From Bryobacteraceae bacterium (lineage in GTDB: Bacteria > Acidobacteriota > Terriglobia > Bryobacterales > Bryobacteraceae), in contig JBKQPG010000044.1 of the NCBI GenBank assembly GCA_052145115.1, positions 2,225-66,224 on the forward strand: a stretch of DNA of 64,000 nt, given 5' to 3'. Position 1 is the first letter of the stretch, and every line of letters begins with the position of its first letter. The notes under the pieces are model-generated. The model ran no database searches. It was not told the origin of the DNA and was given only the letters and a program-made list of their open reading frames with translations. Positions 1 to 64,000 of this stretch are shown piece after piece. The position numbers were made by a program, and so were the translations under genes.

Positions 1-1085
1 CCTCGTCGTCGTCTGATGACATTGAGGGCAGTGGAATGGCGAACTTCAGACCGCCCGTGGTGCCGTCTAAGCCGATAACCTGTGGCGGACCTGGATTCTC
101 GCTCCAGTCCTCCTGAACGGCGAAGACTGTTCCGTCGGTATGGAGGGCCAGGCTCCATTCCAAGTGACTGGTGCTCGGCGCGGTATAGGTCCAGATCGCC
201 TCTCCGGTCGTACCGTCCAACCGCGCGATCGAGCCGCCCCCGGACCCCCACCCCAGGGTAACCAGACCGCCCAGGAAATCTGGAAGGACGTTGGAAGCCT
301 GGCTCACGTCGGCAGTCCAGGCTGTTGTTCCGTCGCTCGTGATGGCCTGGACCGTGCCGTCACCCTGGAAGGCGAAAACGTCCGCCGCTCCGGTTGGGCT
401 GGGTACGGCAGGCACAATCTGGTAGACGCCCGATGCATTGCCGGGGTTGGACCAGAGAATCGTGCCCAAAGGCAGCGGATCGGCAGAGACGGTGACATCG
501 GCCGAGGCGTTACCCGCCGTTATCGTGACGTGGCCGGCGGCGACAGCGGCAAGGAGGGGCGGGTCGTCGGTCGAGAGGCTGACTACTGTAGTGTCGCTCG
601 ACGACCAGGTAAGTCCGGTGACCGGCTGCCCGCTGGCGTCCAGCGCCTGGATCGCACGCGTATCTCCTGCCATCATGGTGAGAGCGCTCGGCACGAGCGT
701 CTGGGCAGGGACGCCTTCCACTGTCACTGTAAACGCAAGGGCATTGCTCCACGCTCCATTCTGCTGGACTCGCGCGACGCCGGTGACCGAGGCGGATGCG
801 ACCGTGGCGACTATCTGCGTATCACTCCAACTCACCACCACGCCAGCCGTACTGCCCAGGACGACAGTGCCGTTCCCCTGGGAGGAGCCGAAGCCGGTTC
901 CGGTGAATGTCACCGAGGTACCGGCGGCTCCGGAGGCGGGGTCGACGGAGGCAACGTGGAGGGTATTTACGGAAAATGGGACCGCATCGCTCCACACGCC
1001 GCTTTGCAGGACCTGCGCATTCCCGGAGTTTGAACCCGTGGCCACAAGGGCAACCACCTGAGTGTCACTCCAGCTTTGCACTGTG
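1..1085 (-). CDS. Continuation of the same surface protein in another frame (more IPT/TIG repeats, a Big_2-like domain, a beta-propeller-like C-part); runs off the window start
   Basis: My own translation of the minus strand (codon low positions = 2 mod 3) gives TVQSWSDTQVVALVATGSNSGNAQVLQSGVWSDAVPFSVN...GTGFGSSQGNGTVVLGSTAGVVVSWSDTQIVATV...LTMMAGDTRAIQALDASGQPVTGLTWSSSDTTVV. It is open to position 1. It is absent from the ORF track because it leaves the window. Confidence 0.7.
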
Positions 1086-1778
1086 CCCGGGGGCCGTGCC
1101 AAGCAAGACCTGACCGGCACCTTGGCTCGATCCGAAGCCAGAGCCAGAGATCGTCACGCTGGTGCCTGGCACGCCGCTAGTAGGAGCAACAGTTGACACC
1201 GTCGCGGTATTCACGCTAAACGGCACGGAATTCGAGATCGCTCCGAGTTGTTGAACTTGAACCGATCCAGAAATAGAGTTCGCGGCAACGGTGGCGACAA
1301 TCTGAGTGTCGCTCCAGCTGACGACTGCACCCAATGTACTGCCGAGCCAGACGAATCCGGCGCCCTGCGTCGCTCCAAAACCGGAGCCAACGACTGTGAC
1401 TGTTGTGCCGGCCTGCCCGGCCGTCGGAGACACGGAGGTGATGCTTGGGACCGCTGTCACGATGACGTAGGTCGCCGTGCTCACGGGGCTGTTGTCCATA
1501 CCGCTGGCGTAAGCGATTGCGTTGACGGTGGTCGTCGTGCTTATCTTGAACGGGCCAGTATAGAGCGCGCCCACGGTGTCGCTGGGCGTGGTGCCGTCAG
1601 TGGTGTAGTTAATCGATGCCCCACTGGTGGCAGTAGTTAGCGCTATCGTGCGGGCCGTGGTGTAGGTCCCGCTTCCGGGACTGAATGTTGGCGCTACAGC
1701 GGTGTCCGCACGGACTACCGGGAATCCGACTAACACCATACCAATATACAGTATGGATGAACACATAAAGCTTTTCAC
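1065..1778 (-). CDS. N-terminal part of a large secreted surface protein (signal peptide, chitobiase/Fn3-like domain, IPT/TIG repeats); the frame ends prematurely at 1065
   Basis: ORF starts MKSFMCSSILYIGMVLVGFPVVRA (signal peptide). Next comes a PTFSPGSGTY...INYTTDGTTPS segment typical of the chitobiase/hexosaminidase C-terminal-like domain. Repeated SV(S/A)PTSG..GT.VT..GSGFG..QG.G modules are IPT/TIG-like. Confidence 0.75.
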   Translation of the reverse strand: MKSFMCSSILYIGMVLVGFPVVRADTAVAPTFSPGSGTYTTARTIALTTATSGASINYTTDGTTPSDTVGALYTGPFKISTTTTVNAIAYASGMDNSPVSTATYVIVTAVPSITSVSPTAGQAGTTVTVVGSGFGATQGAGFVWLGSTLGAVVSWSDTQIVATVAANSISGSVQVQQLGAISNSVPFSVNTATVSTVAPTSGVPGTSVTISGSGFGSSQGAGQVLLGTAPGHSAKLE

Positions 1779-2131
1779 TGGGGCCTCCGTACAGTAGTGC
1801 AGCTTGTTGTTATACCAATTGGTTGTTATAAGGAAGTCAGACTGGTTGCTGCCTCCCGAGATCCTAGTAAACTGCTGCCCAAGATATGCTGCCGATTGCT
1901 TCGGCTGTCAATTGGGGAGATCATACTAAGCGAATTTGACTAGAAGCCAAATGATGTAGCTGAGGCGCATCCGCTGTCCCACTGGTGTCGTGATTGTTTA
2001 GATAGAGTGGTTAGGCTTGCGTCCTGCACTCTTTTCGTGCACACCGATATGCATCCGACTCAGCAGTTCTGCGCACTCCTGCGGCTTGCCCGCCCCGGGA
2101 GACCGCCGCAGGCCTGTAATCTTCTGCCTAT

Positions 2132-3292
2132 CTACCCCTTCAGGAACCGCTCGATCCTCGCCGCCGCCTCCATCAGATTCTCCATCGAATTGGCATAGCT
2201 GAAGCGCACGTACCCCTCGCCGTAGGCCCCGAATGCCGTCCCGCTCAAGGCCGCCACGCCGGCCTGCTCCAGCAGCGCATCGGCCAGCGCCTTCGACTTC
2301 CAACCCGTCCCTTCGATGTTGGGGAAAGCGTAGAACGCCCCCTCCGGCAGCGCGCAGCGCAGTCCCGGAATCCCGTTCAGCGCTGCGACAAACGCATCCC
2401 GCCGCCGCCGGAACTCAGCCACCATCGCCTCGGCCGGCTCCTGCGGCCCCTTGAGCGCCGCCAGCCCCGCCCTTTGCGTGAAGCTCGCCGTGCACGAGTT
2501 CGAGTTCACCATCAGCCTGTTCACCGCCTCCACCAGGAACTCCGGCAGCACGCCATACCCCAGCCGCCAGCCCGTCATGGCGTAGGTTTTCGAAAACCCG
2601 TCCAGGATGATCGTCTTCTCCTGCATGCCCGGCATCGAGGCGATCGAAACCGGCGCCCTGCCGTACGTCGTCCGCGAGTAGATCTCGTCCGACAGCACGA
2701 TCGCGTCCCGCTCCCGGAGCATCCCCGCAATGGCCTCGATATCCGCGGCCGGCATCACGCCCCCGGTCGGGTTGGCCGGCGAATTGAGGATGATCATCTT
2801 GGTGCGCGCGCTCAAGCTGTCGCGGAACAGGTTCAGGTCGAAGCTGAAGCCCCGCTCTTCAATCAGCGGCATCGGCACCGGCGTGGCCCCGCAATACTTG
2901 ATCATCGACTCGTAGATCGGGAACGACGGATTTGGATAAATCACCTCGTCGCCCGGCTCCAGCAGCGCCAGCATCGGGAAGAAAATTATCGGTTTCGCGC
3001 CCGGCGTCACGCACACCCGCGCCGCGCTGACCTCGATCCCGCGGGTCCGTGAAACCGTCTCTGCAATCGCCTCCCGCAGCTCCGGAGAGCCCTGCGTCGG
3101 CCCGTAGTGTGTCCAGCCCTCGTCCAGCGCCTGTTTGGCCGCTTCGACAATGTGCCGCGGCGTCGGAAAATCGGGCTCGCCGATCTCCAGGTGGATCACG
3201 CTCCGGCCCTGCGCCTCCAGCGCCCTGGCCCGCACCAGCACCTCGAACGCCGTTTCCGTACCAATCCGCGACATGGCGCTGGCGAGTTTCAT
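2132..3292 (-). CDS. Class I/II pyridoxal-phosphate aminotransferase (aspartate aminotransferase-like)
   Basis: 386 aa. Motifs NSPANPTG and SKTYAMTGWRLGY (PLP lysine present), with EIGEPDF near the N-terminus. Confidence 0.9.
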   Translation of the reverse strand: MKLASAMSRIGTETAFEVLVRARALEAQGRSVIHLEIGEPDFPTPRHIVEAAKQALDEGWTHYGPTQGSPELREAIAETVSRTRGIEVSAARVCVTPGAKPIIFFPMLALLEPGDEVIYPNPSFPIYESMIKYCGATPVPMPLIEERGFSFDLNLFRDSLSARTKMIILNSPANPTGGVMPAADIEAIAGMLRERDAIVLSDEIYSRTTYGRAPVSIASMPGMQEKTIILDGFSKTYAMTGWRLGYGVLPEFLVEAVNRLMVNSNSCTASFTQRAGLAALKGPQEPAEAMVAEFRRRRDAFVAALNGIPGLRCALPEGAFYAFPNIEGTGWKSKALADALLEQAGVAALSGTAFGAYGEGYVRFSYANSMENLMEAAARIERFLKG

Positions 3293-3533
3293 ATCCGTTC
3301 ATCCTTTCAACGCGCGGCCGCCCTGCTTTCAATAGCTCAAAACAAGCCCCACCCGTTCGTGGTGGAAATCCTTCGCGGGTCCCGCCACAGCCCGCCAAAC
3401 CTTACAATTTGACCATAACGCCGCTCCGCCCCACTTGCACGTTTCCGGACCCCAAAACCGGGAAACCGGACCGCCCCGGTTTCCGGTTCCGGGCTTCTGA
3501 GCGGGCGCGTAGGGTATGTTTGGGTGAGAGCCA

Positions 3534-4067
3534 ATGATCTGGGAGTCCAAATATTGGAAGGCAGATCTGTTGAAGCAGGCGGCAGAATTGAGGCGGAGGA
3601 CCACCCAGAGGCGTTGGCCTGAGGCCTCCAATGCGCGTTGTGAACAGGCAGTCATGCTTGGCTTCTACTCAATCCGCAAACTCATGGATTCAGGGAAGCT
3701 CACCGACGCGGTGGCTAACTCCACAGTCTCTGCGAAGTCCATACCGTGCAAGGTGCCCGTTGTCCACCTTCTCAATGCGCATCGAGTGGACGAGCTTTAC
3801 GACTGGGAAAGGCCCAAGAGGCAGCCGCTCCGGCTTCGGTTCTTATGCAACCAAGTGATTCACAGCTATGTGTTCTTCCTGATCTTCGATGATGAACATC
3901 GTCTAAGTGGATTCGGCGTGAGCTCGGACAAGGACCGTTGTCAGCGGGCCATAACTGTTCCTGTCGCCGAAGTGATTCGACTCTTCATTCAAGTCGGGCA
4001 CGACCACATTGCGTCGGCGAGATATCGGTTCGACGAATCAAAGGGCGACTACACGGTTCTAAGGTGA
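3534..4067 (+). CDS. Hypothetical protein (177 aa), no recognisable motif
   Basis: Clean ATG ORF in a lower-GC (about 53-57%) islet. Non-repetitive, balanced amino-acid composition, unlike the Arg/Ala/Pro-rich shadow ORFs. Confidence 0.55.
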   Translation: MIWESKYWKADLLKQAAELRRRTTQRRWPEASNARCEQAVMLGFYSIRKLMDSGKLTDAVANSTVSAKSIPCKVPVVHLLNAHRVDELYDWERPKRQPLRLRFLCNQVIHSYVFFLIFDDEHRLSGFGVSSDKDRCQRAITVPVAEVIRLFIQVGHDHIASARYRFDESKGDYTVLR

Positions 4068-4081
4068 GAAGGGGCGACCGA

Positions 4082-4789
4082 TCAATGAAGCTCACCCTGC
4101 TCCCTTTTGATCTCCTGCATCGCTTCGCGAACTAGCTTTTCGATCGATTCCCGCCGCAGAACACCTATCACTGTGGAAGTGATGGTCAATCTCAAAATGG
4201 CGTCGACTGGCCGCGATAGCGCATCCTGCACATTAAACGCGAGTTGATTGACGAGGCCACGGCTGAAAACCTTGCCCCCATCCCTTCGCTTCGTACCAGC
4301 GGCGATTCTCTCCAGACTCGAGACGTCGACGCCTTCATCGACAATAACCTCCCGACACCTTGCGTAGTCCAGTTCGGCTTTGTTGTGCGTTTCGACAAAG
4401 GTCGCGTCAATCCCTCTGTTCCAGTCGAACGGAGAATCGTCACCATTGAGCGCAAGTCGTGCCTTTTGGGCCACCAGTGGAACAAGTTTCCGCGGCAACC
4501 GGGCGCTCGCGTCTCGTCCATGTTGCTGGAATGCCATGCGATTCGCAACATGGAGGAAGAAGTAGAGGAACTCGTAATACGCCTCCAACGACAGCAGAGT
4601 GTGCTGGTCTCCCCCATCTACGCGCTCTTGAACTTGCTCGCCTAGAGCGCCAGTGCAGCAGCCGGCACTGTGCGAAATCTCATCGGCCAATCGCCCAACA
4701 GCGGTCCGCTGTCTGTCCAGCCAAGAACTCAACAGCTCCATAGTAGTGTGTCCCAGGACATTTGATATCGAGACCCAAGGCCGCGTCAA
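4082..4789 (-). CDS. Hypothetical protein (about 220-235 aa), no recognisable motif
   Basis: ORF convergent with 3534-4067 in the same lower-GC islet, with plausible globular composition. An alternative start at MELLSSWL is possible. Confidence 0.55.
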   Translation of the reverse strand: MTRPWVSISNVLGHTTMELLSSWLDRQRTAVGRLADEISHSAGCCTGALGEQVQERVDGGDQHTLLSLEAYYEFLYFFLHVANRMAFQQHGRDASARLPRKLVPLVAQKARLALNGDDSPFDWNRGIDATFVETHNKAELDYARCREVIVDEGVDVSSLERIAAGTKRRDGGKVFSRGLVNQLAFNVQDALSRPVDAILRLTITSTVIGVLRRESIEKLVREAMQEIKREQGELH

Positions 4790-4983
4790 CCTGCGAGGCC
4801 GACGATCCGGGGAAAGTACAGCTCTGTCCTAGGCGCTCACAACCCTCCTGATCCACGCACTAAGTCCCCTGCGCCGTGTGGATAGAGCGGTCTGTCCCCG
4901 GTTTTCGCTCCAGCGACCCGCCCCCGAGCCTCGCCGAACTTCCACGTTTCGGGCGCCCGATGCGTCTGGATGTATGAAAGATC

Positions 4984-5628
4984 ATGCCCAGCTGCGTCAC
5001 AATGGTATTGGCAGTCGGTGCCATGGACGAGCCGCTTGAAATCCAGGCTGGCGGTTCCGCCCCCGTCTGGGGCGCGGCCGAGGAGGAGTTCCTGCGCCTG
5101 CACCTCAAGCGCATCTTCCTGCTCATCTACCACATCGTCGGCAACGTCGAGGACGCCCAGGACCTGGCCCAGGAAACCTGCATTAAGGCCCTGCAGCGCC
5201 GCGGCCAGCTCCGCGACCTCGCCAAGGCCGGCCACTGGCTCTCGCGCATCGCCTCCAACACCGCCATCGACTTTCTGCGGCGCCACGGCCGCGCGGCCTC
5301 CATTTCGCTCGACGACCTCGCCCGGCCCCTGCGCGCTCCGGCCGAGCTCGACCCCGAGCAGCAGCTCCTGCGCGCGGAGCGCGTCCGCGGCCTCCAGGCT
5401 GGCCTGAGCCGCCTGACCGAGCGCGAGCGCCTGGCCCTGTTGCTGCGCGATGTCGAGGATCTGCCCGCCGAGGAAGTCGCCGGCGTGCTGAATTGCGGCA
5501 CGGCCACCGTGCGTTCCCACATCGCCAACGCCCGCGTCAAATTCCGGCGCTACCTCGAAACCCGCCCCCAAACCGCGTACCCCCGCCGCGCCGCCGGCGA
5601 TCTGCCTGCCGAGGAGGACCTGGATTAA
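4984..5628 (+). CDS. ECF-type RNA polymerase sigma-70 family factor
   Basis: Region 2 (DAQDLAQETCIKAL, WLSRIASNTAIDFLRR) and region 4 (LTERERLALLLRDVEDLPAEEVAGVLNCGTATVRSHIANARVKFRRYL). Alternative starts at 5002 or 5023. Confidence 0.9.
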   Translation: MPSCVTMVLAVGAMDEPLEIQAGGSAPVWGAAEEEFLRLHLKRIFLLIYHIVGNVEDAQDLAQETCIKALQRRGQLRDLAKAGHWLSRIASNTAIDFLRRHGRAASISLDDLARPLRAPAELDPEQQLLRAERVRGLQAGLSRLTERERLALLLRDVEDLPAEEVAGVLNCGTATVRSHIANARVKFRRYLETRPQTAYPRRAAGDLPAEEDLD

Positions 5629-5629
5629 C

Positions 5630-6232
5630 ATGTCCCTCCTGCGCACCCATCCCGACGCGCCCACGCTGGCCCTGCTGGCCGGTGGCGAGCTCCCCTTCTG
5701 GCCCCGCTCGAGGGCCCGCTGGCATGTCCGCCTGTGCCCCCGCTGCCAGGCCGCGCTGGACCAGTTCCTCTCGTTGCGCGCGGAGCTCCGCGCGGAAGCT
5801 CTCAAAGCGGCCCCGGCGGCCCTCTCCGGCCTCGACTGGAGCGCCTTCGAAGCCGAAATGCGCGCCAATATCCGCCTCGGCCTGACCGCTGGCGCTCTGG
5901 CCGGCCAGCCGGATGGCGCTGCGCCGCCCCTCCCTCCGCCGTCCCTTCCGCTGTGGCGCTGGGCCGCGGTTGGCGCTGCTTTGGTCTTCGTGTTGGGAGC
6001 CGGCTGGTGGCTCGGCGTCCCGCGCCATGCCCCAACGCCCGTCGTTTCTTCGGTGCTGAAGGACGTGGCCGAAGCCGAGCGTCCTCCCGCCGCCCCGGCG
6101 CCCCGTTTCGAACTCCTGGCCCCGGCCTCCGCCGCCGTGCGCACCGAGGCCGATTTTAATGGCGGAACGCACGCCCGCCTGATCGATGGCGACACCGGCC
6201 AGGTCACTTTGCAGCAGGTTTATGCGGAATAA
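5630..6232 (+). CDS. Anti-sigma factor, zinc-binding (ZAS-like) with one TM helix
   Basis: Starts 1 nt after the sigma stop, behind a GAGGAGGA RBS. H-x3-C-x2-C motif (HVRLCPRC). TM segment WRWAAVGAALVFVLGAGWWLG. Confidence 0.8.
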   Translation: MSLLRTHPDAPTLALLAGGELPFWPRSRARWHVRLCPRCQAALDQFLSLRAELRAEALKAAPAALSGLDWSAFEAEMRANIRLGLTAGALAGQPDGAAPPLPPPSLPLWRWAAVGAALVFVLGAGWWLGVPRHAPTPVVSSVLKDVAEAERPPAAPAPRFELLAPASAAVRTEADFNGGTHARLIDGDTGQVTLQQVYAE

Positions 6233-7352
6233 GCGCTCCATCGCCGTCCGGTTGAGCCTGGCCCTGTGGGCCGCCGCAGCCCTCTCCGCCCAGCCCCAGC
6301 CCGGCGCTTACCGTGTCGATCTCCCCTCCGACGCCCCGCTGGCGCTGGTCTCCGCCGACTGGGGCGCCTCGCGCGCCACCCCGCGCGGCGGCGCCATGCT
6401 GCTGGAGCTGCATTCCACCCTGCAACTGAAAAACAGCGGCGCGCGCCGCATCCGCGCCGTCTCGCTGCTGGTCACCGCTCAGGATGCCACCCCCGGCGGA
6501 CGCGCCTCCGTCACCGTGCCCAGCCTCGACATCCCGCCCGGCGAAAGCTTCCCTCTGCGCATCGACCTGCGCCTGGTGCGCCCCCTGCAGACCGCGCCCG
6601 GCGCCGTGGCGGACGTCCAGCTCGATGGGGTTTTGTTTGACGACCTGAGCTTTTACGGCGCCAACCGCATGAACGCCCGCCGCGCCATGCTGGCCTGGGA
6701 ACTCGAGGCCCGCCGCGACCGCAACGCCCTGTTGGCGGTGCTCGAACGCGGCGGCGCCGACTCGCTGCGCGCCGAAATGCTCTCCGCCATGGCCCGCCTG
6801 GCTTCACAGCCCCGACTCGAGGTCCAGGCCGCGCGTCCCGGCCGCGCTACGGCTTTTGAGCCCGAACACGAGGTCGCCCTGGCCGCGCTCGCGCTGCCCG
6901 CCTCGCCGGTCGAATTGCTCGGCGGCTCCATCCGCCTGGCCGGCGACGAGGCCCGCGCCCCGCACCTGCTGCTGCGCAACGTCGGCTCCCGGCCCGTCCG
7001 CTCGGTCGAAGTCTCATGGTTAGTTCGAGATAGCCACGGCCAGGAATACGCCGCCGGGACCCTCCCCGCCGACGTCTCGCTGGCCCCCGGCGAAACCCGC
7101 CCCGCCGCCCGCGACGGCGCGCTGCGTTTCTCCCTGCCGGGCGGCGCCCCGGCCAGCGTCTTGGGCCTGACCGGCTTTGTCAGCTCGGTCGAATTCGCCG
7201 ACGGCGGCCTGTGGCTGCCCACCCGCCAGGCGCTCGACAATCCACGCCTGCGCGGCGTGCTGCCGCTCTCTGGCGAGCAGGAGCGGCTGGTCGAGCTGTA
7301 CCGCCGCAAAGGTCTCGAAGCGGTCGTCCAACAACTCCAGAAGCTGCGCTAG
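6222..7352 (+). CDS. Secreted protein of unknown function with an internal two-domain duplication; third gene of the ECF module
   Basis: The ATG at 6222 overlaps the anti-sigma stop by 11 nt. Signal peptide MRNKRSIAVRLSLALWAAAALSAQ. Two similar segments: LQLKNSGARRIRAVSLLV...PPGES and LLLRNVGSRPVRSVEVSWLV...APGET. Confidence 0.7.
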   Translation: MRNKRSIAVRLSLALWAAAALSAQPQPGAYRVDLPSDAPLALVSADWGASRATPRGGAMLLELHSTLQLKNSGARRIRAVSLLVTAQDATPGGRASVTVPSLDIPPGESFPLRIDLRLVRPLQTAPGAVADVQLDGVLFDDLSFYGANRMNARRAMLAWELEARRDRNALLAVLERGGADSLRAEMLSAMARLASQPRLEVQAARPGRATAFEPEHEVALAALALPASPVELLGGSIRLAGDEARAPHLLLRNVGSRPVRSVEVSWLVRDSHGQEYAAGTLPADVSLAPGETRPAARDGALRFSLPGGAPASVLGLTGFVSSVEFADGGLWLPTRQALDNPRLRGVLPLSGEQERLVELYRRKGLEAVVQQLQKLR

Positions 7353-7712
7353 CCCGGATGTTTCGCGTGCGATCGCAGCGCGGCGCGATGAGAGGGCCCC
7401 AACATCAAGCAACGCCACGAGGCGCGCTCGCGGGAGCCGCCCGCAGGCGTACTTGGCCGCACGTCGAGGAAGGCAACCGAGCGAAACGAAGTAGATGCGG
7501 TCCTATCGCGCGCCGAAGCCACCCCCTCACTGCCGGACCCAACCCGGCCGGTCACGCCTTCTTCCAGGCGAACATATCATTAAGAAACCGCCCCGGCACC
7601 TCCACGCGGCAGTGTCCTGTCGAAATGTCGCGTTTGGCCTCCTGCCCAGCCGCTTCTTGACTGTAAACAATAGACTTACTCCACGCGACACCCTGTCGGA
7701 TCGGGACCGCCA

Positions 7713-7744
7713 AATTCGACACTTGTGTCGAAAAGTGTCGAATT
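7713..7744. repeat. Perfect 12-bp inverted repeat (AATTCGACACTT / AAGTGTCGAATT) with an 8-nt loop
   Basis: Read directly. Arms at 7713-7724 and 7733-7744. The loop GTGTCGAA repeats the 8-mer of the right arm. Confidence 0.9.
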
Positions 7745-7790
7745 CGGCCCCTCGCCGTGCTTAATCTTATCTTCGCCCCACCCCCGGAAA

Positions 7791-7980
7791 CGCTTGACAC
7801 AGCCCTCTATCCTATTGATAGGGATTGACTTACGCAACTCCGGCCTGATCGGCCGCCGAGCGCGCTTTTGCCGTCCGAAGTTCTTTGACAACAGCACATG
7901 AAATGCGCAGAACTATCCTTGGATAGCCATTTCAAGCCAATGAATCTAAAGACCAAACTCGACATTTGGCTTTGTTCCTT
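7791..7980 (-). repeat. Copy C of a non-coding repeat family (see 38346-38500 and 38637-38793)
   Basis: The reverse complement reads GGAACAAAGCCAAATGTCGAGTTTGG..TTTAGAT..GGCTATCC..GGATAG..TCAAAGAAC..GTGTCAAGCG, aligning with copies A and B. It ends 73 nt upstream of the ddpX-like start. Confidence 0.8.
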
Positions 7981-8052
7981 CAAATTTGTTTTTCGCATCT
8001 TCGCCGGTCCGTATTCCCCGCCCGGGCCCGCGCGGACTACAATCCAAGCAGC

Positions 8053-8811
8053 ATGCTCATTCCTCGGTGGATCCTCCCGGCGGCCCTCGCCGCCCTGCTG
8101 ACCCTCAGCCCGGCCTTCCCCCAGACGACGCCTCCGCCGCCCGCCCCGCAGGTCTTCCGCATCCAGCCGGTGCGGCCGGTGGAGGAGCTGCAGCGCCTCG
8201 CCGCGCTCGAGAAGCCGCCTTCAGAAACTGGTTCATTCCTGCCCTTCGATCTGATTGATTTGACAGGACTTGATCCCCTCATCAAGCTCGATATCCGCTA
8301 CGCCACGGCGAACAATTTCCTGGGCACGCCGCTGTACACCGCCGCGCGCGCCTCGCTGCAGCGCTCCGCCGCGGAAGCCCTCGAACGGGCCCATAAACAA
8401 TTGCAAAAGCAGGGCTTCGGGCTGCTGATCCACGATGGTTACCGGCCCTGGTCGGTCACCTGGATCTTTTGGCAGGCCACGCCGCCCGACAAGCACAGCT
8501 TTGTCGCCAACCCCGCCACCGGCTCGCGCCACAATCGCGGATGTGCCGTGGATCTAACACTTTACGACCTCAAAACGGGCCAACCCGTCGTCATGCCCAG
8601 CCTGTACGACGAGATGACCGAACGCGCCTTCCCAACCTACCAGGGCGGTACGGCCGAGCAGCGCCGCCTGCGCGACCTGCTGCGCGCCGCCATGGAGGCC
8701 CAGGGTTTCACCGTGGACAGCGGCGAATGGTGGCACTTCGACTACCAGGAGTGGCGCCGCTACCAGATCGGCAACGTCCCCATCGATTCCATCGCCCGCC
8801 CCAAGCCGTAG
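8053..8811 (+). CDS. D-alanyl-D-alanine dipeptidase (VanX/DdpX, peptidase M15D), secreted
   Basis: Motifs DIRYATANNFLG, SRHNRGCAVDLTL and EWWHFDY. Signal peptide from MLIPRWILPAALAALLTLSPAFPQ (the track ORF is extended upstream to 7966). Confidence 0.85.
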   Translation: MLIPRWILPAALAALLTLSPAFPQTTPPPPAPQVFRIQPVRPVEELQRLAALEKPPSETGSFLPFDLIDLTGLDPLIKLDIRYATANNFLGTPLYTAARASLQRSAAEALERAHKQLQKQGFGLLIHDGYRPWSVTWIFWQATPPDKHSFVANPATGSRHNRGCAVDLTLYDLKTGQPVVMPSLYDEMTERAFPTYQGGTAEQRRLRDLLRAAMEAQGFTVDSGEWWHFDYQEWRRYQIGNVPIDSIARPKP

Positions 8812-8866
8812 TAACCGGGCGTGGAACTGCATTGTATCCGCTGCCGGCCGGGACTATAATCCAGCC

Positions 8867-9343
8867 ATGAGAAAGCTGGTCTGCTGCTGGCTCGTGTTGG
8901 GCGGCTTCCTGATTGGCGGGGCCGCCGGGCAGGACAAAGGCACAGCCGCGAGGCCGGAGGCGGCCCGGAATTTGCGCTCAGCCCTTCAGGCGCTCAAAGA
9001 CCGGGGCGCTTCCCGGACAACGCTCAGCCGCCAACTGGCCGATGCAATCCTGTCGCTGGCGCAGGCCGGACACGAGCCGTCGCGCTCGGCCGTCGCGAGC
9101 TTCTCCGAGGAACTCACCGCTGCGCTGCTGGGCAAGGATCTGACCAAGGAGCAACTGACGGCGGTGGAGCAGTCCATTGGCGAAGTGTTGCACGTTACCG
9201 GCGCAACGTCGATCCCGGCCAGCCGCCTGCGAGAGACTTTGACCGCCCTGGGTGTCGATGCCACGATGTCCCAGACCGTCACCCGACGCCTCATCGCCAT
9301 GGGAGAAGAAGTCCGCGGCCCAGACGATATGCCGGCCAAATGA
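8867..9343 (+). CDS. Hypothetical secreted protein (158 aa)
   Basis: N-terminal signal-like MRKLVCCWLVLGGFLIGGAAG, then a helical, Ala/Leu-rich body. No motif recognised. Confidence 0.55.
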   Translation: MRKLVCCWLVLGGFLIGGAAGQDKGTAARPEAARNLRSALQALKDRGASRTTLSRQLADAILSLAQAGHEPSRSAVASFSEELTAALLGKDLTKEQLTAVEQSIGEVLHVTGATSIPASRLRETLTALGVDATMSQTVTRRLIAMGEEVRGPDDMPAK

Positions 9344-9393
9344 GCGGGGGTGAGCTCGTTCTCCAGGCGCTCGCACGAAGGTCACGCTGAAGA

Positions 9394-9431
9394 GCCGGAC
9401 CTGGAGGTCCGGCGCAGACGTGGCCGTCTGC
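9394..9431. repeat. REP-like double hairpin
   Basis: GCCGGACC-tgga-GGTCCGGC immediately followed by GCAGACG-tggc-CGTCTGC, in a convergent intergenic gap. Same architecture as 38572-38611. Confidence 0.75.
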
Positions 9432-9505
9432 CCCACCAACTCGGTCGCGGCCCACAAGAACGCAGCCGTGCCTGGCCCCGCGACTTCGATGTGCTGCGGC
9501 GGCCC

Positions 9506-10183
9506 TCAGTTTTCCAGGATGCGGCCGTCCCTCATGCGGGCGATGCGGTGGGCGTAGGCGGCGGCCTCGGGGTTGTGGGTGATCATCAGGATGGTCTGGC
9601 CGAGGCGTTCGTTCAGGTCACGGAGGACGTCCAGCACGGCGATCGCGTTTTCGGTGTCGAGATTGCCGGTGGGCTCGTCGGCCAGCAGGATGGCCGGATG
9701 GTTCACCAGGGCGCGGGCGATGGCGACGCGCTGTTGCTCGCCGCCGGACAGCGCGCGCGGCTTGTGATGGAGCCGCGCCTCGATCTTGAGCAGCTTCAGC
9801 AGCTCCAGGAAGCTCGGGTCCAGCCGACCTTTATGGCGGGCGATGGCGCGCGCGATCTCGATATTGCCCATGGCACTCAGCGTGGGCAGTAGATTGTAGC
9901 GCTGAAAAACGAAGCCGACTTTGTTGCGGCGCAGGCGCGTGCGGCCGGAGTCGCCGAGTTGGGCCAGATCCTCCCCATCGACGATCACGCTGCCCGCAGT
10001 GGGCTGGGTGAGACCGCCGAGGATGTGAAACAGCGTGGATTTCCCGGAGCCGGAGGGACCGACGACGGCCAGGAATTCGCCCTTCGGGACGTCCAGACTG
10101 ACGCCGCGCAGCGCCGGGACGTCGACTTCGCCAACATGGTAGGTTTTGCGGAGATCGCGGGTGCGGATGATGGGTTCAGCCAT
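9506..10183 (-). CDS. ABC transporter ATP-binding protein (MacB/LolD-type)
   Basis: Walker A GPSGSGKST, signature LSGGEQQRVAIARAL, Walker B ILLADEPTGNLD. True start MAEPIIRTRDL at 10183 (the track ORF is over-extended to 10435). Confidence 0.9.
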   Translation of the reverse strand: MAEPIIRTRDLRKTYHVGEVDVPALRGVSLDVPKGEFLAVVGPSGSGKSTLFHILGGLTQPTAGSVIVDGEDLAQLGDSGRTRLRRNKVGFVFQRYNLLPTLSAMGNIEIARAIARHKGRLDPSFLELLKLLKIEARLHHKPRALSGGEQQRVAIARALVNHPAILLADEPTGNLDTENAIAVLDVLRDLNERLGQTILMITHNPEAAAYAHRIARMRDGRILEN

Positions 10184-10191
10184 ATTCGTCC

Positions 10192-11286
10192 TCACTCGTA
10201 AGACAGCGCCTCGATGGCGTCCTGGCGGGCGGCGCGCAGGCCGGGATAGATCGCGCCCAGCAGCGACGCCACGAGCGCGATGGCGGCCACCTTCGGCCAC
10301 CAGTCGGGCGTGATGACCGATTGCAGGCTGGCGCGGACGAAATGGTTGATCGCCCAGTTGGCCAGAAACGAGAGCAGGATGCCGGCGATCCAGCCGCCGG
10401 CGGCCAGCACGATGGTCTCGCGAGCCAGCATCCACAAGATGTCGAGGGGCGAGGCGCCGAGGGCCTTCAGGATGCCGATCTCGCGGGTGCGCTCGAGCAC
10501 CACGGTGTACATGGTCAATGAGACAACCAGGAAGCCAACGACGATGGAGAGGGCGGTGATGACATAAATGAACGACTGCAGCATGGGCAGGTTTTCGGGC
10601 GCGAACTGGCCCAGGAACTCCTCGATGGAGTAAATCTTGTAGCCCGGCTGGGCGGCTTTCAACGCTTCGATGACCGCATTGGTGTTGTGGCGGTCGTCGA
10701 GCTTGAGGAACACCTGGGTCAGCTTGCCGTGGTTGTTGGTGGCGTCCTGCAGCGTGTCGAGGGGGACGAACAGGCGCGAGAGTTTGCCCGGTTGCACGAC
10801 GCCGCAGACGCGCCAGTCGCGGTTGAGAATCTTGACCGTGTCGCCGACGCGCTTCTTATTCTGTTCGGCCCACCAACTGTCGATGATGATGTCGTTGGGG
10901 CTGCTGAACGGGCCGCCCTCGACATACTGAAACGGCCCGCTGAGGGCGATGAAATCGTCGATGTCGATTCCGTTGACGGTGCTGATGCCGCCCACCAGCG
11001 CGATCAACGAGCCGGCGACGTGGGCTACGTGGGGCTGCTGGGCGTAGTAGTCGAGCAGGGCCTGGGGCATGGTGCCGCTGCTGAGGCTGATGATGGAGGC
11101 GTCCGGCGACTTGACCCAAATGTCGGCGCCGACGCCGCGAGCGCGGTTGGCGGAGTCCTGCAGCATGCCGCGGCTGAGGCCGACGATGGTAAGGATCATC
11201 ACGACCTGGAAGCCGATGGACAAGGCGGTGAGGCCGGTGCGCAGCTTGCGGTGGCGCAGGTTTTCGAAGACGAGTCGATTGATCAA
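10192..11286 (-). CDS. ABC transporter permease, FtsX/MacB-like
   Basis: MINRLVFENLRHRKLRTGLTALSIGFQVVMIL N-terminus, a periplasmic domain, and the C-terminal FtsX motif REIGILKALGAS. Confidence 0.85.
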   Translation of the reverse strand: MINRLVFENLRHRKLRTGLTALSIGFQVVMILTIVGLSRGMLQDSANRARGVGADIWVKSPDASIISLSSGTMPQALLDYYAQQPHVAHVAGSLIALVGGISTVNGIDIDDFIALSGPFQYVEGGPFSSPNDIIIDSWWAEQNKKRVGDTVKILNRDWRVCGVVQPGKLSRLFVPLDTLQDATNNHGKLTQVFLKLDDRHNTNAVIEALKAAQPGYKIYSIEEFLGQFAPENLPMLQSFIYVITALSIVVGFLVVSLTMYTVVLERTREIGILKALGASPLDILWMLARETIVLAAGGWIAGILLSFLANWAINHFVRASLQSVITPDWWPKVAAIALVASLLGAIYPGLRAARQDAIEALSYE

Positions 11287-11373
11287 GAGAAGGCGAATCC
11301 TTGGCAGGCATGGCGGCAGAGAGCCGGGCCCGCGGACGAACCCTTATTCTACCGCGCGGCAGCGGCCAGACCT

Positions 11374-12450
11374 TTAGGAAGAGGCGGGGGATGGGGCGGC
11401 AGCGCCGGCGTCGGCGTCCACAGGGGCCGGGGCCAGCAGGCGCGCTGTGTTGAGGATGCTGGAGACGAGGTGCAGGGCCAGGACGGCGTGGAAGCCAGCG
11501 CCTTCGGAAGCCTCGAACTGCAGCAGCGGGGTGACGGCGAGGGTTTCGAGGGCAATCAGCCAGGCGGGGTCGTTGGAGCAGCCGGGGAACAGGACGGCGT
11601 CGAGGGAGTCGGGGGCGACGGAGCGGGACACGAGGGCGGCGACGGCGCCGCAGAAACCGTCGGCGAAGACGGGCAGACGCGCATTGGCGGCGGCCAGCAG
11701 AAAGCCGGCCATGACGGCCAGATCGAGGCCGCCGAAGCAGCGCACGGCGGCCAGCGGCGAGATGGCGTCCAACTGGTGGCGGATGGCGCCCTGGCTGACG
11801 GCGTTGCGGCGCGGGGCGATGGAGTCGGGGTCGAGGATGTCGTCGAGATAAGTGGTTTCGATGGCCGGCCGGCCGGTGAGAGCGCCCAGGACGGCCGAAG
11901 CGGCGACGCTCGAGCCGGAGCCGAGCTGGGCGATGGCCACGCAGTCGAAGCGGCGGGCGGCGTCGTCGGCCAGGGAAGCGCCGAGGTCGAGCGCGGTGTT
12001 GAGCTGGTCCTCAGTCAGGGCGGCGCCGATGGTGAAGTCGAGCGCGCCATCGCAAACGCGATAGACGTGGGTACCCTGCTCGGCCTCACCGGTCAGGCCG
12101 CAATCAACGACCAGGCGGTCGATGCCGAACTGGCGGGCGAGGATGGAGGCGGGCGAGGCGCCGCGCAGGAAATTGGCCAGGTCGCGGCGGGTGCCGGCGG
12201 GGCCCTCGGCGCCGACGGGCGCGGCGGCGACGGCGTGTTCGGCGCAGATGAGATACAGGCCCAGGCGGGAGCAGGCGGGCAGCGTCTCATTGCGCACCAT
12301 GGCGACGTGCTTGGCGAAGTCCTCCAGACGGCCGAAGCCGCCGGGGAGGGTGGGGATGGAGGCCCAGAAGTCGTTCAGCGCCTGGGCGGCCTGGTCATTG
12401 AAGAGCGGCTGGATGGAGTCCGCGAGTTCGCGGATGCGAGGGGAAATCAT
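11374..12450 (-). CDS. CobT-like protein (nicotinate-nucleotide--dimethylbenzimidazole phosphoribosyltransferase family), divergent
   Basis: Family-like order: PGGFGRLE, ICAEHAV, NFLRGASP, GGLDLAVMAGFLLAAA, VFADGF, EASEGAGF. The canonical GEMGIGNTT is replaced by AQLGSGSSV. Confidence 0.65.
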   Translation of the reverse strand: MISPRIRELADSIQPLFNDQAAQALNDFWASIPTLPGGFGRLEDFAKHVAMVRNETLPACSRLGLYLICAEHAVAAAPVGAEGPAGTRRDLANFLRGASPASILARQFGIDRLVVDCGLTGEAEQGTHVYRVCDGALDFTIGAALTEDQLNTALDLGASLADDAARRFDCVAIAQLGSGSSVAASAVLGALTGRPAIETTYLDDILDPDSIAPRRNAVSQGAIRHQLDAISPLAAVRCFGGLDLAVMAGFLLAAANARLPVFADGFCGAVAALVSRSVAPDSLDAVLFPGCSNDPAWLIALETLAVTPLLQFEASEGAGFHAVLALHLVSSILNTARLLAPAPVDADAGAAAPSPASS

Positions 12451-12492
12451 GGGGATTTGAGTCCTGTCGAGAGGGGGTTTCTATCGATTGTC

Positions 12493-13506
12493 TCAGAGCC
12501 ACAGGCTGCGGCGGCGGCTGCGCAGCAGGGCGATGAAGCAGGGACCGCCGACCAGGGCGGTGAGGACGCTCACGGGAAGCTCGACGGCGAAGAGGCTGCG
12601 AGCGGCGGTGTCGCAGACGGCCAGGAAAGCGGCGCCGAAAAGGAACGAAGCGGGCATCAACAGACGATGGTCGGAGCCGAGCTTGAGGCGCAGAGCGTGG
12701 GGCACGACCAGGCCGACGAAACCGATGGGGCCGGTGACGGCAGTGACGGCGGCAGTCAGAAAAGAACCGGCGATGTAGCCGGCCAGCAGCAGGCGCGCCG
12801 GAGAGACGCCGCGGGCGGCGGCCCATTCCTCTCCCACGGCCATGAGGTTCCAGCGGCGGGCGGCGAGGCACAGCGCCAGCGAAAGCGGCACAACGGCGAT
12901 GGCGAGATAGACGAGAGTGCGCGTCTCGGGGGGATCGATGTTGCCCATGAGCCAGTGGACGATAGCGAAAGACTGGCGCAGGCTGGCGAGGTTGTGCAGC
13001 AGCATGATGAGCGAGGTGACGATGCCGTTGACCATGACGCCGCCGAGCAGCAGAGTGAACGAAGAGAGGCGGCGGCCCTCACTGGCAACGGCGAGCACGA
13101 TGACGAGAGTGACGGCCGCGCCGGCCATCGATGCGGCCCACAGGCCGGGCAGGCCGGCCACGGTCTGGAGGCCGAAGCAGATGGCGACGACGGCGCCGAG
13201 CGAGGCGCCGCCGGAGACGCCGAGGGTGTAGGGCGTGGCCAGAGGATCGCGCAGCAAGGACTGGAAGAGACAGCCGGCGATGGAGAGCGCGCCGCCGCAC
13301 AGCAGCGAGAGCAGCAGGCGCGGCAGGCGGACGCCGAAGAAGACGCGGCTGTCGGGCCACTCACCGGCGAAGGCGCGGCTGAGGCTGACATGGGAAGGGC
13401 CGAAGAGCGGGCACAGCAGCGCGCACAGCAGGACGGCGCAGAGGCCCAATGCCAGGACCAGGGCCAGGCGGCGGGGGGTGACGGGATGGGCCTCGGCGGG
13501 ATGCAT
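12493..13506 (-). CDS. FecCD/BtuC-family ABC permease (iron-siderophore/corrinoid type)
   Basis: 337 aa polytopic protein. TPYTLGVSGGASLGAV and the C-terminal GPIGFVGLVVPH motifs are typical of FecCD. Confidence 0.85.
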   Translation of the reverse strand: MHPAEAHPVTPRRLALVLALGLCAVLLCALLCPLFGPSHVSLSRAFAGEWPDSRVFFGVRLPRLLLSLLCGGALSIAGCLFQSLLRDPLATPYTLGVSGGASLGAVVAICFGLQTVAGLPGLWAASMAGAAVTLVIVLAVASEGRRLSSFTLLLGGVMVNGIVTSLIMLLHNLASLRQSFAIVHWLMGNIDPPETRTLVYLAIAVVPLSLALCLAARRWNLMAVGEEWAAARGVSPARLLLAGYIAGSFLTAAVTAVTGPIGFVGLVVPHALRLKLGSDHRLLMPASFLFGAAFLAVCDTAARSLFAVELPVSVLTALVGGPCFIALLRSRRRSLWL

Positions 13507-13525
13507 GGTTTAAGCGCGCATGGGG

Positions 13526-14296
13526 TCAGGCGTCATAAGCGATAAACGGGCGGCCGCCGGCGCGCTGCACCCACTCGGCGCGGACGTGGAAGACGGCCTG
13601 GATGCGGTCGGTGGAGAGGGCCTCGCAGGGGCCGGCATCGGCGACGACGCGGCCTTTCTGAAGTACGACGACGCGGTCGGAGTAGGCGGCGGCGAGGTTG
13701 AGATCGTGGGTGGCGGCGATGACCAGGATGCCGTCCTGGCTGAGGCGCCGCAGGAGCGAGTAGATGGCGAACTGATGGGACAGGTCGAGGAAGGTGGTGG
13801 GCTCGTCGAGCAGCAGGACCTGGGGTTCCTGGGCCAGGGCCGAAGCGAGAACGACGCGCTGGCGTTCACCGCCGCTGAGGGCGCGGAAATCGCGGTGGGC
13901 GAACTCGCCCATATCGGTGAGCTCCATGGCGTGGCGGGCGGCGTCGCGATCGCGGCCGGATTCGAAGAAGCCGCCGGCGTGGGGCGTGCGGCCCATGTAG
14001 ACGACCTCGCGGGCGGTGAACGGGAAATCGAGGCGCAGGCTCTGGGGCACGAAAGCGACGCGGCGGGCGAAATCGCGGCGGCGCCAGCGCGGGGACTCGA
14101 TTCCGAAGAGGCGGCAGGAACCGGTGTAGCCGGGGCGCAGGCCGGCCATGATGCCGAGCAGGGTGGATTTGCCGGCGCCGTTGGGACCGGCCAGGGCGAC
14201 CATTTGGGGAGCCTCGAAGCGCAGGTTGATATCCGCGAGCACGGGCGTGGAGCCGTAGATCATGCCGACGGAGACGGTTTCGAGAATCGGGTTCAT
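13526..14296 (-). CDS. ABC transporter ATP-binding protein (BtuD/FepC type)
   Basis: Walker A GPNGAGKST, signature LSGGERQRVVLASAL, Walker B LLLDEPT. 4-nt ATGA overlap with the upstream gene. Confidence 0.9.
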   Translation of the reverse strand: MNPILETVSVGMIYGSTPVLADINLRFEAPQMVALAGPNGAGKSTLLGIMAGLRPGYTGSCRLFGIESPRWRRRDFARRVAFVPQSLRLDFPFTAREVVYMGRTPHAGGFFESGRDRDAARHAMELTDMGEFAHRDFRALSGGERQRVVLASALAQEPQVLLLDEPTTFLDLSHQFAIYSLLRRLSQDGILVIAATHDLNLAAAYSDRVVVLQKGRVVADAGPCEALSTDRIQAVFHVRAEWVQRAGGRPFIAYDA

Positions 14297-15177
14297 TGCG
14301 GCTGGCGCGGAGGCGGGGCCTCAGGATGAATCAAGGCGAAAAGCTGGCGGGCAGCCTGGGCCATGCGCGGGCCGGGGCGCACGAAGACGTCGGAAGCGAT
14401 GACCTGGACGCGATGGTTGGCGACGGCGCGCAGGCGCGGATAAGCCGCCCAGAGGGCCAGGACCGGCTCCGGCGGCTGGCCGGGACGGCCCTCGGCGTGG
14501 GCGTCGTCGCCCATGTCGAGGATCACGTCGGGATCGCGCGTGAGGATCTGCTCGAGGGAGACGTTGGGGTACTGCATGGGCGAGCCGGCGAGGACGTTGG
14601 AGGCGCCGGCGATGTGCAGCAGCTCGTCGATAAAGGTGCCGGGGCCTGCGCCGACCATACCCTGCAGCGTGCCGGGGGCGCGTCCCACCAGGAAAAGTAC
14701 GCTGCGGCGCGGAAGCGGGGCGGCGAGGCGGCGGACAGAGTCGAGCTGGGCGCGCAAGCTGGCGGTGAGGCGGGCGGCGGCAGCGTCGCGGCCGGTCAAC
14801 TGGCCGATGCGCGAGAGGGAGGAGAGAATATCGGAGATCGAGTCCTGGTCGAGCTCTTCGGCTCGCAAGCCCAAAGAGCGGAGTTTTGGAGTGATGCCGA
14901 CAGGGTTCTTGATGACCAGCACGAGATCGGGGCGCAGGGCGAGGATGCGTTCGAGATCGGGTTCGAGGAATGTGCCGATCTTGGGCTTGGTGCGGGCGTC
15001 GTCAGGATAGGTGCAGTAGATGGTGTCTCCGGCGACGTTGGGGCCGAGGCCGAGGGCGTAGAGCATCTCGGTGATGCTGGGCGCGGTGGAGACGATGCGG
15101 GTGGGAGGAGCGGCGAATAGGGCTGCATACATCAAAGGAAGCAGCGTGAGCAATCGGCGGGAGAAAGCGCCGCTCAC
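14293..15177 (-). CDS. Periplasmic substrate-binding protein, BtuF/cobalamin-binding-like
   Basis: RIVSTAPSITEMLYALGLGPNVAGDT...KPKIGTFLEPDLERILALRPDLVLV. The likely GTG start at 15177 forms a GTGA overlap with the CobD-like stop. The track ORF (to 15675) is an Arg/Pro-rich over-extension. Confidence 0.8.
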   Translation of the reverse strand: MSGAFSRRLLTLLPLMYAALFAAPPTRIVSTAPSITEMLYALGLGPNVAGDTIYCTYPDDARTKPKIGTFLEPDLERILALRPDLVLVIKNPVGITPKLRSLGLRAEELDQDSISDILSSLSRIGQLTGRDAAAARLTASLRAQLDSVRRLAAPLPRRSVLFLVGRAPGTLQGMVGAGPGTFIDELLHIAGASNVLAGSPMQYPNVSLEQILTRDPDVILDMGDDAHAEGRPGQPPEPVLALWAAYPRLRAVANHRVQVIASDVFVRPGPRMAQAARQLFALIHPEAPPPRQPQ

Positions 15178-16211
15178 GGAGTTTCCACCACAGGCTGGTC
15201 CGCGGCGCAAAAGAACTCCCGGGCGGCGGCGACGAAGCGCTCGTTTTCGGGGCGCGTGCGGATGGCGAAGCGGATGGCCTGGCCGGGGATGCCGGGCTGG
15301 CCGGTGCAGTTGTGGAGGAGAATCTGGCGATCGAGGAACCAGTCGACGACCTGCTGGGCGGGCCGGGCGGTGGAGGCGAATAAGAAATTCGCAGCGCCGG
15401 GCGTGAGTTGCAAACCGTCGAGGGCGCCAAGCTGCTCGAGCAGCCAGCCGCGTTCCGCGGCGATGAGAGCGCGGGAGTGGGCGGGGTAGTCGGCGTCGGC
15501 CAGCGCGGCGAGGGCGGCGGCCGCGGCGAGAACGCCGACGGTGAAGGGCTCGCGGCGGCGGCGCAGGCGGGCAATCGACTGCGGCGAGCCGACCAATGCG
15601 CCGACGCGCAGGCCGGGCAGGGCGTAGAAACCGGACAGCGAACGGAGCACGAGGAGGTTGGGGTGGTCGGCGCACCAGGCGACGGCGGAGTCGAGCGGAG
15701 TGAAGTCGATGAACGACTCATCGACCAGAACGGGACCTTCGCGCGAGGCGATGGCGCGGCGGAGGATGTTGGCGGGGATCTCCTCGCCGGTGGGATTGAC
15801 GGGCTGGCCGAGGGCCAGCAGACCGCGCTGGGGCCAGCAATAAGGATCGTCCAGCGGAAGATGGAGGGCGTGGGGGAAGGCGCGATAGAACGCCGGCCAG
15901 ACGGGCGTTACCAGCGCCGCGGGGCCGTGCCAGCCGACGCGCGCGAAGAAGTGCAGCAACTCCGTGGCGCCGCCGCCGGCGAGGACCATTTCGGGGGCGA
16001 CGCGCCAGGCCGCGGCGAGGGCCGATTCCAGCTCCAGGGGCATGGGGGCGGGGTAACAGGCGATGCGATCGAGAGCGGCCTGGATGGCCGGGCGCACGCC
16101 GGGCGGGGGCCCCAGGGGGTTGATACTGGCGCTCAAATCGAGGACCGCGCGCCAGTCCCAGCCACGCGTGCGCGAGATGGCGAAGAGACTTTCACCATGC
16201 ATGATCGTCAA
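15174..16211 (-). CDS. CobD/CobC-like (threonine-phosphate decarboxylase family, class I/II aminotransferase fold) lacking the expected PLP lysine
   Basis: LDLSASINPLGPP, VNPTG and VDESFIDF match the family. The SxxK position reads LRSLSGFYALPGLRVG (codon GGT, checked on the DNA). Confidence 0.7.
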   Translation of the reverse strand: MTIMHGESLFAISRTRGWDWRAVLDLSASINPLGPPPGVRPAIQAALDRIACYPAPMPLELESALAAAWRVAPEMVLAGGGATELLHFFARVGWHGPAALVTPVWPAFYRAFPHALHLPLDDPYCWPQRGLLALGQPVNPTGEEIPANILRRAIASREGPVLVDESFIDFTPLDSAVAWCADHPNLLVLRSLSGFYALPGLRVGALVGSPQSIARLRRRREPFTVGVLAAAAALAALADADYPAHSRALIAAERGWLLEQLGALDGLQLTPGAANFLFASTARPAQQVVDWFLDRQILLHNCTGQPGIPGQAIRFAIRTRPENERFVAAAREFFCAADQPVVETP

Positions 16212-16315
16212 TCGGGTTCCTCCCGGAGGGCCGCAGGCGGCCGCCGCAGCGGGGGCCTGGCAAAGCGCGGCGACCCCAATCGAACCGGCAGCAGAGTCCG
16301 GAAACTCCTACTGTA

Positions 16316-17173
16316 CTACGAGCCGAGGCAGCGCTCACGCAAACGCGCGGCGCCGGCGTGCAGCTCGAGCCAGTCGGCCAGCGCATCGAACTCGCTTTCT
16401 TCCGGATCGGGCGATGGCAGGTGGCGGCCCAGAGCGAGGGAAGCGGCACGGAAATCGCGCAGCGCGCCTTCCGCCAGCGCCGGGCCAGGACCGATGCGGC
16501 CGAGGGTGCCGAGGATTGAACAACCCTGTTCGCACTGGCGTTCCAACCAGGCGTCCAGACCGGTTTCGGCGAGCCACTGAGAGTCGAAGTCCTCGTCGGC
16601 CGAAGCGGGCACAATGAGCAGATTGAAGAGACCGTGGGGCGGCGAGGAGATCCACTCGGCGCCGCGGAAGAGGCGGAAATCGGCAAAGTTGCGCAGATGG
16701 GGCAGCGAAAGGATGCCGACGCGGGGCGCGTTTTGATAGGTCCACTCGGGCAGATGGGCGAGCGCGGGCGGAGGCTCGGGAAACAGAGCGGAGGCGTCGT
16801 ACCAAGGGGCCAGCCAGACGTCCCCCGAAACAGTGTCCAGCAACTCAAGCGGGGCGGCGGGCGCGTTGAGGAGATCGAAACGCGGGCCGGGGAGCGGCGC
16901 CGTGGCGGGCGCGCATTCAACGACGATGTAGTCCCATTGCCCGGCCAAGGCGGCCAGAGAGTCCGGGCCGCCGAACGGAGCCAACGATTCCAACAGGCCC
17001 GCGGCGCCGGCCAGGAGGTGCAGCGAGCGGGGGTCGGGCGCGGGGTCCGGGCACAGCGCGAAGGGACAAACAGGATGGTGGCCGCGATGCAACCAGCGGC
17101 ACAGGGCGGCGGCGAGGAGGGTCTTGCCGGAGCGGGGCGAACGGCTGGTCACGGAGACGATGTGAGCGGGCAT
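16316..17173 (-). CDS. Short, degenerate CobQ/CobB-like protein (cobyric acid synthase family)
   Basis: 285 aa. N-terminal SRSPRSGKTLLAAALCRWL and DYIVVECA resemble the CobQ ATPase part. RVGILSLPHLRNFADFRLF and LLIVPAS resemble the GATase part. The GICGG nucleophile region reads GTLGRIG. Confidence 0.55.
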   Translation of the reverse strand: MPAHIVSVTSRSPRSGKTLLAAALCRWLHRGHHPVCPFALCPDPAPDPRSLHLLAGAAGLLESLAPFGGPDSLAALAGQWDYIVVECAPATAPLPGPRFDLLNAPAAPLELLDTVSGDVWLAPWYDASALFPEPPPALAHLPEWTYQNAPRVGILSLPHLRNFADFRLFRGAEWISSPPHGLFNLLIVPASADEDFDSQWLAETGLDAWLERQCEQGCSILGTLGRIGPGPALAEGALRDFRAASLALGRHLPSPDPEESEFDALADWLELHAGAARLRERCLGS

Positions 17174-17364
17174 TCGATTTCCAGTATCGGACGATGCGGT
17201 ATCGGACCTCAGGTAATTGAACTGCGAGCATGCGTGCGGCCAGCCGGGCGAGGAGAATCACGAAGAAAGAGGAATTGGGTCGGCGCATATCGACTTGGCA
17301 AATCTCGCTCCAACTGAGAAAACAGAGTTGTGGGATCCTACGACGTAGGATTGGATCAACAAAC

Positions 17365-17655
17365 ATGGAAAATTTGGGGATTTCGCAATCCAGAGCCGCC
17401 GTTGCACTTAGCACCGTGTGCCTGCTCTGGCACACTGATTCGTACGGTGACGAGAAGCTGATTGGAGTGTACGCGACAAGGTCCGATGCATCCCTAGCCA
17501 TCGGGCGGTTTAAGGACAAACCCGGTTTTTCAGAGGGCGGTGAGTTCGAAATCGCCGAATACGAGCTAAACAAAGATCACTGGACTGAGGGGTTTTATCG
17601 GCGCGACGGGCTCAGCCTTCCAACTTGGTTTCGCCCCGGTGATACGAATGAGTAA
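17365..17655 (+). CDS. Small hypothetical protein (96 aa)
   Basis: ATG at 17365 in a lower-GC islet. Sequence VCLLWHTDSYGDEKLIGVYATRSDASLAIGRFKDKPGFSEGGEFEIAEYELNKDHWTEGF looks like a compact globular domain. No firm family. Confidence 0.5.
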   Translation: MENLGISQSRAAVALSTVCLLWHTDSYGDEKLIGVYATRSDASLAIGRFKDKPGFSEGGEFEIAEYELNKDHWTEGFYRRDGLSLPTWFRPGDTNE

Positions 17656-17815
17656 GGCCGTCTATCCGTCCTTTGGGTTTCTCAAGTCAATATGTGCCAT
17701 TGAGTCACGCGGAGGGACACTGCGAGTGCTGGCGGAGCCGGGCGGCGGATGGAGACAAATTAATCCTTAATGAGGATCTGCCCGGCTCGAAGGCGACAAC
17801 ACGCGCCGCCGGGCC

Positions 17816-18313
17816 TCAGTGGCCGTTGACGCGAGCCTCGGCCATAGCGACGGCCTCGGCCTGGAACGGCAGGGTCTTCAAGAACTCCACCATGTCGGGT
17901 TCCGATCGCAGCAGATCCCGCAGGGTGGTCTTCTCGAGGATGCCGTCGAGGGTAGTCTGCACGGTTCTCCACAACATCCGAACCGTGCAATCGCCGCTGT
18001 GCATGCAGGCGCGTTCGAGGCCGGCGTGACGGCCGCAGAAGTGGTCGTTGTAGAAGCTACCCCCTAGCATCGCAAGCACTTCGGCAACGGATACGCGATC
18101 CGCGGTACGGGACAGAGTGTAGCCTCCGGCCTGGCCGCGGACGCTGGCGACGAGCCCTCCGAGGCGGAGAATTCGCATCAGTTTGGCGACATTGGGGACC
18201 GACAAGCCCTCGGCGCGGCTGATTTCGGGGATGCTGTGACTGCGCGTCTCGCCATGGCGAGCCATGTACAAGAGGCACCGAAGGCCATACTCTTCCTGAG
18301 CGCTCAGTTTCAT
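17816..18313 (-). CDS. Rrf2-family transcriptional regulator (IscR/NsrR-like, three Cys)
   Basis: MKLSAQEEYGLRCLLYMA...SIPEISRAEGLSVPNVAKLMRILRLGGLVASVRGQAGGYTL. The cysteines in FCGRH...CMHSGDC are consistent with Fe-S ligation. Confidence 0.9.
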   Translation of the reverse strand: MKLSAQEEYGLRCLLYMARHGETRSHSIPEISRAEGLSVPNVAKLMRILRLGGLVASVRGQAGGYTLSRTADRVSVAEVLAMLGGSFYNDHFCGRHAGLERACMHSGDCTVRMLWRTVQTTLDGILEKTTLRDLLRSEPDMVEFLKTLPFQAEAVAMAEARVNGH

Positions 18314-18519
18314 GTACAGTATTTTAAGTCTTTTCTAATCAGATGAATAGAGAAAAATGAATAGTATCTAAATACTAGTAATATCGGACTATGTACTCTT
18401 AAATCATGTTAACGCTTCCCCACGAGGCGCGGCGATCCGGCAGAATAGGACGATAGACAGAAGATTGGGACGCGCCGCGCGACGGGCAGTCGGAGGAGGC
18501 GCGCGCGGCGGGAGAACAG
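18314..18519. promoter_or_regulatory. AT-rich divergent control region with palindromes (candidate Rrf2 operator)
   Basis: TAGTAT-ctaa-ATACTA (18361-18376), TACTAGTA (18372-18379), and a direct repeat ATGAATAG at 18342 and 18356. The GC content is far below its surroundings. Confidence 0.5.
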
Positions 18520-21078
18520 ATGTCGTTTGAGATTCACCCGGTCAGGGAATTCGTGGTCAGTCCGGCGCTGCCGCCGCCGTTGGCGCGGCTGGGCGAGCTG
18601 AGCATGAACCTGCTGTGGACGTGGAATCACACCATCCGGGCAGCGTTCCGGCGGCTCGATCCGGCGCTGTGGCGAGGGTGCGGCTACAATCCGGTCGCGA
18701 TGTTGAGCCGGCTGCCGCAGGCGGCGCTGGACAAGGCGGCGGCGGACCGGGTGTATCTGTCGGTGTACCGCAAGGCGTGCGGGGCGTTCGACGATTACAT
18801 GGCGCAGAAGCCCGAGAGCCTCGGCGGGAACGCGATGCAGGTGGCGTATTTTTCGATGGAGTACGGGCTGATCGAATCGCTGACGATCTATTCCGGCGGG
18901 CTGGGGATTCTGTCGGGCGACCATCTGAAAGCGGCGGGCGATGCGGGACTCAACCTGGTGGGCGTGGGGCTGCTGTATCAGACGGGGTATTTTCAGCAAT
19001 ACCTGAGCCCGGACGGATGGCAGACCGAGCGCTATCCGGTAAACGATTTCTACACCTGGCCGGTGGAGCCGGCGCGGGATGCGGCGGGCGGGGAGATCCG
19101 CGTCGAAGTGCAGATGCCGCGCGGGCCGGTGCAAATCAAAGTGTGGCGGCTGAAGGTGGGGCGGGTGAGCCTGCTGCTGCTGGATACGAACGTGGCGGAA
19201 AATGCGGCGATGCCGGAGTATCGCGACATCACGGACCAGCTGTACGGCGGCGACACGCACGTGCGGATGCGGCAGGAGATCGTGCTGGGCATCGGCGGGC
19301 TGCGGGCGCTGAAGGCGCTGGGGCTGCATCCGACGGTGTTCCACATGAACGAGGGCCATTCGGCGTTCCTGGCGCTGGAGCGCAGCCGGCTGTTGATGAG
19401 CGAACAAGGGATGAGCTTCGACGAGGCGCTGGAGGCCTCGCGCACGAACAACGTATTCACGACGCACACGCCGGTGCCGGCGGGCATCGACATGTTCGAC
19501 CCGAGCCTGGTGTACGAGTATTTCGGCCACTACTGCCGCGAGTACGGGATCCCGTTCGACCGCTTCCTGGAGCTGGGCCGCAACGGGAACCGCGAACAGG
19601 GCGACCGGTTTTCGATGGCGGTGTTCGCGCTGTCGGCCTCGAGCTACCGCAACGCAGTGAGCAAACTGCATGCGGAAGTGTCGCAGGAGATGTTCCAGAA
19701 CCTGTGGCCGGATCTGCCGGTGCGGGAGGTGCCGGTGACGCCGATCACCAATGGCGTGCACCTGCCGACGTGGCTGAACGGCGACCTGGCGCAACTGTAC
19801 GACACCTACCTGCAGCCGGATTGGCGCGAGCGCTACACGGAGGCGGCGGTGTGGGACCAGGCGCGGGAGATCCCCAACAACGAAATGTGGGAGGCGCACC
19901 GGCGGCGCAAGCGCAAGCTTGTGGCGTTCGTACGCGAGCGGCTGCTGCAGCGGGGCGAGCAGCGGCGGGCCTCAAAGACGGAGCTGAAGCGCATCTTCGA
20001 GATGTTCGATCCGGACGTGTTCACGATCGGATTCGCGCGCCGGTTCGCGACCTACAAGCGGGCCACGCTGCTGTTCCGCGATCGCGAGCGGCTGAAGCGG
20101 CTGGTGGCGAACGAGAAGATGCCGGTGCAGATTATCATCGCCGGCAAGGCGCATCCGCAGGACAATCCGGGCAAGCAGTTCATCCGCGAGGTGGTGCAGT
20201 TCACGCGCGATCCCGAGCTGGCGCGCTACGTCACGTTCATCGAGGACTACGACATCCAGGTGGGGCGCGAGCTGGTGCAGGGCGTGGACCTGTGGCTGAA
20301 CAACCCGCGGCGCGGGGAGGAGGCGTGCGGGACGTCGGGCATGAAGGCGGCGATCAACGGGGTGCTGAACTTTTCGATTCTGGACGGGTGGTTCGATGAA
20401 GCCTTCGAGAGCTCGGGGGGATGGGCCATCGGGGACCGGTCGCCGTACACGCCGGACCAGGACGAGCTGCACGCGTCGTACATATATTCGGTGCTGGAGA
20501 ACGAGATTGTTCCGATGTACTACCAGCAGCGCGAGGAGGGGGTGCCGAACGCCTGGATACAGCGGGTGAAGCAGTCGCTGATGAACCTCAGCCCGCAGTT
20601 CAACTGCCAGCGCATGATCCACGAATACACGGCGCTGCTGTACGCTCCGGCGCATGACGGCTACGCGGGGGTGCGGCGGGACGGCTTCCAGGCGGCGCGG
20701 GAGAAGGTGACGTGGATGAGTGAGGTGGACCGGGTGTGGGACGGCGTACGGATCGAGGACGCGACACCGGAGACGGGGAATTCGCTGCTGACCGGGCAGA
20801 CGGTGCTGTTGCGGGCGGGGGTGTATCTGAACGGGCTGCAGCCGGGCGACGTGCGGGTGGAAGCGGTGGTGGGACCGGTGAGCCCGGATGGTCTGCTGGA
20901 GGAAACGATGGTGGTCTCCCTGCCGCCGACAGCCGAGCAGGGCGGAGCGCACGTATTCGAGCGGGAATTCGCGCCGCACCGGACGGGACGGCTGGGCTAC
21001 ACGCTGCGGATTGCGCCCAATCACGCCGAGGACCCGCTGTCGCGGCCGTGCCGGGCGCCGATGAAGTGGGCGCGGTAG
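18520..21078 (+). CDS. glgP: Alpha-glucan (glycogen/maltodextrin) phosphorylase, GT35
   Basis: 852 aa. GGLGILSGDHLKAAGD, LLYQTGYFQQ, and GTSGMKAAINGVLNFSILDGWFDE (PLP lysine motif). Confidence 0.9.
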   Translation: MSFEIHPVREFVVSPALPPPLARLGELSMNLLWTWNHTIRAAFRRLDPALWRGCGYNPVAMLSRLPQAALDKAAADRVYLSVYRKACGAFDDYMAQKPESLGGNAMQVAYFSMEYGLIESLTIYSGGLGILSGDHLKAAGDAGLNLVGVGLLYQTGYFQQYLSPDGWQTERYPVNDFYTWPVEPARDAAGGEIRVEVQMPRGPVQIKVWRLKVGRVSLLLLDTNVAENAAMPEYRDITDQLYGGDTHVRMRQEIVLGIGGLRALKALGLHPTVFHMNEGHSAFLALERSRLLMSEQGMSFDEALEASRTNNVFTTHTPVPAGIDMFDPSLVYEYFGHYCREYGIPFDRFLELGRNGNREQGDRFSMAVFALSASSYRNAVSKLHAEVSQEMFQNLWPDLPVREVPVTPITNGVHLPTWLNGDLAQLYDTYLQPDWRERYTEAAVWDQAREIPNNEMWEAHRRRKRKLVAFVRERLLQRGEQRRASKTELKRIFEMFDPDVFTIGFARRFATYKRATLLFRDRERLKRLVANEKMPVQIIIAGKAHPQDNPGKQFIREVVQFTRDPELARYVTFIEDYDIQVGRELVQGVDLWLNNPRRGEEACGTSGMKAAINGVLNFSILDGWFDEAFESSGGWAIGDRSPYTPDQDELHASYIYSVLENEIVPMYYQQREEGVPNAWIQRVKQSLMNLSPQFNCQRMIHEYTALLYAPAHDGYAGVRRDGFQAAREKVTWMSEVDRVWDGVRIEDATPETGNSLLTGQTVLLRAGVYLNGLQPGDVRVEAVVGPVSPDGLLEETMVVSLPPTAEQGGAHVFEREFAPHRTGRLGYTLRIAPNHAEDPLSRPCRAPMKWAR

Positions 21079-21328
21079 CGGGGCGCGGCAGGAGAGAATC
21101 GGGCGGTCAAGCGCAAGACTATAGATTCCTGGCGCGAACCGTGGTAAGAAGGAATTGAGCCGCTGGAGATGCGCGGGACGACCCTGGGCCCGCGAGAGGT
21201 TCCCGCGGAAGGCCAGCTTCGCAAATCCGCACTCACCGAGGACGGCGGCTGAGTACTCAGCCCTCCGGATCAGCGCGAAGCGGCGTGCAACGATTCGATT
21301 CATCCCCCGGCGAAGGAGCGCATGCCCC

Positions 21329-21823
21329 ATGGATGGCGACCGCAAGTACAGGCAACGCGGCTACATGGATTCCAACGACGCGCAGGACGCCCAGTCCTCG
21401 CGGGATGGGAAGCCGAAGCCTAAAGGGCCCAAGCCGCCGATCGACATCACCGGTCCGCGGCTGCCGCGCCTGGTGGAGAGCGTGACGGCGTCGCGCTGTT
21501 ACAATTGCGCGACCGCGCTGCCGGCGGACATAGAGTTCAGCGGCAATTGCCCCAAGTGCCACGCGGCGTTGCACTGCTGCAAACAGTGCAGTTGGTTTGA
21601 GCCGTCGACCCGTTTCCAGTGCACCAAACCGATTAAAGAGCGCATTGCGGTGAAGGACGCGGCGAACCAGTGCGAGTTCTTCCGCGCGCGCGTGACGGTG
21701 GCGCGGGACGGCGCGGCGGGAGGGAGCATGGTCCGGCCGCCGATGGGCGACCGGCCGCCGGTGCTTGCGCCTAAGACCGAGAGTGACGCGCGGATCGCGT
21801 TCGATAATCTGTTTAAGAAGTGA
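21329..21823 (+). CDS. Cys-rich zinc-ribbon protein, unknown function
   Basis: The ATG at 21329 follows an AAGGAG RBS. CYNC...CPKC...CCKQC...C..FQC pattern. The track ORF is extended to 21155. Confidence 0.6.
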   Translation: MDGDRKYRQRGYMDSNDAQDAQSSRDGKPKPKGPKPPIDITGPRLPRLVESVTASRCYNCATALPADIEFSGNCPKCHAALHCCKQCSWFEPSTRFQCTKPIKERIAVKDAANQCEFFRARVTVARDGAAGGSMVRPPMGDRPPVLAPKTESDARIAFDNLFKK

Positions 21824-21877
21824 GGCGCGGGACGGGCGCCGGCGGCCGGGGCAAGGTCCGGAGCCTTCAATTCAGCT

Positions 21878-22915
21878 ATGGCGATTGCAGAACTTTCCGC
21901 GCCACGGCGCTTCAGTTTGCGCGAAAATGACCTGCCGGACCCGCCGCCGGGCGAGGTGCAAGTGCGGGTGGAGGCGGTCGGCATCTGCGGCAGCGACCTG
22001 CACTACTTCTCCGAGGGACACACCGGCGATACGCCGGCCATATACCCGATGGTGCTGGGCCACGAGCCCGCCGGGACGGTGCTGCGTCTGGGGGCGGGGG
22101 TGACCGGGTGGACGGCCGGCGACCGCGTGGCGCTGGAAGCGCCGATCTATTGCTACCACTGCGAATTCTGCATGAGCGGGCGGCACAACCTGTGCGACCA
22201 CGTGCGCTTCATGAGTTCTCCCACGGAGCCGGGCTTCTTCCGCGAGAGGGTGAATCTGCCGGTGGAGAACCTGCTGCGGCTGCCGGCAAACCTGGACTAC
22301 GCGGAGGCCTCGTTGTGGGAGCCGCTGGGCATCATTCTGCACTCGTTCCACTTCGCTGAGCCGAAGGTGGGCGACACGGCGGCCGTTTTCGGCGCGGGAC
22401 CGATCGGGCTGACTACGATCGCGGCGCTGAAACTGGCGGGCGTGCGGCGCCTGTGGTGCGTGGAGCCGGTGGCGCACCGGCGTGAGTTGGCGCTGCGGCT
22501 GGGAGCCGATGAAGCGATGGATCCCGGCCAGGCCGATCCGGTGCGCGAGGTGCTGGCGGCGACGGGGCGGCGGGGCGTCGATCTGACGATCGACTGCGCG
22601 GGCAAGGGCGGCAGCATCAACCAGGCGATCGGCATGACGCGCAGCGCCGGCCGGGTGGTGGTGACGGCAGTTCCGTCCGAGCAGCTGGTGGCTATCGAGT
22701 TTCACACCCTGCGGCGCAAGGAACTGAGTTTTCACACGCTGCGGCGGGCCAATCGCACGGGCCACGCGGCCCTGGAACTGCTGTCGCAATACCCGCAGCG
22801 GTTCACGCCGATGGTGACGCACCGCATGGCGCTCGGGGACGTGCAGCGGGCCTTCGAAACGCTGGAGAGTTACTCCGACGGCGTGGGCAAGATCGTGCTG
22901 CTGCCCGAAAAGTAG
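21878..22915 (+). CDS. Zinc-dependent medium-chain dehydrogenase (sorbitol/threonine dehydrogenase-like)
   Basis: GICGSDLHYF, GHEPAGTV, structural-Zn Cys cluster CYHCEFCMSGRHNLC, Rossmann GAGPIGL. Confidence 0.85.
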   Translation: MAIAELSAPRRFSLRENDLPDPPPGEVQVRVEAVGICGSDLHYFSEGHTGDTPAIYPMVLGHEPAGTVLRLGAGVTGWTAGDRVALEAPIYCYHCEFCMSGRHNLCDHVRFMSSPTEPGFFRERVNLPVENLLRLPANLDYAEASLWEPLGIILHSFHFAEPKVGDTAAVFGAGPIGLTTIAALKLAGVRRLWCVEPVAHRRELALRLGADEAMDPGQADPVREVLAATGRRGVDLTIDCAGKGGSINQAIGMTRSAGRVVVTAVPSEQLVAIEFHTLRRKELSFHTLRRANRTGHAALELLSQYPQRFTPMVTHRMALGDVQRAFETLESYSDGVGKIVLLPEK

Positions 22916-22995
22916 TGCGGGGACCGGCCGCGCCGGGCGATAAAAATCCGCGACGACAGTTGTACGTATGAAATTGGTCTTATGATACGTATAGG

Positions 22996-23223
22996 ATGTC
23001 AAAATTAACGTTGAGCATCGACGAGTCCGTCATTACGCGCGCCAAGGAATATGCGAAGAGCCGCGGTATCTCCGTATCGGAGATGGTGGAAACCTACCTG
23101 GCACGCGCGGCGGCCCCGGCGGAGGCCGCGAATGCGCCGCGGATTCTGCGCGCTCTCCGGGGCAGCCTCAAGAAGGCGCATCCGAAGGATTACCGGAAGC
23201 ACCTGGTTAAGAAGTACCGATGA
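22996..23223 (+). CDS. Antitoxin (DUF6364-like) of a type II TA pair
   Basis: 75 aa. MSKLTLSIDESVITRAKEYAKSRGISVSEMVETYL. The stop overlaps the PIN gene start (ATGA). Confidence 0.75.
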   Translation: MSKLTLSIDESVITRAKEYAKSRGISVSEMVETYLARAAAPAEAANAPRILRALRGSLKKAHPKDYRKHLVKKYR

Positions 23224-23633
23224 GACGGGTGCTGCTCGACACGAATGTGATTCTGGACGTTCTGCTGGACCGGAGTCCGCATGCGGCGGCGAGTTCGGCG
23301 GTGTGGGCTGCGGTGGAAGCCGGTCAGGCCGAGGGTCTGCTGGCGGCGCACGCCGTTACGATGATCCACTACCTGATCGAAAGGGAGCTGGGCCCGGCCA
23401 AGGCGCGGCGGATGATGACCAATCTGCTGCGGGTTTTCGGCGTGGCGGCGGTGGACGGGACCGTCATTCAGGAAGCGCTCGAGATCTCCGCCCCCGATTT
23501 CGAGGATGCGGTGGCCGCGTCGGCCGCCCGGCGGGCCGAGTGCGAGCTGATTGTGACTCGCGACCCGCGTAGATTCAAGGATTCGCCAATCCGCGTTCTG
23601 ACGCCGGAGGCCGCGCTGCCTCTGCTAGCGTGA
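23220..23633 (+). CDS. vapC: PIN-domain ribonuclease toxin (VapC-like)
   Basis: 137 aa. LLDTNVILD N-terminus, with acidic residues at FEDAV and TRDPRRF in the usual PIN positions. Confidence 0.8.
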   Translation: MRRVLLDTNVILDVLLDRSPHAAASSAVWAAVEAGQAEGLLAAHAVTMIHYLIERELGPAKARRMMTNLLRVFGVAAVDGTVIQEALEISAPDFEDAVAASAARRAECELIVTRDPRRFKDSPIRVLTPEAALPLLA

Positions 23634-23667
23634 CGGCCGGAAGGCGCGGCAGCGGCCTCCCGAGCGG

Positions 23668-24255
23668 CTAGGCCAGCGGCTGCTCCAGGTCCATGAAGTA
23701 ATAGCACAGCATGTGGGCAACGATCATGTGGGCGTCCTCGATGCGGCCCATGTGCGGCTCGGCGACGTTGATGTCGAGCTGCACCAGGCGCCCGAGCTGG
23801 CCGCCATCGCGGCCGGTCAGGCCGATGGTCTTCAAGCCGGCGGCGTTGGCGTATTCGACCGCGCGCAGCACGTTGGGCGAGTTGCCGGAGCCGCTAATGG
23901 CCAGCAGCACGTCGCCCGGCCGGGCGAAATTCTTCAACTGCTCGACGAAGACGCAATCGTAGGAGACGTCGTTGGAGTAGGCCGTGATGGTGGGGAGGCT
24001 GTCGGTGAGCGCCTGGATGCGGAAGCGCGCCGGGCGCTTGTAGCTGGCGCCCTTGACCATGTCGCAGACGAAGTGCGAGGCGGTGGAGGCGCTGCCGCCG
24101 TTGCCGCAGGTGAAGATGGCGCGATCGAGCGCGCGGGCCTCCTTCAGCCATTCGATGGCCTGTTCCACGCGCGCCAATGGAATCGCGTCGATGGCTTGGA
24201 AAAGCCGCGCCTTGTAGTCACTCACAAATGCAGTCATTGCCCGTTTCCCTTTCAA
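23668..24255 (-). CDS. gmhA: SIS-domain D-sedoheptulose-7-phosphate isomerase
   Basis: FTCGNGGSASTASHFVCD and ISGSGNSPNV motifs. 195 aa. Confidence 0.85.
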   Translation of the reverse strand: MKGKRAMTAFVSDYKARLFQAIDAIPLARVEQAIEWLKEARALDRAIFTCGNGGSASTASHFVCDMVKGASYKRPARFRIQALTDSLPTITAYSNDVSYDCVFVEQLKNFARPGDVLLAISGSGNSPNVLRAVEYANAAGLKTIGLTGRDGGQLGRLVQLDINVAEPHMGRIEDAHMIVAHMLCYYFMDLEQPLA

Positions 24256-25163
24256 CCCTCATCCAACGCCAGCGCCAGGGCGCCCCACAGCACGCTGTCG
24301 TCGCCCAGCGCGGCCGGCACGACGTCGATGCGGGCGCGCGACCAAGCCGTGATCTGGCGGCCCAACTCTTCCCGCAGCGGGACGAACAGAGCGTCGCCGG
24401 CCTTGGAAATGCCGCCTCCGATCACCAGTTTCGCAGGATTGAGGAGCATGATTGCGGCCTTCAGACCCAGGGCCAGGTCGACGACGTAGCGGCGCACAAA
24501 GGCCGGGTCGCGCAGCAGGTCAACGGCCGGACGCCCGTGGTCGCGCTCGAGCCCCATGCCGCCGCAAATGCGTTCAAAGCAGCCACAAGCGCCGCACAGG
24601 CACTCCGGTCCGCCGGGGCGGATGGTCATGTGGCCGATCTCGCCGGCATAGGAGTCGGCGCCCCGCAACACGCCCGCGGCCGTGAGAATGCCGCCGCCGA
24701 TGCCGGTGGAAAGGGTCATGTAAAACAGCGGGCGGCAGCCGCGGCCGGCGCCATAGAGGCCCTCGCCGAGGGATCCCGTATTGGCGTCGTTGTCCATGCG
24801 GACCGGGACCTGGAAATGGGTGCGCAGCCACTCGACCAGATCGAAACCGGGCCAGCCGGGGACGTGGGTGGAGAGAACGATTTTCTGGGTCGCGAAGTGC
24901 ACCGGCCCGCCAAAGCCCACGCCGATCCTCTCAAACTCGGTGTCTTTTTGCCACGCCGCGGCGATTTCAGCAATGCGTGCCGTCATCCACTGCGGCCCGC
25001 CCGTGCGGTCGGTGGTACGGGATTCGCGCCGCGTCATGAGCCACGCCGCACCGCGGTCCGCGCCGCGGACGGCGTCCGCGGGTTGAGCCGCGCCGGGCGC
25101 CGCGCGTTCGAACAGGGCGATGGTGAACTTCGTGCCGCCAATGTCGATGGCGAGAATGGACAT
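24252..25163 (-). CDS. ROK-family sugar kinase
   Basis: MSILAIDIGGTKF start preceded by GGGAGGGA. GEIGH and the CxCGxxGC zinc motif (CLCGACGCFE). 4-nt overlap with gmhA. The track ORF is over-extended to 25262. Confidence 0.85.
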   Translation of the reverse strand: MSILAIDIGGTKFTIALFERAAPGAAQPADAVRGADRGAAWLMTRRESRTTDRTGGPQWMTARIAEIAAAWQKDTEFERIGVGFGGPVHFATQKIVLSTHVPGWPGFDLVEWLRTHFQVPVRMDNDANTGSLGEGLYGAGRGCRPLFYMTLSTGIGGGILTAAGVLRGADSYAGEIGHMTIRPGGPECLCGACGCFERICGGMGLERDHGRPAVDLLRDPAFVRRYVVDLALGLKAAIMLLNPAKLVIGGGISKAGDALFVPLREELGRQITAWSRARIDVVPAALGDDSVLWGALALALDEG

Positions 25164-25292
25164 GGAACTACGACTCCCTCCCGGCGGCGGGTCCGGCATC
25201 GCAGCCGGACGCAGGGTTGCGGCACAGGCCAACACAAATTGTATAAGGGTTCGGCCTCCCAATGCCGGGGCCGCGGCGCAGGGGTCAGGCGG

Positions 25293-25916
25293 TCACATCC
25301 AGTATTCCCAGTGCCGCGTCCCGATGACGAACGCCGCCAGCGCGGCATTGGTTACGGCGTGGGCCAGAACCACGTCGCCGAGGCTGCGCGTGCGCACGGC
25401 CCACCAATTGTAGAGTAGGCCGGCGGCCAAGCCGACGTCCCAGTAGGACCCGTGTTCGAGGGCGAACAGGACGGCTGTGAGAAGGAACGCACGGGCCTCC
25501 CAGGCGCCCACCGGGAGCGACTCAAAATCCTCGCGGATCAGCCAGCGCATGAACCATCCACGCCAGAACAGCTCCTCGGCCAGCGGCACCACCGTGCAGG
25601 CGCGCAGGGTGCGCAGCGCCAGGTCGAACGGAGCCGGCAGGCTATAGCGCGAGCCGGCGAGGCTCAGCCGGCCCATGAGGGAGTTCTGCAGCAGCCAATG
25701 GCCGCGCCAGCCGGGAAAGAGCGCATCGGGCGCGATCCAGACGGCGCAAACTGCGACGCCGACGAGGACGCTGGAGACTGGCCAGCGCACGCGGATGGGC
25801 GGCAGGGCGCGCCAACCCCAGGCCAGCGCTGCGGCGGGCAGCAGCAGCCGGACAAGCAACTCGGCGCGCGCGCCGAGACCCACGGCGGGACACAGCGGGA
25901 TCAGCGCCACGAGCAC
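25293..25916 (-). CDS. CPBP-family intramembrane glutamic endopeptidase (CAAX protease/Abi-like)
   Basis: Polytopic. Motifs EELFWRG, FALEH and HAVTNA. Confidence 0.8.
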   Translation of the reverse strand: MLVALIPLCPAVGLGARAELLVRLLLPAAALAWGWRALPPIRVRWPVSSVLVGVAVCAVWIAPDALFPGWRGHWLLQNSLMGRLSLAGSRYSLPAPFDLALRTLRACTVVPLAEELFWRGWFMRWLIREDFESLPVGAWEARAFLLTAVLFALEHGSYWDVGLAAGLLYNWWAVRTRSLGDVVLAHAVTNAALAAFVIGTRHWEYWM

Positions 25917-26013
25917 TGCGAAGGGGACGACAAACGGCAGGGCTGTACGGTTCAGACGCCCGTCTCCAGTCTAAAAACCGAACCGCGAAGCGTGGCGCAA
26001 AGAGCCCGGCCGC

Positions 26014-28359
26014 TCAGTAGGTTTTCGCCATCCACGTCCGAATTCCCGCTTCCTCCTCCTTGTCGGGCTTCAGCGCCAGCGCCATCTGCAGGCTCTGCCG
26101 GGCGCCCGTCACGTCGCGTTTATTGTAAAGCGCCACCCCCAGGTGGTAGCGGAACAGGGCCTTGTGGGGGTCGCGCTTGACGAGATCCGTGAAGATCGAC
26201 AGCGCATCGTCGTACAGCGCCTTCTTCAACATGATCCAGCCCATGGTGTCGGCGATGTTCACATCGTCCGGGTACTGCTGCTTGGCCTTTTGTATGTAAG
26301 TAAAGGCGGTATCCAGATCGCGCCCCTCCTCGGCCATGAGAAACGCCAGATTGTTCAGCGCCACCGCGTTGCCCGGCTCCAGGGACAAGATCGTCTTGTA
26401 GTAGGGCAGCGCTTCGTGCCGCATGCCGAGCGATTCCATGGCCAGAGCAATATCCAGACTCAGCCGCGGGTGCTTGGGCTGGAGCGCCTCGGCCTGGCGG
26501 TACATATCCAGCGCCTGCTGGGTTTGACCCCTCACATAGATCACTTCCCCCAAGCGCACGAACAGCTCGAAGTTCTTGGGCTGCACTTCCAACAGCTGGC
26601 GGTACTCGCGTTCGGCGAGATCGAACTGCTTCACAATCACCGCGGCGTTGGCCGTGACCATCCGCATGCCCTGGTTCTGGGGATTGCGGCCCAACTGCTC
26701 CTGCAGCAGCTTGAGCGCATCGGGCCCGCGATTGCTCTTGATCAGCACGTCGGCCATGGCGTAGACCAGCCGCACATCGGTTGGATACTTATCGAACAGG
26801 CCCTTGAAGACCGCCAGGGCCTCGGGGTATTTCTTGTCGGCGTAATTGGCCAGGGCCAGCTGGAACTGCAAATCGGGTGCATTGGGAGAGCGCTTGATCG
26901 CCTCCTGTAACTCGTTGCGAGCCTCGGTGATGTTGCCCAAATTGATCTGCGCGTTGGCCTTGAGGGAGATGGCCACAGGGTTGGTGGGGTCGATCCTGAG
27001 GGCGTCATCGGCGCTCATGATGGCGTGCTGGAAATCGTGCAACTGGAGGTTCACCTGGGCCAGACCAATCTGCGCCGCCAGAAAGCCCGGGCGCTTGGCC
27101 GCTTCCTGATACTGCATCTTGGCGGCGGGCCAAAACTCCTGGCCGCGGGACTGGTAGGCACGGCCCAGGTTGTAACGAACCACCGGGTTGCTGGTCTGCC
27201 GGCTGAGCAACATCTGCAAATCGTTGATGGCGGCTTGGGTCTGTTTATCATCGCCCGAGTCGAGCCTCAGCCCGGCGCGCAGGGACAATGCAGTGTTGTT
27301 CTTCGGATCTTCCTTCAGCACGGTCTCGACGGTCTGGAACGCTTCGCTCTTGAGGCCCATGGCGACTTGAGTCATGGCGATCTTCAATCGATAGGCGCTG
27401 GTCCGGTCGCCGCCCTGTTTGACGCCTTCCTCGAACACCGCGAGGGCCCGTTCGTAGTTGCGCGTGCGCCCGTAGAAATCGCCCACCCGCACGCGGGCGT
27501 CGGGGAAGTCCTTCTCGCGCGCCAGCAGCGATTGCAGGACCGCTTCGGCCCGATCCTTGCGCTGGATGGCGTAGTAGAAGCCGGCCTGCTCAACAACCAC
27601 GGCGGCGTTTTTCGGATCGTTCGCCACCTTCAGTGTCATGATCTGCTCGGCGTTGTCGGGCTGCCTGTGGCGCAGATATTGCAGGATCAGATAGTCATAC
27701 GCCAGCCAGTATTTCGGGTTCCTTTCCAGAAGGCGGCGGGCGATGAGCTCGGCCTGATTCCATTGATTGTTCCGGTTGAGCGTCTGTGCCAGGGCGAATA
27801 GAAGATCGGGCTGGTTGGGACGCGCCTCGTCGGCTTTGCGGAAAGCGGCGATGGCGGCATCCATGTGGGCCTGCTTGTTTTCGCTATCGGCATCCGACCG
27901 GGCCACTTCCAGAAAACCCGTGAGCCGCTGGCCGTTGTAGGAGTTCGGATTGCGTTTCAGCAATTGCGTGGCGAGGCTTTCCACCTGCGCCAGCGTTTTT
28001 GCGTTGTGTCCTTTCGGGGCTCCATAGTAGGCCAGCCAGATGTCCGCCAGGCGGCTGGGAGGGTTTTCGTCATTGGGCGCCAGTTCTAGCGCCCGCGTGA
28101 AAGCCTGCAGCGCGGTCTGAATCTCACCGCGGCGCAGCTCGGACTCACCCAGCTTGCTGTAGGCCTCGCCATACTTCAGGTCCTTGCGCAGCGCGCTGCG
28201 GTACATGAGCGACGCTTCCCTGTACTTGCCCTGGGCGAAATACTTATCGCCGTTGGCCACGTACCGCCGTTTCACCGTAGCGGGATCGCGCCAGCAGCCC
28301 TGCAGCACAACCAGCAGGCACACGAGCGCCCACAACCAGCGGAATTTTCTGCGGTTCAT
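26014..28359 (-). CDS. Large TPR-repeat lipoprotein (PrsT-like?)
   Basis: MNRRKFRWLWALVCLLVVLQGC lipoprotein signal, then more than 15 TPR-like repeats across about 780 aa. The track start at 28380 is an alternative. Confidence 0.8.
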   Translation of the reverse strand: MNRRKFRWLWALVCLLVVLQGCWRDPATVKRRYVANGDKYFAQGKYREASLMYRSALRKDLKYGEAYSKLGESELRRGEIQTALQAFTRALELAPNDENPPSRLADIWLAYYGAPKGHNAKTLAQVESLATQLLKRNPNSYNGQRLTGFLEVARSDADSENKQAHMDAAIAAFRKADEARPNQPDLLFALAQTLNRNNQWNQAELIARRLLERNPKYWLAYDYLILQYLRHRQPDNAEQIMTLKVANDPKNAAVVVEQAGFYYAIQRKDRAEAVLQSLLAREKDFPDARVRVGDFYGRTRNYERALAVFEEGVKQGGDRTSAYRLKIAMTQVAMGLKSEAFQTVETVLKEDPKNNTALSLRAGLRLDSGDDKQTQAAINDLQMLLSRQTSNPVVRYNLGRAYQSRGQEFWPAAKMQYQEAAKRPGFLAAQIGLAQVNLQLHDFQHAIMSADDALRIDPTNPVAISLKANAQINLGNITEARNELQEAIKRSPNAPDLQFQLALANYADKKYPEALAVFKGLFDKYPTDVRLVYAMADVLIKSNRGPDALKLLQEQLGRNPQNQGMRMVTANAAVIVKQFDLAEREYRQLLEVQPKNFELFVRLGEVIYVRGQTQQALDMYRQAEALQPKHPRLSLDIALAMESLGMRHEALPYYKTILSLEPGNAVALNNLAFLMAEEGRDLDTAFTYIQKAKQQYPDDVNIADTMGWIMLKKALYDDALSIFTDLVKRDPHKALFRYHLGVALYNKRDVTGARQSLQMALALKPDKEEEAGIRTWMAKTY

Positions 28360-28539
28360 CCTTTCTACACTCCCGTCCATCGGTCCCCGTCCTCGACTAT
28401 CAATCAGTTACAGGATACACGGCACGCCACAAGCATGCACCCCTATTAGTACTAAGGGTGGCGCGGCCGCCGGCGCGCCGATGGCAGGCCGGATGCGAGG
28501 CCGCGGGGCAGTCCGCGCATGAACCCGGCCCAGCCGCAC

Positions 28540-29826
28540 TCAGCGCAGCGCGGCCACCAGCATTCTGGTCTGCCGCAGCAATTGAAACTGCGCATGCTCC
28601 AGTCCGGTGCGGGCGTCGTAGAGCTGCATCCAGCGCTCATGCTCGGCATAACGGCCCTCCTCGACGTCCTTCAGCGTCGCCTTCCCGGCTTCGAGCTGCG
28701 CCAGCAGCAGATTCACCTGCTCGCGGGCCAGGTCGAGGTCCAGGCGCGCCACTTCGGCGGCCGTCCCGGCCTCGCGGATCTCCTCCCAGGCCTCCCGCGT
28801 ATCGGCTTCGACGCGCCCGCGCAGCCGGTCCAGCTCGGTCTTGATCCGCTGGCTGTCGACACTGGCCTGCGCGGCCTGGGCGAGGTCCTGCGCGTTGGCG
28901 AAAATCGGAACGCTGACGGCGACGCCGATCTCGCCGTTGTTCCTCTGGAAGGCCCGGAAGAATTCGGTGTAGTTATTGAACTTGGCGAACAGGCCGTATT
29001 CCGCGACCAGGTCGACTTTGGGGTAGCGCATCGCCTTGAAACTTCGCATTTGCAGGTTCTTGGCGGCCAGCTCGGACTCCAGCTTGCGGATCTCGGGATT
29101 GTCCCGCAGAGCCTCCAGCACGCTCGCTTCCACGCTGGAGGGCAGCTCCGGACGGGCCCGCTCCTCGTTGGCCGGAATGATCCGATCGGCCCCGTTCAGA
29201 CCCAGCACCGTGGACAGCGAGGCGGAGAGCCGGCGGCGCTGGCTCCTCAGCAGCTCAACCTTCTGCCGCGCCCGCGCCACGTTCAGCGCGGCCCGCCGGG
29301 CCTCGATTTCCTCCTCTTTCCCTTCGGCCACGCGCAGCCGGACCAGCGCCTCGACGCGGTCCATTTCTTCGGCCTGTTTAGAGGCCAGATCGATGGCCCG
29401 CGTCGCTTTTTCCAGGTCCAGGAACAAGGTGGCGGTGCGCAGCGCCACCTCCTCGCGCGTGGCGGAGGTCGAGTAGCTCGCGCTCACGGCCGTTTCGCGG
29501 GCCTCGGCCACCAGATAACCCTGCGGCCGGGAGTACATCGTGCGTTCCGCCCGGGCCTGGAGGACCGACGGCGCCGAGCCCTCGATGCTCATCGGGAAGC
29601 CGCTCGAGTAAGCCAGCCCGCTGCCGGCGAAAACCCGCGGCAGCAGCGGTTCCCGCACCGCCTGGACGCCCAGCACGGCGCGTTGCTCCTCCAGGCGGGC
29701 CAGCGCGATGTCGGGATTCTGGCGCAAGGCCATATCCACGGCCTGTTTCAAGCTCAGAGTTACATTCTCCGCCGCCAGCGAGCCGGCGGCGAAGGTGAAG
29801 CAAAGGACGAGAATGGGTCTCTTCAT
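28540..29826 (-). CDS. TolC-family outer membrane efflux protein
   Basis: Signal peptide, LSLKQAVDMALRQNPDIALARLE start, and two repeated coiled-coil/barrel halves. 428 aa. Confidence 0.85.
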   Translation of the reverse strand: MKRPILVLCFTFAAGSLAAENVTLSLKQAVDMALRQNPDIALARLEEQRAVLGVQAVREPLLPRVFAGSGLAYSSGFPMSIEGSAPSVLQARAERTMYSRPQGYLVAEARETAVSASYSTSATREEVALRTATLFLDLEKATRAIDLASKQAEEMDRVEALVRLRVAEGKEEEIEARRAALNVARARQKVELLRSQRRRLSASLSTVLGLNGADRIIPANEERARPELPSSVEASVLEALRDNPEIRKLESELAAKNLQMRSFKAMRYPKVDLVAEYGLFAKFNNYTEFFRAFQRNNGEIGVAVSVPIFANAQDLAQAAQASVDSQRIKTELDRLRGRVEADTREAWEEIREAGTAAEVARLDLDLAREQVNLLLAQLEAGKATLKDVEEGRYAEHERWMQLYDARTGLEHAQFQLLRQTRMLVAALR

Positions 29827-29830
29827 GGCG

Positions 29831-31054
29831 CTACTCGTAGCGTAGCGCCTCCGTGGGATTCAGCCGCGCGGCGCGCTGGGCCGGCAAGATTCCGAACACG
29901 ATGCCCACTGCGAAGCTCACCACAAAGGCCACCGCGATGGAGAGCGTCGAAATCGGGATCTGCACCTGGTCCTGCAGCAGGTTCGCCGCCAGCGGCAGGG
30001 TCAGGCCGGCTACGATCCCCAGCACGCCCCCGCCCACGCTGAGCAGCACCGCCTCCAACAGAAACTGCAGCAGCACATCCTGCTGCGAGGCTCCCAGCGA
30101 CATCCGCAGGCCGATCTCGCGGGTCCGCTCCGTCACCGTCACCAGCATGATGTTCATGATGCCGATGCCGCTGATGACCAGGGCGATGGCCGACACCAGG
30201 ATCAGCACCACCGTCAGCACGTTGGCGATGGCGCCGGCCGCATCCAGCAGCGCGCCCAGGTTCTGCACGATGTAACGCGCGCCCGGCCGGTGGCGCGAGG
30301 CGATCACCCGGGCCACGACCTCGGTGACGGCGGGCACGTCGCCGGCCAACCGCGCCTGGATGTACAGCGGGTCCACGCGCTCGATCCGGTCGAACATGCG
30401 GTACACCGGGATCGGGATCATCGCGGCTCCGCCTTCGCCCAGTTCCGAGAGGCCGAAGGTCGAAGTGCGTTCCTTGAAGACGCCCACCACGGTGAACTGC
30501 AACTGGTGCAGCTTGACGATCTGACCGACGGAGACCTGCGGCGAGCCGAACAGCTTGCCGGCCAGCTTGTCGTCGAGCAGAGCCACCTTCTGGCGCAGCG
30601 TGACGTCGGAGGGATCGAAGAAGCGCCCGGCGAGCAATTGCAGATTGCGCACCGCGGCGTAGTCCTCGTCCGAGCCGATGATGTGCACGTCGCGCTCCTT
30701 GCCGGCGATCGTCAGACGGTCATTGGAGGCGATCACGGGCGAGGCGGCGATGATGCGCGAGCCGAGGCTGCGCCGCACCGCGTCCACGTCGGCCAGCTTG
30801 ATGAAATCGGCGTCGTACTTAACGGCATCGACCGGGCCGGAGTCGTACTGCGCGTAGATCAGGTTCGACCCCACGCCGCGGATCTTATCCAGAATCAGGT
30901 CGCGGCTGGTGATGGAAATGGTGACCACTAGGATCACCGAGGCGTTGCCGATCAACAGCCCCAGGGCCGTCAAGGCCGTGCGGATCTTGTTGGCCCGCAG
31001 CGCCTGAAAGCTGAAATTCAGCGCCTCGCCGAGGAATGGAAGACCAAGATGCAT
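29831..31054 (-). CDS. MacB-type (FtsX) ABC transporter permease, no fused or adjacent ATPase
   Basis: ALRANKIRTALTALGLLIGNASVILVV, a periplasmic core domain, and the C-terminal TREIGLRMSLGAS FtsX motif. Confidence 0.85.
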   Translation of the reverse strand: MHLGLPFLGEALNFSFQALRANKIRTALTALGLLIGNASVILVVTISITSRDLILDKIRGVGSNLIYAQYDSGPVDAVKYDADFIKLADVDAVRRSLGSRIIAASPVIASNDRLTIAGKERDVHIIGSDEDYAAVRNLQLLAGRFFDPSDVTLRQKVALLDDKLAGKLFGSPQVSVGQIVKLHQLQFTVVGVFKERTSTFGLSELGEGGAAMIPIPVYRMFDRIERVDPLYIQARLAGDVPAVTEVVARVIASRHRPGARYIVQNLGALLDAAGAIANVLTVVLILVSAIALVISGIGIMNIMLVTVTERTREIGLRMSLGASQQDVLLQFLLEAVLLSVGGGVLGIVAGLTLPLAANLLQDQVQIPISTLSIAVAFVVSFAVGIVFGILPAQRAARLNPTEALRYE

Positions 31055-31059
31055 TCCGC

Positions 31060-31953
31060 CTAGTCGCTTCCGCCGGAGGCGCGCTGCAGAAGTTCGCGCA
31101 CCTGGTCGCGGGACGGATCGTCGGGGGTCAGCGGGGCGCGCAGGTAAGCTTCGAGGAGCTGCCTGGCCGTGCCCAGGTTGCGGCCGCTTTTCACATACGT
31201 TTCGGCGCGTCCGAACAGCAGCTTCTTGTCGCCGGGATCGATGCGCGCCGCCCGATCGAAGGCCGCTTCGCTTTCCCCGATGCGGCCCTGGCCGGCCAGG
31301 AACCTGGCCAGTTCCACGAGCCGGCTGACCTGCCGCGGCGCCAGGTCGACCGCTTTTTTCAACTGCCCCTCGGCCAGATCGTACTGGCGGCGTTCGATCG
31401 CGATCTGAGCCAGCGCCCAGTGGTATTCGACGGGATCGTTTCTGTGGATGACATCCGACAGCCGCAGCGCGCGGTCGATACCGCCGCCGAGGAAGCCTGG
31501 CGCACTCAGGTAATAAGAGAACAGATCATCCACCGCGTCCTTGTTGCCGGGATCGAGCTGCACCGCCTGCTCAAAGTTCTGGCGCGCGTTGGCCGCGTAT
31601 TTAATCGCCATGAAGAAGACGCTGGTCTCGGCGCGCCGGCCCCAGGCGCGTCCCAGCCACAAATAGTGGTCCGATGAGGCGGGCTCCAGGCGGACAGCTT
31701 TTTCGAACAGATCGGTGGCCGGCTTGAAATCGCCCAGCATGTAGCGGCAGCGCCCCTCGAGTTCCCAATCCGCGGCGCTCTTGGGCTCAACTTTCTTCAG
31801 GATGGCCAGCGCTGCTTGGTACTCGGTCCGGTCATACAGCCGCTGCGCCGCGGCGGAGTCGTCCTGCGCCACGGCCGCCGGGGCCACGGCCGGGGCCACG
31901 AACACAACCGCAACGACAGCTCCGAATCGCATTGCAAGAGGAGTAAATCTCAT
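31060..31953 (-). CDS. Secreted TPR-repeat protein
   Basis: The start MRFTPLAMRFGAVVAVVFVAPAVAPAAVAQ (cat at 31951-31953) follows GGAGGG. TPR-like repeats follow. The track ORF is over-extended to 32052. Confidence 0.75.
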   Translation of the reverse strand: MRFTPLAMRFGAVVAVVFVAPAVAPAAVAQDDSAAAQRLYDRTEYQAALAILKKVEPKSAADWELEGRCRYMLGDFKPATDLFEKAVRLEPASSDHYLWLGRAWGRRAETSVFFMAIKYAANARQNFEQAVQLDPGNKDAVDDLFSYYLSAPGFLGGGIDRALRLSDVIHRNDPVEYHWALAQIAIERRQYDLAEGQLKKAVDLAPRQVSRLVELARFLAGQGRIGESEAAFDRAARIDPGDKKLLFGRAETYVKSGRNLGTARQLLEAYLRAPLTPDDPSRDQVRELLQRASGGSD

Positions 31954-31987
31954 TGTAACGGACCCTCCGAAATCCCTCGCGGCCAGT

Positions 31988-32581
31988 CTACTTCTTTGGA
32001 TGCAGTTGGGTGCCGGAGAGGTACAAATCCAGCGCCGCAGTGTCCATGTCACCCTTGAAGGGCAGTTGGGCCTGCGTGTCGCGCGCCTCGGGCGGGATCA
32101 GGTCCACCGCCCGGGCGCCGGTGAACTCGATGTTGGCGCGGGTGGTGTCGAAGTGCGTGTTGTTGGGCACCACGCAACCGGGCTTGCATAGCACGCTGAA
32201 CAGGATGCGCTCCGCGGCGCGGCCCTGGTGCGTTGGGATCACGTGCCGGAAGGCCATCAGATCGTCGGCCGCGCTCTTCAGCCGGAAGTAACTGGCGCTG
32301 CCGGCGTAACTTTCATCGCCGCGCATCATCGCCGCCCACTGCTCAGTGGACATGGCGCTGGTGCCCGAATCGGTCAGCAGGTCGATCAGGATGTCGGCGG
32401 CACGCAGCCGGAACAGGTTGTAGCCCGCCTCGGCCAGCAGTGCCGCGCGCTCATCGGCCGTGGTCTGCCGCAACGGCTCGACACTCTTAATGCGGAACGG
32501 CTCGATGATGGTCCTCAAGCGCAGGCGCCTCCGAGCGGAGGATAGCATTTCACGCCTGGAACGGACCGTGACGTCAATCAT
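31988..32581 (-). pseudogene. tnaA: Truncated tryptophanase/tyrosine phenol-lyase (beta-eliminating lyase) N-terminal remnant
   Basis: EPFRIKSVEP, GYNLFRL, IDLLTDSGTSAMS, GDESYAGS, IPTHQGRAAE, NTHFDTTRANIE, FKGDMD, then an abrupt end (LHPKK*). About 190 of the expected roughly 460 aa remain, and the PLP-lysine region is absent. Confidence 0.8.
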
Positions 32582-32727
32582 TCAGGGCGGCCACGGGAGG
32601 AGGAGGAAGTCGCGGCCGCCCCTGGTAAGTACGAAGCCTTTGAGGACTGCCTCGTACGTCCGATTCCATTGTAAAGCATGCCCGCCGCGCCGAGCATTCG
32701 CTCGCGCGGCCCCGTAGACTGTCTTTC

Positions 32728-34584
32728 ATGAGCCCGCGACGCCTGTTATGTGTCCTGCTCCTGGTTTCCAGCTCGCTGCTCGGCCAAGGCTTGGAATGGA
32801 TCCGGGCCAATTACGCCCAGCAGGAGTTCCGCATCCCGATGCGCGACGGCGTGCGATTGTACACGCTGGTCTACACGCCTAAGGTCACTGCGCACGCAGT
32901 TCCGATTCTGCTGGAACGCACGCCCTACGGCGCCGGCCCGCGCGGCGAGAACAGCTATCGTTCCACGCTGGGGCCTTGCGCGGCGCTGGCCCGCGCCGGC
33001 TATATCTTCGTGTACCAGGACGTGCGGGGCCGCTACCGCAGCGAAGGCACGTTCGTCGAGATGCGGCCGCAGCTCAACGGCCGGCATGGGCCGCGGGATA
33101 TCGACGAGAGCACCGACACCTACGACACCATCGATTGGCTGCTCAAGAACATCCCCGGCCACAATGGCCGCGTGGGCCTGTACGGCACCTCCTACCCCGG
33201 CTTCTACGCCGCGGCGGGGCTGCTCGCGGGGCATCCGGCCTTGAAGGCGGTCTCTCCGCAGGCGCCGATGGTCGACCTGTTCCTGGGCGATGACTATGCC
33301 CATAACGGCGCGTTTTTCCTGGCCGCCAATTTCGGCTTCTACTGGTTCTTCAACATGACCAGCACCGCGCATCCCGACGAGCGTCGGGCGCGCTTCGATT
33401 ACGGCACCCGCGACGGCTATGCGTTCTATCTCGGCATGGGTCCGCTCTCCAATGCCGAGGAGCGCTATTACCAGCACCGCAATCCGTATTTCAGCGACCT
33501 GCTGGAGCACACATCCTACGACGAGTTCTGGCGCTCGCGCAGCCTGGAGCCGCATCTGCACGACATTCAGCCCGCCGTGCTGGACGTGGGCGGATGGTTC
33601 GACGCCGAGGATCTGCAGGGGCCGCTGCGGCTGTACCGCGCCGCCTCCACGCGCAGCCCGCGCTCGCCCGTCGTCCTGGTGATGGGCCCGTGGATGCATG
33701 GCGGCTGGCACGACGAGGGGGTCGACCACCTGGGCCCCGTTCAGTTCGGCCAATTGCCCGCGGAGTACTTTGAGAACTCCATCGAGACGCGGTTCTTTGA
33801 GAAGTGGCTGCGCGACGGCGAGGACCCGAAGCTCCCCGCCGCGTGGGTGTTCGAGACCGGCACCAACCGCTGGCGTCAATTCGCCGCCTGGCCGCCGCCG
33901 GCCGCGCATCGCCGGACCCTATATCTGCGCCAGGGCGGCGGGCTGGCCTTCGATCCACCGCGCGAGTCCGCTGGTTTCGACGAGTACGTCAGCGACCCCG
34001 CCCGGCCGGTCCCGTTCACGTCTTTCATAGCCCTCGGAATGGTTCCGGAGTACATGGTGGACGACCAGCGCTTCGCCGCCCGCCGGCCCGACGTTCTGGT
34101 TTACCAGACCCCGCCGCTCGACACCGCCCTCACGCTGGCCGGACCGCTCGGCGTGCGTCTGCAGGCCTCCACCTCCGGCAGCGACTCGGACTGGGTGGTG
34201 AAGCTGATCGACGTCTATCCCGGCGATACGCCCAACCCGTCGCCGAACCCGACCCGGGTGCAGTTGGGCGGCTATCAGCAACTGGTGCGCGGCGAGCCCT
34301 TCCGCGGCCGCTTCTGGAAGAGCTTCGAGCATCCCCAGCCGCTGCCTGCCAACCAGTTCGTCGAGATCGACTACGACATGCCGGACATCTTCCACACCTT
34401 CCGGCCGGGCCATCGCATCATGGTCCAGGTGCAGAGCTCCTGGTTCCCGCTGGTGGACCGCAATCCGCAGAGGTTCGTGCCGAGCATCCCCTTCGCCAAA
34501 CCTGAGGATTTCGTGCCCGCCACCGAGCGGATCTCCCGTTCAGCGGCGGCTCCGAGCCGAATCGAAGTGCTCGTTCTGGAGTAA
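32728..34584 (+). CDS. CocE/NonD-family hydrolase (S15 X-Pro dipeptidyl-peptidase-like), secreted
   Basis: 618 aa. RIPMRDGVRLYTLVYTPK, ERTPYG, GTSYPGFY (nucleophile elbow), and a C-terminal beta-sandwich ending HRIMVQVQSSWFPLVDRNPQ. Confidence 0.85.
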   Translation: MSPRRLLCVLLLVSSSLLGQGLEWIRANYAQQEFRIPMRDGVRLYTLVYTPKVTAHAVPILLERTPYGAGPRGENSYRSTLGPCAALARAGYIFVYQDVRGRYRSEGTFVEMRPQLNGRHGPRDIDESTDTYDTIDWLLKNIPGHNGRVGLYGTSYPGFYAAAGLLAGHPALKAVSPQAPMVDLFLGDDYAHNGAFFLAANFGFYWFFNMTSTAHPDERRARFDYGTRDGYAFYLGMGPLSNAEERYYQHRNPYFSDLLEHTSYDEFWRSRSLEPHLHDIQPAVLDVGGWFDAEDLQGPLRLYRAASTRSPRSPVVLVMGPWMHGGWHDEGVDHLGPVQFGQLPAEYFENSIETRFFEKWLRDGEDPKLPAAWVFETGTNRWRQFAAWPPPAAHRRTLYLRQGGGLAFDPPRESAGFDEYVSDPARPVPFTSFIALGMVPEYMVDDQRFAARRPDVLVYQTPPLDTALTLAGPLGVRLQASTSGSDSDWVVKLIDVYPGDTPNPSPNPTRVQLGGYQQLVRGEPFRGRFWKSFEHPQPLPANQFVEIDYDMPDIFHTFRPGHRIMVQVQSSWFPLVDRNPQRFVPSIPFAKPEDFVPATERISRSAAAPSRIEVLVLE

Positions 34585-34676
34585 CCCGGCATCCTGCGCC
34601 GGGATGGTCCCTAGGTCGTGGGGCGCCCAGGCGTTCCAGGCCCGTTCCGGGAGGTCGCCGGCAGCCGGTTGCCGCT

Positions 34677-35123
34677 TCAATAGCGGCGGTCCAGGGAGCG
34701 TTGCGGCGCGGCCTTGCGCAGAGGCGAATCGTCGGCGCTCCACCAGCGGCCATTGTCCATCCGGCCGGCGAGTTTGCCCTTGTAATCAGAGTCGCGCGTG
34801 GGGTTGACGGTGTACAGGATCAGATCGGCCGGCCCGCCGGGCTTGAGCGGCTGTTCGAGGCTCGAGGGGAAGACGAATTTGCCGCGGCCGTCGATGAGGT
34901 CCGCGTTGCGCGGAATGGCGACCTCGGAGGCCGGCCCCATGGCCGTGATCCGGCCGTCATCCACAACCACCGTCGCGTCCTCGATCGGCGGCTGCACCTC
35001 GCCGTCGATCAGCGTCGTCCCGGTGATCGCGTAGACCAGGCGCTGGTGATACAGCCGATCGCAGCCGGCCAGGCTGAGCAGCAGGGCCGCCAGCGCAGCG
35101 GCGCGATTTATCGCCCGTGGCAC
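34677..35123 (-). CDS. Small lipoprotein made of only the N- and C-terminal beta-sandwich segments of an amidohydrolase
   Basis: GTG start giving MPRAINRAAALAALLLSLAGC. LIDGEVQPPIEDATVVVDDGRITAMGP..IDGRGKFVFP is joined directly to LKPGGPADLILYTVNPTRD...NGRWW. The track ORF is over-extended to 35819. Confidence 0.6.
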   Translation of the reverse strand: MPRAINRAAALAALLLSLAGCDRLYHQRLVYAITGTTLIDGEVQPPIEDATVVVDDGRITAMGPASEVAIPRNADLIDGRGKFVFPSSLEQPLKPGGPADLILYTVNPTRDSDYKGKLAGRMDNGRWWSADDSPLRKAAPQRSLDRRY

Positions 35124-35815
35124 AGCAGCGTCTCCAGATCGAGCCCGCGCAGGTCCTCGAGCAGAATGTCGGGCGCGTGCGGGCGCAACTCTTCCCATGG
35201 TACGACGCCCGTGGCCACGGCCACGCTGAGCATGCCGTTGGCGCGCGCCGCGGCGATGTCGTTGGGATGGTCGCCGATCAGCGCCACGCGCGCGCCGGGG
35301 CGAACAAAGCCCCGCCGGCGCGCCTCGGCCCAGGCCCGCCCGGCGAGCTCCGCGCGCGTGCGGCCCTGCTCGGAGAAGGCGCCCAGACGGAAGTAGCCGC
35401 GCAGTCCCGCGCGCTCCATCTTGCGCCATCCGATGCGGCTGAGGTTGCCCGTCACCAATCCGGCCGGCACGCCGCTGCGCCGCAGAGTTCGGAGCAGCCG
35501 CCGCACGCCCGGGCAGACCCGCGCCCGCAGATCGGGGCAGGTTTTGCGGTACAGCCGCTGGGCCTGGCGCACAATCGCGGCCATGTGGCGCTGCATCACC
35601 CGCTGCGACGCGCCCGCCGCGCCGAGCATGGCGCGCAGAATGTCGCGATCGAGCATCCCCTGCACGGGGATGCCCTCCGTAGTGGCTCGCAGTCCCGTTA
35701 CCCGCAGCAGCGCGCCCTCCAGCGCGGCGCGATGCTGCGGCCCGGCGCGGCGGATTAGCGTGCCGTCGATATCGAACAGGATCAGCGCCGCGCCAGCAGT
35801 TTCCAGGGCGTGCAT
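35108..35815 (-). CDS. HAD-superfamily phosphatase (phosphoglycolate phosphatase-like)
   Basis: LILFDIDGTL (motif I), LVTGN (motif II), and IGDHPNDIAAARANG (motif IV). Confidence 0.8.
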   Translation of the reverse strand: MHALETAGAALILFDIDGTLIRRAGPQHRAALEGALLRVTGLRATTEGIPVQGMLDRDILRAMLGAAGASQRVMQRHMAAIVRQAQRLYRKTCPDLRARVCPGVRRLLRTLRRSGVPAGLVTGNLSRIGWRKMERAGLRGYFRLGAFSEQGRTRAELAGRAWAEARRRGFVRPGARVALIGDHPNDIAAARANGMLSVAVATGVVPWEELRPHAPDILLEDLRGLDLETLLCHGR

Positions 35816-35877
35816 TCACCGCCCATCATAAGCCGTCCGCGGCCCGGCCCGGCACAAGTCTTGGTCGCAATGTCGTT

Positions 35878-36423
35878 TTGAAAGCTATCCGCACCCTTGC
35901 CGAGAGTCTAGACTGGAAGTACACGATGCAGCTCATCCAGGCCGGGAAGCACCAGTACGTGGCCCTCGAGTTTGACCAGGAGCTCCTGCGCCAGGGGGCG
36001 CACGAGAGCGGCTTCGAGATCGAAATCGACGACCAGCCGCGGGTGCTCAATGTGCTGCTGAAAGCGCCTGACCGCGAAGGTCCGCTGCTGGTGTTCGACG
36101 CCGCCGACACGGCCAACACCGGCTGGTTCTCGCGCTGCACCTTTTACATCGATGGCCGCACCGGCGCCGTCCTCCAGACCCCCTTCTTCGTGGCCAACCG
36201 CTTCGATGCGCCCGGCCGGGTCAACCCCAAGGCACTGTCGATCCAACTGTTGAAAGAGCTCCCGGCCCATTTCCGCCTGCCGGGCCGCCAGCCGGTGGCG
36301 GAAAAGACCATCTACGCCGTGTTCTTCAACTTCCTCACGGCGCTGCAGAAGGTCGGCGTCGGGCTATGCGGACCGGGCGCGGTGCGGCCGCTGGCTGGCC
36401 GGACGGACGCTCCGGCGCGCTGA
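35878..36423 (+). CDS. Hypothetical protein
   Basis: TTG-initiated track ORF. An internal ATG at MQLIQAGK is possible. Normal-looking composition, no motif recognised. Confidence 0.45.
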   Translation: MKAIRTLAESLDWKYTMQLIQAGKHQYVALEFDQELLRQGAHESGFEIEIDDQPRVLNVLLKAPDREGPLLVFDAADTANTGWFSRCTFYIDGRTGAVLQTPFFVANRFDAPGRVNPKALSIQLLKELPAHFRLPGRQPVAEKTIYAVFFNFLTALQKVGVGLCGPGAVRPLAGRTDAPAR

Positions 36424-36434
36424 GGGTAGGGCGG

Positions 36435-37802
36435 TCAAGAGCGCGTTTGGACCACCGCCATCGCCTCGGCGACCACGGCTTCGACCTCCTGGCGATAGGC
36501 GTCGCGCAGCTCCGGCGTCGTCGCCTCGAACCGCAGCACCAGCACGGGCTGGGTATTGGAGGCGCGCACCAGGCCCCAGCCGTGCGGGAACAGCATGCGC
36601 ACGCCGTCCACGTCGATCACTTCCTGGCGCGTCTGGAAGTAGGCCTTGACGCGTTCCACCACTTCGAACTTCCTGTCGTCGGGGCAGTCGAGACGCAGCT
36701 CCGGCGTCACGAAGAGCTGGGGCAGCATCTCGGTCTGCGCCGAAAGCGGACGGCCGCTGGCGGCCACGATCTCGATCAGCCGGCAGGCGGCGTAGAGCGC
36801 GTCGTCATAGCCGTAGTAGCGGTCAGCGAAGAACATGTGGCCCGACATCTCGCCGGCCAGCGCGGCGTGCAGCTCCTTCATCTTCGCCTTGATGAGCGAG
36901 TGGCCGGTCTTGTACATCACGGCGTTGCCGCCCAGGCGGCGCAGCTCGTCGTACATCACCTGCGAACACTTGACCTCGCCGATGAAGGTCGCGCCGGGGT
37001 GGCGCGTCAGGATCTCGCGGCCGAAGATCAGCAGCAGCGTGTCGCCCCAGATGACGTTGCCGTGCTCGTCCACCGCGCCCAGCCGGTCGCCGTCGCCGTC
37101 GAAGGCCAGCCCCAGCTCGGCGCCCGTAGCGGCCACTGCGCGCTGGAGGGCTTCGAGGTTCGGCTCGAGGGTCGGATCGGGATGGTGGTTCGGAAAGCGG
37201 CCGTCGGGTTCGAAGAACAGCTCCACCGGTTCCACATTCAGCAACGGCAGGAGCTTGCGCAGAGCCGGTCCGGCCACGCCGTTGCCGGTGTCGAAGACCG
37301 CCTTGACGCGGCGCGGGTATTTGAATTGCGGCGCAATTTCGGCGACGTACGGAGTGAGCGCGTCGAACTTGGCGAAGGCGCCGGCGCCGGTTTCAAAGTC
37401 GCCCTCGCGGACGATGCGTTCGATCTCCTGGATCTGGGCGCCGTAGATGGTGCCGTCGCCCATCATCGTTTTGAAGCCGTTGTACTGGGGCGGATTGTGG
37501 CTGCCGGTGATCATGACGCCGCCGTCGGCTGCCACGCGATGGACCGAGTAGTAAAGCAGCGGGGTCGGCGCGGCGCCGATCGAGGTCACATCGCAGCCGG
37601 CTGCGCGGAGGCCGCGCACGAGGGACTCATGGAGTCGCGGCGAACTGAGGCGCACGTCGCGCCCGACGTTGACGCGCGGGCCTTTATTCCGGCGCAGGAA
37701 TGTCCCCAGCCCGCGCCCCAGTTGCTCGACGCCCGCAGCGGGCAATTCGAGGTCGGCCAGGCCGCGGATGTCGTATTCGCGAAAGATAGTGGGCGGCAGC
37801 AT
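36435..37802 (-). CDS. Phosphomannomutase/phosphoglucomutase
   Basis: TGSHNPPQYNGFK (active-site Ser), FDGDGDR metal loop, GEMSGH sugar-binding loop. 455 aa. Confidence 0.9.
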   Translation of the reverse strand: MLPPTIFREYDIRGLADLELPAAGVEQLGRGLGTFLRRNKGPRVNVGRDVRLSSPRLHESLVRGLRAAGCDVTSIGAAPTPLLYYSVHRVAADGGVMITGSHNPPQYNGFKTMMGDGTIYGAQIQEIERIVREGDFETGAGAFAKFDALTPYVAEIAPQFKYPRRVKAVFDTGNGVAGPALRKLLPLLNVEPVELFFEPDGRFPNHHPDPTLEPNLEALQRAVAATGAELGLAFDGDGDRLGAVDEHGNVIWGDTLLLIFGREILTRHPGATFIGEVKCSQVMYDELRRLGGNAVMYKTGHSLIKAKMKELHAALAGEMSGHMFFADRYYGYDDALYAACRLIEIVAASGRPLSAQTEMLPQLFVTPELRLDCPDDRKFEVVERVKAYFQTRQEVIDVDGVRMLFPHGWGLVRASNTQPVLVLRFEATTPELRDAYRQEVEAVVAEAMAVVQTRS

Positions 37803-37859
37803 AAAGGGAGTAAGGGGTCTGCTTAGCTTCCATCATGCATGATGCCAGACCACTTCCAG

Positions 37860-38249
37860 CTAGGCCGCCGGTTTGGGCAGGTTGTCGCCTTCCAGTTTGG
37901 TAAAGCGATTGACCTGCCTGATGACGACGAAGATGGCCAAGGCGACGATCAGGAACTGGACCGCGTTGTTGATAAGGTTGCCGTAGCCCAGCACCACCAC
38001 GCCCGCTTTCTTGGCTTCGGCGAGGTTGGTGAAAACCGCGTGCTTGGGATTGCTCAGAACCACGAACTGGTTGGCCAGGTCGACGCCGCCGGTGACGATA
38101 CCGACGAGCGGGTTGATGATGTCCTCGACCAGGGAGTTGACAATTTTGCCGAAGGCGGCACCGATCACCACGCCGACGGCGAGGTCGATGGCGTTGCCCT
38201 TGACGGCGAATTCCTTGAATTCCTGCACAAAGCCCATGGGTGGGAGCAT
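37860..38249 (-). CDS. mscL: Large-conductance mechanosensitive channel
   Basis: FVQEFKEFAVKGNAIDLAVGVVIGAAFGKIVNSLVEDIINPLVG matches the MscL N-terminus/TM1. Alternative start at 38237. Confidence 0.9.
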   Translation of the reverse strand: MLPPMGFVQEFKEFAVKGNAIDLAVGVVIGAAFGKIVNSLVEDIINPLVGIVTGGVDLANQFVVLSNPKHAVFTNLAEAKKAGVVVLGYGNLINNAVQFLIVALAIFVVIRQVNRFTKLEGDNLPKPAA

Positions 38250-38345
38250 AACACGAAGCCGCTACCGGTCGGCGAGATTGTGATGGGAACGGGATCCCCG
38301 GCGGGCTCCCTGCGGCAGCCCAGAAGGCGCAAAAAACAAAAAAGA

Positions 38346-38500
38346 GAGGAACAAAGCCAAATGTCGACTTTTCTTTTTAGAATAAGGGACTTAAATGGCT
38401 ATCCTCCGATAGATTATTCGCTATATATTCATTTTTCGAAGAGCACTGATGACGGACCGCAAGAGCGGGCTACCACCCTCAGCTTAGACCCGCTGTCAAG
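38346..38500 (+). repeat. Copy A of the non-coding repeat family
   Basis: GAGGAACAAAGCCAAATGTCGAC..CTTTTTAGA..ACTTAAATGGCTATC-ctcc-GATAG..ATTCGC..TTCGAAGAGC..CGCTGTCAAG aligns with copy B and, in reverse complement, with copy C. Confidence 0.8.
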
Positions 38501-38571
38501 TTGTTTTGACCGGGGCGTCGGCCGGTCGAAAGACCAGGCGCTGAAAATGGAACCCGGCTGGGGGGACCAAA

Positions 38572-38611
38572 CGTCGGCAAGAATGCCGACGCGGCAGACA
38601 GGAATGTCTGC
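38572..38611. repeat. REP-like double hairpin
   Basis: CGTCGGCA-agaa-TGCCGACG, then GCAGACA-ggaa-TGTCTGC. Lies between repeat copies A and B. Confidence 0.75.
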
Positions 38612-38636
38612 GCCACGATGCAAAAACGCGTTTTGA

Positions 38637-38793
38637 GAGGATCAAAGCCAAATATCGACTTTGCTTTTTAGATACAAAGACTTAAGAGGCTATCTTTCGG
38701 GCAGATATTCGCTAATTGTTCGGTTTTCAAAGAACATTCTTGACAGGCGCGCAAATGCGGACTCCCTGATTGATCTTAAGCCCGCGTGTCAAG
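38637..38793 (+). repeat. Copy B of the non-coding repeat family (tandem with A)
   Basis: GAGGATCAAAGCCAAATATCGAC..CTTTTTAGA..ACTTAAGAGGCTATCT-ttcgggc-AGATA..ATTCGC..TTCAAAGAAC..CGCGTGTCAAG. Confidence 0.8.
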
Positions 38794-38816
38794 CACGGGA
38801 AGCATGCCGATCCCCC

Positions 38817-40055
38817 CTACGGCACCTGGACTTTGGTAGCGCGGTCAATTTCGTGCTTTTGGGCGAGGGTGAAGGGGGAGGAGAGGTATTTGCGGGCCTC
38901 GTGGGCAGGGTCGGAGGCGGGGGTGAAGGCAATGGCGGCGGTGTAGGCCTGGAGGGCGTCCTGGCGGCGGCCGCGGATGTCGTAGCACTGGCCGAGGCGG
39001 AGCCAGGCGGAGGGGCCGGAGTTGGGGTCGAGGGCGGCGGCGTGGGCGGTGGCGCGCTGGAGCTGGCCGATGGCGGCGTCGAAGTCCTCATACCAGAAGA
39101 GGAGATTGCCACGGGCGAACTGGATGCGCTCCTGGGGGAGGGTGCGGAAGCCGGGGGCGCCGGTGCGCTTGAGGCGGTCGATGTCGTCGAGGGCCTGGAG
39201 GGCTTTGTCCTTGTCACCCATGTCGGCGTACATCTGGGAGAGCTCGAACAGGACGAGGAAGTTGCGCGGGTAGCGGGCGTGGAGCTGCTCGATCAGAGGG
39301 ATGACCTCCCACGGGCGGCGCTCGCGGCGGGCGATGACGCCGAGCAGGATCCGGGCATCGACTTTGTTGTCGACGCCCTTTTCGGCGACCAGGCGGAGGG
39401 CGCGGATGCCCTGCTCGCGATCGCCGTGGAAGCCGGCGAGGAAACCGATCATGCGGTAGAAGAGGGGCAGCGAGCCGACCAGGTAGTCGTGCATGCCCTG
39501 CATCATGCGCGCGTCGACGCGGGCGGGGTCCATCTCGGTGACGCGGTTGTGGAGCTTGCGGGCAGCGGTAGCGTCGCGGAGGGCGTCCAGCCAGGCCTTG
39601 CGCACCAGGTATTCGTAAGTGCTGCGGAAGCCGAGGGCGATGCCCTGGGCGTAGTGGGCGTCTTCGTCGTTGGGATGGGCGGCGAGGGTCTTGTCGGTCA
39701 GATCGAGCACCGTGTCGATGGAGCTGGAGAAGAGGCGCTGCTCGTCGGGGGTGGGCTCCATTTTGGGCCGACGGAGGAAGGGGTTGCCGCCGGTGACCAT
39801 CTGGCTTTCCAGGGCGCCGCAGCGGTACATCATGCCGAAAAGGACGGCTTCGGCGAGGTGGTTGTAGCGGTCGGGATCGGCGGGGCGGGCGGCGATGGCG
39901 CGCTGGAAGATGGAGATGGCTTCGGGGTATTCGATGTTGTAGAAGTGTTCGAAGCCCGCGGCGACGAGAGGGTCGAGCGGCGGCCGGGGCGACGGCGGCG
40001 CGCTCCGCGGCGGCGCCGCGGCGAGCAGCGCCAGCAGAAGTGTGACGGCCCGCAT
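38817..40055 (-). CDS. Secreted TPR-like helical-repeat protein
   Basis: Signal peptide MRAVTLLLALLAAAPP, then a helical repeat body with TPR-like A/Y/L spacing. 412 aa. Confidence 0.7.
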   Translation of the reverse strand: MRAVTLLLALLAAAPPRSAPPSPRPPLDPLVAAGFEHFYNIEYPEAISIFQRAIAARPADPDRYNHLAEAVLFGMMYRCGALESQMVTGGNPFLRRPKMEPTPDEQRLFSSSIDTVLDLTDKTLAAHPNDEDAHYAQGIALGFRSTYEYLVRKAWLDALRDATAARKLHNRVTEMDPARVDARMMQGMHDYLVGSLPLFYRMIGFLAGFHGDREQGIRALRLVAEKGVDNKVDARILLGVIARRERRPWEVIPLIEQLHARYPRNFLVLFELSQMYADMGDKDKALQALDDIDRLKRTGAPGFRTLPQERIQFARGNLLFWYEDFDAAIGQLQRATAHAAALDPNSGPSAWLRLGQCYDIRGRRQDALQAYTAAIAFTPASDPAHEARKYLSSPFTLAQKHEIDRATKVQVP

Positions 40056-40083
40056 GCGCTCTCCATCCTTTCATATTGGCAAT

Positions 40084-41253
40084 TCACAGCGGCATTTCAG
40101 GCCGGCATTCCGCAGCGGCGTTGGGCTTGGGATTTTCAGGCTGGAATTCGATGCCGGCGGGGCCGGGAACCGGCGGCGCGGCGGACTGCCCGAGGCGCCG
40201 GAGAGCCCAGCGGGCGTGTTCGGCGACGCCGGGATCGGAAGAGGCGGCGAGGCGCTCGAGAACGGGGCGGCAGCGCGGGTCGCCGGAGTTGCCCATGACG
40301 GTGGCGGCGTTGCGGAGCAGGCCGGAGCGGCGGGCGCGCCAGAGCGGAGTGCGGCGGAAGCGGGCGCGGAATTCGGTGTCGGTAAGGGAGGCGATGGCGA
40401 CGGGGTCGGGGCGGGCGTGGAGGGGCTGGAAGGCGGGTTCCGCGGTGACGGGCGCGCGGGAGTTCCAGGGGCAGACGTCCTGGCAGATGTCGCAGCCGAA
40501 GAGCAGGTCGCCGGTGGGGGCGCGCAGGGGCTCGGCCGTGGGGCCGCGCTGCTCGATGGTGAGGGTGGAGATGCAGAGGCGGGCGTCGAGCTGCCACCTC
40601 GGGCCGGAGGGGCCGGGATGGGGAACCAGGGCCTGGGTGGGGCAGGCGTCGATGCAGCGGCGGCAGACGCCGCAGCGGCCGGGTGGGGACGAGTCGGGCG
40701 GGAGGGCGACGGAGACGAGGATCTCGCCCAGGAATAACCAGGAGCCGAGGGGCTGGTTGATCAGGCAGGTGTTCTTGGCGATCCAGCCGAGGCCGGCGGC
40801 CTGGGCATAGGCGCGCTCGAGCAGCGGCGCGGTGTCGACGCAGAGGCGGGCGTCGAAGGCACCCCAGGCTGCTTGCAGGGCGTCGAGGAGGCGTTGCAGG
40901 GCGGCGCGGAGGACGTCGTGGTAGTCGCCGGAGCCCCAGGCGTAGCAGGAGACTCTTCCGGAGCCGGGCGCGGGTTCCGGCTCTTTTGTTTTGTATAACT
41001 TGCCGACGCAGAGGACGCTTTTCGCCGTGGGCAGGAGCTGGCGCGGGTCGGCGCGGGCGGCGAGGCGATGGTCGGCCAGGTAGTCCATCGGGCCAGCTAG
41101 GCCGGCCTCAACCCATTGCCGATAAAAGACAAACTTGGACAGGGGGAGGGCCGGGGCGACGCCGGCGAGCTCGAAGCCGCAGGCGCGGGCGAGTTCAATG
41201 AACCGTCGCCGGGTGGGGGTCTCGCGCTGCGGCGCTATCTCCATGCAAATCAT
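40084..41253 (-). CDS. queG: tRNA epoxyqueuosine(34) reductase
   Basis: Two ferredoxin-type clusters (CGVCRRCIDACP and CDICQDVCPWN), CISTLTIE, and C-terminal HEAT-like repeats. 389 aa. Confidence 0.85.
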   Translation of the reverse strand: MICMEIAPQRETPTRRRFIELARACGFELAGVAPALPLSKFVFYRQWVEAGLAGPMDYLADHRLAARADPRQLLPTAKSVLCVGKLYKTKEPEPAPGSGRVSCYAWGSGDYHDVLRAALQRLLDALQAAWGAFDARLCVDTAPLLERAYAQAAGLGWIAKNTCLINQPLGSWLFLGEILVSVALPPDSSPPGRCGVCRRCIDACPTQALVPHPGPSGPRWQLDARLCISTLTIEQRGPTAEPLRAPTGDLLFGCDICQDVCPWNSRAPVTAEPAFQPLHARPDPVAIASLTDTEFRARFRRTPLWRARRSGLLRNAATVMGNSGDPRCRPVLERLAASSDPGVAEHARWALRRLGQSAAPPVPGPAGIEFQPENPKPNAAAECRPEMPL

Positions 41254-41427
41254 GCTACTACGCTCCAGGGCCTAGTACTGGGGGTGCCGTTCGGCGCGGG
41301 ATATCACCAATCGGGGTCTATTCCTCCCCATTCGACCAGAGTTGGTATTCCCTGGCGGTCGATTTGCGTAAAATTCAGAGGAGAAGAAATCCGTCCGGAT
41401 CATGGTGGTGAGGGAGCCGTTTGAATC

Positions 41428-43551
41428 ATGCATAAACCTGTAAAGTATGTCGAGAAGGCTGCGTCCGTGGCGGCGAACGTCGTGTGGCAGGCCTTTGACA
41501 CACTGAACCAGATCAAGCAGAACCCGGGCTTTACGCCGAAGTGGTCGGAACAGCCGCTACTGAAATCGTACGAAAAGATGAAGCCCAAGCTGGGCTGGCC
41601 GCGGACGACGGATTCGCTGTGCCCCAAGTGCATTCCGGAGATCCGCCAGCAGGTGATTGACGGCAAGAAGGAGCTCAGCATTCTGGTGAACGAGCGGCCG
41701 GGCGAAATCAAGGCCCAGATCATCGAGCGCGACGGCAAGATCCTGATGGTGAAGGAGTGCCCGATTCACGGCCGCTTCGAGGACGTGATGGCGATCGACA
41801 CGGCGTTTTTCAAGCACCTGGAAGAGGTCTTCCCGGGGCGCGACATTCGCGCCCACAACGACGCCGACCTGCATCATCACGGCTCATCGACGATCACGCA
41901 CGGGCGCGGCGCGGTGCTGACGATCGACCTGACCAACCGCTGCAACATGATGTGCGACCCGTGCTTCATGGACGCCAACCAGGTGGGGTTCGTACACGAG
42001 CTGAGCTGGGAAGACATCAAGACGATGCTCGACAACGCGCTGCGGATCAAGCCGCACCGCCAGATGTCGGTGCAGTTTTCGGGCGGCGAGCCGACGCTGT
42101 CGCCGTATTTCCTGGACGCGCTACGGTACTGCGTGCAGGTGGGCTACAAGTCGACCCAGGCGGCGACCAACGGGATCGAGTTCGCCAAGTCGAAGGAGTT
42201 TTGCGAGAAGGCGGCCGAGGCCGGCCTGCGATACGCCTACCTGCAGTTTGACGGGATCGGCAACGCGGCCAATTCGCACCGCAAGGTGGGCAACCTGTTC
42301 GACGTGAAGCTGCGGGCGATCGAGAACCTGCACTCGGCGGGGGTGGACATTGTGCCGGTGATCACGCTGATCAACGGCATCAACAACGAGCAGGTGGGAC
42401 GGATCATCCAGTTCGCGCTCGACAACCCCAAGAAGATCAGCTTCCTGAGCTTCCAGCCGGTGTCGTTCACGGGGCGCGATGAGGCCGTCACCGACGAGCG
42501 CCGCCAGGCCCAGCGCTACACGCTTTCGCACCTGGCGCACGACGTCAAGAAGCAGACCGGGCTGGGCGAGCCGACGCGCGACTGGTACCCGATATCGTTC
42601 ATGGGCACGTTCTCCGACTGGGCCGACCTGGTGCACGGGCCGGCGGCCGACTGGGGCCACCTGAGCTGCGGCTGCCATCCCAACTGCGGCGTGGGCATGG
42701 GCGTGATGATCGACAAGGAAACCAAGGAAGCGGTGCCGGTGACGGCGTTCCTGAACGGCGACCGGCTGGCGCGCGACATTCAGCGGATCAACGATGCGGC
42801 GCGCGGACGGTTTCTCTCGGTGGCGGGCATGGCGCTGTCGCTGATGCGCAACTACAACCCGTTCACCGCGCCCAAGCACTTCAAGCTGGCCGACCTGCTG
42901 CAGAAGTTCGACAAGACCTTCGGCGCCACGGGCCAGACCTATGGCAAGACCGGCGCGGGGCGCACCAAGGAGGACATCGAGCGGCGGCGCAAGGACCGCT
43001 GGAATTTCCTGTTCATCGCCGGGATGTGGTTCCAGGATCTGTTCAACTACGATTTCCGGCGCACCGAGCAGTGCATCATTCCCTATGCCACTCAGGAGGG
43101 CGAGATCAGCTTCTGCGCTTACAATACCGGCGTCGGCTGGCGCAATATCGTCGAGAAGATGCACATGACTGCCACTTTGACCAAATGGTACGAGGAGCAC
43201 GGGCGGCACGAGATCTTCGCCGGCGGCAAGAAAGTGGCGCTGAATTCCACCGAGCATGCGCTGGTGCTGCGCGAGGAGATCGTCACCACAGAGGTGCAGC
43301 ACGACCTGGACAAGCTGGGGATCGCCAAGACGGCGCGCGAGGAGAAGATGCGGGCGCGCGACGAGCGGCTGAAGAAGATGCAGGATGAGGAGAACGCCAA
43401 GATGCTGGCGCTCTACAAGAAGCACATCCTGAAGGAGCCCGAGTTGAACCTGGTTCAGATTGCCGGACCCAACGGCGGGATCCAGGCCGCTGCCAAGCCG
43501 GCTGCGGCGGAGACCGAACAGCGCGAGGAGATCGGCAGCTTCGGCGACTGA
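41428..43551 (+). CDS. Radical SAM enzyme, Tes/GDGT-MAS (MJ0619-like) family candidate
   Basis: N-terminal SLCPKC...ECPIHG knuckle, CNMMCDPC (Cx3Cx2C), QFSGGEPT, ATNG, YLQFDG, FQPVSFTG, then CGCHPNC and CIIPYAT..EISFCAYN. 707 aa with a Lys/Glu-rich tail. Confidence 0.75.
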   Translation: MHKPVKYVEKAASVAANVVWQAFDTLNQIKQNPGFTPKWSEQPLLKSYEKMKPKLGWPRTTDSLCPKCIPEIRQQVIDGKKELSILVNERPGEIKAQIIERDGKILMVKECPIHGRFEDVMAIDTAFFKHLEEVFPGRDIRAHNDADLHHHGSSTITHGRGAVLTIDLTNRCNMMCDPCFMDANQVGFVHELSWEDIKTMLDNALRIKPHRQMSVQFSGGEPTLSPYFLDALRYCVQVGYKSTQAATNGIEFAKSKEFCEKAAEAGLRYAYLQFDGIGNAANSHRKVGNLFDVKLRAIENLHSAGVDIVPVITLINGINNEQVGRIIQFALDNPKKISFLSFQPVSFTGRDEAVTDERRQAQRYTLSHLAHDVKKQTGLGEPTRDWYPISFMGTFSDWADLVHGPAADWGHLSCGCHPNCGVGMGVMIDKETKEAVPVTAFLNGDRLARDIQRINDAARGRFLSVAGMALSLMRNYNPFTAPKHFKLADLLQKFDKTFGATGQTYGKTGAGRTKEDIERRRKDRWNFLFIAGMWFQDLFNYDFRRTEQCIIPYATQEGEISFCAYNTGVGWRNIVEKMHMTATLTKWYEEHGRHEIFAGGKKVALNSTEHALVLREEIVTTEVQHDLDKLGIAKTAREEKMRARDERLKKMQDEENAKMLALYKKHILKEPELNLVQIAGPNGGIQAAAKPAAAETEQREEIGSFGD

Positions 43552-43580
43552 GCGGGCGCGAACATTCACATGGCGAAGGA

Positions 43581-43609
43581 ACGCCCGGCGGCAAGGCCGG
43601 GCGTTTTTG
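43581..43609 (+). terminator. Intrinsic terminator after the radical SAM gene
   Basis: Perfect 9-bp stem ACGCCCGGC/GCCGGGCGT, 6-nt loop, followed by TTTTTGTT. Confidence 0.75.
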
Positions 43610-43655
43610 TTGCCGCGGCCGGGAATGTGGCGGGCGGCGGCGCGGGCAGGCGCGT

Positions 43656-46600
43656 TCAGGCCTGCAACACTTCGCGCACTTTGGCCGCCAAGGCGGCGGG
43701 GGTGAAGGGTTTGTCCAGGTGGTGGAAGTTGTCGCCCGCCAGGGGTTCCTCCAACTGGGCGCCGGCGGCATAGCCGGAGACGTACAGGACCTTCACCGCC
43801 GGGCGCTGAGCCCGCAGCTCGCGGGCCAATTGCGGCCCCGTCATGCCGGGCATCAAAACGTCTGAAACGAGTATCTCGATGGCGCCGGAATGGGCGGCGG
43901 CGACGGCCAACGCCTCGGCCCCGCTGGCGGCTTCCAGCACCGTGTAGCCGTGGCCCCGCAGAATCGTTGCGCAGAGCTCGCGCACCTGCGGCTGATCCTC
44001 CACCAGCAGCGCCGTCTCGCGTCCGGCCGAGGCGACATGCATGGGCGCGGCTTCCGGTTCCGGCGCTGCCGTGCCCGTCGCGCGCGGCAGGAAGATGCGG
44101 AAGCAGGCGCCGGCTCCGGGCGCGCTCTGCACTTCGATCCAGCCGTTGCTCTGATGGACGATGGCGTACACCGTGGAGAGGCCGAGTCCCGTGCCCACGG
44201 TCTGGGGCTTAGTGGTGAAAAACGGCTCGAAGACGTGGCGCAGGGTGTCGGCGTCCATGCCGACCCCGGTATCGGAAACGGCCAGGCGGACGAAATCGCC
44301 GGGCCGCGCCCCGACGTTGCGCGCCGCCTGCGCCGCATCGACCTGCAGGTTGCGGGTTTCGATGGTCAGCCGCCCCCCGGCGCCCATGGCGTCCCGCGCG
44401 TTGACCGCCAAGTTCATCAGGATTTGCAAGATCTGCGTCGGGTCGGCCAGGACGTCGCCCAGCCGCGGGTCGAGCACGGTTTCAAATTCGACAGATTCGC
44501 CGATCAGGCGCTCGAGCATCCGGCGCGACTCCAGCACCAGGTGGTTCAGGTTGATCTGTTTCGGCTCGATCACGCGTTTGCGGCTGAAGGCGAGCAACTG
44601 CCGGACCAACTCCGCCGCCTGCTGGCCCGCCGTCCGGATGCTGGCCACCTCGGCCCGCATCGGGTCGCCGGCCGGCAGCGCCGAGAGCAGCATCTCGCAG
44701 TAGCCGTTGATGACGGTCAGATGGTTGTTGAAGTCGTGGGCCACGCCTCCGGCGAGGCGGCCCACGCTCTCCATTTTCTGCGCCTGGAGGAACTGCAGTT
44801 CCAGCCGGGCCCGCTCTTCCTCGGCCTGCTTGCGCTGCGTGATGTCCATGAAAAAGACCAGACGTGCGGCCTGCCCATCCATCTCGACCGGCACGGCGGA
44901 GACCTCCACGTCAAACGTCGTCGCATCCAGCCGTACATAGCGCTCCTCCATGGTCGGAGAAGAAGTGTCCGGGCCGTAGCCCGCGCGCTCCCGGACAGCC
45001 TCGTGGCAGTCGGGATGGATCAAGCTGTAAATCGGCTGGCCCACGACGTCGTCCAGGGAAGACGCCCGGAACATGCGCAGCCCGGCGGGGCTCATGTAGA
45101 CCACGCGCGCTTCGACGTGGACCAGGATGCCCACGGGCAGGCTCTCCACCAACTGGCGGAAACGCTTCTCGCTGACGCGCAGCGCCTCCTCGGCCTGCTT
45201 GCGTTTGCGCTCCTCCTCCAGCCGTCCCACGGCGTAGGAGATGTCGGCCGCCATCTCCTCGACCAGCGCGACCTCCTTGGCGTCGAAGAAGTGCGGTTCG
45301 GCCGCGAAAATCGCCAGGACCCCAACCACGGCTCCCTCCCCGCTGAGCGGCACGCAGACCACCGAACGCAGCCCGAACGAGCAGGCCCGAACTTGCCACG
45401 GCGTGCGATCGGGATCCGTAGCCAGGTCGTCGACGACGCTCACGCGTCCGGTGAGGAAGGCCCGGGCGGTGGGATGATCGGCCGGCGCGCCTGGTTCGGC
45501 GGAGAGCGGCAGGGGGCTCGGTGAGTATTCAGAAACTTTCGCGCAGGCCACCGGGCAGAGGAAGGTCCGGGCCTCGTCCGGCAGGCCGATCACGACCAGA
45601 CTGAAACCGCCCTCCTCCACGCCGATCCGGCACACGCTGTCGAAAACCTCCTGTTGCGTGGCGGCCTTGGCGATCGCCTGGTTGTTTGCGCTGAGCACAG
45701 CGTAAAGGCGGTTGGCGTTTTCCAGTTGCATGCGCTGCCAGTTGCGCTCGGTGATGTCGCGGACGATCACCTGGTAATATGTTCTGCTATCCACTACGAT
45801 CGGGCGGACGTTGGTTTCGACCGGAAAGACCGACCCGTCCTTGCGCGCCTGTTGCGTCTCGAACAGCAGCGCCGATTCCGACCGCACCCGCCGCCACTGT
45901 TCCTGGAACGCAGCGCGCCCTTCCGCGCTGCGCAACGCCGCCATATGCAGGTCCAATAACTCGTCGCGGGAGTAACCGTACATCTCCAGCGCCCTTTCGT
46001 TGGTCTCCAGAATCCGGCTGTCCTCATCCACAAGCAGGATCGCGTCCAGGGCCGAGCGGCTGAGGTAGTTGTAGTGACTCGCGAGCACCTCCTTTTCCAA
46101 CTCGGCTTTGTGCCGCGTCTCCAGGAATCGCAGATGCTGCAGCCTCCACAGAGAGGCGACGCCCAGGCCGGCCGCCCCGATCAGCAGCAGGATGACGATC
46201 ACAATCGGAATGGCGCGCTGGCGGATCGGCCCTTCAATGCGCGCCAGGGGAATCCTGGAAATCAGCAGCCACTCGGACTCGGGCAGAGCGCGCACGACGG
46301 CCATGATCGGCCGCCCCATTGGGTCCACTCCCGACACCAGTCCTCGCTGCCCCAGAATGGCTTTGACGGCGACGACTTTGGTACGGCTCAGCGGAATGTG
46401 CAGCAGCTGGCGGGCGACTCCTTTTTCCGCCAGCCAGCCCAGCAGCAGGGCTTCGTCACCTGCGCGGCGAACCAGCACCGTCTCCCCTGCGCTGACGGGC
46501 CCGAGTGGCCGGTCCAGAATGGGGAAAAAAGTCCGGTCGGGATCGATCCCCAAGGAGAAAACACCGAAGGGTTCGCCCTCCGCCTTGAGCCGCAGCGGAA

Positions 46601-47138
46601 CGTTCAAGCCCAGGTGGAGCTTGCCGCCGCGGCTGTCCGCGTGCAAATCGCGCAGCAAGGCGAGTTTGGCGCCCATGGCCTGCTCCACCATCTCGCGGAA
46701 TTGCGTCGCGTCGCTGTACGCACCGCCGGTGTGTGCCATCAGTTTTGCATGGCGGTCGAACAAAAATGCGCTGGCATAGCGCGAACCTGCGCACAGCGTC
46801 TCCATCCAATGCACAACCGCCTGTTTCTGTTGCGGCGCAGCCCGGCCCTGGGCGACCGCGCGCAGGGCGTTCATCATGGGCCTGTTGGCGTTGACGATTC
46901 TGGCGTCCTCGAAGCGCTCATCCGACCACGTCTGAAGCTGGCTCAGCTTCAGGTCCGCCACGCTGGTCAGCTGGTCGCGAACCTGCCGCTCCGCGGCCTC
47001 GCGCATCTGCCGGTAGGTGAAATAGCCCGCCACGCAGACGGCCGCGGCCGTCGCCAGGAAGATCGCCAGCATCCAGCGGGAGATGCGCTGGTAATACGAA
47101 TCCGAGGGCATGACATGCACCAGACGGACGGGATCCAA
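43656..47138 (-). CDS. Hybrid sensor histidine kinase/response regulator (periplasmic sensor, PAS-GAF-PAS, HisKA, HATPase, REC)
   Basis: Two TM segments bracket a roughly 270-aa outer domain. H-box [13 protein letters not shown] boxes ([22 protein letters not shown]). C-terminal REC LLVEDQP...[11 protein letters not shown]. Confidence 0.9.
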
Positions 47139-47323
47139 CCCGCCGGCGGAACTGCGACAGGCCTCAGTCCGCGCGTACCGGCGTGGCAGGCGTCACTGCG
47201 AGTATACATGGGCGCGTGGGTAAAATCAGTCAGTCCATCCGCTGTAGTTCGACTCCGAGCAGTCTTCCATAGTGGATGCGATCCGCCCCGAGCGCCGGCA
47301 GGAATGAGAGCCGGTGTTCCGGA

Positions 47324-48073
47324 CTAAAACACCTTCCGTAATCCCTGGCCGGCCAGCAGAAGGCCCAGCAGGACGGCCCAACACAATACGATGATGCGCA
47401 GCGGGCGCGACGGAACCCGCCCGGCGAGAAACGCCCCGGCCAGCGCTCCCACGACACCACCCGACAACAGCCGGATCAGCACGGCCTGGTCCCAATTGCC
47501 CCCTGCCAGATGCACTCCCCCGGCGCACGCCGAGACCGCCAGCCCAAACATCAGATCCGTGCCCACCACCTGCGCCGGCTCGAGATTGGTCAGGTGAAAC
47601 AGCACCACCGTGCCCAGCGCGCCCGCTCCGGCCGAGGAGAACCCGACTTCCAGACCGATCGGAAAGCTGAACAGCGGCAGGATCGGGGAACGATCCCGGC
47701 GATGCTCGCTGCCGTTCCAGGCGCGCAGCAGCCCGAAGGCCGCGGTCACCATGACGGTGGCGCCGACAATCGCCAGCACCCACGGCTGCGTCCCTCCCAC
47801 CGCCAACTTGCGCAGCAGCAGCGGCCCGATCAGCGCGCCCGGCACGCCGCCCGCCAGCAGCAACGCAAGCGTCCTCCCGTGCACCTTCCGCCGCGCGGTG
47901 AACAGGCCCGCCGACAGGATTTTCACGCACGACGAGAACAGCAGCGCCGTGCCCACGCTGGGCCCCGGCGGCATGCCGAAAAACAGCATCAGCAGCGGCG
48001 CGGTGAGCACGCCGCCGCCCACTCCCGTGATGCCGATGGCCAGTCCTATGAAGAGACCGACGAGGGTCAGCAT
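47324..48073 (-). CDS. TauE/SafE-family sulfite/anion exporter membrane protein
   Basis: GITGVGGGVLTAPLLMLFFG N-terminal motif, repeated in the second half. 249 aa polytopic. Confidence 0.8.
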   Translation of the reverse strand: MLTLVGLFIGLAIGITGVGGGVLTAPLLMLFFGMPPGPSVGTALLFSSCVKILSAGLFTARRKVHGRTLALLLAGGVPGALIGPLLLRKLAVGGTQPWVLAIVGATVMVTAAFGLLRAWNGSEHRRDRSPILPLFSFPIGLEVGFSSAGAGALGTVVLFHLTNLEPAQVVGTDLMFGLAVSACAGGVHLAGGNWDQAVLIRLLSGGVVGALAGAFLAGRVPSRPLRIIVLCWAVLLGLLLAGQGLRKVF

Positions 48074-48310
48074 GCACGCACCGCGGCCACTTCAGAGACT
48101 GGGATGGTCAGTGCGCTCGGGCAGCGTGGTGACAACAGGTAATCCGCGACTAACCTCACGTTGCTCCTACTTTATCGGACTTTGCCCGGCCTGCAGGGGA
48201 CCCCGCGGGCCCCGCGATTCGACCATGCCGGGCAGCGGGTGCTCGAAGGGAAAGACAACCGCGCGCGGCTCGGTTTCACGCCTGAACAGCCCAGCATAAA
48301 CTAAAAGCTT

Positions 48311-49441
48311 ATGACCTCTCCGTCATCCGTGATCCGTCCGCCCGCCCGGCTGCTGCTGGGCCCCGGCCCCTCGCCGCTCCATCCGCGCATTTATGCCGCG
48401 CTGAGCCAGCCCATCGTCGGCCATCTCGACCCCTACCTGTTCGAAGTCTTCGACCACATCCGGGGCGGGCTGCAACTGTGCTGGGGCACACGCAACGAGT
48501 TCACCCACGTGATCCCCGGCACCGGTCACGCCGGCATGGAGGCCGCGGTGATCAACTTCGTCGCGCCCGGGGCGCGCTTCGCCGTCTTTGTCAACGGCAT
48601 GTTCGGCGAACGCCTGTGCGAGATGGGCCGCCGCCGCGGCGCACAGCTATTACGCTTCGACAAGCCCTGGGGCGAGGTTTTTTCAGATCAGGAGGCCGCC
48701 GATTTCATAACGCGGGAGCGGCCCGACGTGGCGGCGTTCGTCCATGCCGAGACCTCCACCGGCGCCCTTCAGGACGGCCGCGCCATCGCCCAGGCGGCGC
48801 GCAAAATCGGCGCGCTGACCATCGCCGACTGCGTCGCCAGCCTGGGCGGCATGCCCCTCGAGCTCGACGCCATGGGCGTCGATGTGGCCTACAGCGGCAC
48901 CCAGAAGGCCCTCGGCGCGCCTCCCGGCCTGGCGCCCATCACCTGCTCGCCGCGCGCAGTGGAACGGCTCCGCGCGCGCCCGGCGCCCGTGCCCTATTAC
49001 CTTGATCTGCGGCTCCTCGCCGATTACTATGAGCCGTCGCGGCGCTACCATCACACGCCGCCGGTCCCATTGTTTTACGCTTTGCGCGAGGCGCTGGCCA
49101 TCATCGAGGAAGAGGGTCTCGACAACCGTTTCGCGCGCCACCAGGCCAATCACGAAGCCTGCGCAGCGGGTCTTGAAAAGCTGGGCCTGAGGTTGTTCGT
49201 CGCCCAGCCCCATCGCCTGTGGACGGTGATCGCACCGCGCGTGCCCGCCGGTGTCGACGATGCGCTGCTGCGCCGCAGCCTGTTCCAGAATCACGGCATC
49301 GACATCGCCGGCGGCATCGGAATCCTCGCCGGCCAGATCCTGCGCATCGGCACGATGGGCTACGGCTCGTCGGCGGACAATATAAAGCTGCTGCTGGCCG
49401 CGCTGGAAGAAGCCCTGCACGAGCAAGGCTATCGAGCCTGA
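48311..49441 (+). CDS. Class V aminotransferase (alanine-glyoxylate/serine-pyruvate type)
   Basis: LLLGPGPSPLHPRI, VHAETSTG, and SGTQKALGAPPGLAPI (PLP lysine). Confidence 0.85.
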   Translation: MTSPSSVIRPPARLLLGPGPSPLHPRIYAALSQPIVGHLDPYLFEVFDHIRGGLQLCWGTRNEFTHVIPGTGHAGMEAAVINFVAPGARFAVFVNGMFGERLCEMGRRRGAQLLRFDKPWGEVFSDQEAADFITRERPDVAAFVHAETSTGALQDGRAIAQAARKIGALTIADCVASLGGMPLELDAMGVDVAYSGTQKALGAPPGLAPITCSPRAVERLRARPAPVPYYLDLRLLADYYEPSRRYHHTPPVPLFYALREALAIIEEEGLDNRFARHQANHEACAAGLEKLGLRLFVAQPHRLWTVIAPRVPAGVDDALLRRSLFQNHGIDIAGGIGILAGQILRIGTMGYGSSADNIKLLLAALEEALHEQGYRA

Positions 49442-49458
49442 GCGCCGGGCCCGCGCGC

Positions 49459-51975
49459 TCACTCCACCTGGCGGTACACCAGGTTCACCACCCCCGGCCG
49501 CTCGCGGATTGTCACCGCGAGTCCCGGGTCCATCATCTCGCGGCCGGTGTGCCACGTCTCCTTTTGAGAATCGAGGTCGCGCACGGCGTAGCGCGAGGAC
49601 GGATCCAGCCCGCGCAGCCGGAATTGCGCCGTTTCAAACGGGCTCTCCGGCCGCCGGAAGGCCTGCACCATGCCCCTCTTCTCAACGGGCGAGTCGAACT
49701 GCCACGCCAGCCACGCTGACTGCTCGGTGCTGTACGGCGTCAGCGGATAATAGTCGCCGTAATACAGTTGCGCCACTTCGCGCCACTGCCCCAGCAGACG
49801 CTGGATCCGGGCCGAGTCCGTCTCCACCCGTTCCACGTCCAGGCCGATGCCCACCGCCGGCGTCATCTGGCTCCAGAAGATGTACGGGTCCAGCGAATTG
49901 AAGCCAGTGCCGAAATACGGCACCCACATCGCCAGACCGTAAGTGAACTGCTGCATCGACGCCGGCACGTAGGCGAAATCGCTGCGCCACAGCGGTACCG
50001 CGCGGCGCAGCGTCTCCAAGTCCAGCCGCCGCCCGCCCGAGGCGCAGGTGTCGATCAGCATCTTCGGGAAGCGCCGCCGCAGCTCGTCCCAATACGCCAA
50101 GTACCCCATCACGTGTTGCATCTCCGTGATGCCCTGCCGGTCCACGGCGTCGTGAGCGCGCCACAGTCCCAGGGGCTCGAAATTGAAGTCCTGCCGGTAC
50201 AGGTCGATGCCCTGCTGGGCGATGATTTTGCTGACGTGCTCCGTTAGCCACTGCCGCGCCTGCGGGTTGCCCAGGAACAGCAGCTTGTCGTGATCCTCCT
50301 GGCCGATCAGCCACTCCGGGTGCTGCTCCCACAGCCATGAGCCCTTGGTCACGCGCTCCGGCTCGAACCATACAATCGTCTTCACGCCGCCCTGGTGCGC
50401 GGCCGCCGAAATGGGCGTGAATCCGTGCGGGAAGCGGCCTGGATCGGGATCCCACGTGCCCGTGTTCCACCAGCCTTTTTGGAATGCGTACCAGCCCGCG
50501 TCCATCCACCAGTAGTCGATCTTGACGCCGGTCTTGAGCATGCGCGCCAGGTAGTCCAACTGGTTCTCTTCGGTGGCGTCCTGCATCTCGATGGTCTCGC
50601 GGCCCGTGCCCCCGGCGATCTGCGGCGGCGGCAGCCGGCCGCCCGGCCGCGGCAGATTGTCGGCGATCATCCAGCGCCGCCACACGTTCTGCGCGGCCGT
50701 CCAGTCGCCCTCCCAAAATTGCAGCGCCACCAGCGGCGTGCGCACTTCTTCGCCCGCGAGCAGCCGGAAATGCGTCAGCTCCTGCCCCGCCGTCACCCGC
50801 ACGCCGCGCTGTTTATCGCGCGCAAACTGGGCCGCCCACTGCCCCGGCCAGCCCAAACCGATAATGATTCCCTGCCCCGGCCATTCCAGATTGAAGTAGC
50901 ACATCGGGCCGTCGGTCGGCCGCCCGCCCACGGAGGCCAGCCGCTGCGACTGGCCCGCCCCAAGCACCGTCGTCAGCGGCTGGAAATCGGTTGGCGAATA
51001 CGGGCTGCCCGTAGAGTGATGCAACACGAACTCGCCCTGCCCGCCGCGTTCGAACTGCGTATCCAAAGCCTGCAGATTCTCAATGATCGGCGTCGGCACG
51101 GCGGATGTGTTCTTCAGATACACGGTCCACTCGACCACCGGAAAATCCGAGTACTCGACGGCCACCGCGCGTACCACCAGGCCGGTCTGCGGATCCGTGT
51201 AAGTCGCAACGTGCTCGCTGCGATTCGGGCCCAACGGCCGCGTCGTGCGCTCTATGGGCCAGTCCTTCAAAAACTCCGCCGACTCGCGCCCGTCGTAGCG
51301 GAACAAGAACGGCGCCGCGGTGGTGTACGCCCCGGCCAGCGGCCCCTGTTGCAAATCCGCCAGCCACAACCTGGTCCCGTCCTGGAGCGTCACCCGCGCC
51401 TCGGCCCAATCCGCCTGGTCCCACTCGCCCTGCCACGTCAACCCGTGCTGCCCCACTGCCTCCAGCTTCAGCTTGAATTCGCGCGCGCCGTGCAGCTCCA
51501 CCGCCACCGGCACGCCCTTAAGCCCCTCGTGCAGCACCGGCGAGCGGAACAGCTCCTGCCCATCCGTCTCCACCGTCGCCACCACGCTGCCCCGGCCGCC
51601 ATTCGAGTAATACCCCAGGTCGTTGCCGTCGACGCCCGCCACGGCCTCGAAACGCGCCGCCGGCGCGGGCAGGATCACGCTCACCTCGCCCGGAGACGGC
51701 ATCGCCACACCGCGCTCGTATTTCGTCCCGGCGATGGAGAATGCGCGGTCCTTGATGCGGTTGCGCTCCAGAGTCCCGCTGCGCAGTTGCACCAGCAGGT
51801 GCGCCGGCGCAACGCCCGCATCCGCCTGGGCCAGGAATTTCGCGTTGGTCCAGCGCCGCGCGTTGTCGGCCGGCCCGGCCCCAGCCAGCACGCCGGCCAG
51901 CACCAGCGTCAGCCCGGCGAGTCTTGGGAATAAGGTGTTACGAGTGCTCATAAGCTGGCCGGAAGTATATCTCAA
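49459..51975 (-). CDS. Secreted glycoside hydrolase, alpha-galactosidase-like (GH36/clan D) with an N-terminal NPCBM-like domain
   Basis: NPCBM-like segment (FSIAGTKYERGV...VAGVDGND...FKLKLEAVG). Catalytic part has IDYWWMDAGWY and CASGGRRLDLE. Confidence 0.7.
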   Translation of the reverse strand: MRYTSGQLMSTRNTLFPRLAGLTLVLAGVLAGAGPADNARRWTNAKFLAQADAGVAPAHLLVQLRSGTLERNRIKDRAFSIAGTKYERGVAMPSPGEVSVILPAPAARFEAVAGVDGNDLGYYSNGGRGSVVATVETDGQELFRSPVLHEGLKGVPVAVELHGAREFKLKLEAVGQHGLTWQGEWDQADWAEARVTLQDGTRLWLADLQQGPLAGAYTTAAPFLFRYDGRESAEFLKDWPIERTTRPLGPNRSEHVATYTDPQTGLVVRAVAVEYSDFPVVEWTVYLKNTSAVPTPIIENLQALDTQFERGGQGEFVLHHSTGSPYSPTDFQPLTTVLGAGQSQRLASVGGRPTDGPMCYFNLEWPGQGIIIGLGWPGQWAAQFARDKQRGVRVTAGQELTHFRLLAGEEVRTPLVALQFWEGDWTAAQNVWRRWMIADNLPRPGGRLPPPQIAGGTGRETIEMQDATEENQLDYLARMLKTGVKIDYWWMDAGWYAFQKGWWNTGTWDPDPGRFPHGFTPISAAAHQGGVKTIVWFEPERVTKGSWLWEQHPEWLIGQEDHDKLLFLGNPQARQWLTEHVSKIIAQQGIDLYRQDFNFEPLGLWRAHDAVDRQGITEMQHVMGYLAYWDELRRRFPKMLIDTCASGGRRLDLETLRRAVPLWRSDFAYVPASMQQFTYGLAMWVPYFGTGFNSLDPYIFWSQMTPAVGIGLDVERVETDSARIQRLLGQWREVAQLYYGDYYPLTPYSTEQSAWLAWQFDSPVEKRGMVQAFRRPESPFETAQFRLRGLDPSSRYAVRDLDSQKETWHTGREMMDPGLAVTIRERPGVVNLVYRQVE

Positions 51976-52184
51976 CTCACTCCGCTCCAGCGTTCATCCA
52001 GGTCGCCTTATCGCAACGGCAGGTTCAGTTGCACGATCGCCGCGGCGTCGTGCCGATCCCAGCCAGCCTTCATCAGGCCCGAAGCCGAGTGCGCCTGCGG
52101 CTAGCGTCGGGAAATGTGCCACCACGCTGGGGTGCTGTTCCCTTGCGCGGCGGCATCCGATAATGTGAGTAGTGAGCCCACGCC

Positions 52185-53096
52185 ATGTTGCGGCATGTCT
52201 TCATCCATCTTTCTGAACACCGGCGGCTGCGGAGGTGGATGGAAACTTCGCGCCTCACCGAGAGCCTGACGCGGCGCTTCGTCGCCGGGCAGACGCTGGA
52301 TGCTGCCATGAAGGTCTGCCGGAAGCTCCACGCCGAGCGGCTTTCGGCCACGATCGACCAGCTTGGCGAGAGCGTGACCACGACCGCTGAAGCGGCCCAG
52401 TTCCGCGCCGGCATCGAGGGGATCTACCACGCCATCGCGCAAACTGGACTGCCGCTGACGGTTTCCATCAAGCTCACACAGCTGGGCTTAAGTCTTTCCA
52501 CCGAGCTGTGCCGGGCCAACACGGCGATGCTGGCGAAAATCGCCGCCGACCAGGACAGCCGGCTGGAGATCGACATGGAGTCGAGCGAGTATGTGGACCG
52601 CACGCTGGCCATCGTCGAGGAGATAGACCAGCAGTACGGCCACGTGCGCTGCGTGCTACAGGCCTACCTCTATCGCAGTGAAGACGACCTGCGGCACATG
52701 AATCGCCTGGGCATCCCCGTCCGGCTGTGCAAGGGGGCCTACGACGAGCCGGCCGCGGTGGCCTTTCCCGAGAAGCGTGATGTTGACCGGAACTACTTGA
52801 AACTAAGCCGGTTGCTGATTGCGGAAGGGGCCTTCCCGGCGATTGCGACTCACGATCCGCAGATGATCGAGGGCACGCTCGCCGCGGTGCGCGAGACGGG
52901 CCGCAAAGCTGAAGATTTCGAGTTCCAGATGCTGTACGGCGTGCGCCGCGACCTGCAGGCCAGCCTGGCCGCGAGAGGGTACGGCGTGCGGCTGTACGTG
53001 CCTTTCGGCGACGCCTGGTACCCGTACTTCATGCGCCGCCTGGCCGAACGCCCGGCCAACGTGATCTTCCTGGCCAAAAACCTGCTGCGGGCCTAA
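52185..53096 (+). CDS. Monofunctional proline dehydrogenase
   Basis: IDQLGE, IKLTQLG, RLCKGAY, IATHD, FQMLYGVR, YVPFG..WYPYFMRRLAERPAN. Confidence 0.85.
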   Translation: MLRHVFIHLSEHRRLRRWMETSRLTESLTRRFVAGQTLDAAMKVCRKLHAERLSATIDQLGESVTTTAEAAQFRAGIEGIYHAIAQTGLPLTVSIKLTQLGLSLSTELCRANTAMLAKIAADQDSRLEIDMESSEYVDRTLAIVEEIDQQYGHVRCVLQAYLYRSEDDLRHMNRLGIPVRLCKGAYDEPAAVAFPEKRDVDRNYLKLSRLLIAEGAFPAIATHDPQMIEGTLAAVRETGRKAEDFEFQMLYGVRRDLQASLAARGYGVRLYVPFGDAWYPYFMRRLAERPANVIFLAKNLLRA

Positions 53097-53165
53097 GTTC
53101 CGAGGCTCTCGGAAAGCCTTGGAACTTCGCGCCCCGGCATCAGTCTAAACAAGTAGCGGAGGGCA

Positions 53166-53606
53166 ATGAAGTACTGGGCGTATTTGGTAGCAAAACTGGC
53201 GGCCGTGGTGCTGTTCATGCGCGCGGTGTGGGACGGCTTGGCGTGGCTGCTTCCCGAGCCGGAGCCGTTCCTGACCCATCGGCCTACGTGGTTCGGCCAG
53301 GACTTGGCCTGGACCTCATTGATTTTATTGTACTTTCTGTTCGGCATCGGCCTGGTGTATGTGGCCGTGTGGGACCAGCGGATGCGCTGCCGGACCTGCC
53401 TGCGGCGGCTCAGAATGCCGCTCGAAAAAGGCTCCTGGAGCCGGGCGACGCTGCTCAGCCCGCCGCAAAGGGAGTCGATCTGTCCTTACGGCCACGGAAC
53501 TTTAACGGAGCCCGAGGTGCATACCACCGGCCAGAAGGCGGCCGAATGGACCCCGCACGACGACGACATCTGGAAGGAATTGGAGAGCCTGGACAAGCGG
53601 AAATAG
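53166..53606 (+). CDS. Membrane protein with a C-terminal Cys4 zinc-ribbon, unknown function
   Basis: Two TM helices, then CRTC...CPYGHG. 146 aa. Confidence 0.55.
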   Translation: MKYWAYLVAKLAAVVLFMRAVWDGLAWLLPEPEPFLTHRPTWFGQDLAWTSLILLYFLFGIGLVYVAVWDQRMRCRTCLRRLRMPLEKGSWSRATLLSPPQRESICPYGHGTLTEPEVHTTGQKAAEWTPHDDDIWKELESLDKRK

Positions 53607-53759
53607 CCCTCTCGGCCGGGTCTCGATGAAATTCGGCTAAATTCGCATGAGTCCTTTAGAAAAGTGTAGATACACGGTGAAGTGCGGTTTTTGCCCAAAA
53701 AGCAGTGGTTTTTGCCACAAAGTCCTTTAGAAAACCATGATTACACAGCCTCGCAATAA

Positions 53760-53832
53760 CACGGTGTTTTCACGGTGGAGACGCGGTGTTTTCACGGTGA
53801 AATCGTGATCGGCGCACGGTGACTCCACGGTG
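53760..53832. repeat. Phased 11-bp iteron-like array of CACGGTG
   Basis: CACGGTG (or CGCGGTG) starts at 53760, 53771, 53782, 53793, 53815 and 53826, all on one 11-bp lattice. The lattice slot at 53804 is degenerate. An extra copy lies at 53673. Confidence 0.85.
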
Positions 53833-54089
53833 AAGCGGAGCGCGATTTCCACATTTTCACAGGCACGAAACCGAATGATAGATCGACCCTGGACCTCAAT
53901 CCCGAGGCGACTCCGTCCTTCCAGCCCGCCCCAATCCGAGTCCTGTCGAGCGGGCTTGGGCACTGAAAATGGGGGTTGGGTGCACTCCCTGTTTTGTTTT
54001 CTGTCTCGCGCCAGCGGCTGTGTTCAAGTGGCGTTTCGGGACAACTGGCCAACAGGTCAGAGGCCCAGGCTTATCCACAAGTCACAGAA

Positions 54090-56876
54090 CTAGAAGTGAA
54101 AACCTACCGTCGCGGTTAGCGCCCGCGGCGTGACGTAGTGCGTACCGCTGAATGTGGAGAGGAAGTTGTACAGCGCCTCATGGTTGGCGAGATTCACCGC
54201 CGCCAGGCGAATGCTCCACTTATATCTGTCGCCGTGGAGAAGGTTGTCATGCCCAATCGCCAGATCGAACAGGTTCTTTTGCGCGATACGCGGCGGATTG
54301 TGATCGTCGTTCTCTGTGCCTGCCGCGGGTATCGAGGTGTATTTGGAACCGTACTGAGACGCCGCGCAAAGTCCGTTCGGGCTGATCGGCGTCGTCGGCG
54401 TCGCAAAGACGCTGCCGCAATAGAGCCCGCCTTCGTACTGTTGATCCGGGGTCAGGCCGGACACGTCCACGATGGAGTCCGTCCCGTTCGGCCCGTTCGC
54501 GCAATTGCCCCCGGCGCAGGGCACCGGACCGGCCACCAGGCCGCTGTCATAGCGCCAGTTGAAGCCGATCCATGGCCCTCTCTTCCCTCCGATCTGATAC
54601 TGCAGGTGGGTGGTCATGTTAAAGGCTTCATCGTGGTCGATGCGGAATACCTCGCTTCCAACCGGGGCTGAGCCGATTCCGCTGACCTGCGGTTGAAAGA
54701 ACCGCGCCGCCACGTGCGACATGACGACGAACGCCGTCAAGCCGTGGAAGTTGGGCACCGAAGTGCGAATCGCGTAACCAGGGATCTTGGAGTTGTGCCA
54801 TTCGATCGGGAATGTGATGGGCGAGTCGCCGAGCACGCTGAAGTCATAAGCCTTGTGCGTGTACTTCCAGATGTACTCGCCGTCGACGACAAGATACCGT
54901 CCGAAAGCCTGCTCGAGGCCGGCGTGGAACTCATTGCGCCAGCCCGGGCTCAATGGCGTCGTGCTAACGCAAGGAGTGATGGTCGACCCCATGATCGCGG
55001 CGATCACAGGGTCGTTGCATCCCAGGCTCGAAAGGACCAGGTTCTCGTTAAAAGGCGTTTCGAGCACGCGGGCGTAAGAAGCGCGCAGCACGGTATTGGT
55101 TTTCTTGATGTTGTAAGCAACCCCCAACCGTGGCTCAATTTGACTTGAACTGACAATGCCATTGTACATATCGCCGCGCAGCCCGAGGCTGATACTCCAG
55201 TTGTGCGTAGTGATGACGTCCTCGATATACAGCGCCAATTCCCGGATGTCAGCGTGACCGTTGTAGGTGTACAGGCCGCTGGTTGAGTTCGGGCAGGCGT
55301 CGGATGCCGGAAGCGGCCCCGTCCTGCTCAGGTCATAGCAGGCCAGAAGAGAACTGAAGCCGGGATTCGATTGCAACCCACCGCCGCAGGCCGACGGATC
55401 CGTCAGGCTGGGATCCAGGACTGGGCTCCCCGAAGCATCCAGACAAGGTGCGTTGAGCGTCGGATCGACAATCCCGAAGCCATCCTTTTCCGTCAGGATT
55501 GTGTCCTCGTAGTTGACTCCCACTTTGATGTTGTGGATGCCCTTCACATACGACAATGTCGCGCGTGTGCCGAGGTTTGTGAGCTTGCGATTCTGGCCAA
55601 TCGTCTGGAGCTGAAGATCCGGGATGAGGTCGGAGAAAGGATCCCGGCTGGGATAGTAGTTGTACTGATCCCGGCGCACGTAGGCGCCGATGGTGAGCAC
55701 GGTGTTACTGTTCAGCAAACGCGTCCAGCTCGGCGCAAGATTGAACGTTCCGATTTTCGAGCGTTGATCCGTGGGCCCGACCACCTGGCCATCGGGGCCG
55801 AGGCCGTTGCAGGCGGTCGAATAACTCAGATAATTTTGACAGACCGGCCCGGACCATGCCGTCGCGTTTTGGGCGTCGAACGAATTGGGCGTCTGGAACC
55901 AGGACCGTGTATACCCGAAATTCAGGCTGAGCGTGTCATTCGCACTCGGTTTGTAATCGAAGCGGTCCCAAAAGTTTTGCTCATTGCCGCGGTCGTGCAT
56001 CACAGTGAATTCCGGCCCATCGAGGAACCGGCTGGTATCCATCCCATTGCCGGAGATGAAGTTACCCCACGACTTGCCGCCGTAGGAGAGATTGAATCCG
56101 CCGTTCACGGTCCCGAAGGAGCCATACGAGGTGGTAACTTCCCCGTGGGGCTGAGTCACGCCGAGGCCCGAACGTGTGGTCACAACAATTACGATGCTGG
56201 TCTTGTCGCCGTATTCGGCGGGGGGCGCACCTTCCATCACTTCCATCGACTGCACGGAGTCGACCGGAATCTGATTCGAGAAGACCTTGCTCTGCTGGTC
56301 CGTAATCGGCTGGCCGTCGACCGAGAAGGAGTTCTCGGCGTGATCGCCGAGTCCGTGAAAGAGACCGTTCGAGTCGGCCGCGATGCCTGGCACGCTCAAA
56401 GTCACCAGAGAGCTCAGAGATGACGATTGACTTTCGAGTGGCAGTTTGTCGAACAGGTTGCGGTCCACATCGGTGTGCGTCGTCGAAACCGTCTCCAGCA
56501 AGTCTGCTGAATCCGTGACCGTCAGCGTTGTCTTCGATGTGCCGATTTCCAAGCTGACTTTCACATCCAGTGGAATCGCGGATCGCAGATCGACATCCTG
56601 CGTCGCGGTCTGGAATCCCGCGGCGGCGGCCGTCAAATGGTAGTTGTTATACGGCACGTTATCGAATTCGAACGCCCCTTGCCCGTCCGTCTTGACGCTT
56701 TCCTGGTAGTGGGAAACCGGGTTCAGAATACTGACCACGGCGCCCTTGACTGCCGCTCCAGATGGGTCCAAGACCGCTCCGTGGATCGTGCCCGCGGCTG
56801 AGTGGCCATAACTCAAGACGCCGCAACTTAAGGCCAGAACGACGCAGGAGAGATCCCGTAAAGCAAGCTTAATCAT
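54090..56876 (-). CDS. TonB-dependent outer membrane receptor with an N-terminal carboxypeptidase-regulatory-like domain
   Basis: Signal peptide. GTIHGAVLDPSGAAVKGAVVSI...DGQGAFEFDNVPYNNYHLTAAAAGF. Plug-like region, a long beta-barrel, and a terminal TVGFHF. Confidence 0.85.
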   Translation of the reverse strand: MIKLALRDLSCVVLALSCGVLSYGHSAAGTIHGAVLDPSGAAVKGAVVSILNPVSHYQESVKTDGQGAFEFDNVPYNNYHLTAAAAGFQTATQDVDLRSAIPLDVKVSLEIGTSKTTLTVTDSADLLETVSTTHTDVDRNLFDKLPLESQSSSLSSLVTLSVPGIAADSNGLFHGLGDHAENSFSVDGQPITDQQSKVFSNQIPVDSVQSMEVMEGAPPAEYGDKTSIVIVVTTRSGLGVTQPHGEVTTSYGSFGTVNGGFNLSYGGKSWGNFISGNGMDTSRFLDGPEFTVMHDRGNEQNFWDRFDYKPSANDTLSLNFGYTRSWFQTPNSFDAQNATAWSGPVCQNYLSYSTACNGLGPDGQVVGPTDQRSKIGTFNLAPSWTRLLNSNTVLTIGAYVRRDQYNYYPSRDPFSDLIPDLQLQTIGQNRKLTNLGTRATLSYVKGIHNIKVGVNYEDTILTEKDGFGIVDPTLNAPCLDASGSPVLDPSLTDPSACGGGLQSNPGFSSLLACYDLSRTGPLPASDACPNSTSGLYTYNGHADIRELALYIEDVITTHNWSISLGLRGDMYNGIVSSSQIEPRLGVAYNIKKTNTVLRASYARVLETPFNENLVLSSLGCNDPVIAAIMGSTITPCVSTTPLSPGWRNEFHAGLEQAFGRYLVVDGEYIWKYTHKAYDFSVLGDSPITFPIEWHNSKIPGYAIRTSVPNFHGLTAFVVMSHVAARFFQPQVSGIGSAPVGSEVFRIDHDEAFNMTTHLQYQIGGKRGPWIGFNWRYDSGLVAGPVPCAGGNCANGPNGTDSIVDVSGLTPDQQYEGGLYCGSVFATPTTPISPNGLCAASQYGSKYTSIPAAGTENDDHNPPRIAQKNLFDLAIGHDNLLHGDRYKWSIRLAAVNLANHEALYNFLSTFSGTHYVTPRALTATVGFHF

Positions 56877-57234
56877 TCTTCGATTGTGTAGGACACTTCT
56901 AAGGACCCCTCGAAAAATCCGATCGATGGGCGAGTGGCGGCGGTAGGAGAACTATTCCTGAAGATGAGCGGACACGCTTTCACCTCACTAGAGTTCGAAG
57001 ACGCAGGCCGGATCTGATTGCGATCGGGAACTCGCCCCTCGACGGCGATCCGCCACTTCCGGATTCGCTGGAAAACTGCGCGTCCCGCTGGCGCGGTGAC
57101 TCGGCTCGTTCATTGCTGGGATTCGCCCGCCTGCCGGAAATTGCTTTTGAGCAACGCCGCATACCCCTAGTCTCCATTGAGTGGGCGATCTGCGCAGGGC
57201 GAGCAAGAGGCGCGCGATATCGCGCGCTGAGGAC

Positions 57235-57753
57235 ATGCGCACGCTGGCACTGGTGCTGGTGGCGTGCCTCGTGCCCGCTGTGGGAGTGACGATCGGAATC
57301 GTCGCGACCACCCAGCCAGATCTCTCGTATCTCGTTCCCATTCGTCGTGCGGAGAAGGACTCTGTTCTCCTGAGCTGGTCGAGTCTGCTGCGGGATGACG
57401 ACGGTGACACCGCCCTCCGGCCGGACCTCCGCATGGGGATCGAGGTCCGTGTTCTCGGATACATGGCGGATGGTGATCGCGTCCCGCGCGAGGGAGAGTG
57501 GGTGCGGGAGTTCTGCCTGCTCCCAGACACGGGGAATTTGCTCCGTTCGTCTCACCGCTACACTGACCAGATGATCGCAGTGCATCTCGATGACGGCATC
57601 CGCATCCGGTATTCCTCCAAGGAATTGGTCTGGGCATGGGGATCGCTGCAGGCTCTGCAAGAGGTTGCGGGCGATGCCAGACCGCTCTACACTCTGGATC
57701 GAGCGCACGCTCAGCCTGCTGAAAAGGCGGAGATCCGGAAGTATTTCCATTAG
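57235..57753 (+). CDS. Secreted protein, possibly DUF3299-like
   Basis: Start MRTLALVLVACLVPAV after a GAGGA RBS. VRVLGYMADGD...EFCLLPD...QMIAVHL loosely resembles DUF3299. The family call is weak. Confidence 0.5.
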   Translation: MRTLALVLVACLVPAVGVTIGIVATTQPDLSYLVPIRRAEKDSVLLSWSSLLRDDDGDTALRPDLRMGIEVRVLGYMADGDRVPREGEWVREFCLLPDTGNLLRSSHRYTDQMIAVHLDDGIRIRYSSKELVWAWGSLQALQEVAGDARPLYTLDRAHAQPAEKAEIRKYFH

Positions 57754-57834
57754 CGCAAATGCCAGTCGCAGTTCGCTCGCGGGAACGCTCCGGGGTGATG
57801 CGTACCGTCAGGCGAACATGGCTCGTGTGGCTCC

Positions 57835-58584
57835 TCACCAGTGCAGCAGCTCGCGAATGCTCCGGGCCTGCCTTTTGCTGACAATGAACTGCTGGTCGTT
57901 ATTGAGCGTGACCAGCCATCGCTGGCTGCTGAGAGCGCTCATCTTGCGGACATGATCTACGTTGACGAGGGCGTTGCGGTGGATTCTACGAAAGCTCGTG
58001 GATTGGAGACGCGGCTCGATCGCCTTCAGTGTTTGCGTAGCCATGTACTTCTTCTTGGCAGTGAAGATCCAAATCAGGTCGCCATCGGCCTGGAAGGCGA
58101 GGATCTCGCCGGCGCTCAAAAGAAAATACTCTTCCCCCACTTTGCCCACTATCTTCCGGCTGAGGGGCCCTTCCAGAGGGCCGGCAATCTCCTGAAGTTG
58201 CGCCAGTCTCTCCGCGGCTCCTTGGCCGTTTAGGCGCGCCGCCCGTTCGATGGCCTCAGTCAGGCGCTCCCGCCGGACGGGTTTGAGCAGATAATCGATG
58301 GCGCCGGCTTCGAAGGCTTCGAGGGCGTACTTGTCATAGGCCGTGACAATGACTACGACCGGAATGTGGGTGCCGCACTGGATCGAGCGGATGACGTCGA
58401 GGCCGCTCATCACAGGCATCTGAAGGTCGAGCAGAACGAGATCCGGACGCTTGGCAAAGATCTCGTCCACGGCAGCAGCGCCGGTGTCCGCCTCACCGAC
58501 AATCTCGATGTTGTCTAGGGATTCGAGCTCCTCGCGCAGAACCCGGCGGGCAAACGGTTCATCATCAACGATGAGCGTTTTCAA
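57835..58584 (-). CDS. LytTR-family response regulator (REC + LytTR DNA-binding domain)
   Basis: (M)KTLIVDDEPFARRVL, LVLLDLQMPVMSG and LLKP form the REC domain. C-terminal FRRIHRNALVNVDHV is LytTR. The start is probably TTG at 58584 or 58590. The track ORF is over-extended to 58812. Confidence 0.85.
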   Translation of the reverse strand: MKTLIVDDEPFARRVLREELESLDNIEIVGEADTGAAAVDEIFAKRPDLVLLDLQMPVMSGLDVIRSIQCGTHIPVVVIVTAYDKYALEAFEAGAIDYLLKPVRRERLTEAIERAARLNGQGAAERLAQLQEIAGPLEGPLSRKIVGKVGEEYFLLSAGEILAFQADGDLIWIFTAKKKYMATQTLKAIEPRLQSTSFRRIHRNALVNVDHVRKMSALSSQRWLVTLNNDQQFIVSKRQARSIRELLHW

Positions 58585-58908
58585 GGGCAAGGGGGAGCCC
58601 CACGGCTCAGATACTCTTAGCACGCCGGCGCCAGAACGCCGTAGGGATTTCAGATGAGCGGGCAGCGGGAGAAGGCGAGCGGCCTGGAACTGGCACCAAG
58701 CGGACCTTGCAATTCCCTGCGCGGCCTCTGAAAAGGCGTGGCGAGGTGTGGCAACGGAATCAGGGGCGCGTTCAATCCACTTTGGTGACACCATCGGCCG
58801 AATTGGCTGCAACGATGAACCCCTTGCCGTAGCATGCCGGCAGGTGGCTGCGGATATTGCAGAGTGCGATGCCGCCGGGCGCCGAGAGTTTGCGGATTAC
58901 AATGGAGC

Positions 58909-59631
58909 ATGTTTCCGTATGACGCTGCGCTGCTAGGCGCTGTTGGGGCCGCGCCGGAGTCGATCCCGGACGTTGTCCAGATTCTCCAGACCGTGGAGAC
59001 AATTTGTGCCGACGGCGATGGCCTGAAGTGGTTCAACTGGCTGTACCTGCAGGTGACACAGGCGGTCGCGGCGCGCATCGCGGGCGGCGAATTCGCCGAT
59101 TCCGCATGGCTGGCGCAACTGGACGTGCAGTTCGCAGGTTTCTATTTCTCGGCCCTTAAGAGCTCACTCTCGGGCGCGGCCACGCCGGCGTGCTGGCAGG
59201 TATTATTCGAGAGCCGCAACCACGACGCGATCGCGCGAATCCAGTTCGCGCTGGCCGGCATTAACGCGCATATCAATCACGATCTGGCGGCGGCCATCGT
59301 GGCTACCTGTCAGGCGACCGGCACAAGTCCGGATGACGGTGGAGCGCACTACAGCGACTACACGGCGCTCAATTCCACGCTGGACGGCCTGATCGAATCC
59401 GCCAAGCTGACGCTGAATGTCCGGCTCCCCGGCGGGGCGCTGCCGCCGGTCTCCCAGCTGGAAGATACAATTGCCGCGTGGAGCGTGAGCGCGGCGCGGG
59501 AATCGGCGTGGCAGAACGCCGAACATCTGTGGCAACTGCGCTCGACTGCGTTGCTTACTGCAAGCTTCATGGACGTGCTGGACGGCTTCACCACCGTGAT
59601 CAGCAAGACGCTGTTGGCGCCAGTGCCATAG
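58909..59631 (+). CDS. DUF5995-like protein
   Basis: DGLKWFNWLYLQVT, LDVQFAGFYF, and FALAGINAHINHDLAAAIV are characteristic of that family as I recall it. Start uncertain (58834 or 58909). Confidence 0.6.
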   Translation: MFPYDAALLGAVGAAPESIPDVVQILQTVETICADGDGLKWFNWLYLQVTQAVAARIAGGEFADSAWLAQLDVQFAGFYFSALKSSLSGAATPACWQVLFESRNHDAIARIQFALAGINAHINHDLAAAIVATCQATGTSPDDGGAHYSDYTALNSTLDGLIESAKLTLNVRLPGGALPPVSQLEDTIAAWSVSAARESAWQNAEHLWQLRSTALLTASFMDVLDGFTTVISKTLLAPVP

Positions 59632-59774
59632 ACGGAAAGAGGATGAGCCGGGCAGCGGAGCAGTATGGAGACCGCTCGCTGAACAGTCGAGGCACGGTAA
59701 GGGGGGAGCGCGCGTTGACACTCGCGGCTCAGAAACGCAGGTGCGGCTAGTAGGAAAGGCAGCTTGGGACGAGG

Positions 59775-60887
59775 CTAGTCGCCGGTGGCGGGTTGGGCCA
59801 GGGGCTGGCGGACGGAGGCCCACCATTCCTTGAACAGCGGCAGGACTCCGGGGAAGCCTTTCCAGCCGGTGCGCGCCACCGAGAGCAGGACCATGAAGGC
59901 GATGACGAAGAGTGCCAGCAGGACGGTCTGCGGGACGCTCAGGTTCTCCTTAAACGCCCCCAGCCAGCGGCCATAGACCAGCTCAGTGTGGACCCAATAG
60001 ACCAGCAGCGAGGTGGTGCCGAGCTGGCGCACGAAGCTCCAGCCGTTGGGGTTGAGGTAGTTGTTGAGCAGGAAGGCCCAGCAGCAGATCAGCAGAATGA
60101 CGCCGGTTTTGATAAAGATCAGGGCCGGACTGTTGAGCCAGAAATCGGATTGCGGATACAGGCTGAAGGGCAGGTCGGCGGCGAAGCGCGCGGCCAACAT
60201 CAGGACGATGCCGCCCAGCGCGACCCATTGCATCACCCGGCTCAGGTCTTCTTCCTTCACCAGGCGCAGCCCGGAGCCGCAGCTCAGGCCGAAAGCGAGG
60301 AAGGCGCCCCAGGGAAAGATGGGGAAGCAATTGGGGTTGGGGACGAAGTAGTCGCGCAGGAAGGGATGGAGCCAGGTGAAGCCCAACTGCGAGATGAAGG
60401 GCGAGGCGCAGGCTATGGCCAGTCCGGCCAGCGCGCCGAAACGCAGGCGCTCGCGGGTATCGACCAGCGCCAGCGGGGCCAGGACCACGACCGAAGCGGC
60501 CATGCAGTTGAGGATGTCCACCTTGAAAACGTTCTGCCAATCGCTCTGGCCGAAGGCGGTCAGCCATTGCTGCAGGCGGAAAGCCAGGCCGATCAGGATC
60601 AGGTAGCGCGCGCGGTAGATGGCGGCCAGGACGCGGCGCCAGGCCGTGGGCTCCTTGCGGCTCTGCGAATCCATCAGAAACGCCAGCGTCACGCCGGTCA
60701 CAAAAAGGAACACGGCCGGGGTCAGGCCGCCGAAAAACTGGCTCAAAACGTATGGGCTGTCGGAGCGCAAGTCCTTGTGGGTAAAGGAGTGGAAGACGTG
60801 CCCCTGGAGCATGATGACGGTGGCGCAACCACGAGTCCAATCAAGGAATGAGAGGCGCTTGCCGCTGCTGGAGGAGGATCCGGCCAT
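59775..60887 (-). CDS. Polytopic membrane acyltransferase-like protein (DUF1624 / heparan-alpha-glucosaminide N-acetyltransferase-like)
   Basis: RLSFLDWTRGCATVIMLQGHVFHSF N-terminal motif, about 10 TM helices. 370 aa. Confidence 0.65.
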   Translation of the reverse strand: MAGSSSSSGKRLSFLDWTRGCATVIMLQGHVFHSFTHKDLRSDSPYVLSQFFGGLTPAVFLFVTGVTLAFLMDSQSRKEPTAWRRVLAAIYRARYLILIGLAFRLQQWLTAFGQSDWQNVFKVDILNCMAASVVVLAPLALVDTRERLRFGALAGLAIACASPFISQLGFTWLHPFLRDYFVPNPNCFPIFPWGAFLAFGLSCGSGLRLVKEEDLSRVMQWVALGGIVLMLAARFAADLPFSLYPQSDFWLNSPALIFIKTGVILLICCWAFLLNNYLNPNGWSFVRQLGTTSLLVYWVHTELVYGRWLGAFKENLSVPQTVLLALFVIAFMVLLSVARTGWKGFPGVLPLFKEWWASVRQPLAQPATGD

Positions 60888-61001
60888 TACTGTCTCTTGA
60901 TGCTCACTCCGCTGCCGCGATTCCAGAATGCAGGCCGATGCCCAAATCGGCGTCTCGAGTTGTCGGCAGCATGGCTGTAGTCTGAACCTCGCGGGGGCCC
61001 G

Positions 61002-61715
61002 TCATTTTCCGGCCGAACCCAGTTCATGCTCCGGGCGCACCTTCTTGACGCCCTTGGGCAGCTTCATATGCACCGAAGCCTCTGTAACAGAAGGCGAATT
61101 CACCTGTACATTGGTGTACTCCGCCAATTGATAATCTTTCGATGGCTGGTGCAATTTCAGCCGCAGCGGGTAGCCGCCGTCCTGGGCGATCCACATTTCG
61201 ATGCGCGGAAATTGCTCGCGGGCCTCGGGGGATTTGGGCACCAGCTCGAGCAGGTCGGCCGGGCGATCCTGGACGGTAGTCATCTCTTCATATCTGATGC
61301 TGTATTTCTTGCGAAGATCCGACGCGGATGCGCCGAACCCGAGCAGCAGGTATTCGTCGATCAGGCGGCTCTGCTTGCCGCCCAGGTCGTACTCCTCGAC
61401 CTGAGCGAGCTTGGGGTAATAGATCAGCACCTTCTTGTCAGCAAAGGAAATCGCGCCGGGGTCGGGCTTCTCGATTTCGATGAGCACGCGCACATCCTTG
61501 CCCGGCGCGCGGAAGACGGTGAGATGCCCCGAGGATTCGTCGGATAGTTTAATGACGGCGGTATAGGCGATCTTGTGGACGTCGGCGGTGAGGGCGTGGA
61601 AGCCCTTGGAGAGGCGATCCACCCGCCCCAGGGCGGCGTTCAGGTTCTGGGCGGGCGAGCAGGCGGCGACGAGCAGCGCCGCGCCAAGAAGACGGCTGAT
61701 GCGGGCGAGAATCAT
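61002..61715 (-). CDS. LolA-like outer-membrane lipoprotein carrier/sorting family protein
   Basis: Lipoprotein-type signal LLGAALLVAACS. The body, with FHALTADV...LTVFRAPGK...LIYYPKLAQVEEYDLG, resembles the LolA/LolB-like fold. Confidence 0.6.
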   Translation of the reverse strand: MILARISRLLGAALLVAACSPAQNLNAALGRVDRLSKGFHALTADVHKIAYTAVIKLSDESSGHLTVFRAPGKDVRVLIEIEKPDPGAISFADKKVLIYYPKLAQVEEYDLGGKQSRLIDEYLLLGFGASASDLRKKYSIRYEEMTTVQDRPADLLELVPKSPEAREQFPRIEMWIAQDGGYPLRLKLHQPSKDYQLAEYTNVQVNSPSVTEASVHMKLPKGVKKVRPEHELGSAGK

Positions 61716-61741
61716 GGTGTCGGAGGTTTCGTGGGTCCAGC

Positions 61742-62077
61742 CTAGGGCTTAAAGAAAGCCATAAAACAAGTCACTTCTTCGTCCGGATCGGTTACCGTCT
61801 CCAGCCGAATCAGTTGCATTTTTTTGCCGGTGCGCTTCTGGACGAGGTCGATGGCGCGCTGGCCGCGCAATTCCGGGGCGATGTCGCCCATCAGGCTGGG
61901 GTCGATCAAAAAGACCGATTCCGAGGGCGCTCCGGGAATCTGGACGACGCTGACGGCCCGCGGCTGGTCCTTGAAGAAACCCCGTGGAGTCAAAAAGATA
62001 AAGCCGAGAATCAGCGCGACAACTACGTCGTACTGCCAGCTGGCACGAGGGAACTCCCAAAATAACAGCCGGCGCAT
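61742..62077 (-). CDS. Small membrane-anchored hypothetical protein (111 aa)
   Basis: Start MRRLLFWEFPRASWQYDVVVALILGFIFL (one TM helix). The track ORF is over-extended to 62395. Confidence 0.5.
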   Translation of the reverse strand: MRRLLFWEFPRASWQYDVVVALILGFIFLTPRGFFKDQPRAVSVVQIPGAPSESVFLIDPSLMGDIAPELRGQRAIDLVQKRTGKKMQLIRLETVTDPDEEVTCFMAFFKP

Positions 62078-62148
62078 GGCTTCAATTTTCAGTGTAGCAC
62101 CCGAAAAACGGAGCGCGCCGCCGTGAGAAAGAGGTTGAAAAGGCAGGT

Positions 62149-62472
62149 CTACTCGCGCACGCGGGCCTGGTTCCAGTTGCGCTTCCCGCAATGCGGACAT
62201 CGGGCGTACTTGGAGCCGGGCGTGTGCGGGCTCAGAAAGTCCTGCAGCGGCGTCAGGGTGAATTCCTGGCCGCAGTCGGCGCACACGTAGGCCGTGGCGC
62301 CGGCGTTCCAGCGGACCAGCAGAAAGACGACAACCAGCGCCGCGCCGATCAACACCACCGGATGGGTCCGGCCCAGCAGGAGGCCGGCCACGCACAATCC
62401 GCCCACGGCGAGGGCGACGATGAAGAGGTTGACGATCCAGTCCTCGTGGTTGGGCACGCGCGAGACGGGCAT
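62149..62472 (-). CDS. Membrane protein with a C-terminal zinc-ribbon
   Basis: Two TM helices, then CADCG...CPHCG. 107 aa. Confidence 0.55.
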   Translation of the reverse strand: MPVSRVPNHEDWIVNLFIVALAVGGLCVAGLLLGRTHPVVLIGAALVVVFLLVRWNAGATAYVCADCGQEFTLTPLQDFLSPHTPGSKYARCPHCGKRNWNQARVRE

Positions 62473-62605
62473 GGGGCGTTTCCCGGTCTTATTCTACATC
62501 CGCCGGGGAAAACGCCGATGCCTGTTCCGCGGTGGACCTGGCCCGGGATCGCGCGGCCGTCATCAGGTCTTGGAAAGCGGGGAGAATGGTCTGCGGCAGG
62601 GGGAA

Positions 62606-63130
62606 TCAGCGCTTCCGGCGGCGGGGCCTGGCGGGTGCTTTCGCGGGCGGAGCGGGGGGCGCGGCGGGGTGCTGGAGGACGGACTCGATCTCCTGCTGGC
62701 GCAGGGCCTGGCAGTGGGAGCAGTAGCCGCCGATTTCGGTGCGGGCGATGAGAATCTGGAAGCCGAAGGTAGTCTCGATCTGGTGGCGCAGGCGGTGCAG
62801 CGGGGGCCCGTAGAACTCCTCGACGCGGCCGCAGCGCAGGCAGATGATGTGGGCGTGCTCCTGCTTGCGGCGGGTCTCGTAGTAGTGCTGGTCGCCGACG
62901 AAATGCATCAGGTCGAGCTCGTCGACCAGGCCGCCCTCCTTCAGCATTTTGAGGGTGCGGTACACTGTGACGCGGTTGAGCTTGGGGTCGCGCTGGCGGG
63001 CCAGGCTGTAGAGCGCTTCGGCGTCCAGATGCTGGCCGGACTCCTCGATCAGGTCGAGCAAAAGTTGGCGCTGGCGGGTCAGCCGGATGCCGCGTTGGCG
63101 GAGGGTCTGGCTGGACGTGTCGGACTTCAT
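62606..63130 (-). CDS. Fur-family metalloregulator (Fur/Zur/PerR-like) with a Pro/Arg-rich C-terminal tail
   Basis: RLTRQRQLLLDLI, VTVYRTLKMLKEGGLV, HAHIICLRCG and CSHCQ (CxxC pairs). Tail PAAPPAPPAKAPARPRRRKR. The track ORF is over-extended to 63331. Confidence 0.85.
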   Translation of the reverse strand: MKSDTSSQTLRQRGIRLTRQRQLLLDLIEESGQHLDAEALYSLARQRDPKLNRVTVYRTLKMLKEGGLVDELDLMHFVGDQHYYETRRKQEHAHIICLRCGRVEEFYGPPLHRLRHQIETTFGFQILIARTEIGGYCSHCQALRQQEIESVLQHPAAPPAPPAKAPARPRRRKR

Positions 63131-63330
63131 CCGTTTAGATGATTGTACACGCGGATTGAGGGAATGCAGCGGGGATTCAGCCAGATGCGCCGATTCGGAG
63201 CGGCCGGCGCGCCATTCATCGGGCAATGGCCGGCCCCCAGGCCGGGGCGACGGGAAGACGGGCGCGTGAAGCCGCAGGGGGCGGCGTGAGATAATCGTCG
63301 GCTGGACGTCGCTGGGAGGTTTTAACTGCA

Positions 63331-64000
63331 ATGAAACAAAAGAGTTGGCTCTTCGTGCTGGGGCTCGCGCTGAGTTGCGGATCGGCGCTGGCGCCGGGCG
63401 CCGAGAACGCCGCGCGGTCAGCCGCCGAAAAGCCGGCCAGGCCGAAGCTGGTGCTGGCGGTGGTGATCGACCAGTTCCGCTACGACTACCTGACGCGCTT
63501 CCGCGCCGATTACCACGCCGGGCTGGCGCGGCTGCTGAATGAGGGCGCGGTTTACACCGAGGCGCATTACATCCACTTCCCGACAGTGACCGCGGTGGGC
63601 CATTCGACCTTCATGAGCGGCGCGACACCGTCGGTGAGCGGCATCATCGGCAACGAATGGTACGACCGGGCGGCGAAGTATTCGGTGACCAGCGTATCGG
63701 ACGAGACGACGAAACTCCTCGGCGGCGTGCCGGGGGTTACGGGCTCGTCGCCGCGGCGGCTGCTGGTGAGCACCTTTCCCGACGAGCTCAAGATGGCGGC
63801 GCGCGGCGGGCCGCAAACCAGCCGGGTGATCGGGATTTCCATCAAGGACCGCAGCGCGATTCTGCCCGCCGGGCACATGGCTGACGCGGCCTACTGGTTT
63901 GATGGCGACTCCAGCCATTTCGTGACCAGCGACTACTACATGAGCGAACTCCCCGGCTGGGTGAAGGCGGTGAACGACGCCCGCCCGATGGCGCAATACC
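63331..64000 (+). CDS. Alkaline phosphatase/nucleotide pyrophosphatase-family protein (partial, runs off the window end)
   Basis: My own translation from the ATG at 63331: MKQKSWLFVLGLALSCGSALA...LVLAVVIDQFRYDYL...FPTVTAVGHSTFMSGATPSVSGIIGNEWYD. Not in the track because there is no stop within the window. Confidence 0.75.
   Translation, partial: MKQKSWLFVLGLALSCGSALAPGAENAARSAAEKPARPKLVLAVVIDQFRYDYLTRFRADYHAGLARLLNEGAVYTEAHYIHFPTVTAVGHSTFMSGATPSVSGIIGNEWYDRAAKYSVTSVSDETTKLLGGVPGVTGSSPRRLLVSTFPDELKMAARGGPQTSRVIGISIKDRSAILPAGHMADAAYWFDGDSSHFVTSDYYMSELPGWVKAVNDARPMAQY

What the first reader, a model, noticed from the sequence alone, without database searches (positions are those of the whole stretch)
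41428..43551. Bacterial homolog of the archaeal tetraether lipid synthase (Tes/GDGT-MAS) family
The 707-aa radical SAM protein carries these motifs in order. First, an N-terminal Cys knuckle (SLCPKC ... ECPIHG). Then the Cx3Cx2C cluster CNMMCDPC, followed by QFSGGEPT, ATNG, YLQFDG and FQPVSFTG. Last come two further Cys groups (CGCHPNC; CIIPYAT..FCAYN). This motif order is what I recall for MJ0619/MA_1486-type enzymes, the radical SAM tetraether (GDGT/macrocyclic archaeol) synthases, which carry extra Fe-S/rubredoxin-like sites. In a probable acidobacterium, such a gene is a candidate for making membrane-spanning (brGDGT-type or iso-diabolic-acid-type) lipids, whose bacterial enzymology is still poorly resolved. 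It is about 200 aa longer than the archaeal enzymes as I remember them, with a charged Lys/Glu-rich tail (REEKMRARDERLKKMQDEENAK...). It stands alone, with its own intrinsic terminator.
Basis: partly seen in the sequence, partly recalled or inferred. Interest (0 to 1): 0.7.

Follow-up and report, generated by a model that had tools for sequence, protein, structure and literature searches.

The report
Divergent long Tes-like lipid radical-SAM enzyme
This acidobacterial gene encodes a real but divergent relative of the archaeal enzyme that fuses lipid tails into membrane-spanning lipids; such homologs were already published as candidates for bacterial brGDGT or iso-diabolic-acid synthesis, but this is the less-noticed long paralog, which lacks one iron-sulfur cluster, and its activity is still untested.

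Summary
It is a single-gene unit with its own terminator, in a Bryobacteraceae (Acidobacteriota) genome.

It is a true homolog of Tes/GDGT-MAS. GDGT-MAS is the best PDB match by sequence (E = 4e-62) and the only whole-protein match by fold (TM 0.78-0.79). It is not the canonical enzyme:
- It scores 315 bits against NCBI's Tes model (cut-off 450).
- It falls on the non-canonical side of a 100%-bootstrap split.
- It lacks the three cysteines of the N-terminal auxiliary [4Fe-4S] cluster.
- It carries a 56-aa N-terminal extension and a conserved ~117-aa charged tail.

The radical SAM cluster, the rubredoxin site, the C-terminal cluster (with the Met439 and Tyr459 equivalents) and the SAM-lid residues are all conserved.

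Related Acidobacteria also carry a canonical ~545-aa Tes. The window protein matches the second S. usitatus homolog (Acid_2410, 714 aa), listed in a 2022 supplement. The long type is 73-93% identical across Terriglobia, where the neighbouring QueG is 52-59%.

Most likely function (about 0.5): radical tail-to-tail coupling of iso-C15 lipid chains. The idea was published in 2022 and remains unproven.

The parts
41410..41416 (+). Probable ribosome-binding site GAGGGAG, 11 nt before the ATG
   Evidence: Read directly from the sequence. The start codon is supported by orthologs that align from residue 1.
41428..43551 (+). CDS of the 707-aa long-type Tes-like radical SAM protein (the stop codon is included)
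41434..41505 (+). N-terminal amphipathic helix (aa 3-26) within a 56-aa extension that MJ0619 lacks. It may be an in-plane membrane anchor.
   Evidence: AF2 predicts helix 3-26. Hydrophobic moment is 0.50 and no transmembrane segment is present. Region 1-57 is 69% conserved across 239 orthologs.
41599..41793 (+). Rubredoxin-like zinc-ribbon domain (aa 58-122) with ligands C65, C68, C111 and H114. The loop is X42 where MJ0619 has X20.
   Evidence: Pfam PF23545 at 3.6e-13. C111/H114 map to MJ0619 C33/H36. All four ligands are invariant in both paralog types.
41845..41913 (+). His-rich segment (aa 140-162, IRAHNDADLHHHGSSTITHGRGA) occupying the position of the lost [Fe4S4]N site
   Evidence: MJ0619 C73/C77/C80/H83 align to D147/H151/S154/T157. 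Relative to the short type's CPxxCGxCxxH there is a 6-residue deletion. H143, H149, H151 and H158 are at least 90% conserved.
41914..42477 (+). Radical SAM core (aa 163-350) with the CX3CX2C motif at C172/C176/C179 and SAM-lid residues Q343/S346/R350
   Evidence: Pfam PF04055. MJ0619 C98/C102/C105 and Q268/S271/R275 map to identical residues. The region is 89% conserved.
42640..43197 (+). C-terminal auxiliary-cluster and lipid-pocket domain (aa 405-590). Ligands are C420, C549 and C563 with M533 and Y553; C414 and C416 are additional cysteines.
   Evidence: MJ0619 C338/M439/C455/Y459/C470 map to identical residues. They are invariant in both paralog types. Residues 531-590 are 98% conserved.
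43198..43548 (+). Clade-specific C-terminal tail (aa 591-707): a conserved segment, then a charged helix at 636-666, a variable Ala/Pro-rich linker, and a terminal ...G-D motif
   Evidence: AF2 predicts helix 636-666 and low confidence elsewhere. Conservation is 69%, 62%, 31% and 47% for the four parts. Canonical Tes proteins have 0-52 residues beyond Q590. No Pfam family matches.
43580..43611 (+). Intrinsic terminator: a 10-bp G+C-rich stem, a 6-nt loop and UUUUUGUU
   Evidence: MFE -32 kcal/mol for the 51-nt stretch 43570-43620, whose longer predicted stem contains this hairpin; z = -3.73.

Best explanation
The gene encodes the 'long' paralog of the tetraether synthase (Tes/GDGT-MAS) radical SAM superfamily. 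This is a distinct, mostly or wholly acidobacterial clade. It corresponds to Acid_2410 of Solibacter usitatus, not to the canonical Tes (Acid_5929).

Shown here:
- It has the GDGT-MAS fold.
- It keeps the radical SAM cluster, the rubredoxin-type iron site and the SAM-binding lid.
- It keeps the C-terminal [4Fe-4S] site with its Met and Tyr. In GDGT-MAS this cluster holds the first lipid radical as a sulfur-carbon intermediate.
- It has lost the surface-exposed N-terminal auxiliary [4Fe-4S] cluster.
- It has gained an amphipathic N-terminal helix and a conserved charged C-terminal tail.

Inferred: it works like Tes. Reductive cleavage of SAM gives a 5'-deoxyadenosyl radical, which abstracts a hydrogen from the terminal methyl of a lipid chain. 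The radical is parked on the C-terminal cluster. A second SAM activates a second chain, and the two carbons are joined. The likely substrates are glycerolipid-bound iso-C15 chains. The product would be the 13,16-dimethyl-octacosane (iso-diabolic) backbone of acidobacterial membrane-spanning tetraesters and brGDGTs. The N-terminal helix would hold the enzyme on the membrane surface. The role of the tail is unknown; it may recruit a partner or an electron donor.
For: Homology and fold:
- NCBIfam's best family is Tes, at 7.5e-94 over residues 61-580.
- The best PDB sequence match is 7TOL at 3.8e-62.
- In Foldseek, 7TOM/7TOL score E = 1e-27, TM 0.78-0.79 and about 550 aligned columns. The next hit, MoaA, scores 2.5e-6 and covers only the radical SAM core.

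Catalytic residues named in Lloyd 2022 (PMC9433317) are conserved. These are C33/H36, C98/C102/C105, Q268/S271/R275, C338, M439, C455, Y459 and C470. They are invariant in both paralog types.

Selection: the protein is 75-83% identical in genome pairs where QueG is 52-59%. Identity is 73-100% over 239 orthologs, and the C-terminal cluster region is 98% conserved.

Distribution: at least 596 hits in GTDB species genomes. These include cultured Acidipila rosea. An Edaphobacter MAG also carries it.

Literature:
- Iso-diabolic acid makes up 20-40% of the fatty acids in cultured subdivision 1 and 3 strains (PMC13274423; PMC6252331).
- Mss is absent from the Acidobacteria examined (PMC13159169).
- E. 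aggregans makes iso-diabolic acid and brGDGT-Ia and has a single Tes homolog at 32% and 4e-61 (PMC8941075). Those numbers match the long type (Acid_2410: 30.1% and 4e-62).
Against: - No bacterial Tes homolog has been shown to be active (PMC11868695; PMC13459092).
- A distant Tes homolog from T. ethanolicus gave no membrane-spanning lipid when expressed in E. coli (bioRxiv 2022.04.21.487849).
- The protein fails the curated Tes cut-off. It lies outside the clade of every characterised enzyme.
- It lacks one of the four GDGT-MAS metal sites.
- Genomes that have it can also carry a canonical Tes, which could be the real coupling enzyme.
- Other branches of its clade have lost the C-terminal cluster ligands, so chemistry in this clade is not uniform.
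- There is no genomic linkage to lipid genes.
- The AF2 model is only moderate (pLDDT 63, pTM 0.71). I could not inspect the lipid tunnels.
- The link to E. aggregans rests on matching published numbers, not on its sequence.
Confidence: 0.5

Rival explanations
1. It is a Tes-like radical SAM enzyme that acts on membrane lipids but carries out a different step from the primary tail-to-tail coupling. In this reading the co-resident canonical Tes does the primary coupling. The long type might perform the second, ring-closing coupling (brGTGT to brGDGT). It might act on ester-bound rather than ether-bound substrates. It might make another C-C or C-S link on alkyl or hopanoid chains. It could also be an oxygen-tolerant isoenzyme.
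For: - Both paralogs coexist in S. usitatus.
- They lie 2-6 kb apart in two MAGs.
- Both are under selection, which suggests they are not redundant.
- The long type lacks the surface-exposed [Fe4S4]N cluster and has clade-specific extensions. This fits a changed electron route, substrate or partner.
- S. usitatus accumulates brGTGTs as well as brGDGTs (PMC10087280).
Against: - A single archaeal Tes performs both couplings (PMC8941075, PMC9433317).
- E. aggregans is reported to have only one homolog yet makes both iso-diabolic acid and brGDGT-Ia.
- The protein has no cobalamin-binding or methyltransferase domain, so methylation is unlikely.
- Nothing in the sequence identifies an alternative substrate.
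Confidence: 0.3
2. It acts on a non-lipid substrate. Examples are the pterin methylation implied by the JGI label '7,8-dihydro-6-hydroxymethylpterin dimethyltransferase' (HMPTM), or a TrsS-like reaction.
For: - JGI annotations of many orthologs use the HMPTM name.
- The Pfam N-terminal domain is named after HMPTM.
- TrsS is the second-best NCBIfam family at 204 bits.
- Very high conservation would also suit a housekeeping cofactor enzyme.
Against: - The HMPTM assignment for MJ0619 could not be reproduced by Lloyd et al., who showed the enzyme is GDGT-MAS (PMC9433317).
- Methanopterin is an archaeal and methylotroph cofactor; this point rests on my background knowledge.
- The TrsS score is far below its 490-bit cut-off and below the Tes score.
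- The C-terminal lipid-pocket and cluster domain aligns along its whole length with GDGT-MAS.
Confidence: 0.08
3. It is a catalytically degenerate or redundant duplicate of Tes with no independent function.
For: - It fails the equivalog cut-off and has lost one Fe-S site.
- Sister branches of its clade (P0136, P0147, P0187, P0145) have lost C-terminal cluster ligands or the radical SAM motif.
Against: - All remaining catalytic ligands are invariant.
- It is 73-100% identical to 239 orthologs.
- It evolves much more slowly than its neighbours.
- Homologs number more than 8000, and some 90%-identity clusters hold more than 2000 members.
- It has its own ribosome-binding site and terminator.
Confidence: 0.04

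Closest known systems
GDGT-MAS / Tes of archaea (MJ0619, PDB 7TOL/7TOM; MA_1486; NCBIfam NF045702)
   Same: - Same overall fold (TM 0.78-0.79), at about 29-32% identity.
- Same rubredoxin-type C-X2-C...C-X2-H site and CX3CX2C radical SAM cluster.
- Same SAM-lid residues Q/S/R.
- Same C-terminal [4Fe-4S] ligands, with the labile Met and the invariant Tyr.
   Different: - No [Fe4S4]N cysteines; a conserved His-rich segment with a 6-residue deletion sits in their place.
- A 56-aa N-terminal extension with an amphipathic helix.
- A rubredoxin loop of X42 instead of X20.
- Additional cysteines C414 and C416.
- A conserved tail of about 117 aa.
- 315 bits against a 450-bit cut-off, and a separate clade with 100% bootstrap support.
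- A bacterial host with fatty-acid lipids rather than isoprenoid lipids.
Canonical bacterial Tes homologs (S. usitatus Acid_5929, 545 aa; K. versatilis homolog; NCBI 'tetraether lipid synthase Tes [Bryobacteraceae]')
   Same: - Same superfamily and the same host lineages.
- Same invariant ligands apart from [Fe4S4]N.
- The same published, untested hypothesis of brGDGT or iso-diabolic-acid synthesis.
   Different: - The short type keeps CPxxCGxCxxH, passes the Tes cut-off (557-593 bits) and groups with MJ0619.
- It is only 32-36% identical to the window protein.
- It lacks the long tail.
- It was the homolog used to pick S. usitatus for culturing (bioRxiv 2022.04.07.487437).
S. usitatus Acid_2410 (Q025C7, 714 aa), the second 'Tes homolog' in Halamka et al. 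2022, Table S6
   Same: - Same length class (697-724 aa).
- Same level of similarity to archaeal Tes (30.1% and 4e-62, against 3.8e-62 for the window protein versus MJ0619).
- Same order, Bryobacterales.
- It is very probably the ortholog.
   Different: I did not have its sequence, so orthology is inferred from length, scores and taxonomy. No paper in the searchable library discusses it in its main text.
Mss, the membrane-spanning lipid synthase of Thermotoga and Thermoanaerobacter (Sahonero-Canavesi 2022)
   Same: It is a radical SAM enzyme shown to couple two fatty-acid tails into diabolic or iso-diabolic acids. That is the reaction proposed here (PMC13159169).
   Different: - It is a different radical SAM family.
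- Mss homologs were not found in the Acidobacteria examined, and they work only anaerobically.
- I had no Mss sequence, so I made no direct comparison.

Membership tests
Tes / GDGT-MAS (NF045702 equivalog; MJ0619, MA_1486) | Radical SAM CX3CX2C cluster motif | tested here: met
   C172/C176/C179 align to MJ0619 C98/C102/C105. Pfam PF04055 scores 2.6e-19.
Tes / GDGT-MAS (NF045702 equivalog; MJ0619, MA_1486) | N-terminal rubredoxin-type iron site C-X2-C...C-X2-H | tested here: met
   The ligands are C65, C68, C111 and H114. PF23545 scores 3.6e-13. C111/H114 align to C33/H36. All four are invariant. The loop is longer, X42 against X20.
Tes / GDGT-MAS (NF045702 equivalog; MJ0619, MA_1486) | N-terminal auxiliary [4Fe-4S] cluster (C73, C77, C80 and a His) | tested here: not met
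   There is no Cys between residues 111 and 172. The aligned residues are D147/H151/S154/T157, and the whole long clade has a 6-residue deletion here. Caveat: P0242 scores 584 bits as Tes and also lacks these cysteines, so the feature is not universal in the family.
Tes / GDGT-MAS (NF045702 equivalog; MJ0619, MA_1486) | C-terminal auxiliary [4Fe-4S] site with the labile Met439 and the invariant Tyr459 | tested here: met
   C420, C549, C563, M533 and Y553 align to C338, C455, C470, M439 and Y459. They are invariant in both paralog types. This is a sequence-level test only; metal content was not measured.
Tes / GDGT-MAS (NF045702 equivalog; MJ0619, MA_1486) | SAM-binding lid residues Q268, S271 and R275 | tested here: met
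   Q343, S346 and R350 are identical, within the conserved FQPVSFTGR motif.
Tes / GDGT-MAS (NF045702 equivalog; MJ0619, MA_1486) | Whole-protein fold like 7TOL | tested here: met
   Foldseek gives E = 1e-27, TM 0.78-0.79 on the target and 549-556 aligned columns. The next hit is 21 orders of magnitude weaker. The model is of moderate quality.
Tes / GDGT-MAS (NF045702 equivalog; MJ0619, MA_1486) | Score above the curated equivalog cut-off (450 bits) | tested here: not met
   The score is 315.1 bits. The closest 50%-identity representative, P0121 (62% identical), scores 299 bits. Short-type bacterial proteins score 557-593 bits.
Tes / GDGT-MAS (NF045702 equivalog; MJ0619, MA_1486) | Placement inside the clade of characterised enzymes | tested here: not met
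   A neighbour-joining tree (489 columns, 100 bootstraps) puts MJ0619 and all short types on one side. The long type and other N-cluster-less proteins are on the other side, with 100% support.
Tes / GDGT-MAS (NF045702 equivalog; MJ0619, MA_1486) | Catalysis of Csp3-Csp3 coupling of two lipid-chain termini | not testable with these tools
   This needs expression or in vitro assays with LC-MS. No bacterial homolog had been tested as of 2025-2026.
TrsS radical SAM (seleno)protein (NF045646) | Score above the curated cut-off (490 bits) | tested here: not met
   The score is 204 bits and covers only residues 93-378.
HMPTM (7,8-dihydro-6-hydroxymethylpterin dimethyltransferase; JGI label) | Pterin methyltransferase activity of the founding member MJ0619 | not testable with these tools
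   Lloyd et al. could not corroborate this activity and reassigned MJ0619 as GDGT-MAS (PMC9433317). I regard the label as outdated.
Mss (bacterial membrane-spanning lipid synthase) | Sequence homology to T. maritima or T. ethanolicus Mss | not tested
The literature reports no Mss homologs in the Acidobacteria examined.

The most novel reading that the evidence does not exclude
The long Tes paralog that lacks the N-terminal cluster, and not the canonical short Tes, is the general membrane-spanning-lipid (iso-diabolic acid) synthase of aerobic Acidobacteria. On this reading, loss of the surface-exposed [4Fe-4S] cluster and gain of the membrane helix and tail are adaptations. They let this oxygen-sensitive chemistry run in aerobes. 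This would explain why iso-diabolic acid is nearly universal in subdivisions 1 and 3. It would also explain why stringent searches found 'Tes homologs' in only 3 of 14 producers and found no Mss. It would give geochemists the right marker gene for brGDGT-precursor producers in soils.
Probability: 0.3. Interest if true: 0.8.

Novelty: new variant of a known kind. Interest (0 to 1): 0.45.

Why it matters
brGDGTs and their iso-diabolic-acid precursors underlie widely used palaeotemperature and pH proxies. The acidobacterial enzyme that joins the two alkyl chains has still not been demonstrated. Surveys that look for 'Tes homologs' with identity or E-value thresholds treat the family as one thing. 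This analysis shows that Acidobacteria carry two sharply separated paralogs:

- a canonical Tes;
- a long, very highly conserved variant that lacks one Fe-S cluster.

The long variant scores close to commonly used thresholds (about 30% identity, about 1e-60). It may therefore be counted inconsistently.

If the long type is the coupling enzyme, or one of two with different substrates, marker-gene surveys of brGDGT producers would need to target it. It would also be a natural test of what the N-terminal cluster of GDGT-MAS is for. If it is not the coupling enzyme, a very abundant and strongly conserved soil-bacterial radical SAM enzyme still lacks a function.

Tried and rejected
- The consensus terminator and promoter scan found no + strand terminator. 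Direct reading and folding showed a strong one. I found no sigma-70-like promoter on the + strand.
- I looked for a conserved operon or partner gene in 80 related loci. Only queG recurs, in 14 of 80, so context gives no functional clue.
- Pfam scans of most called genes in the window (1-14.3 kb and 18.5-64 kb) found no lipid-pathway genes such as PlsA/Ger, Grs or elb. Four small ORFs at 14.5-18.3 kb and two at 62 kb were not scanned.
- I tried to get isolate names for long-type carriers from cluster members and encoding contigs. These returned mostly unnamed or MAG records. The only cultured carrier I could name is Acidipila rosea.
- Table S21 of Sahonero-Canavesi (which 3 of 14 strains) and Chen et al. 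2025 (GCA) are not held in the library. I know their content only through citing papers.
- A search for Acid_2410, Acid_5929 or their UniProt ids in main texts found nothing.
- The HMPTM and TrsS readings were rejected.
- Rfam and tRNA scans of the window found nothing.
- The first tree script timed out. I reran it with a faster distance routine.
- I did not use the second structure job.
Full report
**1. The observation**

The ORF at 41428..43551 on the + strand encodes 707 aa from an ATG start.

| Motif | Residues |
|---|---|
| SLCPKC | 63-68 |
| ECPIHG | 110-115 |
| CNMMCDPC | 172-179 |
| QFSGGEPT | 216-223 |
| ATNG | 246-249 |
| YLQFDG | 271-276 |
| FQPVSFTG | 342-349 |
| CGCHPNC | 414-420 |
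| CIIPYAT | 549-555 |
| FCAYN | 562-566 |
| Lys/Glu-rich tail | 637-658 |

A GAGGGAG ribosome-binding site lies 11 nt upstream of the start. About 30 nt after the stop codon there is a G+C-rich hairpin followed by UUUUUGUU. The 51-nt stretch 43570-43620 that contains it folds with an MFE of -32 kcal/mol, z = -3.7 against shuffles. The consensus terminator scan missed it.

The gene diverges from queG (40084-41253, -) and converges on a PAS/GAF hybrid histidine kinase (43656-47138, -). Pfam scans of the called genes at 1-14.3 kb and 18.5-64 kb found no lipid-pathway gene. There is no Rfam family and no tRNA in the window.

A 100% identical protein is labelled 'MAG: radical SAM protein [Bryobacteraceae bacterium]'. 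The 'probable acidobacterium' is therefore correct.

**2. What it is: homology**

- Pfam finds a radical SAM domain (168-330, 2.6e-19) and the 'HMPTM' zinc ribbon (58-122, 3.6e-13).
- The best NCBIfam family is the tetraether lipid synthase Tes equivalog NF045702. It scores 7.5e-94 and 315 bits over residues 61-580, which is below the curated cut-off of 450.
- The best solved structure by sequence is GDGT-MAS (7TOL), at E = 3.8e-62 over residues 93-589. The next match, MoaA, is at 1.6e-6.
- An AlphaFold2 model built on a 32-sequence alignment is of moderate quality (pTM 0.71, mean pLDDT 63). Its core is confident; the metal loops and the tail are poor.
- With that model, Foldseek returns 7TOM/7TOL at E = 1e-27, TM 0.78-0.79 on the target and about 550 aligned columns. 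The next hit is 21 orders of magnitude weaker and covers only the radical SAM core.

Homology to Tes/GDGT-MAS is secure.

**3. Metal sites**

Lloyd et al. (PMC9433317) describe four cofactor sites in MJ0619. I rebuilt MJ0619 residues 15-493 from the HMMER alignment, and the paper's numbering was reproduced. The mapping is below.

| Site in MJ0619 | MJ0619 residues | Window protein | Status |
|---|---|---|---|
| Rubredoxin-type iron | C9, C12, C33, H36 | C65, C68, C111, H114 | Kept |
| [Fe4S4]N | C73, C77, C80 and a His | D147, H151, S154, T157 | Lost |
| Radical SAM cluster | C98, C102, C105 | C172, C176, C179 | Kept |
| SAM lid | Q268, S271, R275 | Q343, S346, R350 | Kept |
| [Fe4S4]C | C338, C455, C470 | C420, C549, C563 | Kept |
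| Labile Met and invariant Tyr | M439, Y459 | M533, Y553 | Kept |

There is no cysteine at all between residues 111 and 172.

**4. Two paralogs in Acidobacteria**

Halamka et al. (PMC10087280, Table S6) list two S. usitatus homologs of MA_1486:

| Locus | Length | Identity to MA_1486 | E-value |
|---|---|---|---|
| Acid_5929 | 545 aa | 40.2% | 1.4e-139 |
| Acid_2410 | 714 aa | 30.1% | 4.2e-62 |

The window protein matches Acid_2410 in length class, in similarity to archaeal Tes, and in host order. That equivalence is my inference; I did not have the Acid_2410 sequence.

The exhaustive representative search and a search seeded with a short-type representative gave the following:

- Bryobacteraceae and Solibacter also carry proteins of about 545 aa, which NCBI names 'tetraether lipid synthase Tes' (P0345, P0372).
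- These short-type proteins pass the Tes cut-off: P0185 scores 557 bits and P0181 scores 593.
- They keep a CPxxCGxCxxH motif.
- All long-type proteins have a 6-residue deletion at that position and a conserved L-H-x-H-G-S-S-T segment.
- The two types are 32-36% identical to each other. They share every other ligand as an invariant column.

A neighbour-joining tree (489 columns, 100 bootstraps) separates the two groups with 100% support. One side holds MJ0619 and the short types. The other side holds the long type and other proteins that lack the N-terminal cluster. Within that second clade:

- the Terriglobia long type keeps all remaining ligands;
- P0136, P0147 and P0187 have lost the C-terminal cluster ligands;
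- P0145 has lost the radical SAM motif.

One caveat applies. P0242 scores 584 bits as Tes yet lacks the [Fe4S4]N cysteines. Losing that cluster does not by itself exclude Tes function.

In two MAGs, a canonical Tes (578 and 589 bits) lies 2.2 kb and 6 kb downstream of the long-type gene. This shows directly that both paralogs coexist in one genome.

**5. Clade-specific features and selection**

Across 239 full-length orthologs, identity to the window protein is 73-100%, with a median of 79%.

| Region | Residues | Conservation |
|---|---|---|
| N-terminal extension | 1-57 | 69% |
| His-rich replacement segment | 123-162 | 85% |
| Radical SAM core | 163-350 | 89% |
| C-terminal cluster region | 531-590 | 98% |
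| Tail, first part | 591-634 | 69% |
| Tail helix | 635-668 | 62% |
| Tail linker | 669-697 | 31% |

- In the His-rich segment, H143, H149, H151 and H158 are each at least 90% conserved.
- The terminal G-D of the protein is conserved.
- Residues 3-26 form a predicted amphipathic helix with hydrophobic moment 0.50.
- There is no transmembrane segment.
- The tail helix (636-666) is highly charged and not amphipathic.

In the same genome pairs, the neighbouring QueG is 52-59% identical while this protein is 75-83% identical. The best 80 are almost all labelled Acidobacteriota: Bryobacterales, Terriglobales, and some Blastocatellia and Vicinamibacteria MAG labels. They include cultured Acidipila rosea DSM 103428. 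An Edaphobacter MAG also carries the protein. Some 90%-identity clusters hold more than 2000 members. No neighbouring gene is conserved; queG recurs in 14 of 80 loci.

**6. How it most likely works**

What is shown is a GDGT-MAS fold with the radical SAM cluster, the SAM lid, the rubredoxin site and the C-terminal cluster with its Met and Tyr. In GDGT-MAS the C-terminal cluster carries the sulfur-carbon intermediate between the two hydrogen abstractions (PMC9433317).

What is inferred is the same chemistry on bacterial substrates. Two SAM-dependent activations of terminal methyl groups would join two glycerolipid-bound iso-C15 chains. The product would be the iso-diabolic backbone of tetraesters and brGDGTs.

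Supporting context from the literature:

- Iso-diabolic acid makes up 20-40% of fatty acids in cultured subdivision 1 and 3 strains.
- Mss is absent from the Acidobacteria examined, and 'Tes homologs' were found in only 3 of 14 producers under stringent criteria. The long type scores close to such thresholds.
- E. aggregans makes iso-diabolic acid and brGDGT-Ia, and is reported to have a single homolog at 32% and 4e-61. Those are long-type-like values.

Evidence against:

- No bacterial Tes homolog has been shown to be active.
- A distant homolog from T. ethanolicus was negative in E. coli.
- The canonical paralog could be the real coupling enzyme where both are present.
- The link between K. 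versatilis tetraesters and its Tes homolog (Chen 2025, seen only through citing papers) concerns a strain whose top homolog is the short type.

I put about 0.5 on tail-to-tail coupling of lipid chains. I put about 0.3 on a related but distinct lipid-modifying step or a division of labour with the short paralog. The remaining weight is small and goes to a non-lipid substrate or a degenerate copy.

**7. Comparison with what is known, and novelty**

The idea that acidobacterial Tes homologs make brGDGTs is published (Zeng 2022; Chen 2022; Halamka 2022). The long paralog itself appears in a supplementary table.

I did not find the following in the searchable literature:

- the explicit split into two clades;
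- the loss of the [Fe4S4]N site;
- the conserved extensions;
- the unusually strong conservation and breadth of the long type.

I classify it as a new variant of a known kind. Interest is moderate. It sharpens a long-standing question into a clean two-gene experiment, but it is not a surprise to specialists.

Noticed in passing
L011:12337-14019 and L012:16163-17872: In two Terriglobia MAGs a canonical short Tes (560 and 569 aa; 578 and 589 bits against NF045702) lies 2.2 kb and 6 kb downstream of the long-type gene on the same strand. Each is preceded by a divergent PPK2 (polyphosphate kinase 2) gene.
   Followed up: partly
window 40084-41253 (-): An epoxyqueuosine reductase QueG homolog diverges from the Tes-like gene across a 174-nt intergenic region. 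This adjacency recurs in 14 of 80 related loci and is the only recurring neighbour.
   Followed up: partly
window 43656-47138 (-): A 1160-aa hybrid sensor histidine kinase (PAS, GAF, PAS, HisKA, HATPase and receiver domains) converges on the Tes-like gene. The two genes end about 100 nt apart, either side of the terminator region. It is not conserved next to the gene in other genomes.
   Followed up: no
proteins P0136, P0147, P0187, P0145 and P0149: Other members of the clade that lacks the N-terminal cluster have lost the C-terminal cluster Cys, Met and Tyr. P0145 has lost the CX3CX2C motif itself. These may be degenerate or neofunctionalised Tes-like proteins; their taxonomy is unknown.
   Followed up: no
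protein P0242: This 510-aa protein scores 584 bits as canonical Tes and groups with MJ0619, yet it lacks the [Fe4S4]N cysteines. The N-terminal auxiliary cluster is therefore not universal even within canonical Tes.
   Followed up: partly
L082:1976-5715 and L083:743-3255: In another long-type locus, NifU_N and IscA-like Fe-S assembly genes and an S15 X-Pro dipeptidyl peptidase lie just upstream of the gene. An S15 peptidase is also present in the window at 32728-34584 (+).
   Followed up: no
window 11374-14296 (-): A CobT-like phosphoribosyltransferase (DBI_PRT), a FecCD-type permease and an ABC ATPase sit in a row. This looks like a corrinoid or siderophore uptake and remodelling cluster. No cobalamin riboswitch reached the Rfam threshold.
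   Followed up: no
window 42121-43569 (-) and other antisense ORFs: Long antisense ORFs, for example one of 482 aa opposite the Tes-like gene, are listed mechanically in this 65% G+C DNA. Their amino-acid composition is Arg-, Ala- and Gly-rich and I take them to be artefacts.
   Followed up: partly
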